Below are positions 1-64,000 of a stretch of 64,000 bases of DNA, piece after piece (the first letter of the stretch is position 1; every line of letters starts with the position of its first letter). The notes beneath the pieces were generated by a model. The model had not been told where the DNA came from. It saw only the letters and a list, made by a program, of their open reading frames with translations, and did not search any database. Made by a program: the position numbers and the translations under genes. Origin of the DNA: Faecousia sp. (GTDB taxonomy: Bacteria > Bacillota > Clostridia > Oscillospirales > Oscillospiraceae); assembly GCA_045656945.1 (NCBI GenBank), contig JAZOSD010000079.1:2797-66796 (forward strand), read 5' to 3'.

Positions 1-195
1 AGTAAGTTGATCGGTTATCCCTGTTATGGGAAGACCATATTTCCGCTGAAATGCACTAACAGCACTCATAGTACTTGGACCATAAATGCCATCAGGTATT
101 ACAGTAGGCAAGCTTATGTCATCTTCTGCTATGATCCGCAGCATCGTTTGCAAACTTCTAACAGGTTGTTCAACAAAAGATTCAGGGGGTCTCAT
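1..195 (-). CDS. Peptidoglycan-binding domain protein (runs off window start)
   Basis: Not in the ORF track; my translation from ATG 195 is MRPPESFVEQPVRSLQTMLRIIAEDDISLPTVIPDGIYGPSTMSAVSAFQRKYGLPITGITDQLT (PG_binding_1-type DGIYG...FQ...GL..TG). AGGAGG RBS upstream; ATGA overlap with the stop of 192..1475. Confidence 0.8.
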   Translation of the reverse strand, partial: MRPPESFVEQPVRSLQTMLRIIAEDDISLPTVIPDGIYGPSTMSAVSAFQRKYGLPITGITDQLT

Positions 196-1475
196 CTTAC
201 TACCTCCTTACGCACAATGTCCTGTGAACCGATGCTTAGATCTCTGCCCGGAAACTGGGTCATAGTGACTGTGCGAGCATAATTTGTGCGCGCAGCGTTT
301 TGTGGGGTATTATTTTGGTTGCTATGGGAACGATTGAAGTTTCCCACTGCGCGAATGTTAGATACAGTTGTATTGCTGTTTGGAAAGTTAGTAAGTGAAC
401 GCAGGGTGGTATTTTCTATTCCTGAATATTGATTATAGATTGCATCCCAGGTGCTGTTATCTACAGATCCTGTTTCAGGCAATGCGAATCTGCGCTGAGC
501 TGCTAATACTGCTGCTCTTGTTGCCTGGCCAAATATACCATCGATCGCGACAGGGGGAATATTTGGGATGTATTCAGATAAGATAGACAACATATATTGC
601 AGAAATTGCACATATTCTCCGCTGTCTCCAACCTGCAGGGAATTTGGAGCAGACCAGTTGATCGCATAATATTGCTGGCCTTGGCTTCGCAACTCAGACA
701 GGCTGTTGACGCCTCCATATATTCGTACGATTTCATACCAGGTTGCAGGACCAACAACACCGTCAGCAGTCAAACCGAAAATCTGTTGAAATGCACGTAC
801 AGCAGCTTCTGTCCGACTTCCAAATATTCCATCATTTGCTGGGATTTTAGGAATTGCAGGATAGTTTTGCGATATCCGATTTAATGCAACCTGTAAAACT
901 ACTACATTAGGACCACTGCTACCAACGCGCAAGGGTGTGCCTGGGTAGGAGGAAGTGATTCCGCGAATAGGTGCATCCGCAACAATTTCCACATCTCCGT
1001 AATAGCTTCGCAGTATTTGATCAGAATTATAACCTTGCAGAGCTAAATTTTGACTACCCCATTGACTTAACCCTTCGCAGGTTACAGTTGTGCCGTTGCA
1101 AAATTTTGCTGCAAGAGGTTCTACAAATCCAGGCCTGCGCAAATAGTCATTAAACAGTTCATCTACAAGAGCAGAAACGTTTTCAAAATAACTTCTTCCA
1201 TTTACAAACGCCTGATCATATGCAGTGTTATTTGTAATGTCAAAATCATAACCTCGACTTCTGTAAAATTCTGTGTAAATTCGATTGAGTGCAAACGAAA
1301 CGATCGCCAATATATTGGCACGTAATGCACTTTCATCCCAGGTTGGATAGATCTCACTGGATGCGACATTTTTTACATAGTCCTGAAAGGATACTGTAAC
1401 ATTTGATGCATTAGAGGAAGGTGCACCTAAATGCACGGTAATATTCTGTGGTACATACGGAACAACTGGTGGCAT
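192..1475 (-). CDS. sleC: SleC-like spore cortex-lytic enzyme (catalytic domain plus two PG-binding domains, no N-terminal pro-region)
   Basis: VPQNITVHLG..YVKNVASSEIYPTW..ANILAIVSFALNR..TE.YR..G matches the SleC/SpoIID-like catalytic region; two DGIFG..T..AV..FQ..FGL..G repeats; GGAGG RBS at 1486-1482. Confidence 0.8.
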   Translation of the reverse strand: MPPVVPYVPQNITVHLGAPSSNASNVTVSFQDYVKNVASSEIYPTWDESALRANILAIVSFALNRIYTEFYRSRGYDFDITNNTAYDQAFVNGRSYFENVSALVDELFNDYLRRPGFVEPLAAKFCNGTTVTCEGLSQWGSQNLALQGYNSDQILRSYYGDVEIVADAPIRGITSSYPGTPLRVGSSGPNVVVLQVALNRISQNYPAIPKIPANDGIFGSRTEAAVRAFQQIFGLTADGVVGPATWYEIVRIYGGVNSLSELRSQGQQYYAINWSAPNSLQVGDSGEYVQFLQYMLSILSEYIPNIPPVAIDGIFGQATRAAVLAAQRRFALPETGSVDNSTWDAIYNQYSGIENTTLRSLTNFPNSNTTVSNIRAVGNFNRSHSNQNNTPQNAARTNYARTVTMTQFPGRDLSIGSQDIVRKEVVR

Positions 1476-1486
1476 ATTGGGCCTCC

Positions 1487-1870
1487 CTATAAGTTTTGCG
1501 CAGGTGTTTGAAAGATTTCAGCTTTGTTCCAGGAATCCGGAAACTCAGAAAGTGGTATGAACTCGAGATTTTGAAGGGTGATTGTATCGGCAAATATTTG
1601 AAGATTTTCAATTTCAATCGCTTCAAAATTTTCTGCTCTTGCATAAAGATTGACTACACTAAAAGGAATGACACCGGTATTAGGCGTAAGACTTGCGGAT
1701 AAATCGGGAACACTGATTTGGATTGGTTCATCAAGTAAACCACTGCGATTAGTAAGTCGCATTGCAATAGCTGAGCCACTGGCATCTGTAACGGTAATAG
1801 CTGTATCCTTTATAGGTATTTGTGCATTGCTGGTAAATGCATGTACTTGTATATATCCGGTTGCAGACAG
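1487..1870 (-). CDS. Stand-alone SleC pro-domain-like protein; start probably CTG 1870 (ORF track: TTG 1888)
   Basis: GYIQVHAF..QIPIKDTAITV..TNRSG..VPDLSASLTP..IPFS..A.AENFE.IEIENLQI resembles the SleC N-terminal pre/pro region; GGAGG lies 7 nt before the in-frame CTG. Confidence 0.65.
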   Translation of the reverse strand: MSATGYIQVHAFTSNAQIPIKDTAITVTDASGSAIAMRLTNRSGLLDEPIQISVPDLSASLTPNTGVIPFSVVNLYARAENFEAIEIENLQIFADTITLQNLEFIPLSEFPDSWNKAEIFQTPAQNL

Positions 1871-1900
1871 AGCAATCCCTCCTTCCAAGGCTTCGGGAGT

Positions 1901-1927
1901 ATCCTATGCCGGAAAAACAAAAAATGT
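1901..1927 (-). promoter_or_regulatory. Candidate sigmaK (mother-cell) promoter for the sleC cluster
   Basis: AC-N17-CATAGGAT on the minus strand about 30 nt upstream of the RBS. Confidence 0.5.
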
Positions 1928-1934
1928 GCAGGAG

Positions 1935-2363
1935 TTATAAAAACTCCTGCAGGTTACGAATACCTTCTTTTTCATAATCCAACAGTTTTTGACACAAATT
2001 ACTCACTCGCTCATCAGAAGAAGAGATCGCGTGCAGATTTTTAACACCTTTAATAATCCCCCGTGTATTTCCATTGATCATCATTGCGGCAGCTTTAGAG
2101 TTGGCGTTTCCGAATGATAAATGTGCACGGACCATAGCGTTTGTCATAGGAATAATGCTATAGGAGAGGGAATCCATTTCCCAACCTCTGCTACTAGCAA
2201 TTGCTTTGGCTTCCTGTTCAATATTGTCATATTGACGAAGCTGATCTTTTAATACAGCTTGAAAGCTTGCTTTCAAAGGCGTTTTTAAGATAGAGCGAAT
2301 ACCAATTTGGCCCATTTGTGCGGTTTTTAATGCTGATCCAAGCAGATCTTTACTGTCTTTCAT
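1935..2363 (-). CDS. Conserved hypothetical helical protein (ferritin-like four-helix bundle suspected)
   Basis: 142-aa ORF with good RBS; MGxxGI...L..QL..Y..I helical pattern typical of small clostridial bundle proteins. Confidence 0.6.
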   Translation of the reverse strand: MKDSKDLLGSALKTAQMGQIGIRSILKTPLKASFQAVLKDQLRQYDNIEQEAKAIASSRGWEMDSLSYSIIPMTNAMVRAHLSFGNANSKAAAMMINGNTRGIIKGVKNLHAISSSDERVSNLCQKLLDYEKEGIRNLQEFL

Positions 2364-2407
2364 ATATATCACCCTTCACATTATACCCAAGCTTATATCT
2401 TTTATAC

Positions 2408-2433
2408 ACAGTTGTCATTTTTGCGCATAGAAT
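2408..2433 (+). promoter_or_regulatory. Candidate sigmaK/sigmaE promoter for asnB
   Basis: AC-N16-CATAGAAT upstream of the AAGGAAGGG RBS. Confidence 0.4.
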
Positions 2434-2460
2434 ATACAGATAGAAAGGAAGGGATATTAT

Positions 2461-4281
2461 ATGTGTGGAATTGCAGGAATAATTGGATTGGAAGCAAATG
2501 ATTTAATAATGGACAATATGATAAACACTATGAAACGACGTGGTCCTGATGATACAGGAAGATTTATCTGTAAGGATTGTGGATTGATACACAGTAGATT
2601 AGCCATCATCGACCCTGACGGCGGAAGACAGCCAATGCAAATCCAGTGGGCAGGGGAGCAATATACTATTGTTTATAACGGTGAATTGTATAATACAAAT
2701 GATATTAGAAATGAATTGATTTTTCTGGGCCATCGTTTTATGACCCACTCTGATACAGAGGTGATCCTCAATGCCTATGCCCAATGGGGTGGAAAATGCC
2801 TTGATAAATTAAATGGTATTTTTGCTTTTGCTATTTGGGAGCACAGAAACAGGCGATTGTTTTTGGCAAGGGACAGGATTGGCGTCAAGCCTTTGTTTTA
2901 TATGATTCATCATGGAGGCTTCCTGTTTGCATCAGAGATCAAAACAATTTTAACATATCCAACTGTCACGCCGGAACTGGATGCAGAAGGAATTGCACAA
3001 GTTTTGCTGCTTGGTCCTGGCAGGATTCCCGGATCCGGAGTATTTCGTGGCATTTTAGAGTTAGAACCGGGATGCTGTGGCATATTCAGCGATGGGAAAT
3101 GGTTTTGGCGTCGTTATTGGAAGCTTTTAGATCGGGAACACACGGATTCTTTTGAGGAAACTGCTGAACAGGTTCGATATCTTGTAAAAGATTCTATTCG
3201 TCGTCAAATGGTTTCCGATGTACCTATTGGTACATTTCTCTCAGGAGGTCTTGATTCCAGCATAATTACATCAATCTGTGCAAAAGAAATGGAACATAGG
3301 GGAGAACGACTTTCAACATTCTCTTTAGATTTTAAAAACAATGACCGTTATTTTGTGCCTGGAAAGTTTCAGCCTAACTCTGATAACAGTTTCATTGAGA
3401 TTATGCAGTCTTATTTGAATACTGATCATCACTGGACAGTTTTAACACCGGAAGATCTTGTTTCTTCGTTGGAGCAAGCAACTATAGCAAGGGATCTTCC
3501 GGGAATGGCTGATGTTGATTTTTCACTTCTTATGTTTTGCAAAGAAATCCGTACCAATGTGAAAGTAGCCCTTTCCGGCGAATGTGCGGATGAGATTTTT
3601 GGCGGATACCCCTGGTATCGAGATCCTGAAATACGGGCACAGGATGGCTTCCCATGGGCGCAGAACACAGATTTAAGAACTCGGTTTTTGCACCCTGATA
3701 TTGCAAGGAAAATTAATGCTAATGAATTCGTACAGGATCAGTACCGTCAAACATTGGCTCAGTGCGATATTTTACCCGGTACTTCTCAACAGGAACGCAG
3801 ATTGAAGGAGATGGTCACGTTGAATCATCGCTGGTTTATGCAGACTCTTCTGGATCGAAAAGACCGAATGAGTATGTATTCCGGTTTGGAGGTGCGTGTG
3901 CCATTTTGTGATTATAGAATAGCGGAATATTTATACGGAGTTCCTTGGGAATATAAAGATTATCATGGGTATGAGAAAGGCTTGCTTCGATATGCAGTGC
4001 AGGGCATTCTTCCTGATGAGATATTATGGCGCAAGAAGTGTCCCTATCCAAAGACCTATGATCCAAGATATATGGATTTGGTAAGTAAAAGACTTATGCA
4101 GATCATAGATGATAAAAATGCGCCTATCCTGCAGATTGTGCAGAGAGATGCTCTTGCATCATTATTTCAATCCGACAGTTCCTGGCCCTGGTATGGACAA
4201 CTGATGAAAGCTCCACAAACAGTTGCATTTATGCTTCAGATCAATTTCTGGCTGCAATATTACAATGTTCAAGTGGTTTAG
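2461..4281 (+). CDS. asnB: Asparagine synthase (glutamine-hydrolysing)
   Basis: N-terminal MCGI (Ntn Cys), RGPD, HSRLAIID, NGELYN, LSGGLDSS, SGECADE, EVRVPF motifs. Confidence 0.95.
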   Translation: MCGIAGIIGLEANDLIMDNMINTMKRRGPDDTGRFICKDCGLIHSRLAIIDPDGGRQPMQIQWAGEQYTIVYNGELYNTNDIRNELIFLGHRFMTHSDTEVILNAYAQWGGKCLDKLNGIFAFAIWEHRNRRLFLARDRIGVKPLFYMIHHGGFLFASEIKTILTYPTVTPELDAEGIAQVLLLGPGRIPGSGVFRGILELEPGCCGIFSDGKWFWRRYWKLLDREHTDSFEETAEQVRYLVKDSIRRQMVSDVPIGTFLSGGLDSSIITSICAKEMEHRGERLSTFSLDFKNNDRYFVPGKFQPNSDNSFIEIMQSYLNTDHHWTVLTPEDLVSSLEQATIARDLPGMADVDFSLLMFCKEIRTNVKVALSGECADEIFGGYPWYRDPEIRAQDGFPWAQNTDLRTRFLHPDIARKINANEFVQDQYRQTLAQCDILPGTSQQERRLKEMVTLNHRWFMQTLLDRKDRMSMYSGLEVRVPFCDYRIAEYLYGVPWEYKDYHGYEKGLLRYAVQGILPDEILWRKKCPYPKTYDPRYMDLVSKRLMQIIDDKNAPILQIVQRDALASLFQSDSSWPWYGQLMKAPQTVAFMLQINFWLQYYNVQVV

Positions 4282-4430
4282 ATTGTTACAATCACCAAAT
4301 TTACGAATGAAAAATCATTGAATTTGAAACTTCTTATAATGTTTATGTATAGAGGTTGTGTTTTTCGATAAAAGGTGTTAATATATATAATACAAATGTA
4401 CGCAAAATAAAGACAGAAGGTGATTGCTTT

Positions 4431-5636
4431 ATGAAATATATTGTAATCCTGGCAGACGGTATGGCAGATGAGCCATTAAAGGAATTGGGCGGAAAAACTC
4501 CTATGGAGTTTGCTTGTACCCCTACAATTGATATGCTGGCTGTAAAGGGTATTGTAGGTATGGTTCAGACGGTTCCTACTTCTATGAAACCCGGAAGCGA
4601 TGTGGCAAATCTGGCTGTATTGGGATACGATCCAACAAAGAACTATTCAGGACGATCACCTCTGGAAGCATTAAGTGTTGGTGTTCCAATTGAACCGGAT
4701 GATGTGGTCTTGCGCTGCAATCTTGTAACTGTCTCAGAAAATGAGCCTTATGAAGAAAAGGTTATTATAGATCACAGTTCCGGAGAAATCTCTACGCAGG
4801 ATGCCGATATCCTGATGGACGCGGTCCGTAAAGCGTTTAATAATGAAGAATTTCAGTTTTATACCGGAACCAGTTATCGTCATATTACGGTATGGAAGCA
4901 CGGAAAAGTTTTGGATTTTGAACAACCCCACGATCATCTCGGTGCGAAGATTGGAGAATATCTTCCCGAAAGTAGCTTGTTCCGATCTATGATGGCGAAA
5001 AGCTTTGATCTCTTAAATGAGCATCCTTTGAATGTTAAGCGTGCCCAGGAGGGTAAGAACAAGGCAAACTCCTTGTGGTTTTGGGGCGCAGGCACAAAGC
5101 CTTCTCTGCAGAACTTTACAGAAAAGACCGGTTTGAAGGGCGCAATGATCTCTGCAGTGGATCTGCTGAAGGGTATTGCTGTTGGCGGTGGTATGGATGT
5201 TATTGAAGTGGAAGGTGCTACCGGATCGTTAGATACCAACTATACAGGAAAAGCCAACGCTGCTGTTGAGGCACTCACTCAGCGCGGGAATGATTTTGTC
5301 TATGTTCACGTGGAAGCTCCCGACGAAATGGGTCATCAGGGAAAGGTTGACCACAAGGTTCGCGCCATTGAAGAAATTGACAAAAACATTGTTGCAGAAA
5401 TTTGTATGCAACTGGATGCACAGAATATCGATTATCGTATGTTGATCCTTCCGGATCATCCTACGCCGATTCGTTGTCGCACACATACTGGCGATCCCGT
5501 ACCTTTTTTGCTGTATGACAGCACTTACACACAGCAAAATAGCGCACGCTTTTCTGAAAATGGTGCACAACAGACTGGAAATTTTGTTCCAAATGGAACA
5601 CTGCTAATGAATCAATTTATACAAAAGAATGGATGA
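4431..5636 (+). CDS. apgM: Cofactor-independent phosphoglycerate mutase family (ApgM/TIGR02535-like)
   Basis: DGMAD, GSDVAN, YSGRSPLEA, HVEAPDEMGH, PDHPTP..H..DPVP motifs. Confidence 0.85.
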   Translation: MKYIVILADGMADEPLKELGGKTPMEFACTPTIDMLAVKGIVGMVQTVPTSMKPGSDVANLAVLGYDPTKNYSGRSPLEALSVGVPIEPDDVVLRCNLVTVSENEPYEEKVIIDHSSGEISTQDADILMDAVRKAFNNEEFQFYTGTSYRHITVWKHGKVLDFEQPHDHLGAKIGEYLPESSLFRSMMAKSFDLLNEHPLNVKRAQEGKNKANSLWFWGAGTKPSLQNFTEKTGLKGAMISAVDLLKGIAVGGGMDVIEVEGATGSLDTNYTGKANAAVEALTQRGNDFVYVHVEAPDEMGHQGKVDHKVRAIEEIDKNIVAEICMQLDAQNIDYRMLILPDHPTPIRCRTHTGDPVPFLLYDSTYTQQNSARFSENGAQQTGNFVPNGTLLMNQFIQKNG

Positions 5637-5655
5637 AAGAAAGCGAGGAAATTTT

Positions 5656-6819
5656 ATGTTTAATGTTAACTACCTGAATCCAATCTCCGAAAAAGGCACA
5701 GCGCTTTGGACAGTGGATTATCAAAATACTCAAAATCTGAGTAATGCTGATGCTGTTATTGTCCGGAGTGCGCAAATGCACGACTTAGAGTTGCCCCAGC
5801 AGCTGCTGACAATCGCCCGTGCAGGCGCCGGTGTGAACAACATTCCTTTGGATCGTTGTGCAGAGCAGGGTATTGTTGTTTTCAATACTCCCGGCGCAAA
5901 TGCAAACGGTGTTGTAGAATTGGCAATTTGTGGTATGCTCCTTGGCTGCCGTGACGTGGTAGGCGGTATTAACTGGGTTCAGGGAATTAAAGATCAGGGT
6001 GACGTTGCTAAGAAAGTGGAAAAGGGTAAGTCCCAGTTTGCCGGTATTGAGCTGGCAGGAAAGCGTCTTGGTGTGATCGGCTTGGGCGCTATTGGTGGCC
6101 CGCTTGCCAATGCTGCAATCAAGCTGGGTATGGAAGTATATGGCTGCGATCCCTTTATTTCCATTAACGCTGCTTGGCACTTGGATAGCCGCATTATTCC
6201 GGTTAAGACCCGTGAAGAAATTTACGAAAAGTGCGACATTATCACTGTTCACACCCCGCTCCTGGAAGATACCAAGAAAATGATTAACGCGGATGCGTTT
6301 AAGCTGATGAAGGACGGCGTTATACTCCTAAACTTTGCAAGAGATCTTCTTGTGGATGATGATGCTTTGGAGGATGCACTAAAGTCTGGTAAAGTTAAAC
6401 GCTATATTACCGATTTCCCCAATGACAAGACTGCCGGTATGGCTGGTGTTGTTGCAATTCCACACCTGGGTGCTTCTACTGAAGAATCCGAGGATAACTG
6501 TGCAAAAATGGCAGTTAAGCAGGTGATGAATTATCTGGAGAACGGTAATATTGTAAACTCTGTGAATTTCCCCAACTGCGATATGGGTGTTTGCACGAAG
6601 GCTGCCCGTATTGTAATTCTTCACAGAAATATTCCCAACACATTGACACAGTACACAGCTGCGATGGCAAAGGAAAATATTAACATTTCCGATCTGATGA
6701 ACCGCAGTAAAGGTGAATATGCCTATACAATGCTTGATTTGGATGGCGTACCCTCTAATTTGGCTATTGATGAGCTGAAGAAGATGGATAGTGTCCTGCG
6801 TGTGCGTGTGATCCGCTAA
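5656..6819 (+). CDS. serA: D-3-phosphoglycerate dehydrogenase with C-terminal ACT domain
   Basis: ARAGAGVNN, NTPGANAN, GVIGLGAIG, NFARD, PHLGASTEE; ACT tail HRNIPN...YAYT.LD. Confidence 0.92.
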   Translation: MFNVNYLNPISEKGTALWTVDYQNTQNLSNADAVIVRSAQMHDLELPQQLLTIARAGAGVNNIPLDRCAEQGIVVFNTPGANANGVVELAICGMLLGCRDVVGGINWVQGIKDQGDVAKKVEKGKSQFAGIELAGKRLGVIGLGAIGGPLANAAIKLGMEVYGCDPFISINAAWHLDSRIIPVKTREEIYEKCDIITVHTPLLEDTKKMINADAFKLMKDGVILLNFARDLLVDDDALEDALKSGKVKRYITDFPNDKTAGMAGVVAIPHLGASTEESEDNCAKMAVKQVMNYLENGNIVNSVNFPNCDMGVCTKAARIVILHRNIPNTLTQYTAAMAKENINISDLMNRSKGEYAYTMLDLDGVPSNLAIDELKKMDSVLRVRVIR

Positions 6820-6830
6820 TAGTAAGAAAG

Positions 6831-6870
6831 AAAAACAGCCACTCACCGGTAAAGGTGAGCGGCTGTTTTT
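6831..6870. terminator. Bidirectional intrinsic terminator (serA/proC)
   Basis: AAAAACAGCC-A-CTCACC / GGTGAG-C-GGCTGTTTTT hairpin between convergent genes. Confidence 0.85.
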
Positions 6871-7664
6871 TACTTACCTAATTCTTTACTTCGTATATAT
6901 GCGGCGTTAATACAATCCATTACAGCTCCACGGAAACCGTGTTCTTCCAATGCACGAAGTCCTGCGATGGTGCTACCGCCGGGGGAGCAGACAGCGTCTT
7001 TTAGTGTTCCGGGGTGTTGGCCTGTTGTAAGGAGCATTTGTGCTGCACCCAACATTGTTGCAGCAGCATACGCGATCGCCTTTTCCCGAGGCAATCCGCA
7101 GGCCACAGCACCATCTGCAAGTGCTTCAGCAAACATATACATATATGCCGGACCACAACCGGACAGCGCACTAGCACTGTCGATAAGATGTTCCTCGATC
7201 CTGTCAAGCCTGCCACAAAATTGCATATCCTCAATAACAGTGGAAAGGGTTTGCTTAGTTACCTGATGATTGCAGCAGTACTGGATCATTCCACATTCCA
7301 CCAAAACAGGTGTATTTGGCATCATCCGAATAATGGGAAGGTCTGAACCGACCATCTTTCCAATTTTTTCTATAGGAATACCGGCAGCAATAGAGATCAG
7401 CGTCGGTTTTTTTTCAGAAAGGATAGGCGTTAAGGGAGTTAGAACAGCTTCCATTACTTGAGGTTTTACTGCTAGAAAGATACAGTCGCACTGACGAATC
7501 AATGTTTCAGCATCTGTGTATTCACATCCTAATTCTGCTGCGATTGTTTTTGCTTTGCCGGAACGGTCTGTAATTACAATTTGGTTTGTTGCTTTTCTAA
7601 GTGATTTTGCGATTGCGCTGCCCATATTACCGCAACCAAGAAATCCATATTTCACTTGTATCAC
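6870..7664 (-). CDS. proC: Pyrroline-5-carboxylate reductase
   Basis: GFLGCGNMG, LAVKPQ, SIAAG, RMMPN, SGCGPAY, VCSPGGST.AG. Confidence 0.95.
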   Translation of the reverse strand: MIQVKYGFLGCGNMGSAIAKSLRKATNQIVITDRSGKAKTIAAELGCEYTDAETLIRQCDCIFLAVKPQVMEAVLTPLTPILSEKKPTLISIAAGIPIEKIGKMVGSDLPIIRMMPNTPVLVECGMIQYCCNHQVTKQTLSTVIEDMQFCGRLDRIEEHLIDSASALSGCGPAYMYMFAEALADGAVACGLPREKAIAYAAATMLGAAQMLLTTGQHPGTLKDAVCSPGGSTIAGLRALEEHGFRGAVMDCINAAYIRSKELGK

Positions 7665-7666
7665 TC

Positions 7667-8923
7667 CTATCTGATGTGTCCGTTACCTTCAATGATGTAC
7701 TTGTAGGTTGTAAGCTCTAAAAGACCCATAGGTCCACGGGCGTGCATTTTCTGGGTGGAAATACCCATTTCACAACCGAGTCCGAACTCACCACCGTCAG
7801 TAAAACGTGTGGATGCGTTCACATAGACAGCTGCACTATCTACACCGGCAGTAAAGCTGGAAATAGCAGTATCATCAGCCGATATGATCGCTTCGCTGTG
7901 GCCGGTGGAATGGGCACGGATATGCGAAATAGCCTCGCTTACATTTTCAACAATCTTTACTGCCAATATATAGTCCAAAAATTCGGTGTCGAAGTCTTGG
8001 GCGGATGCGGCCATTCCGGGAATGATCGTTTGAGCAAATTCGTCCAAACGCAGCTCAACAGGTGTTTTTCCGGATTCCAGGCGTTGTGCAACAAGACGTT
8101 GATACAGCTTGGGCAACAGGGAGGTAGCAATAGACTTATCTACAAGAAGTACTTCTTCTGCATTACAGACACTGGGGCGGCTTGTTTTTGCGTTTTCAAT
8201 AATATTCAGTGCCATTTCAAGATCGGCACTCTTTTCTACATATACGTGACAGATTCCTGTTCCGGTTGCAATACACGGAACCGTAGCGTTTTGTACGCAG
8301 GCGTTGATCAGACCTGCACCACCTCTGGGAATCAACAGGTCGATATATCCCTGGGCTTTCATCAATGTATTTGCGCTTTCTCTGGAGGTGTCCATAACCA
8401 GATTTACTGCATTTTCAGTAATGCCGACAGATTTCAAGCCAGCTCTAAGAGCATCTACAATTGCGCAGGCAGAGCGAAATGCTTCTTTACCGCCACGTAG
8501 AACGCAAACATTACCGCTTTTTAATGCCAGGGCAGCGGCGTCACTGGTGACGTTGGGACGGCTTTCATAAATGATAGCGATCACACCCATAGGCACTCTT
8601 ACTTTGCGGATAAGAAGGCCATCCTGACGCCGATAGGAATCTATTTCTGTATGAACAGGATCAGGAAGCTTTGCAACATCCCGGATTCCTTTTGCCATAG
8701 CATCGATCCGTTCAGGCGACAATTTAAGTCTGTCCAGCATAACGGTTGAAATGCTGCTTTGTGCTGCTTCCATATCCTGTGCGTTAGCGTACAATATTGC
8801 ATCCTGATGGGAAATTATTGCATCGGCCATTGCAATCAGCGCGGCATTCTTTTGTGCCGTTGTTAATGCACTTACTTCTATTGTTGCTGCTTTTGCAGCT
8901 TTTAACATATTAATCATTCTCAT
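7667..8923 (-). CDS. proA: Glutamate-5-semialdehyde dehydrogenase (start may be 8917)
   Basis: IYESRPNVT, LKSGN..VLRGG, IPRGG, KTSRPSVCNA, NASTRFTDG.EFG.G.EMGIST. Confidence 0.95.
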   Translation of the reverse strand: MRMINMLKAAKAATIEVSALTTAQKNAALIAMADAIISHQDAILYANAQDMEAAQSSISTVMLDRLKLSPERIDAMAKGIRDVAKLPDPVHTEIDSYRRQDGLLIRKVRVPMGVIAIIYESRPNVTSDAAALALKSGNVCVLRGGKEAFRSACAIVDALRAGLKSVGITENAVNLVMDTSRESANTLMKAQGYIDLLIPRGGAGLINACVQNATVPCIATGTGICHVYVEKSADLEMALNIIENAKTSRPSVCNAEEVLLVDKSIATSLLPKLYQRLVAQRLESGKTPVELRLDEFAQTIIPGMAASAQDFDTEFLDYILAVKIVENVSEAISHIRAHSTGHSEAIISADDTAISSFTAGVDSAAVYVNASTRFTDGGEFGLGCEMGISTQKMHARGPMGLLELTTYKYIIEGNGHIR

Positions 8924-9680
8924 TCACCGTAAATGTTGTGCCAATGTTTTTGCCATCTAAAATAGCATACAGATTTGCCGGATCATTTCCGTTTGTAATA
9001 ACCATATCACAACCGCATCCTAAGCAAATTTTTGCGGCTTGAAGCTTTGTTACCATACCGCCGGTTCCTAATTTGCCACTTCCACCGGCTAAAGAAAGAA
9101 TTGTTTCATCAATAACTGTTGCCTTCTGGATCAGTTTGGCATCGGGATTTGTGTGGGGATCAGCTGTATAAAGGCCATCGATATCGGACAAAAGAATAAG
9201 CTTGTCAGCACCGATGCTTTCGGAAACAATGGCGGCAAGTGTATCATTATCGCCAATGCCGATCTCTTTTGTGGAGACAGTGTCATTTTCGTTAATGATT
9301 GGAATTACACCAAGCATCAGCAGCCGATTGATTGTGTTGCTGAAGTTTGAATGGCGATCATCATTTTCAACATCATCACCGGTAATCAGAAGCTGAGCGA
9401 CTGTGTGATTGTATTCACTGAACAATTTATCGTATGTATACATTAGCTCACATTGACCTACAGCAGCAGCAGCCTGTTTTGTGGGCATATCAGTCGGCCT
9501 TTCCTGCAGACCTAGCTTACCAACACCCATACCAATCGCACCGGAGGATACCAAAATTACTTCGTGTCCGCTGTTTTTAATGTCGCTGATTACTTTGCAC
9601 AATTCTTCAACACGACGGATGTTCAGGTGTCCTGTAGGATATGCCAATGTGCTGGTACCAATCTTAACCACAATGCGCAT
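8910..9680 (-). CDS. proB: Glutamate 5-kinase (no PUA domain)
   Basis: VVKIGTS, VSSGA, AAVGQ, PIINEND, GDND.LAA, GTGGM.TK. Confidence 0.95.
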   Translation of the reverse strand: MRIVVKIGTSTLAYPTGHLNIRRVEELCKVISDIKNSGHEVILVSSGAIGMGVGKLGLQERPTDMPTKQAAAAVGQCELMYTYDKLFSEYNHTVAQLLITGDDVENDDRHSNFSNTINRLLMLGVIPIINENDTVSTKEIGIGDNDTLAAIVSESIGADKLILLSDIDGLYTADPHTNPDAKLIQKATVIDETILSLAGGSGKLGTGGMVTKLQAAKICLGCGCDMVITNGNDPANLYAILDGKNIGTTFTVNEND

Positions 9681-9775
9681 AATGTACGCCTCCTCAAATA
9701 TATTTTTTCTATTATAACGCATTTGATGGAAGAAATAAAGACATATTACAGACTTATTTGGTAAAAATGTCATTA

Positions 9776-9809
9776 AAATAACACAGCAGTATAATCTACT
9801 GTGTTATTT
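9776..9809 (-). terminator. Intrinsic terminator after bsh
   Basis: AAATAACACAG / CTGTGTTATTT stem. Confidence 0.6.
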
Positions 9810-10778
9810 GTTGAGATAGCATATCTTTTGCGATTTGATAAGTGGATATGAGATGATATCCGCACCATTCAGATTTTCCTGGTGCATATCTACTGCTGTG
9901 ATCTGACTGTTTTCATAGGTTTTATAATAATAAATACCCAGATTCGTGTTACAACAGCTGGAATAAACCGTTTTTTCAAAGTGTTCACCTATGGGAACAC
10001 AACCTTCTTGTTGCGCAACTGCCTGAAGAATATGAAAAAATTGCGTAATACTATCGGATTCTGTATTTTTGCACACTGAATTAAATTTCGTATATGCTGC
10101 CCGGATAAATCGAGATGGTGACGACAGATCTCCGGGCAAACCAACAGCACCCAATCCACGACTAAAGGGCGTTAAACTCAGTTGTGGTGCAAAGTGATTG
10201 ATCGGTTCTTCCCGTGTCAGATGCAGATAATTTGTCAAATTATGAATATGATAATCAAAAGGTGGATTGTTTGTTAGTACACCTACCGGATTTTCGTGAA
10301 TTTTGATTCCTTCAATAAGCGGTTCTATGACTAAACAATGCGTAGAATCTGCCAATATCCAATGAAGAGGGGATTGCGGAAATTCCTCACTAAAAGGTAT
10401 ATCTGCTAAATTAAGCTGATTTAACAATCTAAATGCCTCATTAACCGTAGCACACTGACTTAAAATCCACGGGATAAACTCGAAGGGTGCAATATTATCT
10501 GCTTTTTCTTTACAAGGTTGATACACTGCATTTCCCGGGAAATTTAGTCCAGCCATACTCAAACCTTTTTCGTTTGTAGCATCATAATACAAAGGATAAT
10601 TGTCTGCGATGGTAGCCATTCCAATCAATGCGTAGTGCGCTTTTTGAATCGTTTGGTTACGAAAAGATAAGGGAAAATATCTTGGTGTTATTGTTACAGC
10701 TTCCTGATAATGATATTCAAGATCCAGATTTCTGCCGAAGTAGTGATCTTTTGTTTGAAAAGTAACAGCTGTGCACAT
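9804..10778 (-). CDS. bsh: Choloylglycine hydrolase (bile salt hydrolase/penicillin V acylase family)
   Basis: M-CTA N-terminal nucleophile Cys, GRNLD, DATNEKGL.MAGLNF, GVLTNNP, LPGD.SSPSRF; no signal peptide. Confidence 0.88.
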   Translation of the reverse strand: MCTAVTFQTKDHYFGRNLDLEYHYQEAVTITPRYFPLSFRNQTIQKAHYALIGMATIADNYPLYYDATNEKGLSMAGLNFPGNAVYQPCKEKADNIAPFEFIPWILSQCATVNEAFRLLNQLNLADIPFSEEFPQSPLHWILADSTHCLVIEPLIEGIKIHENPVGVLTNNPPFDYHIHNLTNYLHLTREEPINHFAPQLSLTPFSRGLGAVGLPGDLSSPSRFIRAAYTKFNSVCKNTESDSITQFFHILQAVAQQEGCVPIGEHFEKTVYSSCCNTNLGIYYYKTYENSQITAVDMHQENLNGADIISYPLIKSQKICYLNK

Positions 10779-10854
10779 AAAATTACTCCTATATAAAATT
10801 TTTCTTTTCATATATAGTTAATAATGATATAATACCCAGAAGGGAGGGAAAAAT

Positions 10855-11514
10855 ATGCTCACTTATGATGAAGTAATCAAAAATGAAGAAATAAAGATAT
10901 ATATCACACGTGCAGATGAATCGTTGGGCGCATTGGGTTATACAAAACATAGTTTCGACCACGTAATGCACGTTGCCCAAATGGCTGGATATATTTTAGA
11001 AACACTGGGCTATGATGATCGTACTGTTGAATTGGCAAAAATTGCAGGATATTTGCACGACATTGGGAATTTAGTAAACAGGAAAGAGCATTCCTTATCC
11101 GGTGCGGTAATGGTCTGGAGTGTTCTTCACGATATGGACTGTGATCCATCTGAGCTTGCTACTATTGTGACTGCAATCGGAAACCACGATGAGGGAAGTG
11201 GTGTTCCTGTAAACGCTGTTGCTGCAGCACTGATTTTAGCAGATAAGGCGGATGTGCGCTGGACTCGTGTGCGTAATACAGATATTTCTACATTTGACAT
11301 TCACGATCGTGTGAACTATTCGGTAAAGAAATCAGCGCTTAAGATCAATGATAACAAAACCCTTGTTATACTGGAATTGACCGTTGACACAAAGTTTGGT
11401 TCTGTTATGGATTATTTTGAAATCTTTTTGGAGCGAATGATCCTTTGCCGCAAGGCTGCAGAAAAGCTTGGTCTGCAATTCAAGCTGATCATCAACAATC
11501 AACAACTTATATAA
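10855..11514 (+). CDS. HD-domain phosphohydrolase
   Basis: H..H, YLHDIG, H...G, IGNHD, ILADK motifs. Confidence 0.85.
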   Translation: MLTYDEVIKNEEIKIYITRADESLGALGYTKHSFDHVMHVAQMAGYILETLGYDDRTVELAKIAGYLHDIGNLVNRKEHSLSGAVMVWSVLHDMDCDPSELATIVTAIGNHDEGSGVPVNAVAAALILADKADVRWTRVRNTDISTFDIHDRVNYSVKKSALKINDNKTLVILELTVDTKFGSVMDYFEIFLERMILCRKAAEKLGLQFKLIINNQQLI

Positions 11515-11552
11515 AATCCTGGCGAAGGATAGTAGTCCTTCGCCAGGATTTT
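11513..11552. terminator. Bidirectional intrinsic terminator
   Basis: AAAATCCTGGCGAAGGA / TCCTTCGCCAGGATTTT 17-bp stem between convergent genes. Confidence 0.85.
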
Positions 11553-11556
11553 TATA

Positions 11557-12663
11557 TTAGAGACCTAATGCTTCGTATACTTCATCACGAATAGGTGCGT
11601 AGAATCCCCGCATCATTAGCGGCCAACTGCGAATGTGTTGCATAAAGGAGAAAGACAGCTGATTGTCCGTGTCAACGATCAAGAATGCACCGTTGGCACC
11701 GTCCCAACCGAATTCGCCCAGAGGACTGCGTTGTCCCTGGCTCTTGTCGATCAAGGTACGCACACCCAATCCGTATCCGTAACCCGGACCGGTTGTACAG
11801 GAAAAATGAGGATCACGGACAAAAGTGCCAATCTGATTGGTGCGAAGTGCATCGATAGAAGCTTTTGTGAGAATTCGAGCACCGTTTGCACCAACACCAC
11901 CACAAGCCATTGCATCTGCAAACAGAGCGTAGTCATCCAATGTTGATACGAGACCTGCGCCACCACTTTCGTAACTTTTATTGAAATTATAGGGATGGTC
12001 ATTTCCAATATCGATCAATTCCGTCTCACTGGCGCATTTGTATTGTCCGGCAATAGGCGAAGCATTACGATTAAAGCTTGTGTTATTCATTCCCAGTGGT
12101 TCAAAGATGTTTTTTTGCAGGTATTCACCAAAACGAACACCGGAGGCTTCTTCCATAACAGAAGCCAGAACATCCAGGCAGATGCTGTATTTGAATTTAT
12201 CTCCGGGATGGAATAGCAAGGGGTTTTTACACATTTGTGCAGCCATTTGCCGGGTGGTGATCGTTTCCCGGTCACCGGTAAAATCTGTGCCAATGTTATA
12301 ATTTAACCCGGCACTCATTGTCAGCAGATGATGCACTGTGATAGGCTCACGGGGCGGCACCAGATTGCCGTTTTCATTCACCATAACCTGTCCGTATTCT
12401 GGAAGAAAATCAGAAACAGGCGCATCCAGAGAAAGAATGCCTTTTTCAAACATTTGCATTGCAGCGGCAACAGTAATCGGTTTTGTACAGGAAAAAATGT
12501 AAAAGTACTCTTCACCGTTCATTGGCACACGGGTCTCCCGGTCTCGAACACCGCAAATGTAGCGATAAATTTCTTTATGATTTTGCCGTATGGATATGGA
12601 ACAACCGGGAACGCCCAGTTCCAGCAGGGCATCCATTCTTTTTTGTACGCAAGATAGATCCAT
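11557..12663 (-). CDS. Serine hydrolase, beta-lactamase/class C esterase family
   Basis: IFSCTK (SxxK), LLTMSAGL, F.PG..F.YS, GGAGL.ST, FGWDGA.G. Confidence 0.88.
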   Translation of the reverse strand: MDLSCVQKRMDALLELGVPGCSISIRQNHKEIYRYICGVRDRETRVPMNGEEYFYIFSCTKPITVAAAMQMFEKGILSLDAPVSDFLPEYGQVMVNENGNLVPPREPITVHHLLTMSAGLNYNIGTDFTGDRETITTRQMAAQMCKNPLLFHPGDKFKYSICLDVLASVMEEASGVRFGEYLQKNIFEPLGMNNTSFNRNASPIAGQYKCASETELIDIGNDHPYNFNKSYESGGAGLVSTLDDYALFADAMACGGVGANGARILTKASIDALRTNQIGTFVRDPHFSCTTGPGYGYGLGVRTLIDKSQGQRSPLGEFGWDGANGAFLIVDTDNQLSFSFMQHIRSWPLMMRGFYAPIRDEVYEALGL

Positions 12664-12680
12664 TGATTATAGTCCTCCGT

Positions 12681-14489
12681 TTATGATATAGTATCGAACT
12701 GTGACTGATATAGTTTTTTGTAAAAGCCGTTTGCTGCCATTAGCTTGTCGTGGCTGCCTTGTTCAATAACATTTCCGTCACGCATAACCAAAATATTATC
12801 TGCGGATCGGATCGTTGACAGACGGTGGGCAATAACAAAGCAGGTCTTACCCTCCATAAGCTTTCGCATTGCAGCTTGGATTTTTTGTTCTGTTCTTGTA
12901 TCAACGTTTGATGTTGCTTCGTCCAAAATGAGCATTTGCGCATCTAAAAGCATTGCTCTGGCGATGGTAAGAAGCTGTTTTTGACCCTTTGAAATGGAAG
13001 TGCCATTATCCGTTAATACAGTATCATAGCCTTCCGGCAGGCGGGAGATATAGCTGTGAATATGGGCTGCTTTACAAACACGAATAACATCATCCAATGT
13101 GGCGTCCGGTTTACCGTAGGCAATGTTCTCGAAAATAGTTCCGTGGAAAAGCCAAGTGTCCTGCAAAACCATCGTATATGCTTTTCTCAGGCTTTCTCGG
13201 GTGACGGAACGAATTTCTTTACCATCTATCAAAATTTTACCGCTATCAACATCGTAAAAACGCATCAAAAGGTTAATGACGGTTGTTTTACCTGCGCCTG
13301 TGGGTCCAACAATAGCGGTTAGGGAACCGGGTTTGGCGTGCAGAGAAAAATCCTTGATAATTTGTTTTCCGGGAACATAGGAAAAATTAATGTTCTCCAG
13401 CTTCACATCTCCGTTGACTTTTGTCAGAATAACAGAATCTGGTGCATCGGCAAGCTCTGGTTCGGCGTCAATCAGGAAAAATACGCGTTCAGAAGCGGCA
13501 AAAGCACTTTGCAACTCTGAAATGATGTTGGCAAACTCATTGATAGGTCCGGAGAACTTTCTGGAATACTGAACAAAACTGGATAGATCACCCAGACCAA
13601 TTTGACCGGCAAGAAACAGAAGAGAACCAAAAATACAGACAAAGGCCAAGGATATATTGTTTATGGAATTGATCAGCGGTCCGCTGATTGAGCCGTTGGC
13701 CTCGGCTTTGATATACGCATTTACTGCCTCTTGATTCTTTTTGTCGAAGTCTTTCTGAACAGCATTTTCACGACCGTAAGCTCGAATCGTTTTTTGACCG
13801 GAAAGCATTTCTTCCACAAATCCGTTTAATTTACCAAGCTTTGCGCTGCGATTTCTAAACAGCGGTCGGACGATTCCGGTGATCCATTTTGTGACAAAGA
13901 AGGTGATGGGAATCATCACCAGGAAGATAAGGACCAGTTTTGGTGCTATAGAGAGCATCATAAACAGGGATACGATGACAGTAACGATACTGTTAAGAAT
14001 TTGAATCAGGTCTGTAGATAGGGACTGATTGACCGTGTCCACATCATAAGTAATGATACTGATCAAATCGCCGGTTTGATAACCATCAAAGAAACGAACA
14101 GGCAGGCGGCTCATATTTTCAAATATATCGTGGCGCATTTGTTTAGAAACTCTGCGGGAGAGCCGGATCATTACAAAATTCAGAAAATAGGTAAGACTTG
14201 CAGAGAGCAGATAGCAAAGTGCCATTTGCCATACACAGCCAATGACTGTGTCCAAATCAACTGAACCGGATTTCAGGTCTATTGCATTAATTGCAACACC
14301 GGAGAGTTTAGGTCCATATAGACCTAAAACGCTGGAAGTGATTGACAGAAGAATGGCAAACACAATCAGCATTCGCTGGCGTCCTAAATATTGCCAAAGC
14401 CGTTTCAGAAGCACACTGCGGGGGAGGTGGGTAGTGCGGTCACGCATATTTACAGAGTGACGATCACCAATCATATTCGGATTTCTCAT
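12681..14489 (-). CDS. ABC exporter subunit (TMD-NBD, consensus Walker B)
   Basis: TM helices; GPTGAGKT, ISKGQKQ, LILDEATS, IAHRLS. Confidence 0.92.
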   Translation of the reverse strand: MRNPNMIGDRHSVNMRDRTTHLPRSVLLKRLWQYLGRQRMLIVFAILLSITSSVLGLYGPKLSGVAINAIDLKSGSVDLDTVIGCVWQMALCYLLSASLTYFLNFVMIRLSRRVSKQMRHDIFENMSRLPVRFFDGYQTGDLISIITYDVDTVNQSLSTDLIQILNSIVTVIVSLFMMLSIAPKLVLIFLVMIPITFFVTKWITGIVRPLFRNRSAKLGKLNGFVEEMLSGQKTIRAYGRENAVQKDFDKKNQEAVNAYIKAEANGSISGPLINSINNISLAFVCIFGSLLFLAGQIGLGDLSSFVQYSRKFSGPINEFANIISELQSAFAASERVFFLIDAEPELADAPDSVILTKVNGDVKLENINFSYVPGKQIIKDFSLHAKPGSLTAIVGPTGAGKTTVINLLMRFYDVDSGKILIDGKEIRSVTRESLRKAYTMVLQDTWLFHGTIFENIAYGKPDATLDDVIRVCKAAHIHSYISRLPEGYDTVLTDNGTSISKGQKQLLTIARAMLLDAQMLILDEATSNVDTRTEQKIQAAMRKLMEGKTCFVIAHRLSTIRSADNILVMRDGNVIEQGSHDKLMAANGFYKKLYQSQFDTIS

Positions 14490-16207
14490 ACACGCACCTC
14501 CTGGGCACCCATCTGCGTTTGGGCAATAATGCGATATTCTTCACAGGAGTTAATCAGATCACTGTGTGTACCGCACCCAATTACTTGTCCATCAGAGAGT
14601 ACTAAGATCAGATCTGCGTGGCGCAGGGAGCTTACGCGCTGTGCAACTAAAATGGTTGTGGTATCATAGTAGTTTTCCCGCAAAGCTTTTCGAAGGTGTG
14701 CATCTGTTTGATAATCCAGAGCAGAAGATGCGTCGTCCAAAATCAGAATTTCTGGGTCGCCTGCCAGCGCTCTGGCAATCAGCAGCCGTTGCTTTTGACC
14801 ACCGGAAAGATTGTTTCCGCGAATAGAAACATCGGAAGCAAGACCGTTTTCTTTCTCAGCCAGAATGCTATCAGCTTGGGCATGGTTTGCCGCAAGAATA
14901 AGCCTGTCATCCGTTATTTCACGGAAAAAGCGGATGTTGTGTGCGATATCGCCCTCGGCTATGAAGTCGTTTTGAAATACAACTCCGAACATATTTGTAA
15001 GCTGCTCAGGCGGGATTACACGAATATCCTGACCGTTAATGAGAATTTGCCCTTCGTCCACATCGTAAAGTCGCATCAGTAAATTTAAGATTGTGCTTTT
15101 TCCAGAGCCGGTTGAGCCCAGGATGCCCAGTGTTTGACCTTTTTCCAGGCGGAAACTTAAATTACTTAGATTGTTACCCCTGCCAGTATAGGAAAAGGAA
15201 ACATCCCGAAATTCAATATGAGCAGGATTTTTCTCTACAAGACCAATATCTGCAAGTGCTTGGTCTTCTGGCAGATCAAGAACATCTGCAACACGCTGAG
15301 CACTGGCTTCTGCCTTAGACCACATAACAAAAATGCGTGTCACACCCATCATTGCATTCAAAATTAAAGTGAAGTATTGCAGAAATGCAACAATAACAGA
15401 AGGCTCTGTGTATCCATCTCTAACACGAATTGCACCCATTAAAACCACGATTGTCAAGCCTAAATTCAGCACAAGGGAGGATGCTGGCATTGTTATGGCA
15501 GTAATCGTTCCTGCCTTTTCTCCAACATCATTAAGCTCGGAGTTGACTATATTAAAACGCTTCTTTTCGTGCTCAGTTTTACTGAGTGCTTTAATAACAC
15601 GAACACCGGTAATATTTTCTTGAACGGTACGGACGACTCGGTCAAGTATAGATTGCTGCTTTCTGTATAAGGGGATGCTGTGTTTCGTAACAAAATAAGT
15701 AATCAGTGCAATAATAGGAAGCAATGCAATAGGAATCAACGCAAGGCCTGCATCGATCATCAGCATCATTGCAATTCCGCCAACCAGAAGGATTGGAGCA
15801 CGAACGCCCATACGCTGAATTCTTGCAAGCATTTGGTTGATGTTATATGTATCACTTGTCAAGCGTGATTCTGCTGATGAAACAGTGATAGAATCCATCT
15901 GTCGTGCAGAAAGGTGCATAATTTTGCTGAAAAGATCGTGTCGGATGTTGTTTGTGATGTTTCCGGCTGATACTGCACTCATTCTGTTTGCCAGAATGTT
16001 GAAACTTAGACCAAATATAGCGCATACAATCATTAGACCGCCATAAAGATACACTTTTGAGGCATCGCCTGATTCTGCTCCTTTTGAAAGAATGAATTCC
16101 ATCAGGTAGGGGATGATTAAATCTGCAGATGATGCCACGATTTTAATAAAAAAAGTAAGCAGAATATATCCGGTAAAGGGTTTGATATATGGAAATATCT
16201 TTCGCAA
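14486..16207 (-). CDS. ABC exporter subunit (TMD-NBD, degenerate Walker B)
   Basis: GSTGSGKS, LSGGQKQ, LILDDASS (E to D), AQRVSS (H to Q): TM287/288-type heterodimer partner. Confidence 0.92.
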   Translation of the reverse strand: MRKIFPYIKPFTGYILLTFFIKIVASSADLIIPYLMEFILSKGAESGDASKVYLYGGLMIVCAIFGLSFNILANRMSAVSAGNITNNIRHDLFSKIMHLSARQMDSITVSSAESRLTSDTYNINQMLARIQRMGVRAPILLVGGIAMMLMIDAGLALIPIALLPIIALITYFVTKHSIPLYRKQQSILDRVVRTVQENITGVRVIKALSKTEHEKKRFNIVNSELNDVGEKAGTITAITMPASSLVLNLGLTIVVLMGAIRVRDGYTEPSVIVAFLQYFTLILNAMMGVTRIFVMWSKAEASAQRVADVLDLPEDQALADIGLVEKNPAHIEFRDVSFSYTGRGNNLSNLSFRLEKGQTLGILGSTGSGKSTILNLLMRLYDVDEGQILINGQDIRVIPPEQLTNMFGVVFQNDFIAEGDIAHNIRFFREITDDRLILAANHAQADSILAEKENGLASDVSIRGNNLSGGQKQRLLIARALAGDPEILILDDASSALDYQTDAHLRKALRENYYDTTTILVAQRVSSLRHADLILVLSDGQVIGCGTHSDLINSCEEYRIIAQTQMGAQEVRV

Positions 16208-16302
16208 ACCTAATCCTCCTCTCGAAGTTGAGTTTTAATAAAATTATTTAATTATTATATCAAATAGAATAATTTGTGTAAAGTGTTTCTCAATAAGAAA
16301 GC

Positions 16303-16339
16303 AAAAAAAACCTCCGGCAATCGTACCGGAGGATCTTTT
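16303..16339 (-). terminator. Intrinsic terminator after CDF gene
   Basis: CCTCCGG/CCGGAGG stem preceded by A8. Confidence 0.7.
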
Positions 16340-17231
16340 AATGATGATGGTGGTGATGATACTCTGAATGTTTGCAGATTTCTATATTGCATTCCATTTC
16401 ATCACAGTGTTCAGTTTCCGATTCTAATTCCAGGGTAATATGCCCAATTCCGTGCTCTTTTAGATCTTGCCGAATGGTGTTCTTCACGAGCTGGTAATCA
16501 GCGTTTGTTACAATATGCATAGTAGCACAGTTTGTTCTGCCATCAATGCTCCAAATGTGAATATGATGCGCATCAATGACCCCGTCTATGTGTAAAATAT
16601 GTTTTTTAATTTCTTGGACACTGATGTTATGAGGCGTTTTTTCCAGAAATAGATCAAGAACCTCTTTCAGATTTTGAATGGCACTCCAAAGGATAAAGAA
16701 AGCAACGCTGATGGACATAATTGGATCGATTAAAGTAAAATCAGTAAAACGCATTACAGTGGCTCCGGCTAATACAACAATCCATCCCAGAACATCTTCC
16801 AGCATGTGCAGGTTAACCGCTTTTTGATTTAATGAATCACCGTTTTGTGTGAAAAATGCAGCGGTAAGATTGACACAAACACCTATAATTGCAAAGATGA
16901 TCATACCGTTATAATTGATCTGTGTGGGTAAGATGATTCTTCTGATCGCATTATATATAACCATTACAGAACCGAGCAATAGGATCAGTGTCGTTATGAG
17001 ACTACCGATAACGGAATATCGTGAATATCCGTAGGTATATATCTCATCTGGTTTCTTTTGACTTTTCTTCTCTAGAAAATATGAAATTCCGATACTGGCA
17101 GCGTCGCCAATATCGTGCACAGCGTCTGAAATAATGGCAATACTTCCGGTGAGTAAGCCACCTAAAAATTCGAAGATGGAAAATGAGAGGTTTAGAATAA
17201 AGGCAATGAGTATATTGCGTTCTGTTTTCAT
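16338..17231 (-). CDS. Cation diffusion facilitator (CzcD/ZitB-like) with His-rich tail
   Basis: SDAVHD, TYGY.R, NLHMLED, HIWSIDG, H.TLELE; ends HSEYHHHHHH. Confidence 0.92.
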   Translation of the reverse strand: MKTERNILIAFILNLSFSIFEFLGGLLTGSIAIISDAVHDIGDAASIGISYFLEKKSQKKPDEIYTYGYSRYSVIGSLITTLILLLGSVMVIYNAIRRIILPTQINYNGMIIFAIIGVCVNLTAAFFTQNGDSLNQKAVNLHMLEDVLGWIVVLAGATVMRFTDFTLIDPIMSISVAFFILWSAIQNLKEVLDLFLEKTPHNISVQEIKKHILHIDGVIDAHHIHIWSIDGRTNCATMHIVTNADYQLVKNTIRQDLKEHGIGHITLELESETEHCDEMECNIEICKHSEYHHHHHH

Positions 17232-17270
17232 AGTTTCCTCCTGTTGACTTTTATGATACAATAAGTAAAA

Positions 17271-17291
17271 TACCGTACAGTCTGTACGGTA
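17271..17291. promoter_or_regulatory. Perfect 10-bp inverted repeat, candidate operator
   Basis: TACCGTACAG-T-CTGTACGGTA between divergent CDF and TetR genes. Confidence 0.5.
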
Positions 17292-17335
17292 ATATTATAG
17301 GATTATATTAGCAGTATCAATATATGATTATTTCC

Positions 17336-17357
17336 TATTGTTCGTTACTGAACAATA
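17336..17357. promoter_or_regulatory. 8-bp inverted repeat, candidate TetR operator
   Basis: TATTGTTC-N6-GAACAATA about 25 nt upstream of the TetR start. Confidence 0.45.
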
Positions 17358-17382
17358 ATAAAAAAATGTATGGAGAAGAAAT

Positions 17383-17934
17383 ATGGACAGACGACAAAGA
17401 AAAACAAGGGAAGCAATCTTTAGTGCCTTTACAAAGATGCTCTCTGTAAAGAAATTCAGCCAGATTACGGTTGGCGACATTATCGAACTTGCCGATATTG
17501 GAAGGGCAACATTTTATGCGCACTTTGAAACAAAAGAGTATCTATTGAAAGAATTTTGTCAGGAATTGTTTTGCCACATATTTGATGCACGAAATGAGGA
17601 GCAAAACGGACATAAACATATTTTTTACTGTGAAAGTACGGATGATGCCATTTTACATTTATTTCGGCATTTACAGAAAAATGATAATAATATTCTTTTG
17701 CTGCTATCATCCCAAAATAATGAATTGTTTTTGAGCTATTTCCGAATGAACCTGGGAGAACTTATTGAGGATCAATATTTTGTATTTCAAGAGCGCAGAC
17801 CCCTGGTAGTTCCAGAATCCTTTTGGAAAAATCATATAATATCTACATTGACAGAAACGCTGAAATGGTGGATTTCAAATGGGATGAAGGAAAGTCCTGA
17901 GCTGATAGTGGATTACTTTTTTCAGGTTATATAG
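17383..17934 (+). CDS. TetR/AcrR family regulator
   Basis: MDRRQRKTR.AI..AF..L..K.F..ITV.DI...ADIGR.TFY.HF.TK HTH. Confidence 0.92.
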   Translation: MDRRQRKTREAIFSAFTKMLSVKKFSQITVGDIIELADIGRATFYAHFETKEYLLKEFCQELFCHIFDARNEEQNGHKHIFYCESTDDAILHLFRHLQKNDNNILLLLSSQNNELFLSYFRMNLGELIEDQYFVFQERRPLVVPESFWKNHIISTLTETLKWWISNGMKESPELIVDYFFQVI

Positions 17935-17980
17935 TGCTGGTCGCAGCGTCTAAGAGACCTCGGGCTCTCATTTACAACCA

Positions 17981-18017
17981 AGAAAACGGCAACCGCTAAA
18001 AGCAGTTGCCGTTTTCT
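17981..18017. terminator. Bidirectional hairpin after tetR
   Basis: AGAAAACGGCAAC / GTTGCCGTTTTCT stem. Confidence 0.7.
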
Positions 18018-18043
18018 TTATTCAAATCCCACCATCCTTCAAC

Positions 18044-18081
18044 AGAAAAGAGAGGATTACATACGCAATCCTCTCTTTTCT
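18044..18081 (-). terminator. Terminator of tRNA-Pro(CGG)
   Basis: AGAAAAGAGAGGATT / AATCCTCTCTTTTCT stem directly after the CCA end. Confidence 0.75.
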
Positions 18082-18083
18082 AT

Positions 18084-18160
18084 TGGTCGGAGTGTCGGGA
18101 TTCGAACCCGAGGCCTCTTGGACCCGAACCAAGCGCGATACCAAACTTCGCCACACCCCG
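18084..18160 (-). tRNA. tRNA-Pro(CGG)
   Basis: 77 nt cloverleaf; anticodon arm CTTGG-TTCGGGT-CCAAG; GTTCGAATC T-loop; encoded CCA. Confidence 0.95.
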
Positions 18161-18171
18161 ATAACTTTGAC

Positions 18172-18200
18172 ATTATATTGAAAAAAAGTATACTTGTCAA
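18172..18200 (-). promoter_or_regulatory. sigmaA promoter of tRNA-Pro(CGG)
   Basis: Perfect TTGACA-N17-TATAAT. Confidence 0.85.
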
Positions 18201-18225
18201 GTACCTCCTAAGCTTTTTCTGTCCG

Positions 18226-18253
18226 GCATTTTTTTGATACTTGTCCATATACT
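18226..18253 (+). promoter_or_regulatory. Candidate sigmaE promoter for the spoIVFB-like operon
   Basis: GCATTTT-N13-CATATACT upstream of the GGAGG RBS. Confidence 0.4.
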
Positions 18254-18271
18254 TGTTCCGGAGGGATTGCT

Positions 18272-18550
18272 ATGAGTTATCGTGTGGAATATAATCCTGA
18301 GAAACATAATAAGTACCCAATACCGACACAAAAAAAGCCGAAATGGATATTTGTTGCTCTGGTTGTTTTCGTTGCTATATTTACTTTGCAAAAATCGGAA
18401 AAGCTACAAAGCGTGAGAAGTTGGTTGATTCCCGGAAATCCGGAAATTACTGCAGCTGCATTTTCAACTATGGTTGATCAAGTGCGGTCAGGAGAACCTG
18501 TTAGGGAAGCTGTCACAACTTTTTGCCAGGAGATCATAGACAATGGATAG
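18272..18550 (+). CDS. Small single-TM hypothetical protein
   Basis: 92 aa, GGAGG RBS, TM WIFVALVVFVAIFTL, overlaps next gene. Confidence 0.7.
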   Translation: MSYRVEYNPEKHNKYPIPTQKKPKWIFVALVVFVAIFTLQKSEKLQSVRSWLIPGNPEITAAAFSTMVDQVRSGEPVREAVTTFCQEIIDNG

Positions 18551-19139
18551 AGATACGGCTAGTCTAAGGTTCTTGATAAAACCGGACTATTTCTTAGCAC
18601 TGGCTTTGGCGTTGCTTATTCTACCATTAAAATGGGTTCTTGCCTGGATCGCTGCCAGTGGGTTTCACGAATTATGTCATTATCTGGCAATACAAATGTG
18701 TGGCTGCAAAACTTTCCGTATTCAAATCAGTATAAAAGGAGTGGAGATGGAAGCGGAATTTACAGATAGCATAAAAGAGCTTATTTGTGCACTAGCTGGC
18801 CCTGTAGGTGGCTTTTTGCTGATTCTAACAGGGAAGTGGTTTCCACGTTTTGCTATTTGTGGTTTTTTTCAGAGTATTTATAACTTGATCCCAATCTATC
18901 CAATGGATGGCGGTCGCGCTGTCCACTGCATTTTACAATATTTTGTTCCTGCACCCTACAATGAAAAACTAGAGAAGTGGATAGTCGATATGACTATGCT
19001 TGTATTTCTTCTCTTAGGACTATATGCTTCTTTTTACTTAAAAATTGGAATAATGCCTCTGTTTTTTGCAATCGTTCTGATTCTAAAGAATAAACAGGGA
19101 AAATGTACTTGCAAAGAAGTCCTTTTCGGAGTAAAATAG
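18543..19139 (+). CDS. Site-2 protease family M50 (SpoIVFB-like)
   Basis: FHELCH (HExxH), ALAGP, NLIPIYPMDGG; several TM segments. Confidence 0.85.
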   Translation: MDRDTASLRFLIKPDYFLALALALLILPLKWVLAWIAASGFHELCHYLAIQMCGCKTFRIQISIKGVEMEAEFTDSIKELICALAGPVGGFLLILTGKWFPRFAICGFFQSIYNLIPIYPMDGGRAVHCILQYFVPAPYNEKLEKWIVDMTMLVFLLLGLYASFYLKIGIMPLFFAIVLILKNKQGKCTCKEVLFGVK

Positions 19140-19167
19140 TGCTACTAAAAAATAAAGAGGTACGGTT

Positions 19168-21003
19168 ATGACCGAATTGCTGCAAAGAATTTTACCGACG
19201 GTACAAAAACCAGCACGTTACACCGGCGGTGAATATAATGAAATCAAGAAAAACCTGAAAGATGTTCGAGTTCGGGTTGCCTTTTGTTTTCCGGATACCT
19301 ATGAGATCGGTATGTCTAATGTTGGTATGCGGATCTTATACGGTGTAATGAATGAAATAGATGGTGTTTGGTGCGAGCGGGTTTTTGCTCCTTGGGGCGA
19401 TATGGAGGAGGCTATGCGTAAGCATAATCTTCCTCTATGGGCACTGGAAAGTCAGGATTCTGTTAAGGATTTTGATATGATTGCCTTTACCATCGGTTAC
19501 GAGATGAGCTATACCAATATTTTGAATATGCTGAATTTAGCAGGGATTCCACTTCGTTCCATAGAACGGAAGGGTCTTGAAAACATTATTTTCGCCGGTG
19601 GTGTTTGCGCATTCAATCCAGAGCCTCTTGCGGATTTTATTGACTTTTTTGCACTGGGCGAAGGTGAGGAAATTACCCCTGAAATTCTTAGCTTGTATGA
19701 CAAAGCCAAAGCTGAGCGTTGGAGCAAGGAATCCTTTCTTTTAGAGGTATCTAAAATTCCAGGTGTTTATGTTCCTTCCTTTTATGAACATAATTACAAT
19801 GATGATGGTACAATTTCCGAGATCATTCCTATGAAGAATGGTCCTAAAAGCATTAAAAAGCGCATCGTTGAAGATCTGGACAATGCATATTTCCCCACAA
19901 AGATGATTGTAAGCTCTACTGAGATTGTTCACGATCGTGCAAATTTGGAAGTGTTCCGAGGATGTATCCGCGGCTGTCGGTTCTGTCAGGCGGGTTTCTC
20001 CTGTCGTCCTGTTCGTAAGAAAAGTGCGGATGTTTTGTATCGTCAGGCAGTGGAAACGCTGGAAAATTCCGGTCATAATGAAATTACATTGTCTAGTCTT
20101 TCCACATCGGATTACCGTCAGCTCAAGGAGCTTACAGACGACCTGATTCCATACTGTAAAGAGAACAAGATCAATTTGTCTGTTCCTTCTTTGCGTGCCG
20201 ATAATTTTTCCCGCGAATTAATGGGAAAACTCCAAACACTTCGGAAAAGTGGACTGACTTTTGCACCGGAGGCAGGTACACAGCGTCTAAGAGATGTAAT
20301 TAATAAAAATCTGACTGAAGATGAAATATTAACTACCTGCCAAAATGCATTTTCCGGTGGATGGAATAATGTTAAGCTTTACTTTATGCTGGGCTTGCCT
20401 ACGGAGACCGATGAGGATGTTCTGGGAATTGCGGAGCTTGTGTATAAGGTTATTCAAACCTGGAAGGAACACGCTTCCAATAAAAAACGCGGATTGCGGG
20501 TTCACGTTGCTACGGCATATTTTGTACCGAAGCCACATACACCATTCCAGTGGGAAAAGCAAATAACTCCGGAAGAGTATATGCGCAGGTGTAAATTGTT
20601 GAAAAGTCATTTTTACTCTAAGTCTATCGAATATAATTACCACGAGCCGGATTTGAGTCGATTGGAAGCGGTTATGGCAAGAGGTGACCGTCGCCTTGGT
20701 TCTGTGATTGAAGAAGCAGTACGACATGGCGCGCGGCTGGACGGCTGGGATGAGTATTTTAATTATAACATCTGGATGGAGGCATTTGCGACCTGTGGCG
20801 TTGATCCTGATTTCTACACAGTCAGAGGTTATGACGAAAACGAAGTGCTACCCTGGGATACGATTGATGTTGGCATTACCAAGCCGTATCTGAAGAAGGT
20901 GCGGAGGCAAGCATATGCGGGCCGTATAACCCCGGATTGCCGGCACATCTGCAGCGGATGTGGCGCAAGTAATCTTCTTAAGGAGGTGGTCTGTGATGCC
21001 TAG
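19168..21003 (+). CDS. B12-binding radical SAM protein, TIGR03960-like
   Basis: VQKPARYTGGE, FPDTYEIGMS, RGCIRGCRFCQAG (CxxxCxxC), FAPEAG, FVPKPHTPFQW, C-terminal C...C..CG. Confidence 0.9.
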   Translation: MTELLQRILPTVQKPARYTGGEYNEIKKNLKDVRVRVAFCFPDTYEIGMSNVGMRILYGVMNEIDGVWCERVFAPWGDMEEAMRKHNLPLWALESQDSVKDFDMIAFTIGYEMSYTNILNMLNLAGIPLRSIERKGLENIIFAGGVCAFNPEPLADFIDFFALGEGEEITPEILSLYDKAKAERWSKESFLLEVSKIPGVYVPSFYEHNYNDDGTISEIIPMKNGPKSIKKRIVEDLDNAYFPTKMIVSSTEIVHDRANLEVFRGCIRGCRFCQAGFSCRPVRKKSADVLYRQAVETLENSGHNEITLSSLSTSDYRQLKELTDDLIPYCKENKINLSVPSLRADNFSRELMGKLQTLRKSGLTFAPEAGTQRLRDVINKNLTEDEILTTCQNAFSGGWNNVKLYFMLGLPTETDEDVLGIAELVYKVIQTWKEHASNKKRGLRVHVATAYFVPKPHTPFQWEKQITPEEYMRRCKLLKSHFYSKSIEYNYHEPDLSRLEAVMARGDRRLGSVIEEAVRHGARLDGWDEYFNYNIWMEAFATCGVDPDFYTVRGYDENEVLPWDTIDVGITKPYLKKVRRQAYAGRITPDCRHICSGCGASNLLKEVVCDA

Positions 21004-21655
21004 AATGTTGTTTGAGAAAACCGGCAATGCAATCTGGATTTCCCACTTGGATCTTATGCGTGTTTTTCAGAGGGCATTCAAGCGGGCAGGATTATCGCTG
21101 ACGCATACGCAAGGTTTTAATCCCAGACCCTCTGTATCGATTGCGCTGCCGCTGTCAGTTGGTACACAGAGCCATTGTGAGCTGTTAGATTTTGATTTGG
21201 ATGGAGATAATATTCCTTGCGATGAAATTTGCAATCGCTTAAACAGTAACCTTATAGAAGGTGTGCGGGTGCTGCAGGTGTATGAAGATGCCAGAAAATT
21301 ACGGGATCTTGCACTGATGCAATGTACAGTCACATTGAAGTACGATAAACCTTTGGATAAGGGAGCACGTAAGCAGATTGAAGAACTTTTTGCGTCACAA
21401 CAGCTGATCGTACCCAAAAAGACAAAAAACGGCATACAGGATCAGGATATTATTCCGATGATCCGCAATTTATCCGTATCCCGGTCTGCAGATAATCTAC
21501 TGGAGCTTAATGCTTTGATTTGTTGCCAAAACCCAACACTTAATCCAGCACAAATGGTTTTAGCTATTGAGCACTATATGCCACAATTGAAGCCGGATTA
21601 CAGTCATTGCTGCCGGCTGGAAGTTTTTGATAATAACGAAGAAATTTTTCGATAA
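20996..21655 (+). CDS. Radical SAM-associated protein, TIGR03936/DUF2344-like
   Basis: F.KTG...ISHLD.MR.FQRA..RAGL....TQGFNPRP; overlaps radical SAM gene. Confidence 0.88.
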   Translation: MPRMLFEKTGNAIWISHLDLMRVFQRAFKRAGLSLTHTQGFNPRPSVSIALPLSVGTQSHCELLDFDLDGDNIPCDEICNRLNSNLIEGVRVLQVYEDARKLRDLALMQCTVTLKYDKPLDKGARKQIEELFASQQLIVPKKTKNGIQDQDIIPMIRNLSVSRSADNLLELNALICCQNPTLNPAQMVLAIEHYMPQLKPDYSHCCRLEVFDNNEEIFR

Positions 21656-21665
21656 GGAGATTAAT

Positions 21666-21884
21666 ATGGAAAATATAATTGAACTGGAAGAGTGCCCCTG
21701 CTGCCGTGGTGCAGGTATGATTTCACACGAAGGTGGTTGGAATGTACAGGTAGTTTGCGTAGATTGCGGTAGCTGTACTGCTTATGTTGAGTATGAAAAC
21801 GAGACAGAAAAACAGGAAGCAGAGCGAACTGTTGCACGCCTTTGGAATATGGGAAAAGTAGTAAAATCTAACCCCGGAGAATAA
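21666..21884 (+). CDS. Small Zn-ribbon protein (Lar/restriction-alleviation-like)
   Basis: LEECPCCRG...VVCVDCG...WN pattern; AAGGAG RBS. Confidence 0.6.
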   Translation: MENIIELEECPCCRGAGMISHEGGWNVQVVCVDCGSCTAYVEYENETEKQEAERTVARLWNMGKVVKSNPGE

Positions 21885-21909
21885 TTTTTCAAAAAAATGA
21901 AAAAAATGC

Positions 21910-21938
21910 TTGCATTTTTCGTCAGGGTGTGCTAATAT
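21910..21938 (+). promoter_or_regulatory. sigmaA promoter of tRNA-Pro(GGG)
   Basis: TTGCAT-N17-TAATAT with extended TG. Confidence 0.65.
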
Positions 21939-21970
21939 ACTCAGGCGTTCAGGAAAACGTAAGCATAAAT

Positions 21971-22047
21971 CCGGGTGTGGCGAAGTTTGGTATCGCGCTT
22001 GAATGGGGTTCAAGAGGCCTCGAGTTCGAATCTCGACACTCGGACCA
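21971..22047 (+). tRNA. tRNA-Pro(GGG)
   Basis: 77 nt; acceptor CCGGGTG/CACTCGG; anticodon arm CTTGA-ATGGGGT-TCAAG; encoded CCA. Confidence 0.95.
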
Positions 22048-22234
22048 AAAAGCAAGAAAGAGCATTTGTTCTTTCTTGCTTTTTCTTTTTGCTGTAGGAA
22101 AAGAACTCGAGGCCTCTTGTATTACAATAACAGGCCGAAGGCAGTCAGCACGAAGTGCTAGACTGCCTCGAGTTCGAATCTCGACACTCGGACCAAGAAG
22201 CAAGAAAGAGCATTTGTTCTTTCTTGCTTTTTCT
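22017..22234 (+). repeat. Direct repeat (period 148 bp) of tRNA-Pro 3' end plus terminator
   Basis: GCCTCGAGTTCGAATCTCGACACTCGGACCA at 22017-22047 and 22165-22195, each followed by AAGCAAGAAAGAGCATTTGTTCTTTCTTGCTTTT. Confidence 0.9.
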
Positions 22235-22274
22235 TATAAAAACTCCACCAATTAAAAAAATATTAAAAAAGTAC

Positions 22275-22303
22275 TTGATTTCCTGAAATTACCGTGCTAT
22301 AAT
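22275..22303 (+). promoter_or_regulatory. sigmaA promoter of rplS
   Basis: TTGATT-N17-TATAAT with TG. Confidence 0.75.
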
Positions 22304-22309
22304 TACTCG

Positions 22310-22381
22310 GTCTGAAATCAAGGTGAGTCCTCTGCAGAGCCGGGAACCATATCGCCGGAGCAATCTCTGTATGAACGCCTA
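22310..22381 (+). ncRNA. Possible L19 ribosomal-protein leader
   Basis: About 90-nt 5'UTR of rplS with TCCTCTGC...GTATGAAC and CAGAG/CTCTG stem; position typical of L19 leaders; no covariance model run. Confidence 0.4.
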
Positions 22382-22401
22382 ATACTAAGGAGGACGAAGA
22401 T

Positions 22402-22743
22402 ATGGATTTAGTAAAGGCTCTGTCCAGCCAGTACATGAAGGAAGAGCTGCCCGAAATGCGGGTTGGCGACACTGTTCGTGTGCATGTGCGGATCAAGGAA
22501 GGCTCTCGTGAGCGTATTCAGGTGTTTGAAGGCACTATCATCGCTCGCAAGCACGGCGGTATCGGTGAGACCATCACTGTTCGCCGCATCAGCTACGGCG
22601 TAGGCTGTGAAAAGGTTTTCCCTGTTCACTCTCCCCGTATTGCCAGTGTTGAGACTGTTCGTAAGGGTAAGGTTCGCCGTGCGAAGCTGTACTACCTGCG
22701 TGGTCGTTTTGGCAAGGCTGCTAAGATCAAGGAAAAGGTCTAA
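22402..22743 (+). CDS. rplS: 50S ribosomal protein L19
   Basis: [49 protein letters not shown]. Confidence 0.98.
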
Positions 22744-22756
22744 TTCAAAATTCAAT

Positions 22757-22784
22757 AAAAAAAGAGGGGCAACCCTCTTTTTTT
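22757..22784 (+). terminator. Terminator after rplS
   Basis: AAAAAAAGAGG-GGCAA-CCTCTTTTTTT. Confidence 0.75.
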
Positions 22785-22878
22785 ATTGCCAAAAATCGTT
22801 TATAATGATAAAATTAAAGAAATTTGATTGATATTAATGTATTATGTATTATTCGACCATCTTCTTGGAGGTGCTTTC

Positions 22879-23526
22879 GTGAAACGAGGAAAGTTTGAAC
22901 TATCAAAAGCATATAAACCCCTATATACAAAAGGCTGTGAAGAGGAAAAGCGGGAGAAGGTGTCTGATCCCGCCAAAAATATATTGGATTATCTTCACGA
23001 CTTTGTCACACTTCTATCCGGTGTACTTCTGATACTCTTGCTTTTACTGCGGGTGGTGGTAGTTTCCGGTCCTTCAATGAAAAATACATTGATTGACGGC
23101 GATTATATTATTTTATTGAGCAATGTGTTTTATGCTGATCCTTCCTATGGTGATGTTGTGGTTGCCAGCAAGGAGTCTTTTAAGAACGGTGAGCCGATTA
23201 TTAAGCGTATTATTGCCACTGAAGGTCAAATAGTTGACATCGACTTCAATGCTGGCATTGTTTATGTAGATGGCGAAGCGCTGGATGAGCCGTACACCCT
23301 AACAGATACAAATTTGGAAGAGGGAATACAATTTCCTTTGACTGTCGATGAGGGATGTGTATTTGTAATGGGCGATAACCGCAATGAATCAAAGGACAGT
23401 CGTAATCCGGAAATTGGTCAGATCGATTGCCGGGAAATTTTGGGCAGAGCCTTATTTTTAATTTTTCCCGGTGAGAACAAAGAAACGGAAAAACGTGATT
23501 TTACCAGAATCGGAGTGCTTTCTTAA
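22879..23526 (+). CDS. lepB: Signal peptidase I
   Basis: V.GPSM..TL (Ser), IIKRII (Lys), MGDNR..S.DSR; GTG start after GGAGG. Confidence 0.93.
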   Translation: MKRGKFELSKAYKPLYTKGCEEEKREKVSDPAKNILDYLHDFVTLLSGVLLILLLLLRVVVVSGPSMKNTLIDGDYIILLSNVFYADPSYGDVVVASKESFKNGEPIIKRIIATEGQIVDIDFNAGIVYVDGEALDEPYTLTDTNLEEGIQFPLTVDEGCVFVMGDNRNESKDSRNPEIGQIDCREILGRALFLIFPGENKETEKRDFTRIGVLS

Positions 23527-24395
23527 TGGATGAAAAAATGATGAATATCCAGTGGTATCCCGGTCATATGACAAAAACGCGGCGCCAAATCGAAGCAGAT
23601 TTGAAGCAGGTGGATGCAGTTTGTGAGATCGTTGATGCCAGAATTCCAATTTCAAGCCGGAATCCGGATATTGATGCTATATGTGGTAATAAGCCTCGTA
23701 TTATTATATTGAATCGCATGGACCTTGCTGATCCGGATGCTACGAAACGGTGGATGACATATTTCCGTGGAAAAGGTATGGCTGCTGTTGCAACAGATTG
23801 TAAAAGCAGAAAGGGAATTTCTGACTTTCAGCCTGCCGTCCGATCTGTTTTGAAGGAAAAAATTCAGCGGAATTTGGAAAGAGGAATGAACAAACCCCTT
23901 CGGGTTATGATTGTAGGAATTCCCAACGTAGGAAAATCCACACTTATAAATCAAATTTCCGGGCGAAAAGGTGCGAAAGCCGAGAATCGCCCCGGAGTTA
24001 CCCGTGGTAAGCAATGGGTTACCGTTGACAATAGTCTACTGCTTTTAGATACACCCGGTATACTCTGGCCCAAATTTGAAGACCCAGAGGTTGGTATGAT
24101 GCTGGCATACACAGGTGCTGTCAAAGAGGGTGTAATTGACCTGGAAGAATTGGCTTGTCGGTTGATGGAACTTTTATGGAAGTATTATCCGGAAACTGTG
24201 CGTCAGCGGTATAAGGTCGATATGCCGGAGAACACACCCGGCTATGAACTTCTGGAGGAAGCTGGCAGAAAACGTGGATTTTTGTTGGCACGGGGCGAGA
24301 TCAACACCGAACGAATGGCTAAAGTTTTGATGGATGAGTACCGTTCTGGTAAGCTTGGTCGACTCACACTGGAAGAACCGGAGGGTTTGAAATGA
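23526..24395 (+). CDS. rbgA: Ribosome biogenesis GTPase RbgA/YlqF
   Basis: IQWYPGHM, DARIP.SS.NP, GIPNVGKST, PGVTRG.QW, LLDTPG. Confidence 0.95.
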   Translation: MDEKMMNIQWYPGHMTKTRRQIEADLKQVDAVCEIVDARIPISSRNPDIDAICGNKPRIIILNRMDLADPDATKRWMTYFRGKGMAAVATDCKSRKGISDFQPAVRSVLKEKIQRNLERGMNKPLRVMIVGIPNVGKSTLINQISGRKGAKAENRPGVTRGKQWVTVDNSLLLLDTPGILWPKFEDPEVGMMLAYTGAVKEGVIDLEELACRLMELLWKYYPETVRQRYKVDMPENTPGYELLEEAGRKRGFLLARGEINTERMAKVLMDEYRSGKLGRLTLEEPEGLK

Positions 24396-25006
24396 GCGAG
24401 CACAACTTATGGCAGTTCGAAGATAAATATTATTTACAGGGAATGAAACTTGTTTGCGGTGTGGATGAGGCTGGACGTGGACCATTAGCCGGTCCTGTTT
24501 GCGCTGCAGCAGTGATCCTTCCTGAACATGTTGATATTCCAGGATTAGATGATAGTAAAAAGCTGTCCGATAAACGCCGGAGAGAATTATATCCGATTAT
24601 CAAAGAGCAGGCAATTTCTTATGGTATCGGTTTTGCAGACTGCAAGGAAATTGACGAAATTAATATATTGCAGGCAACGTTTCTTGCAATGGAACGGGCA
24701 ATTTCTGCTTTGGAAGTGAAACCCGAAGTTGCTTTGATTGACGGTAATCGTCAAAAAGATTTTGGTTTACCTGTAGAAACGATAGTACATGGAGATAGCT
24801 TGAGTGCCAGTATTGCTGCTGCTTCTATTCTTGCCAAAGTAACAAGAGATGATGTGATGCTGGAAATGGCAAAGGAATATCCCCAGTATGGTTTTGAAAT
24901 CCACAAGGGTTATGGCACAAAGGCACACTATACTGCACTGGCTGATAATGGTCCTTGTCCGATTCACCGTATGTCTTTTTTGAAAAAACTTTATGGGACG
25001 AAATAA
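24392..25006 (+). CDS. rnhB: Ribonuclease HII
   Basis: GVDEAGRGPLAGPV, DSKKL, IDGN, SIAAASILAKV.RD, HKGYGT..H. Confidence 0.96.
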   Translation: MSEHNLWQFEDKYYLQGMKLVCGVDEAGRGPLAGPVCAAAVILPEHVDIPGLDDSKKLSDKRRRELYPIIKEQAISYGIGFADCKEIDEINILQATFLAMERAISALEVKPEVALIDGNRQKDFGLPVETIVHGDSLSASIAAASILAKVTRDDVMLEMAKEYPQYGFEIHKGYGTKAHYTALADNGPCPIHRMSFLKKLYGTK

Positions 25007-25358
25007 CTTAGTTGGAGCTTGGGGCGAAATGCAAGCTGCAGCTTATTTGCAGAAAAAGCACTATAAAATCGTAACAGTAAATTACCGCTGCCGATATGGT
25101 GAGATTGATTTGATCGCAGCCAATCGTAAATATTTGGTGTTTGTTGAAGTAAAGTTGAGAAAGAATAACCGTTTTGCAAATGCTTATGAATTTGTGGATC
25201 ATTATAAGCAGGAGCGCTTGCGAACCACCGCTGAATTATATCTGTCACAAAATCCAACAAATCTACAGCCACGGTTTGATGTTATAGAAGTATATGCACC
25301 TGATGGCATAGAGACAGAAAAACCAAAAATCCATCATTTGGAGGATGCGTTTGAATGA
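24993..25358 (+). CDS. YraN family endonuclease-like protein
   Basis: G..GE..AA.YL, NYRCRYGEIDLIA, LVFVEVK.R, RFDVIEV. Confidence 0.92.
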   Translation: MGRNNLVGAWGEMQAAAYLQKKHYKIVTVNYRCRYGEIDLIAANRKYLVFVEVKLRKNNRFANAYEFVDHYKQERLRTTAELYLSQNPTNLQPRFDVIEVYAPDGIETEKPKIHHLEDAFE

Positions 25359-26302
25359 AGTTTCCTGTTTTTGATCTGCATTGTGATACTGCGCTACGGC
25401 TTTTGGGAAAAAGTTTGCAGGAATGCGGTAATCTTGCAGAGAATGAACTGCATATCGATCTGAAGCGGGCAGGGGAACTGGCCGGTTATGCCCAGTGCTT
25501 TGCTTGTTTTACATCTCCGGACTCAAAGAAGAACATAAAGCCTGAGGAATTATTTGAGCGGGAAATGGTATCTGTTCTCCGTGAGGTGGAAAGCCATAAG
25601 GATAAAATTTCTCTTGCATATAGTGCTAAGGACATTGAACAGAACTATGCAAATGGAAAAATGTCTGCAATTTTGACCATTGAAGGTCCCGCTGGCTTTG
25701 GATTTGATCCTGCTCTTTTAGAAGATCTTTACAAGATCGGATTCCGTATCACAACGCTTGGTTGGAATGAAAGTAACATTTTGACTGGCTCCCACAAAAC
25801 TGGTGAAGGACTGACAGAACTGGGCAGGGAATATGTAAAAGAAGCCCAACGACTGGGTATGATTGTGGATGTCAGTCATATTAGTGACAAGGGTTTCTGG
25901 GACATTATGGAGATCACCAATGCCCCCATCATTGCATCTCATTCCAATAGCAGAGCTGTTTGGAATGTATCACGTAATTTGACAGATGATATGTTCAAAG
26001 CTATTTGCCAGACAGGGGGCGTTGCGGGAATTAACTTGTATGCTGGTTTCTTGGGACAAGATCCCAAACTGGATACAGTTTGTGACCACATTCTCCACTT
26101 TATGGAAGTCGATGGCAGTGCATCCCACATTGCCTTGGGCGGAGACCTTGACGGTTGCGACAAGCTTCCTTTCGGCTTTACCGGCATCCAGGATTATAAC
26201 AAGCTGGCAGATGCACTTCTAAATCGTGGACTTGATAACAAGACAGTACATAATATTTTCTGGGATAATGCAATTGGAGTGATGAAATTATGCTGTATGT
26301 AA
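25355..26302 (+). CDS. Membrane dipeptidase family (M19)
   Basis: FDLHCD, LTIEG, DVSH, IASHSN, ALGGDLDG motifs. Confidence 0.9.
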   Translation: MKFPVFDLHCDTALRLLGKSLQECGNLAENELHIDLKRAGELAGYAQCFACFTSPDSKKNIKPEELFEREMVSVLREVESHKDKISLAYSAKDIEQNYANGKMSAILTIEGPAGFGFDPALLEDLYKIGFRITTLGWNESNILTGSHKTGEGLTELGREYVKEAQRLGMIVDVSHISDKGFWDIMEITNAPIIASHSNSRAVWNVSRNLTDDMFKAICQTGGVAGINLYAGFLGQDPKLDTVCDHILHFMEVDGSASHIALGGDLDGCDKLPFGFTGIQDYNKLADALLNRGLDNKTVHNIFWDNAIGVMKLCCM

Positions 26303-27204
26303 GCACAAAGAATAAAACGGATTCTTTTACCGCGTACAGAGTTTTACACGAGGATAAAACACCGGATAAAGGTTTTTTTGCACCTTTTCATCTGCCTGTT
26401 TTTGACAGTGATGAAATCGAAGCGTTGAAAACACAGACATTTTCCGAGACAGTGTCTAAAGTCCTGAATCTGTTCTTTTCTCGCCGTATAACCAGTTGGG
26501 ATGTTGAATTCTCAATTGGTAGATATCCTTTTAAAATTGAAAACCTTGGTCAGCGGGTTGTTATTGCGGAACTTTGGCACAACAATCAGTCTGACTACAA
26601 TTATATCGTTTCCAGTCTTTATAAAAAGCTTTCGGATCATCCTTGCAAAGATGTACCTATTTGGGTGAGCATTGCCATTGAGATTGCTATGCTGTTCGGT
26701 TTGTATGGTGAATTGTTACGCACTGGTATTGAGAGTGCGGATGTTTCGGTGACAGATGATGTGCCGCGTTATCCCATTGCTGCGTGGTATGCACGAAAAA
26801 TGGGTCTTCCTATTGGTGTCATTCTATGTGGTTGCTCAGAAAACAGCGGTCTGTGGGATCTCCTCCGTAAAGGTGAGGCTTCTGCTAACATAAATGAGGA
26901 GATTCAACAGCTTATCTTTGAGAATTTTGGCGTAGATGAAGCGGTTCGCTTTGCAACGGTCCGTAGCGAAGGTCGTATTTACAGACTGACGGATGCACAG
27001 ACGGAGATTTTAAGCGAAGGCATCTATCCATCTGTTATTGGCTCGGAGCGAATTCCTGCTGTCAAAGCTAGTATCCAGCGTACCTGCGGTTATTCTGCAG
27101 ATATGGAGACTGCAGCTGCATACGGTGCTGTTCAGGATTATAGAGCTGCTACCGGTGAAAACCACACAACACTGCTTCTTTCGCGGCATAAACCTAAGGA
27201 GTGA
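26290..27204 (+). CDS. Degenerate threonine-synthase (ThrC) homolog lacking PLP-binding residues
   Basis: MLYVST...PDKGFFAP, AELWH, AAWYARKMGLPIG.ILCG.SEN, CGY.AD.ETA.AY align by eye to ThrC; AFKD and PTGNFGN motifs absent. Confidence 0.7.
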   Translation: MLYVSTKNKTDSFTAYRVLHEDKTPDKGFFAPFHLPVFDSDEIEALKTQTFSETVSKVLNLFFSRRITSWDVEFSIGRYPFKIENLGQRVVIAELWHNNQSDYNYIVSSLYKKLSDHPCKDVPIWVSIAIEIAMLFGLYGELLRTGIESADVSVTDDVPRYPIAAWYARKMGLPIGVILCGCSENSGLWDLLRKGEASANINEEIQQLIFENFGVDEAVRFATVRSEGRIYRLTDAQTEILSEGIYPSVIGSERIPAVKASIQRTCGYSADMETAAAYGAVQDYRAATGENHTTLLLSRHKPKE

Positions 27205-27210
27205 TCACCT

Positions 27211-27900
27211 ATGGCATTATACGCGATCGGCGATCTTCACCTCTGTCTTGGGGCAGCAAAACCAATGGACATATTCGGTGGCGCCTGGGTTGGGTATATG
27301 GATAAATTAAAAGCCGGCATATCTATGATCGGTCCGGAAGATACTACTGTACTGCTTGGTGATCTTTCCTGGGCACTGGATCTTTCCGGTGCAAGAGAAG
27401 ATTTTTTATGGATCGATCAGATCCCGGGTCGCAAGATTATATTAAAAGGCAATCACGATTACTGGTGGAGTACAGCTTCTAAATTTTATGACTTTTGTAA
27501 GTTACAAGGGTTTTCTAACCAATTTATCTTGAATAATAATCATTATGAATATAATGGTTGGGCAATTTGCGGCACAAGAGGGTGGTTCTTTGAGGAGGAT
27601 CGCAGTGGCGCGCACGATGAAAAGGTTTTTCGCAGAGAACTGATGCGTTTGGAAACTTCATTATGTTCAGCTGGAGATTTGCCAAAACTGGTTTTTCTGC
27701 ATTATCCGCCCCGTTATAAAGGGTATGAATGTGAGGAAATCCTATCACTTTTCGCCAAATATGATGTAAGGCGATGCTTTTATGGTCATCTGCACGGAGC
27801 AAGCCACGGACTGGCAATGGAAGGCTTGTGGGACGGCGTTGATTATAAATTAGTATCTGCGGACAGGCTTAATTTTCAGCCGTTACAGATTATTTTATAA
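27211..27900 (+). CDS. Calcineurin-like metallophosphoesterase
   Basis: IGDLHL, LLGDLSW, KGNHDYWW, LHYPP, YGHLH. Confidence 0.9.
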   Translation: MALYAIGDLHLCLGAAKPMDIFGGAWVGYMDKLKAGISMIGPEDTTVLLGDLSWALDLSGAREDFLWIDQIPGRKIILKGNHDYWWSTASKFYDFCKLQGFSNQFILNNNHYEYNGWAICGTRGWFFEEDRSGAHDEKVFRRELMRLETSLCSAGDLPKLVFLHYPPRYKGYECEEILSLFAKYDVRRCFYGHLHGASHGLAMEGLWDGVDYKLVSADRLNFQPLQIIL

Positions 27901-28010
27901 ATTTTTAAGAAAAGTGTGGACATTTGCTATATTTTTTGTTAAAATAATTCGGATGTAATTTAGAATATTGAAAGACTGCCAAAGGCTGTCTGAAATTGGA
28001 GGAAATGAAA

Positions 28011-29315
28011 ATGAATGTAAAGAGCATCGAAAGAAACGGCAATCAGGCTACTATCGTCGTAGAGATCGACAAGGAATTGATGGAATCCGGTGTCCAGAAG
28101 GCTTATATGAAGGCACGGAAGAACATTATGATTCCTGGCTTCCGTAAGGGTAAGGCTCCCCGGAAAATGATCGAAGCTATGTACGGCGCACACGTTTTCT
28201 ATGAAGACGGTCTGGAAGAAATCTTCCCCGAGATCTATGATTTTGCTGTTATTAAGCAGGATGTGAAGGCAGTGGGCCGTCCCAGCCTGACTGATATGCA
28301 GATCAGCGATGACAACATTGTTACCCTGACTCTGTCTACCGATGTATATCCTGAGGTTACTCTGGGCGATTACAAGGGTCTGGAGATTGAGAAGGCAGAA
28401 GCTACTGTTTCTGACGAGCAGGTTCAGGCTGAGCTGGACCGTATGGCACAGAATGTGGCATCTACTGAGACTGTTGATCGCGCTGCTGAGGTGGGCGATA
28501 CTGCAAACATCGACTTTGAAGGCTTTGACAACGGTGTTCCCTTTAATGGTGGCAAGGGCGAAGCTTTCGATCTGAAGCTGGGCTCCGGTTCCTTCGTTCC
28601 CGGTTTTGAGGAGCAGGTTGTTGGTATGTCCGCAGGCGAGGAGAAGGACATTGACATCACTTTCCCTGAGGATTACCACGCTGAACTGGCTGGCAAGGCT
28701 GTTGTTTTCCATGTGAAGGTCAATAAGGTTACTGCTACCAACGTTCCTGCACAGGACGATGAATTTGCTAAGGATGTATCCGATTTTGAGACTTTGGAGG
28801 AGCTGAAGGCTGATATCCGTGCAAAGGCTCTGGAGAACGCACAGAAGCAGATCGACTCCGCTTTCGAGCAGGCTTGTGTTGACAAGGCTTCCGAGAATGC
28901 AACTGTTGAGATGCCCAATGGACTGATCGATCAGGAACTGGATAACCAGATGGAGCGTTTTGCTTATCAGCTGCAGATGAGCGGCTACTCTGTTGAGCAG
29001 TACGCAAAGATGATGGGCGGCGATCTGAACACTATGCGCAGTGCGTTCCGTCCCGCTGCTGAGAAGCAGGCTAAGGCAAATGTAACTCTGGCTAAGATTG
29101 TTGAGGTTGAGGGCATTTCTATCTCCGACGAAGACATTAATGCTGAGTATGAATCTATGGCAAAGCAGTATGAGCTTGAAGTTGAGAAGGTTAAGGAAAT
29201 GGTTCCTGCTGAGGAGATCAAGACTAGCCTTGAAACCCGTAAGGCTGTTGCTGTGATTGTTGATTCTGCAGTTGCCGTTGCCCCCAAGGCTGACAATTCT
29301 GATTCCAAGGAATAA
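28011..29315 (+). CDS. tig: Trigger factor
   Basis: IPGFRKGKAP, FKBP domain IDFEGF..G..F.GG, GSGSFVPGFEEQ, FPEDYHA..LAGK. Confidence 0.97.
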   Translation: MNVKSIERNGNQATIVVEIDKELMESGVQKAYMKARKNIMIPGFRKGKAPRKMIEAMYGAHVFYEDGLEEIFPEIYDFAVIKQDVKAVGRPSLTDMQISDDNIVTLTLSTDVYPEVTLGDYKGLEIEKAEATVSDEQVQAELDRMAQNVASTETVDRAAEVGDTANIDFEGFDNGVPFNGGKGEAFDLKLGSGSFVPGFEEQVVGMSAGEEKDIDITFPEDYHAELAGKAVVFHVKVNKVTATNVPAQDDEFAKDVSDFETLEELKADIRAKALENAQKQIDSAFEQACVDKASENATVEMPNGLIDQELDNQMERFAYQLQMSGYSVEQYAKMMGGDLNTMRSAFRPAAEKQAKANVTLAKIVEVEGISISDEDINAEYESMAKQYELEVEKVKEMVPAEEIKTSLETRKAVAVIVDSAVAVAPKADNSDSKE

Positions 29316-29366
29316 TTTTCCTTGTAAATGGTTAGAATGTTTCAAACCCTGAAAGGAGACATCACC

Positions 29367-29948
29367 ATGAGTTTTATCCCATATGTAGTTGAGCAGACCA
29401 GCCGCGGCGAACGCAGCTATGATATTTTCTCCCGTCTGCTCAATGACAGAATTATTTTCCTGTCCGAGGAAGTTAATGACACAACAGCAAGCCTGATCGT
29501 TGCACAGATGTTGTATCTGGAAGCGCAGGATCCGGATAAGGATATTCAATTTTATATCAATAGTCCCGGTGGCAGTGTTACTGCCGGTATGGCAATCTAT
29601 GATACTATGCAGTACATCAAGTGCGACGTAGCTACCATTTGTGTTGGCATGGCTGCATCTATGGGTGCATTCCTTCTGTCTTCCGGTGCGAAAGGTAAGC
29701 GTATGGCTCTGCCCAATGCAGAGATTATGATCCATCAGCCTTCTGCCGGTACGCAGGGACAGATCACCGATATGGCGATCCACTTGAAGCGCTTGGAGAG
29801 CATCAAAGAGCGTATGAATACGATTCTTGCCCAAAATACAGGCAAATCTGTTGATGTAGTTACAGATGCTTGCGAGCGGGATAACTTTATGACTTCCCAG
29901 GAAGCATTAGATTTCGGTCTTATTGACCGAGTTATTGAGCATCATTAA
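29367..29948 (+). CDS. clpP: ATP-dependent Clp protease proteolytic subunit
   Basis: [41 protein letters not shown]. Confidence 0.97.
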
Positions 29949-29978
29949 TTTAGAATCCTGAAAGGCGGTACCTGCATA

Positions 29979-31223
29979 ATGTCTAACAAAGACGAGCAGA
30001 TTTTGAGCTGTTCCTTTTGCGGAAAGCGGGAAACACAGGTTCGGTTGATTGCCGGTCCCGGTGTTTATATCTGCAATGAGTGTGTGCAGGCCTGCTGTGA
30101 TCTGCTTGAGGCAGACGAGGAAACGCACGATATGCCGGATCATCTGCCGGTTCCGGCGGAGATGAAGGCATATCTGGATAACTATATTGTAGGTCAGGAT
30201 GACGCAAAAATGGCGTTATCTGTTGCAGTATATAATCACTATAAGCGCATCTATCTTTCCGCACAGAGCGACGTGGAACTTCAGAAAAGCAACATTTTAC
30301 TAATTGGACCAACAGGTTCCGGAAAAACACTCTTTGCCCAGACACTGGCACGGATATTGGATGTTCCTTTTGCAATTGCAGATGCAACAACCTTAACTGA
30401 GGCCGGTTATGTTGGTGATGATGTTGAAAACATCCTTGTCCGGCTTTTACAGGCAGCGGATTTCGATGTTGAGCGTGCTGAGCGTGGTATTATCTATATT
30501 GATGAAATGGATAAAATTGCCCGTAAGAGCGAAAACACTTCCATAACCAGAGATGTATCCGGTGAGGGTGTTCAGCAGGCACTCTTAAAGATTCTCGAGG
30601 GAACTGTTTCCAATGTTCCTCCTCAGGGAGGGCGCAAGCATCCCCAGCAGGAGACCATCCCTGTTGACACCAGCAATATTCTGTTTATTTGTGGTGGTGC
30701 TTTTGACGGTTTGGATAAGATTATTGAAGCGAGAACAGATAAATCTGCAATCGGCTTTGATGCTCCTGTTGAAAGCAAGAAGAAGCGGGATATTGGAAAG
30801 CTTTTTGCACAGGTTCAACCTCACGACTTGTTGAAGTTTGGTATTATTCCGGAGCTTGTAGGCAGAATGCCTGTGATCACAAGCTTGCAGGATCTGAAGA
30901 AAGAGGATTTAATCAGAATTCTAACAGAGCCGAAGAATGCACTGACAAAACAGTATGAAGCATTGCTGGCAATGGATAATGTCTTGCTTGAATTTGATCC
31001 TGCTGCTCTGGAAACGATTGCCGAAAAAGCCATCGAACGCCAAATAGGTGCCCGTGGTCTGCGTGCAGTTATGGAAGAGATCATGCTGAAGATTATGTTT
31101 ATGATCCCCTCCGACCTGTCCATACAGAAGGTCGTCATTACACCTGAATGCGTCGCCGGTGGCGAAGCGAATATCATTCGGGATTCTAAAAAGCTTCGTC
31201 CCAAATTAGGCGCACAGCCGTAA
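29979..31223 (+). CDS. clpX: ClpX ATPase
   Basis: CSFCGK Zn finger, [37 protein letters not shown] loop, GARGLR. Confidence 0.97.
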
Positions 31224-31232
31224 TACCAATTG

Positions 31233-31262
31233 GAGGGGGTAGGCAACTACCCCCTTTTTTTA
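31233..31262 (+). terminator. Terminator after clpX
   Basis: GGGGGTAG-GCAA-CTACCCCC followed by T run. Confidence 0.75.
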
Positions 31263-31282
31263 TTCTCAGAAAGGAGAAAATT

Positions 31283-33685
31283 ATGAGCCAACAAGAAACA
31301 AAGGCACTTATGCCTGTTCTTGCGTTGCGCGGAATTGCCATATTTCCAGAGCAGACCATCCATTTTGATATTGGTCGCGTGAAATCCGCTATGGCAATCG
31401 AAGAAGCAATGAAGCACGATGGCATTCTATTCCTTGTTCCACAAAGAAATATTATGGATGATGATCCGGGTTTTTCAGACCTTTACACCATTGGCACTGT
31501 TGCAAAGGTCAAACAGGTTCTCAAATCTCAAGGCGACAATTTGCGTGTATTAGTAACTGGTTTGTATCGTGCAAAAATCACGGAATTGATTCGTTTTGAT
31601 CCGTTCTTGTCTGGAAATATCGAGGCCGTTTCAGAAACCGCAACGCCAAACGATTTGCGTGCCCGCGCACTTCGGCGGGATGCAAATGCTTTGTATTCTG
31701 CATATATTGATATTATTGAACACCCCCCGCAGGGTGTACAGCTAAAAATGCTGTCCTCTGACAGTTGTGGCTTTATTGCCGATTCTATTGCCCAGCATTC
31801 AGGTATTGACTATAATGAAAAGGCAAAATTACTTGCAATGCTTAATCCTGTTCGCAGATTGGAAACTGCATTGCGTTTGCTGCGTCAGGAAATGCAAATA
31901 CTGAAACTGGAAAATGATATCCACGAGCGCACGCGGGCGCATATGGATCAGGAACAGCGGGATTATTATTTGCGTGAGCAAATGAAAGCTATCCGCGAAG
32001 AGCTTGGAGAATGGGACGATGATTCCGAAATCAGCGAGTATGAGAAGAATATCTTACTGCTGAATCTTCCTGCGGATACTGAAAAGAAATTTCTTAAAGA
32101 TTTGGATCGTTTACGTAAGCAACCTTTTGGCTCTGCTGAAGCGTCTGTATTAAGAGGCTATTTGGATACAGTTCTGGAATTGCCCTGGAATACACATACA
32201 AAAGAGTGTGTAAATATACAGTCTGCCAGAAAAATCCTGGATGCTGACCATTTTGGTATGGATAAGGTAAAGGAACGTATCCTTGAAACGATCGCTGTTC
32301 GTCAGATTGCACCACAAATGCCACCACAAATTCTCTGTCTGGTAGGTCCTCCCGGTGTGGGTAAAACATCTATTGCTTATTCTATTGCTCGTTGTCTGAA
32401 CCGGAAAATGGCACGAATTTCCCTTGGTGGTGTTCACGATGAAGCAGATATTCGTGGACATCGAAAGACCTATGTAGGTGCAATGCCTGGTCGAATTCTG
32501 TCTGCAGTTATTCAAGCAGGCAGTTGCAATCCGGTTCTGCTGTTGGATGAAGTAGACAAGCTTGGAAAAGATCACCGTGGTGATCCCAGCGCTGCGCTTC
32601 TGGAGGTTTTGGATGCTGAGCAGAATAAAACATATCGTGATCATTATCTAGAAATTCCATTTGATTTAAGCGAAGTAATGTTTATCACAACTGCCAATAC
32701 AATCGACTCTATACCGCGGCCCCTTTTGGATCGTATGGAAGTAATCGAACTAGGCTCTTACACGGACGAAGAAAAAGTAATGATCGCAAAAGATCACCTG
32801 CTTCCAAAGCAACGGAAAAAGCACGGTCTGAAGGGTAATCAACTGCGTATCAGTGATGACGGATTCCGGGAGATCATTCGGTGCTACACTAGAGAATCCG
32901 GTGTCCGTAAGCTGGAGCAATGTATTGCTGAGATTTGTCGTAAGACTGACATCCGCCTTTTGGCTGATGAGAAACTAAAGCGCGTCAACATTAATGGCAG
33001 TAATTTGGAAGAGTATCTTGGCGTGCGTAAATATTTACCAGATCGTTTGCCCAATAGTGACTGCATTGGACTCGTTACCGGGCTTGCATGGACTTCTGTT
33101 GGCGGTGAAGTACTTGAAGTGGAAGTAAATGTGATGGACGGTTCCGGAAAACTGGAATTGACCGGCAACCTGGGCGATGTTATGAAAGAATCTGTGCAGG
33201 CAGCATTGAGTTATATCCGTGCGAATGCACATCAACTGGATGTTCCTGCTGATTTTTACAAGACGAAGGATATCCATGTTCATTTCCCCGAGGGTGCAGT
33301 GCCTAAGGACGGTCCTTCTGCGGGCATTACCGTATGTACTGCTATTGTTTCTGCGCTGACCTCCGTTTCTGTCCGCAGAGACGTTGCAATGACCGGCGAA
33401 ATATCTATTCGTGGTCGGGTTTTGCCTATCGGTGGATTGAGAGAAAAAACAATGGCAGCTTTGCGCCACGGCATACGTACTGTGATTATTCCTAAGGATA
33501 ATGAGCGTGATTTGGAGAAAATTGATCAGGCAGTGCGCAATTCTTTGAATTTTGTTACAGCGCAGTCTATTGATACGGTTCTTCGGACTGCACTAAATAC
33601 AAAGCCTGAACCAATGCCAACAATTCTTCAGGATATTCCTGAAGACATCAAGCAGAAATCCCACAAGACAGCAATCCGTCAGTGA
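31283..33685 (+). CDS. lon: Lon protease
   Basis: LCLVGPPGVGKTS, DEADIRGHRKTYVGAMPG, YTRESGVR, PKDGPSAG. Confidence 0.96.
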   Translation: MSQQETKALMPVLALRGIAIFPEQTIHFDIGRVKSAMAIEEAMKHDGILFLVPQRNIMDDDPGFSDLYTIGTVAKVKQVLKSQGDNLRVLVTGLYRAKITELIRFDPFLSGNIEAVSETATPNDLRARALRRDANALYSAYIDIIEHPPQGVQLKMLSSDSCGFIADSIAQHSGIDYNEKAKLLAMLNPVRRLETALRLLRQEMQILKLENDIHERTRAHMDQEQRDYYLREQMKAIREELGEWDDDSEISEYEKNILLLNLPADTEKKFLKDLDRLRKQPFGSAEASVLRGYLDTVLELPWNTHTKECVNIQSARKILDADHFGMDKVKERILETIAVRQIAPQMPPQILCLVGPPGVGKTSIAYSIARCLNRKMARISLGGVHDEADIRGHRKTYVGAMPGRILSAVIQAGSCNPVLLLDEVDKLGKDHRGDPSAALLEVLDAEQNKTYRDHYLEIPFDLSEVMFITTANTIDSIPRPLLDRMEVIELGSYTDEEKVMIAKDHLLPKQRKKHGLKGNQLRISDDGFREIIRCYTRESGVRKLEQCIAEICRKTDIRLLADEKLKRVNINGSNLEEYLGVRKYLPDRLPNSDCIGLVTGLAWTSVGGEVLEVEVNVMDGSGKLELTGNLGDVMKESVQAALSYIRANAHQLDVPADFYKTKDIHVHFPEGAVPKDGPSAGITVCTAIVSALTSVSVRRDVAMTGEISIRGRVLPIGGLREKTMAALRHGIRTVIIPKDNERDLEKIDQAVRNSLNFVTAQSIDTVLRTALNTKPEPMPTILQDIPEDIKQKSHKTAIRQ

Positions 33686-33693
33686 GGTGCTAT

Positions 33694-34278
33694 ATGAACC
33701 TTCATAATGTTGAATTTTTGATTTCAGCGGCTTCTACAAAAGATTTCCCGGGAAATCGACTCCCGGAAATTGCATTTGCCGGAAAGTCCAATGTGGGTAA
33801 ATCTTCGGTTATCAACCGCCTGCTACAGCGGAAAAACTTCGCCAGAGTGGGTGAGAAACCCGGTAAAACCATTCACGTTAATTACTTCACAATTGACAAG
33901 AAGTGTTACTTTGTGGATCTTCCCGGTTATGGCTATGCAAAAGTCTCCCAAAAGGAGAAGGATCGCTGGGCAAAGTTAATGGAAGATTACTTTGCTGCGG
34001 ATCGTATTGATCTGGGTGTTCTAATTGTAGATGCCCGTCATGCACCAACGAATAACGATATTACAATGGCACATTGGTTCTTAGAAAGTGAGTGTCCATT
34101 TGTAGTTGTTGCGAACAAGCTGGATAAGGTGAAAAAAAGTCAACTTGCCGGCAATATACAGACAATTCGTCAAGATTTGGAGCTTCCGGAAGAATGTCCT
34201 ATTATCCCATTTTCTGCTGAAAAAGGAAACGGCAGAGACGATCTGATTCGTTTGATTTTTGCAGCTGCAGGAGAATGA
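33694..34278 (+). CDS. engB: Ribosome biogenesis GTP-binding protein EngB/YsxC
   Basis: GKSNVGKSS, PGKT, DLPGYGYA, NKLDK. Confidence 0.95.
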   Translation: MNLHNVEFLISAASTKDFPGNRLPEIAFAGKSNVGKSSVINRLLQRKNFARVGEKPGKTIHVNYFTIDKKCYFVDLPGYGYAKVSQKEKDRWAKLMEDYFAADRIDLGVLIVDARHAPTNNDITMAHWFLESECPFVVVANKLDKVKKSQLAGNIQTIRQDLELPEECPIIPFSAEKGNGRDDLIRLIFAAAGE

Positions 34279-34285
34279 AAATAAC

Positions 34286-34321
34286 AAAAAATGGTGTCTC
34301 ATTTTGAGACACCATTTTTTT
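34286..34321. terminator. Bidirectional terminator
   Basis: AAAAATGGTGTCTCA / TGAGACACCATTTTT. Confidence 0.85.
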
Positions 34322-34574
34322 ACTGATCCGCGTTTAGTGCTTGTTTTAATGCTTGCGCAAGCTGATCCGGACAGGAGGTCTGCTTCATTCCACACTTTGT
34401 ACCTTCCAGCCGCTCAATTACAGTGTGTACATCCATTCCATCTACAAGGGAACCGATACCCTTTAAGTTGCCATTACACCCGCCCATAAACTGGACATTT
34501 TTTAGTTTGCCATCTTCAATCTCAAAAAAGATTGCCTGAGAACATGTTCCTTTTGTTCTGTATTGATACTGCAT
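34320..34574 (-). CDS. TIGR03905-like TSCPD-domain protein
   Basis: Y.TKGTCS, F.GGC.GNL.GI..L, CG.K.TSCPDQLA. Confidence 0.9.
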   Translation of the reverse strand: MQYQYRTKGTCSQAIFFEIEDGKLKNVQFMGGCNGNLKGIGSLVDGMDVHTVIERLEGTKCGMKQTSCPDQLAQALKQALNADQ

Positions 34575-34697
34575 ATGAAAATACCTTCCTTTTGATAATC
34601 GTTGTACTATTATACTTCAGAATCCAAATTACTGCAATAGCGAATTATTTCACACTGATAGGTTATTCTATCTAATAGTAAAATAGGAGGGAATGCT

Positions 34698-35387
34698 ATG
34701 AATAATAAGATTGATGCAGATCTGCAGCAACAAGATCGCGATCAAATAGTTGAACTGGGTGCTGATGTTACACGCAGTAGTAAAGGAAATATATACACAC
34801 TGACAATTATCGGTCAGGTGGAAGGTCATCAAGTTTTGCCAGAAACTGCAAAAACAACAAAATACGAGCATATTTTGCCCCTCTTGGCAGGTATTGAGGA
34901 GAGCGATGAAATTGACGGATTGTTATTGCTGCTCAATACAGTAGGTGGAGATATTGAAGCAGGTCTTGCAATTGCGGAAATGATTGCCGGAATGAAAAAG
35001 CCAACGGTTTCTCTTGTCCTGGGCGGAGGTCACTCCATTGGTATCCCTTTGGCTGTGTGCACGAAAAAGTCCTTCATTACACCAACCGCCAGTATGACAG
35101 TTCATCCGGTTCGTATGACCGGACTTGTGGTGGGTGCACCGCAAACATTTCGATATTTTCAAAGAATACAGGAGCAAATTGCCGACTTTGTTACAGCAAA
35201 TTCAGGGATATCTAAAAAGCAATTTGAAACCTTTATGATGGCAACAGGGGAGATGGCAACCGACGTAGGTACGATCCTCTATGGAAAAGAGGCTGTTGCT
35301 TCCGGATTGATCGACCGTCTGGGTGGTTTAAGTGATGCACTGAGTTCATTGCATAAAATGATTGAAAAGAAGAAAAAGACACAATAA
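34698..35387 (+). CDS. tepA: ClpP-like translocation-enhancing protein TepA
   Basis: LTIIGQVEGH, TTKYEHILP.L, LNTVGGDIEAGLAIAEM, GGGHSIG, TVHPVR; synteny with spoIIIE. Confidence 0.85.
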   Translation: MNNKIDADLQQQDRDQIVELGADVTRSSKGNIYTLTIIGQVEGHQVLPETAKTTKYEHILPLLAGIEESDEIDGLLLLLNTVGGDIEAGLAIAEMIAGMKKPTVSLVLGGGHSIGIPLAVCTKKSFITPTASMTVHPVRMTGLVVGAPQTFRYFQRIQEQIADFVTANSGISKKQFETFMMATGEMATDVGTILYGKEAVASGLIDRLGGLSDALSSLHKMIEKKKKTQ

Positions 35388-35467
35388 ATTTTCACTGGGG
35401 ACTGGAAATTCTACAAAAGATATGTTATTATAAATTGAAAAATTATTGGGAAGGAGATTGGCGGAAT

Positions 35468-36289
35468 ATGTCATTGTTTCAAAGTATTATTTATGGACTG
35501 ATTTCAGGACTGTCAGAGCTTCTGCCTGTCTCTTCCCAGGCTAATCAATCTATTCTAATGTGTCTTTTTGGCGTGGAGTCCAGAGAGCCTTTACGAGACC
35601 TTTTCGTACATGCAGCAATACTCCTCGCTGTGTTTACCGGATGCAAGGCTGTGATCGCACGAATTCACCGTGAGAGAAGTGTTACATCCCGTACCCGCCG
35701 CAGAAGAAATATAACGGATAGTACATACGAACTGCGATTAATACGCACTGCAACAATTCCTATGCTGATCGTTCTTCTTCTGTATATTTCAACCAGAAAA
35801 CTTGAAAGCAATATGACATCCATTGCTTTGTTTCTTTTAATCAACGGCATTCTACTGATCGTTCCGGAGCATTCCCGCCAAGCAAATAAAGATGCCCGTT
35901 CTATGTCAGGTCTTGATAGTATTTTAATGGGTATATTAGGCGGCTTGAGTGCATTCCCTGGAATTTCCAGAATTGGAACAATCAGTTCTTATGCACTTTT
36001 AAGAGGTGCCGATAAGCAGAAAGTTGTCAACTGGGCTTTTCTTTTGAGCATACCTGCATTATTACTTATGTGTTTACTTGATTTTGTATATATGTTCACT
36101 GCAGGTATCGGGAGTATATCTTTTTGGATCATATGTGGATATATACTATCTGCTCTATTCGCTTATATAGGTGCTTATTTAAGTATTATGTTCATTCGTT
36201 TTCTTACAGTGCGCACCGGTTATTCAGGCTTTGCCTATTATTGTTGGGGTGCAGCCTTATTTTCTATGATTCTATACTTAATTGTTTGA
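35468..36289 (+). CDS. uppP: Undecaprenyl-diphosphate phosphatase (BacA/UppP), somewhat divergent
   Basis: G...GLSELLPVSS.A, FPGISR.G motifs; polytopic membrane protein. Confidence 0.82.
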   Translation: MSLFQSIIYGLISGLSELLPVSSQANQSILMCLFGVESREPLRDLFVHAAILLAVFTGCKAVIARIHRERSVTSRTRRRRNITDSTYELRLIRTATIPMLIVLLLYISTRKLESNMTSIALFLLINGILLIVPEHSRQANKDARSMSGLDSILMGILGGLSAFPGISRIGTISSYALLRGADKQKVVNWAFLLSIPALLLMCLLDFVYMFTAGIGSISFWIICGYILSALFAYIGAYLSIMFIRFLTVRTGYSGFAYYCWGAALFSMILYLIV

Positions 36290-36300
36290 CGGAGGGAGCT

Positions 36301-38910
36301 ATGGCTGAAAACAAAAAGAAGTCACAGGCAGAAAAAGTTGCAAACGCAGCGAACGCCAGAAATGCAAAAAACTCAAAAAAACAAAGCAATGCAAAAGCCA
36401 CACAAAATACTCCTTCTGCAAAAAAAATGGTAAGGGACGATAATAAACGCAACATCCCAATTCGAGTGATCTCCAGCGGGTGCTTTATGGTCCTTTTTAT
36501 ATTACTGCTTATTATCTTTTTTGAGCCCGAGGGCGCAGTTATTAAGTTACTGCGTAATTTCTTGTATGGCATTATTGGTACGGTTGGTTTTTACGTTGCC
36601 ATTCCGGCATCTCTTTATCTGTTTATTATTCATGCTTTTAGTGGCAAACGTCCTGTAATTATGCGCACGATTTGCTTGAGTGTTTTTGTGTTGATGTGTG
36701 GTTGTATTTCTCATTTGGCAATGAATCCCCAAGATTTGCCAAAGGGATTTGCACTGCTGGGGGAATTATTTTCCGGAGGCGTTTTCGGCACAACCAGCGG
36801 TTTGCTGTGTGGATTGCTTACAATGCTTATTCACTGGGCGTGTGGCACAGCGCTATCCTATATAATTTTTATCGTTGCAGCAATTTTTACATTACTGGCA
36901 AGTATGCAGATCACGATTCCCAGCATTATCCGTGCAATTCAAAACCGTCCCCGGCCTGATTGGGATGATGAAGAACCTGAAGAAGTGATGGAACCGGCTG
37001 CTGTAATTGTAAATCATATTGCCACAAAGCGGATTGAACAAATTGAAAATCGCCGGGTACAGGATGCCGTTCAGAATCATAAAACACCTGATGCTGAGCC
37101 TCAAAGCAAGAAAGCGGCAGACATTATTAGTCAGATCGATGGAGATGTGGAAACACCTGTTGCAGCTGCTTCTATGTCTGCTACAGCTTCCATAAAAACT
37201 GAATTGGCTCCGGAGGTAGATGATATTCCGGTTGTTATGCCTCCCTTTGAACCGGAAGTTTTTCCGGAACCTGCACCTGAACCTGCTCGTGAGATAAAGC
37301 CGGAAAAAGTTACTGCAAAAGAAGCTATGGAATCGGCCATTGAGGTAGCACAAGAGATAGAAGAGGCTGCGACAATACAACCGCAGAATTATTGTTTCCC
37401 GCCGATTGATCTGCTGAAATTGCCGTCCGATAGTGGCGCTGACGGTACTGCAGAAATGCGTGAAAACTCCAGACGCTTGAACGAAACACTTGCAAGCTTC
37501 AAGATTGAGGCACATATTATCAATGTAACGCGAGGACCCAGTGTAACTCGTTATGAAGTGGAGTTAGAAAAAGGCGTACGTTTGAGCAAGCTGACAACCG
37601 CTGCTGACGATATAGCATTGAGCCTGGGTGCATCCGGTGTACGTATAGCGGCTGTTCCCGGTAAGATTTCTGTTGTGGGCATAGAAGTTCCCAACATCGC
37701 GGTTACTACCGTTTCTTTGCGGGAAGTTATTGATTCACAAGATTTCTCCAAGGCAAAATCTAAATCTTCCTTCGCAGTTGGTAAGGATATTGGCGGAAAC
37801 TGCATTGTTGGAAATATTGCAAAGTTGCCGCATATGCTTATTGCTGGTACAACCGGCTCTGGTAAATCGGTTTGTATGAACTCTATCATCATTTCTTTGC
37901 TGTACAAAGCAAGTCCCGATGATGTAAAGCTTATTATGGTCGATCCCAAGATGGTTGAACTTGGCATTTATAATGGCATTCCACACCTTCTAATCCCGGT
38001 TGTTACCGACCCCAAAAAGGCTGCAGGATCCCTGCAATGGGCAGTTTCGGAAATGATGCGCCGTTATAAAGCTATGTCTGATGCCGGTGTAAGAGATTTG
38101 GAATCTTACAACAGTATTGTAGAAACACAGGAGGGCGCAGGCACAAAGGTACCTCAGGTCGTTGTTATTATCGACGAATTGGCAGACCTGATGCTGGTTG
38201 CAGCAAAGGAAGTAGAAGAATCAATTTGCCGTATTGCACAAATGGGCCGAGCTGCAGGTATTCATTTGATCATTGCAACTCAACGTCCTTCTGCAGATGT
38301 GATTACCGGTCTGATGAAGGCTAATATTCCTTCCCGAATTGCATTTGCAGTTGCCTCAGCTATGGAATCCCGCATCATTCTGGATACACAGGGTGCTGAA
38401 AAGTTGGTGGGTAAGGGTGATATGCTTTACGCACCTATTGGCAGTGGTAAACCGAAGCGTGTACAAGGTTGTTTTGTCAGCGATCCGGAAGTGGAAGCAG
38501 TAGCAAGCTATGTAAAGGCCAATTTCACAACGAATTATGACCAGGATGTGCTGGAAGAAATCGAGCGGAAAGCTGCACAAACCGGAAATAAGCCGGCTGC
38601 TTCCGACCCGGAACCCAGTGCTGATGAGTTGGGCGGAGATGAAATGCTGCCCGCTGCTGTGGATGTCATTTTAGAAACAGGTCAGGCATCTGTATCTATG
38701 CTCCAGCGTCGTCTGAAGCTTGGCTACGCCAGAGCTGCAAGAATTGTTGACGAAATGGAAGATAAGGGAATCGTCGGACCATTCCAAGGAAGTAAGCCCA
38801 GAGCAATCTTGATTACGAAAGAACAGTGGGAATCTATGCGTTCCGGTCAAAGTGCCCAAATGGATTTCGATGATTTAGAGGAAGAAGACGAAGACCCTGA
38901 AGATTTCTAA
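36301..38910 (+). CDS. ftsK: DNA translocase FtsK/SpoIIIE
   Basis: N-terminal TMs; GPSVTRYE, PHMLIAGTTGSGKS, DPKMVEL, IIDELADLM, ATQRPS, gamma domain LQRRLKLGYARAARI. Confidence 0.95.
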   Translation: MAENKKKSQAEKVANAANARNAKNSKKQSNAKATQNTPSAKKMVRDDNKRNIPIRVISSGCFMVLFILLLIIFFEPEGAVIKLLRNFLYGIIGTVGFYVAIPASLYLFIIHAFSGKRPVIMRTICLSVFVLMCGCISHLAMNPQDLPKGFALLGELFSGGVFGTTSGLLCGLLTMLIHWACGTALSYIIFIVAAIFTLLASMQITIPSIIRAIQNRPRPDWDDEEPEEVMEPAAVIVNHIATKRIEQIENRRVQDAVQNHKTPDAEPQSKKAADIISQIDGDVETPVAAASMSATASIKTELAPEVDDIPVVMPPFEPEVFPEPAPEPAREIKPEKVTAKEAMESAIEVAQEIEEAATIQPQNYCFPPIDLLKLPSDSGADGTAEMRENSRRLNETLASFKIEAHIINVTRGPSVTRYEVELEKGVRLSKLTTAADDIALSLGASGVRIAAVPGKISVVGIEVPNIAVTTVSLREVIDSQDFSKAKSKSSFAVGKDIGGNCIVGNIAKLPHMLIAGTTGSGKSVCMNSIIISLLYKASPDDVKLIMVDPKMVELGIYNGIPHLLIPVVTDPKKAAGSLQWAVSEMMRRYKAMSDAGVRDLESYNSIVETQEGAGTKVPQVVVIIDELADLMLVAAKEVEESICRIAQMGRAAGIHLIIATQRPSADVITGLMKANIPSRIAFAVASAMESRIILDTQGAEKLVGKGDMLYAPIGSGKPKRVQGCFVSDPEVEAVASYVKANFTTNYDQDVLEEIERKAAQTGNKPAASDPEPSADELGGDEMLPAAVDVILETGQASVSMLQRRLKLGYARAARIVDEMEDKGIVGPFQGSKPRAILITKEQWESMRSGQSAQMDFDDLEEEDEDPEDF

Positions 38911-38919
38911 TTATCTATT

Positions 38920-38999
38920 ACGGAAACAAATCCGTTTAGAACCAGCCGGATGACCGGCAAGCAATATGCATCGCATCCGGATTGCCGGAGCGACAGCAA
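38920..38999 (+). ncRNA. Candidate structured leader RNA of ECF S-component
   Basis: CCGGATG/CATCCGG and CCGGCAA/TTGCCGG complementary pairs plus an upstream ACGGA/TCCGT hairpin, just before AAGGAGG. Confidence 0.4.
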
Positions 39000-39012
39000 G
39001 GAGGAAAATTTA

Positions 39013-39579
39013 ATGAATAGCAAAACAAAAACAATGGTAGGTATTGGACTATTTACAGCAATCGTAGTTGTACTGCAATTGTTGGGCGGTGGAATCCATT
39101 TTGGAATATTTTCCATAACATTGGTTCTGGTCCCAATTGTTGTTGGAGCAGCGATTTATAGCTGGAAAGCCGGTGCATGGCTTGGTCTTTCCTTTGGAAT
39201 TACAGTGCTTCTTACGGGTGATGCAGCCGCTTTTATGGCTGTTAATCCTTTGGCTACTATCTTAGTTGTGCTTGTTAAGGGCGCTATGTGTGGCCTTGTT
39301 GCTGGTGTAGTTTACACATTGTTAAAGCGCGTAAATAACATATTTGCAGTAGTTATTGCAGCCATATCCTGTCCAGTCGTTAATACAGGCGTATTCCTGA
39401 TTGGATGCAATCTTTTTTTCTACGATACCATTGCAGAATGGGGCGCAATGTATGGCTATGCTGATGCAGCATCTTATATGATCTTTGGTTTAGCGGGTAT
39501 TAATTTTCTGATTGAATTGGGTGTTAATATTCTGCTTGCACCAGTGATTACAAGACTAATTAAATTAGGATCTAAGTGA
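39013..39579 (+). CDS. ECF transporter S component (PanT-like)
   Basis: About 6 TMs; LFTAIVVVLQ..ITLVLVPIVVGA....AGAWLG..FG; VNT..F. Confidence 0.8.
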   Translation: MNSKTKTMVGIGLFTAIVVVLQLLGGGIHFGIFSITLVLVPIVVGAAIYSWKAGAWLGLSFGITVLLTGDAAAFMAVNPLATILVVLVKGAMCGLVAGVVYTLLKRVNNIFAVVIAAISCPVVNTGVFLIGCNLFFYDTIAEWGAMYGYADAASYMIFGLAGINFLIELGVNILLAPVITRLIKLGSK

Positions 39580-39616
39580 TATGTAACTGTGTATTTGTAA
39601 AAATGTGTGTCTATAA

Positions 39617-39653
39617 TTTTTGGGGGTCAGGCTTATAGCCTGACCCCCAAAAT
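39617..39653. terminator. Bidirectional terminator
   Basis: TTTTGGGGGTCAGGCT / AGCCTGACCCCCAAAA. Confidence 0.85.
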
Positions 39654-39678
39654 TATATTATTAAATCTGTTTCGTTAA

Positions 39679-41433
39679 TCAATTTTGCGTAGGATTATAA
39701 TGAACAATAATACTTTGATCGGTTAATGTTTCTACCTCTGTGACTTTTGTGCCATATACAGAAACTAAAATCAACACATGACAGTCGGCAAGCTTTTGGA
39801 TGGAGTCAATCTCCTCATTGTAATCCATATAAACAGAGTTTAGATTCTTTAGACCTGATAAAGCGGACAAATCGCTCAAAAGGTTGTGGGAGCCGTCAAT
39901 ACGGATCAGTGCACAATCTTTGTCAAAGGATGGAATCTCTGTTACTTGGTTATAAGAAAAATCTAAGTTTGATAATGCTGTGAGCGTTGAAAGAGCAGTA
40001 ATGTCTGTGATTGAATTGTTAGAGATGTTTAGTGTTTCAATAGAAGCACTGTTGGACAACTCGGAAATATCTGTTATTTGGTTATAGGAGAGAGTCAATT
40101 CGGACAGAGTGGTAAGCTGAGGAATATTCCCCAGCTGGGAAATGTGGTTATTATCTGCGTTAACTTTTGTAAGTGTAGTGACACTGCAGATTGGGGACAG
40201 TGATGTCAGAGCATTACCGGAAACATTCAAAAGCGTCAATGAACTGCAGGAGGATAAAGCACTTAAATCTGTCAGCGCGTTTTGACTCAAATTTAATTCC
40301 GTCAAATCCTTCATAGCAGACAGAACGGTAATGTTCCGGATTGTATTTTTACTTAAGTCTAAATGTGTAAGTTTGTCCGAATTTTTTAAGCTGGCTGTTG
40401 TAGATAGACCGCATCCACTCAATGTCAGTTTCTCAAGCTTTGGTAATGCACCAATGATTTCTAATTCTTCTGAGGAAACTGCAGTGTCTGTTATGTGTAA
40501 CTCTCGAAGCTGCGACATAGAAGAAATATTATTTAGCTGACCGGAAGCACCTGAAAAAATAGTTAGTTTTTCAAGGTTCTTCATATGTTTCAGGTCAGAG
40601 TAGTCAGTGGCCTCTTTGGGGACTGTGAACTGAGCAATATTCCATAGATCGCTGGACAGAATAACAGAATTATCGGTGATGCCCAATTGTTCGCGTACAG
40701 CTATGTCAATAGCCTGATCTGCAAAGTTAATTTCCTCAATCACACCGCCTATGGTATAGCCTAAAATACTAAGTGGACTGACAAGGCCGTTGTCGGAAAT
40801 CGTTACAGCATAAATTGTGTTTTCACCGGCATCAAGCTTGAGAGGATCACTGTATGCATCCGTTATAATTGAAGGATACTCACCGTTTTTGTTAGCATAA
40901 GGTGTGCCGGAATCAGATTCTAATGTGACGGAGATGTATTGACTATAATAGCCGGGATCTGGAATGCTGATCGGCGCTTTAGGACGAAGTGAGCGCAAGG
41001 ATTCTTTAATGGACTTTTCAACAGCACTATCTTCATGACAAATTGTATCCATCAGTTTTACCGCGTCCAGAATCTTATCTTGTTCAATGTAGGTTTTACA
41101 AAGGGCAATGTAAAGTTCCTCACTGCCACCTTCGGAAATAGCCTGATTCAACACATATTCAGCTTTTGTAAAATTGCCGGCAAGCTTGTGTTGCTGGGCC
41201 AATTCAATAGCAACCTGATCATTGTCACCGGCTTGTTTGTATGCAAGATCATAAAACTGGGAGGCGGTTTCGTGTTTTCCTCGATTTTCAAGAATGCGGG
41301 CACTGTGCAAAAGCATATCTCTTGTAAATTCTCGATCGTAGATGAATAAATACCATGCAAGGCATAAAACAATCGCAACAGCAAGAAGGATTGGTATAAT
41401 AATACGAATTGATCTTTTCATATTTCGCTCCAT
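39679..41433 (-). CDS. Membrane-anchored leucine-rich-repeat protein with TPR-like and Fn3-associated/chitobiase-like regions
   Basis: N-terminal TM; helical repeats; P.PG.Y...SVTL motif; about 10 LxxLxLsxNxIxDl repeats. Confidence 0.85.
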   Translation of the reverse strand: MERNMKRSIRIIIPILLAVAIVLCLAWYLFIYDREFTRDMLLHSARILENRGKHETASQFYDLAYKQAGDNDQVAIELAQQHKLAGNFTKAEYVLNQAISEGGSEELYIALCKTYIEQDKILDAVKLMDTICHEDSAVEKSIKESLRSLRPKAPISIPDPGYYSQYISVTLESDSGTPYANKNGEYPSIITDAYSDPLKLDAGENTIYAVTISDNGLVSPLSILGYTIGGVIEEINFADQAIDIAVREQLGITDNSVILSSDLWNIAQFTVPKEATDYSDLKHMKNLEKLTIFSGASGQLNNISSMSQLRELHITDTAVSSEELEIIGALPKLEKLTLSGCGLSTTASLKNSDKLTHLDLSKNTIRNITVLSAMKDLTELNLSQNALTDLSALSSCSSLTLLNVSGNALTSLSPICSVTTLTKVNADNNHISQLGNIPQLTTLSELTLSYNQITDISELSNSASIETLNISNNSITDITALSTLTALSNLDFSYNQVTEIPSFDKDCALIRIDGSHNLLSDLSALSGLKNLNSVYMDYNEEIDSIQKLADCHVLILVSVYGTKVTEVETLTDQSIIVHYNPTQN

Positions 41434-41456
41434 TTCGACAATGTATGATTATATAA

Positions 41457-41485
41457 ATTATACTTATCTGCAGCTGTGATGTCAA
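41457..41485 (-). promoter_or_regulatory. sigmaA promoter of the LRR gene (with downstream TGTCGAA 0A-box-like site at 41434-41440)
   Basis: Perfect TTGACA-N17-TATAAT on the minus strand. Confidence 0.75.
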
Positions 41486-41573
41486 GTAAAGTCCGTAATC
41501 ATTCAAAATTTGACAGCCTGTTTCGTCAGTATCCTCACACATTTTCTGTTAAAATATTTGTGGGTGATAATTT

Positions 41574-42551
41574 ATGCAAAAGATGATAAAAGGAATCGTA
41601 TTTGCAACGATAATGGGCGTTGTTGTTCCGGCAATTTTTATGCATGCTATGCAGTCTGCAGATGAAGATAATCCTGTGATCCAGGAACAAACTACAACCA
41701 TAAAGGAAACGGAACGAACAGTAGCATCTGATCATTTTTTAATACCAATACTTTTGCAAGACGGCAAAGTGGAAATGATGGCGCTGGAAGATTACATCGT
41801 AGGTGTCGTTCTTGCAGAGATGCCAGCTGATTTTGAAATAGAAGCATTAAAAGCACAGGCAGTTGTGGCAAGAACATATGCGCTTAAACGTAATTTGATT
41901 AGTCAAAAACATATGGAACAGGCGGTATGTACAAATCCATCTTGCTGTCAGGCTTATTGTACACAAGAGGAGTATATAGCATCCGGTGGAACAAATACCG
42001 CGCTGGAAAAGGTTGAAGATGCAGTAATACAAACAAAAAATGAGGTTCTTACATATAATTCAGAACTGATTGATGCGACATATTTTTCCTGTTCTGGTGG
42101 AAAAACCGAAGATGCAAAAGCTGTATGGGGTGCGGATGTGCCTTATTTACAATCAGTCGATAGTCCGGGGGAGGAATATGCAAATCATCACATAGATACT
42201 GTCTATTTCACATTGGATGAATTTGCGGACTGCTTACAAATTAAAACAGAATTACTTACAGGCAATTGGATAGGAGAAATTTCATATACAAAAGGCGGAG
42301 GTGTTGCCAAAGTTTCCATTTGCAATCAACTATACAGTGGCGTTGAACTTCGCAAATTGCTTGGTCTTCGTTCAACCGCTTTCATAATATCTGCAGTTGG
42401 GAATAAAGTTACCGTAACAACAAAGGGGTTTGGACATAGAGTTGGTATGAGTCAATACGGTGCAGATGCAATGGCTGTATCAGGAAAAAATTATAAAGAA
42501 ATTTTAAGTCATTATTATAAAGGAGCGGTTGTTGACGAAATTGCAATTTGA
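41574..42551 (+). CDS. spoIID: Stage II sporulation protein D
   Basis: LEDYIVGVVLAEMPADF..EALKAQAVVARTY, C.NP.CCQAY, FSCSGG.TE, LRST.F, GFGH.VGMSQYGA. Confidence 0.94.
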   Translation: MQKMIKGIVFATIMGVVVPAIFMHAMQSADEDNPVIQEQTTTIKETERTVASDHFLIPILLQDGKVEMMALEDYIVGVVLAEMPADFEIEALKAQAVVARTYALKRNLISQKHMEQAVCTNPSCCQAYCTQEEYIASGGTNTALEKVEDAVIQTKNEVLTYNSELIDATYFSCSGGKTEDAKAVWGADVPYLQSVDSPGEEYANHHIDTVYFTLDEFADCLQIKTELLTGNWIGEISYTKGGGVAKVSICNQLYSGVELRKLLGLRSTAFIISAVGNKVTVTTKGFGHRVGMSQYGADAMAVSGKNYKEILSHYYKGAVVDEIAI

Positions 42552-42576
42552 CAAAAACCCTGTAATCTAGTAGAAT
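42548..42576 (+). promoter_or_regulatory. sigmaA promoter of metA
   Basis: TTGACA-N17-TAGAAT. Confidence 0.75.
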
Positions 42577-42608
42577 ATGCAAAAGACAGAAAAAAGGAGA
42601 GACGAACA

Positions 42609-43535
42609 GTGCCTATTCAAATTCCAAACGATTTGCCTGCAGCATCTGTTTTACAGCAGGAAAATATATTTGTTATGACGGAGAATCGGGCAGATACGCA
42701 GGATATTCGTCCTTTGGAAATTGTCCTGTTAAATTTAATGCCAACGAAAATTGTTACAGAAACGCAGCTGTCCCGTCTGTTAGGCAATACACCATTACAG
42801 GTGCGTCTTGAGTTGATGAACACCAATTCCCATGTGTCTAAAAATGTGTCAGCTGACCACCTGCTGAATTTTTATAAAAGCTTTGATGAGCTTAAGCACA
42901 GAAAATTTGATGGTATGGTAATTACCGGTGCACCGGTAGAGAATATGCCTTTTGAGGAAGTGGATTATTGGCCTGAGCTTTGCGAAATTATGGAGTGGTC
43001 TAAGACCAATGTCCATTCCACATTCCATATTTGTTGGGGTGCACAGGCAGGTCTGTACTATCATTACGGCATACCAAAGTACGCACTTGACAACAAACTG
43101 TTTGGTGTCTTTCCCCATACAGTTGATTATAAAAGATCGATTCTTCTTCGTGGTTTCGATGATGTTTTTTGGGCGCCACATTCTCGTCATTCAACGGTGT
43201 GTCAAAAAGACATAGAAGCAGTATCCGAACTGAAAATACTAGCTTCTTCACCGGAGGCTGGCGTTTATGCAGTAGCCAGCAGGGAAGGGCGGCAGATATT
43301 TGTTACCGGACATTCTGAATATGATCCTGACACACTGAAAAATGAGTATTTGCGGGATAAATCTTTGGGTTTGCCTATCGAAGTACCAAAGAATTATTTC
43401 CCGGATGATGATGATCGTTTGGAGCCAATTGTTCGGTGGCGTGGACACGCAAATCTTTTATTTTCTAATTGGCTTAATTATTTTGTTTACCAGACGACGC
43501 CTTATGATATTATGACGATCGGTCAGGAACAATGA
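42609..43535 (+). CDS. metA: Homoserine O-acyltransferase MetA, probably acetyl-CoA type
   Basis: LNLMP.K, ITGAPVE (Glu at the specificity position, as in acetyltransferases), [12 protein letters not shown]. Confidence 0.93.
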
Positions 43536-43586
43536 TGTGATCAAGGCGGGCAAATGCCCGCCTTGTGCTGTTATAGGAGGGATTTT

Positions 43587-45287
43587 ATGGAAATAACGAT
43601 TTCTGGAAAGAAATATATACCAACGCCTGAACAGTCATTATTAAATTTGATTCAAGTGAATGAATTGGATTCTGATATTTTATCAAAAAGACCGCTTGTA
43701 GCTAAGATAGCCGGTGAGATTTTTAACCTGAATTATACTCCTGTCCGTAAAAAAGATGCAGACATGGAGCGAATTTCGATTAGACGCGCAATGGCAGCAT
43801 CTGATGGCAAAATAGAACTTTTATATTATGACGACCCAGCCGGCAGAGATGCATATATCAGAACCGCACAGTTTGTTTTGTTTATGGCATTATACACGAT
43901 TTGGCCAGATGTTCGGGCAAAGATCAATTGCACAGTAGGTGAAGCTTTGCTGATTGAGGTATCGAATGTAGTTGATTTTTCTGTACAGAAACTGAAAGAT
44001 CAAGTAATGCTTCTAATAAAACAAAATATACCACTAATACGACACCGTGTATCTACAGAAGATGCAGTTGAATGGTTTTCAAATAATGGAAGAAGAGATA
44101 AAGCACGGTTACTTAGTTGGCGCAGGGAATCCTATTTTGATCTGTATTCACACGCAGGTTTTTCTGACTATTATTATGGGGAATTGCTTCCAACTACAGG
44201 ATACCTGCAGATATGGGATATCATTCCCGCGGACAACGGCTTTATGTTTATCTATCCTGATCCGAATAATCCTGATAAAATATCAAATTATAAAGAAATG
44301 CCACGTTTTCTATCTGTTAGTATTGAGGGTAAACGCTGGTGTGAACTGATGGAATGCGAAACCGTTGCCGATTTGAACGATCTTGTTATAAGCGGAAAAA
44401 TAAGGGATCTGATTCGTGTGAATGAGGCACTGCACGAGAAACGGTTTGCACAAGCTGCAGATATGGTGTGTAACCGTGGCGCGAAGATTGTACTTCTGGC
44501 CGGACCAAGCTCGTCCGGAAAAACAACATCGGCAAACCGCTTAGCAGCGCAGCTTCGTGTCCACGGGAAAAAACCAGTGCTTATAAGCTTGGATGATTAT
44601 TATATTGATAGGGATAAGATATCACCCGGTCCGGATGGAAAATTAGATCTGGAACATATCAATACCATCGACATAGAGCTGTTTCGTGAGCATATTAAAA
44701 CCTTCATTACCGGTGGAGAGATAGAATTACCAAGCTTTAATTTCATTACAGCAAGGAGGGAATACCGAGGTAATAAACTTTGCTTACTGAAAGATACGGT
44801 AATTATTGTGGAAGGGCTTCATGCATTAAATCCCGCATTACTGCCGGATGATATCGATGGAAATATAGTTTTTAAGCTATACGTCAGTCCGTTACTGCCA
44901 ATCTGTTTGGATGACCATAATCGAATACCATCCAGCCTTCTTCGCCTTTTACGACGCATAGTTCGGGACTATGAGACAAGGGGCGCATCTGTTGAGAAAA
45001 CAATCGAGATGTGGGATTCTGTTCGAAGAGGTGAGAAACGTTGGATTTTCCCGTTCCAGGAAAATGCAGATATGTTCTTTAACAGTTCGACACTTTATGA
45101 ACTACCGGTTCTGAAAAAACATATTTTCCCTTTACTTACATCGGTTGAGCCTGAAAACAGTGGTTACGAAACTGCAAGATCGATTGTAAAAGTATTAAAC
45201 TATATTATACAAGCAGATGTGGACGACGAAATTCCACCCACAAGTCTTGTTCGTGAGTTTATAGGTGGTAATAGCTTTTATAAATAA
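43587..45287 (+). CDS. Nucleoside (uridine) kinase with ThrRS-like N-terminal region
   Basis: AGPSSSGKTT, SLDDYY, IVEGLHALN, RLLRRIVRD...RG, WIFPFQE.AD, YEL.VLK. Confidence 0.85.
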   Translation: MEITISGKKYIPTPEQSLLNLIQVNELDSDILSKRPLVAKIAGEIFNLNYTPVRKKDADMERISIRRAMAASDGKIELLYYDDPAGRDAYIRTAQFVLFMALYTIWPDVRAKINCTVGEALLIEVSNVVDFSVQKLKDQVMLLIKQNIPLIRHRVSTEDAVEWFSNNGRRDKARLLSWRRESYFDLYSHAGFSDYYYGELLPTTGYLQIWDIIPADNGFMFIYPDPNNPDKISNYKEMPRFLSVSIEGKRWCELMECETVADLNDLVISGKIRDLIRVNEALHEKRFAQAADMVCNRGAKIVLLAGPSSSGKTTSANRLAAQLRVHGKKPVLISLDDYYIDRDKISPGPDGKLDLEHINTIDIELFREHIKTFITGGEIELPSFNFITARREYRGNKLCLLKDTVIIVEGLHALNPALLPDDIDGNIVFKLYVSPLLPICLDDHNRIPSSLLRLLRRIVRDYETRGASVEKTIEMWDSVRRGEKRWIFPFQENADMFFNSSTLYELPVLKKHIFPLLTSVEPENSGYETARSIVKVLNYIIQADVDDEIPPTSLVREFIGGNSFYK

Positions 45288-45289
45288 AT

Positions 45290-45325
45290 TTATGTGAGGC
45301 AGTCCGGTTGGACTGCCTCACATAA
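45290..45325. terminator. 16-bp hairpin between convergent genes
   Basis: TTATGTGAGGCAGTCC-GGTT-GGACTGCCTCACATAA. Confidence 0.7.
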
Positions 45326-46535
45326 TTATATAACATTGGTTTCACAATTAGCAATTAACCGGTCTGCTGCAAGACGCAAGGTCCTAATGCTGTCTCCATG
45401 AATGATACGTTCATACATATCAAGAATGATTTTGTAAAAGCTTGATTGATCATTCAGTTCGGATACTTCTGTTAAAACCTTTTTTGCGTTGTCAACATTC
45501 TGGTTTAATTTATTTTCGGCAATATAACGGTATAATCCAGCAGCTGTTCCGATTGCAATATACGCAGGCTGGACGCCCATTGCAGCTGCCAAATTGCCCG
45601 CACCAATCAAACGGTCACTGGGAGAAAGTTTTCGTCTTGGGTCGCCACCTACGCGCTGACAGGTGTCCTTCAGAGCTGCGTTGGTAAACCGATATAAAAG
45701 ATCGTTGATGTGTCTTAAAATCTCGCCTAAGGAAATGTTGTATTTCCGAGAAAGTGCCTGGGCGCTTTCTTCCATTGCATTCTTCACAATGATATAAACA
45801 TCATCCCGGTCAATTGATTCAAATATGTATTCCAGTCCCAACAGACCACCGAGGTATGCACAGGTTGCGTGACCCATATTGTGAATGTATAGTTTGCGCT
45901 TTAAGTAAAATGCAAAAGGTGAATAGGGAACAAGGGAATCGATATTTGGAAGATCGCCCTTAAATGCATCCTTATCAACAGGAAGATAACCATACCGTTC
46001 AACACACACGCAGATTATCTCCGTCCTTCATATCATCGGTCTGTATTGGCACCATTCTGCCAATGGAAGCTTCCACTAAACCAACATTTTGAGAAAACCA
46101 AGATTGTTCTTCAGGGGTCAGTTCTGCCATCAGCATTCCTTCAAGCACTTTATTTGCGTCCATTAAGTTTTCACAAATGATAATGTTGAACGGAGCATTA
46201 CCTTTTTTTATACGCAAACGAAGTCCTGCAATTAAATTCGGAATGATAAACTTCAAAATATTAACACCAACAGCTGTTGCCATGATGTCAGCTTCAGCGA
46301 TTGCTTTTGCTGTTGCATCTATGTCTTTTCCATTGACAGCTCGAACATTGTTGACGGAGATGTCCTCAAATCCGTCGCTTGATATCACACGAACTGGATA
46401 GCTATTTCTGCAATTAAGCGCATCAACAACAGGGTTTGCCACATCTACGAAGGTTACTTCATAACCGGCTTGAGAAAACAAAGCCCCGATAAAACCGCGT
46501 CCAATGTTGCCAGCGCCGTACATAACTGCTTTCAT
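45326..46535 (-). pseudogene. Mannitol-1-phosphate 5-dehydrogenase (MtlD)-like gene, frameshifted at a (GT)4 tract at 46002-46009
   Basis: N-part: GAGNIGRG, ICEN, ASIGRMVP; C-part: RKLYIHNMGHA, RKLS..DRL. Adding one GT restores ...LRVCVERYG... and a 403-aa ORF. Confidence 0.8.
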
Positions 46536-46560
46536 TTGTAGCGCCTTCTTCCTCTTTGGA

Positions 46561-64000: not shown

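Follow-up and report, generated by a model that had tools for sequence, protein, structure and literature searches.

A SleC-like cortex-lytic enzyme encoded in pieces in Faecousia sp., with a separate pre-domain protein that may act in trans

Closest described systems

Canonical SleC, known from C. difficile (CD0551, PDB 9h68) and C. perfringens, is a pre-pro-zymogen whose parts follow one another in a single chain: a pre domain that forms a β-sandwich, a SpoIID-like domain, and PG_binding_1. The C. perfringens prepeptide reportedly has a role in folding. In C. difficile, the PRE domain of SleC is removed by YabG during sporulation (PMC6464247). The Bacillus pairs SleB–YpeB and CwlJ–GerQ (YwdL) follow another plan: each enzyme is co-encoded or paired with a separate partner for stability or placement, enters storage with no activating proteolysis, and works downstream of receptors of the GerA type. 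Outside germination, the pro-regions of subtilisin and α-lytic protease and the lipase-specific foldase Lif have been demonstrated to act in trans: a folding or inhibitory module is made as a polypeptide of its own, often by a neighboring gene. A split SleC was not described in any work found by our literature search; the census of Galperin only noted SleC homologues in many clostridia.

The locus considered here lies at one end of the window, the whole stretch of 64,000 nucleotides of Faecousia sp. DNA that was analysed. It carries the same parts as canonical SleC, and in collinear order, and it probably shares with it late mother-cell expression and the main cortex-lytic role. However, the parts are divided between two polypeptides, the propeptide half with the Csp site is lacking, and the genome encodes neither Csp nor YabG. 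Further differences are a second PG_binding_1 domain, an extra PG-binding gene, a GerA-type receptor, and a clade of its own. The resemblance to Bacillus SleB and CwlJ is one of function only, since their catalytic fold (PF07486) is unrelated and their partners are non-homologous. The trans pro-domains and Lif also differ in fold and enzyme class; trans action, demonstrated for them, is what we infer for the split SleC. On balance, we favor the reading that SleC is encoded here in pieces, with a free pre-domain protein working in trans and no cleavage needed.

Organization of the locus and its products

Sequence reading places the two ORFs one behind the other on the minus strand (Table 1). 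The TAG of gene 1 is followed directly by GGAGG and, after a gap of 11 nt in all (1486–1476), by the ATG of gene 2 (1475–1473), which lies in a different frame (offset 2). This geometry had been given in the preliminary description and is exact on the sequence. The CTG at 1870 also proved to be the right start of gene 1: 79 of 80 Faecousia loci have CTG, TTG, ATG, GTG, or ATH at the aligned codon, and 65 of the 80 carry GGAGG 7–8 nt upstream of it. The ORF finder had taken the TTG at 1888 as the start; in these loci, the codon aligned to this TTG is a start in only 33 and a stop in 11. At the other end, the ATG of gene 3 overlaps the TGA of gene 2 (ATGA), and the same overlapping start is found in all 80 Faecousia loci.

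Table 1. Features of the split sleC locus, in window coordinates
Feature	Position (nt)	Strand	Evidence or remark
Intrinsic terminator of the upstream 145-aa gene	1927..1951	-	Terminator scan: 10-bp stem, then T run
SigmaK-type promoter-like element	1900..1927	-	AC (1927-1926), 17 nt, CATAggaTA (1908-1900)
Shine-Dalgarno AAGGAGGG of gene 1	1877..1884	-	6 nt ahead of CTG start
Gene 1, predicted SleC pre-domain protein, 127 aa	1487..1870	-	CTG start, TAG stop 1489-1487; profile match to 9h68
Shine-Dalgarno GGAGG of gene 2	1482..1486	-	Immediately 3' of gene 1 TAG
Gene 2, predicted propeptide-less SleC-like lytic transglycosylase, 427 aa	192..1475	-	PDB 9h68 match, Pfam
Gene 2, SpoIID-like catalytic domain	about 951-1460	-	Pfam PF08486
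Gene 2, PG_binding_1 no. 1	735-917	-	Pfam PF01471
Gene 2, PG_binding_1 no. 2	429-647	-	Pfam PF01471; N/T-rich tail also in gene 2
Gene 3 start, 180-aa protein with PG_binding_1 domains	1..195	-	Continues past window edge

Genes 1–3 probably form a conserved three-gene operon with late mother-cell transcription, and the predicted terminator of the upstream gene marks the 5′ boundary of this transcription unit. The SigmaK-type promoter was called from a consensus match only; of 155 related loci, 66 have a match to AC-N16-17-CATANNNTA ahead of gene 1, compared with 1% of windows drawn at random from these loci. From this element, expression late in the mother cell is expected, like that of canonical sleC.

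No family of Pfam or NCBIfam was assigned to gene 1, and CarboxypepD_reg was matched weakly by 4 of 52 homologues. As a single sequence, gene 1 matched the PDB with an E-value of only 0.073, but a profile of 52 standalone homologues matched 9h68 with an E-value of 2e-16, profile positions 2–121 corresponding to native SleC 1–121. A total of 531 homologues were found; among the best 150, nearly all full-length ones are standalone proteins of ~125–131 aa. The fold is a transthyretin/CnaB-like β-sandwich, followed by a conserved C-terminal tail, E-x-F-x-T-P-x-Q-N-L-COOH. This extreme C-terminal tail, a retained piece of the propeptide, is the best-conserved part outside the fold core, and its residues Q125 and L127 are at least 90% conserved among 52 diverse homologues. 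The upstream ORF had been likened to the SleC pro-region. Its homology to the N-terminal region of SleC holds at the profile level, but by this alignment the gene 1 protein consists of the pre domain and, from the propeptide, only the first ~12 residues; it is not the pro-region as such.

The position of the break agrees with the earlier view that it falls near the start of the mature enzyme. The C-terminal ‘PQNL’ of gene 1 aligns with the ‘PNTL’ motif of the fused propeptide, and Met1 of gene 2 falls at the position where the mature enzyme begins in fused forms (‘V-V-L..PVVPE’). A segment of ~22 aa that precedes the mature N-terminus, GNYPPKIPEDPEKPLPPPSSG (‘GNYPPKIPE..KPLPPPSSG’), is missing from the split pair. 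Of the two halves of the fused propeptide (first, ‘ELIFDIGEHTL’; second, YGTYPPKIPESNLKPLPPP), the Pro-rich second half, which contains the Csp site, is absent from both genes. In C. perfringens SleC, we take the Csp cleavage position to be Val149/Val150. The N-terminal pre domain of SleC is present, though on a separate polypeptide, and two cistrons stand in place of a single pre-pro-mature polypeptide with a complete propeptide.

Gene 2 matched C. difficile SleC (PDB 9h68_A) over query residues 6–261 in phmmer, with an E-value of 9e-77. Pfam assigned to it a SpoIID-like domain (PF08486) and two copies of PF01471 (E 6.5e-32), whereas its match to TIGR02869 is limited to the PG-binding part. 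A protein homology search with gene 2 as the query gave close relatives only, annotated as ‘peptidoglycan-binding protein’. The catalytic domain of SleB and CwlJ, Hydrolase_2 (PF07486), had no match anywhere in the genome, and cortex lysis in this Faecousia probably depends mainly or solely on the split SleC.

Conservation of the split form and distribution of Csp and YabG

When related loci were fetched with the enzyme alone as the query, the small gene was found directly upstream in 159 of 160. Within the genus, the split layout recurs in 23 of 24 genomes, and the TAG/SD-type arrangement of gene 2 is present in all 12 genus loci inspected for it as well as in 30 loci from other families. Chance cannot account for recurrence on this scale. 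The split form is carried by many gut and rumen Clostridia, which belong to Oscillospiraceae and to no fewer than twelve further families; one cultured carrier is Bacilliculturomica massiliensis Marseille-P3303. The details of the junction vary: the gap is 8–17 nt in all but one of 80 Faecousia loci measured (35 nt in the exception), the relative frames of the two genes in the related loci are distributed 59/50/50, and TAA, TAG, and TGA all occur as stops. With dN/dS values of 0.12 for gene 1 and 0.05 for gene 2, both genes are under purifying selection. The split catalytic domains form one clade (support 100/91), which indicates a single origin. The split layout is old and widespread. The proposal of a two-gene design rather than a nonsense mutation is therefore borne out by the recurrence in 159 of 160 loci, the SD and start proper to gene 2, and the varied frames, gaps, and stops; close relatives are split, not fused. 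None of the outcomes that the preliminary description had named as refuting it was observed.

A survey of split and fused forms together with csp genes, as the preliminary description had suggested, covered 399 Clostridia genomes, with a follow-up of 80. Among the SleC-bearing genomes of this follow-up, about three quarters have a split, propeptide-less SleC. Of 21 genomes in which SleC is fused, 19 have a full-length Csp; of the 59 with the split form only, none has one. The two fused-SleC genomes without Csp (G054 and G342) show that fusion does not strictly require Csp. In the Faecousia genome, no Csp was found: the sole S8 match is a 2466-aa secreted protein, and the Csp profile scored at most 49 bits, compared with more than 390 bits in fused-SleC genomes. 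YabG (PF05582) is present in the C. difficile-like control, but this genome lacks it, as do 34 of the 35 split-type genomes tested. SpoIVA and a GerA-type receptor are present in the Faecousia genome. Since the split layout occurs in genomes without the proteases that cut textbook SleC, its enzyme must, judging from gene content, be switched on differently. The absence of Csp also fits the earlier suggestion that the germination trigger may not need SleC cleavage.

Possible action of the pre-domain protein

In the mechanism we propose, the two proteolytic steps of the canonical system, removal of the pre domain by YabG and of the propeptide by Csp, would be replaced by gene structure, since the Csp-cut segment, Csp, and YabG are all absent. 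Gene 1 would supply the pre domain with ~12 propeptide residues, gene 2 the enzyme from its mature N-terminus, and gene 3 a small peptidoglycan-binding protein. The gene 1 protein would first aid the folding of the gene 2 product in trans and would then, through its conserved C-terminal tail, serve as a non-covalent latency or stabilizing partner while the spore is dormant. With SleC uncut, lysis of the cortex would be triggered downstream of the GerA-type receptor; the cue might, for example, be hydration, the release of Ca-DPA, or the departure of the partner. Trans binding, the folding or latency function, the timing of expression, and the trigger are all points that we infer from sequence comparison. 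The most specific version, a protease-independent switch in which the pre-domain protein holds propeptide-less SleC latent via its PxQNL tail until a physical signal downstream of GerA releases it, is put forward tentatively, as a possibility and not as our expectation.

An AlphaFold2 model of a read-through fusion, based on relatives with a shared frame (stop read as Gly, 4–11-residue linker, 42 rows), reached a pLDDT of 76 and a pTM of 0.45. The top Foldseek hit of this model was 9h68 (~411 columns, E 5e-38, TM 0.57–0.59), with a global RMSD of ~20 Å. Its domains match those of 9h68, but their arrangement does not superpose on that of 9h68; the model gives no support for a zymogen-like complex.

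The gene 1 protein might instead be a foldase only, an intermolecular chaperone that acts transiently and does not stay in the spore, while the propeptide-less enzyme is stored mature, like SleB and CwlJ of Bacillus, and held in check by substrate state, localization, or Ca-DPA instead of a bound inhibitor. The canonical pre domain is indeed removed during sporulation (PMC6464247, PMC3567191), and a GerA receptor is present. Because the canonical inhibitory element is the propeptide, most of which is lost here, the free gene 2 enzyme might simply be uninhibited. In addition, the start of gene 1 is a weak one, CTG or TTG, in 70 of 80 Faecousia species, which suits a helper made in sub-stoichiometric amounts better than an inhibitor needed at 1:1. 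A pure foldase, however, has no obvious need for the conserved extreme C-terminal tail, and we regard this explanation as rather unlikely, though it deserves serious consideration.

That the pair serves sporulation-stage or vegetative peptidoglycan remodeling, the small protein being a subunit for targeting, is improbable. The catalytic domain does belong to the SpoIID superfamily; yet gene 2 is far closer to SleC than to SpoIID, scoring 41.8 bits against TIGR02870, well under the cut-off of 234.75, and a true SpoIID is encoded elsewhere (window 41598–42539, 310 bits). Moreover, the genome has no other recognizable cortex-lytic enzyme, a sigmaK-type promoter-like element precedes gene 1, and SpoIVA accompanies the pair in 39 of 40 genomes. 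A gene broken by a nonsense mutation or frameshift, or a single fused product made through programmed read-through or frameshifting, has in its favor the mere look of a stop inside a SleC-like frame and can be practically discounted, given the conservation over many families, the inconstant frames, gap lengths, and stops, the purifying selection, and the missing 22-aa segment. Pseudogene, recoding, and SpoIID identities were rejected on conservation, frames, cistron-specific SDs, and the SpoIID score.

Returning to the reading of a SleC in pieces with a partner in trans, its meaning lies in what it would change in current models. Clostridial germination models rest on C. difficile and C. perfringens, in which YabG, Csp, and SleC cleavage are taken as the committed step and as a drug target. 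A widespread split SleC without Csp, and usually without YabG, implies a different on-switch in the spores of many abundant commensals, and if the PxQNL latency switch is true, the Csp/YabG cascade would be a minority solution. In the split pairs, nature has also set the SleC pre domain apart, so that its possible function as foldase, inhibitor, or anchor can be tested directly. The finding also matters for how selective anti-germination compounds are, for culturing and live biotherapeutics, and for the response of commensal spores to bile acids.

Layout of the locus and identity of the gene 2 enzyme

In the window, the small gene 1 (127 aa) is followed on the minus strand by the enzyme gene (gene 2), whose start lies 11 nt beyond the gene 1 stop and in a different frame. 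The gene 2 product combines a SpoIID-like domain with two PG_binding_1 domains, and its homologues are publicly annotated as 'peptidoglycan-binding protein'. Its best solved relative is the zymogenic form of C. difficile SleC (PDB 9h68), with residues 6–261 matching chain residues 217–475 (E 9e-77). An assignment as SpoIID was rejected, given a score of 42 bits versus a cut-off of 235 and a true SpoIID (310 bits) encoded at 41598–42539. A third gene (window 1–195, minus strand, on to contig position C79:2452) encodes a 180-aa protein with PG_binding_1-like repeats. It is translationally coupled to gene 2 by an ATGA overlap, found in 80/80 Faecousia loci, and its product may anchor the gene 2 enzyme to the cortex.

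Features of the split sleC locus (window coordinates)
Feature	Position	Strand	Remark
Gene 5' of gene 1	1935-2372	minus	145-aa helical-looking protein
Terminator, strong	1951-1927	minus	closes the 145-aa gene
SigmaK-like element AC-N17-CATAggaTA	1927-1900	minus	consensus match only
Gene 1 stop TAG	1489-1487	minus	ORF end reads ...TPAQNL-TAG
Gene 2 Shine-Dalgarno GGAGG	1486-1482	minus	directly 3' of the gene 1 TAG
Gene 2 start ATG	1475-1473	minus	427-aa ORF ending at 192

The ORF finder places the start of gene 1 further upstream, at TTG 1888. Comparison of 80 Faecousia species led to the rejection of this codon, since the aligned position is a start in only 33/80 loci and a stop in 11/80. At the position matching 1870, 51 loci have CTG, 19 have TTG, and 9 have ATG/GTG/ATH (79/80), with GGAGG 7–8 nt upstream in 65/80; gene 1 therefore starts at the CTG, and the coordinates of the preliminary description (1487..1870) are correct. 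This CTG (1868–1870, minus strand) is a conserved weak, non-canonical start behind a conserved AAGGAGGG. The weak CTG/TTG start may set a low ratio of pre-domain protein to enzyme.

The 145-aa protein encoded upstream has no family match, and the 3' end of its gene is kept beside the operon, together with the strong terminator, in many Faecousia loci. A strict sigmaK-like pattern is present 5' of gene 1 in 66/155 related loci compared with 1% of control windows, and C. difficile sleC belongs to the sigmaK regulon (PMC6878958). In one family (f48, L177–L196), ..CATA..N17..AATATA.. is conserved in place of this element and may be a sigmaE-type promoter.

Distribution of the two-gene design

The small gene is open in 23 of 24 same-genus genomes, encoding proteins of about 131–190 aa (one of 310) with 43–85% identity. 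In all 12 genus loci inspected, the gene 1 stop is followed by a Shine-Dalgarno sequence and the gene 2 start, with gaps of 9–15 nt and relative frames of 0, 1 or 2. Thirty loci of other families across the class share this layout and also the ...PQNL end. Among 18 further loci with shorter profile matches, 16 were adjacent split pairs, the remainder being a fused-type frame (L081) and two loci of the genome G342. Two scans of species-representative genomes with an enzyme-only query yielded 160 loci, and the pre gene lies directly upstream of the enzyme in 159 of them, with relative frames distributed 59/50/50. Read-through or frameshifting as a route to the product is excluded by this uniformity. 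In the 80 Faecousia loci, the gaps are 8–17 nt, with one exception of 35 nt, and gene 1 ends in TAG (39), TAA (39) or TGA (2). Gene 1 has a pairwise dN/dS of about 0.12 and gene 2 one of about 0.05; both values are rough because dS is near saturation. The spread, the frames, and this selection bear out the earlier proposal of a two-gene design rather than a nonsense mutation.

In a maximum-likelihood tree built from 74 catalytic domains, the 55 split enzymes all group in a single clade (support 100/91), with the fused enzymes on the other side; the sister of the split clade is L090, which is fused and Csp-less. A single ancient fission or fusion suffices to account for this distribution. The genome carrying L090 (G342, also L089) lacks Csp; it has a fused SleC-like protein of 835 aa and a lone pre-domain gene with no adjoining enzyme gene. 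A split pair is also present in a cultured isolate, Bacilliculturomica massiliensis Marseille-P3303 (L232, NZ_LR027603.1:1230788-1233978), where the genes share a frame and are separated by a TGA stop and an 11-codon spacer; this strain is a possible experimental model for the split pair.

Position of the break relative to fused SleC

Gene 1 has no family in Pfam or NCBIfam, and when searched as a single sequence it matches 9h68 weakly and solely over the N-terminal part (E 0.073). Scanning 1.84 billion representative proteins gave 531 homologues; within the top 150, nearly every full-length homologue is free-standing, at 125–131 aa. A profile of 52 standalone homologues aligned its positions 2–121 with chain residues 58–178 of 9h68 (E 2e-16), i.e., native SleC residues 1–121 when the tag is discounted, and this match identifies the gene 1 protein as homologous to the SleC pre domain. 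Weaker profile matches were transthyretin-like domains; a Foldseek search with an AlphaFold2 model likewise listed CnaB and carboxypeptidase-D transthyretin-like domains. The model was built on one relative with both genes in a single frame, the stop being translated as Gly (42 such rows); its domains are confident, their mutual arrangement is not (pTM 0.45), and its top match is 9h68 (about 411 columns, E 5e-38, TM 0.57–0.59, global rmsd about 20 Å).

In C. difficile, YabG cleaves pre-pro-SleC after R119 during sporulation (PMC6464247), and the propeptide is lost later, at germination, through the action of CspB (PMC3567191, PMC10681294). To locate the break, 11 split pairs were aligned with 18 fused SleC proteins from other Clostridia, one with an N-terminus identical to the 9h68 sequence. 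The conserved gene 1 C-terminus, E-x-F-x-(T)P-x-Q-N-L, is matched in the fused forms by E-I-I-x-V-x-P-N-T-L, just past the YabG site, in the first third of the propeptide. The next ~22 fused residues, x-G-N-Y-P-P-K-I-P-E-x-x-E-K-P-L-P-P-P-S-S-G, occur in none of the 11 split pairs. The gene 2 start, M-P-x-V-x-P-Y-x-P-x-x-I-T-V-H-L-G, aligns with fused V-V-L-x-x-P-V-V-P-E-x-I-x-V-H, where V-V is residues 149–150 in the 439-aa fused form of a Clostridiaceae-like family. In C. perfringens, the germination-specific Csp protease reportedly cleaves at this V-V bond. From these alignments, gene 2 encodes the mature enzyme and gene 1 the pre domain plus a stub of the propeptide, the cleavage-site linker being absent. 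The break was thus rightly placed near the start of the mature enzyme in the preliminary description; the likeness of the upstream ORF to the SleC pro-region holds as N-terminal homology, confined to the pre domain and this stub.

Activating proteases and control of the enzyme

The window's genome, a 99.5%-complete MAG of Faecousia (Oscillospiraceae), encodes SpoIVA (598 bits, above cut-off) and one GerA-family receptor subunit (443 bits). It contains no Hydrolase_2 enzyme of the SleB/CwlJ type, so split SleC is its only recognisable cortex-lytic enzyme. Several lines thus suggest that split SleC is a germination enzyme in this genome, and the sigmaK-like element 5' of gene 1 fits that role. 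In two same-order genomes, a gerA receptor gene lies 1–2 kb from the split pair (G037:C14:299948-304604; G175:C22:17469-20713), which hints at a functional link.

The window's genome gives a single Peptidase_S8 match (G000:C24:16323-23723), an open frame of 2466 aa that carries a signal peptide. Its S8 domain is uninterrupted, unlike the split match given by Csp proteins; the protease probably sits at the cell surface and plays no part in germination. A profile of six Csp domains from three fused-SleC genomes was run on 80 genomes. Full-length Csp (>390 bits) was found in 19 of 21 fused-SleC genomes, a count that includes G229, whose 265-aa frame is of fused type, and in 0 of 59 split-only genomes (best scores ≤63 bits); these counts and those for YabG are phylogenetically non-independent and span about 15 split and 7 fused families. 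The two exceptions are G342 and G054, the latter encoding fused SleC (L052) and YabG. In the genus g73, four species have the split form alone and lack Csp, and the fifth (G297) has a fused sleC with adjoining csp genes; its apparent split pair is a putative 375-aa frame with one internal TAA. Of 35 split-type genomes tested, 34 lack YabG (PF05582, Peptidase_U57), as does the window's genome, whereas C. difficile-like and Clostridiaceae-like controls have it. YabG is thus missing from nearly all split genomes though SpoIVA and GerA are present; the literature assigns it to the endosporulation signature.

The pre domain and the mature enzyme are separate, tightly coupled products, with no Csp or YabG for processing. 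The extreme C-terminal tail of the gene 1 protein ranks with its best-conserved parts: across 52 diverse sequences, Q125 and L127 reach 90% conservation or more. The C. perfringens prepeptide is reportedly required for an activatable enzyme (Okamura et al. 2000). Because the genes co-occur in 159/160 loci, the tail is a kept piece of propeptide, and the prepeptide has this role, we infer that the gene 1 protein would act on the enzyme in trans. That it serves as a foldase only is possible, if less likely; such a role would fit a canonical pre domain that is discarded before dormancy, an inhibitory propeptide that is mostly missing, and a start that is weak (CTG or TTG) in 70/80 Faecousia species. 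The conserved tail would favor a protein that may also be a latency partner of the enzyme.

A full-text literature search found no account of SleC in split form, nor of an anticorrelation between this form and Csp; a sporulation gene census records SleC homologues in many clostridia, with the function of the N-terminal domain not known. Collectively, the parts of SleC are unchanged and the gene structure is different, and control is necessarily different.
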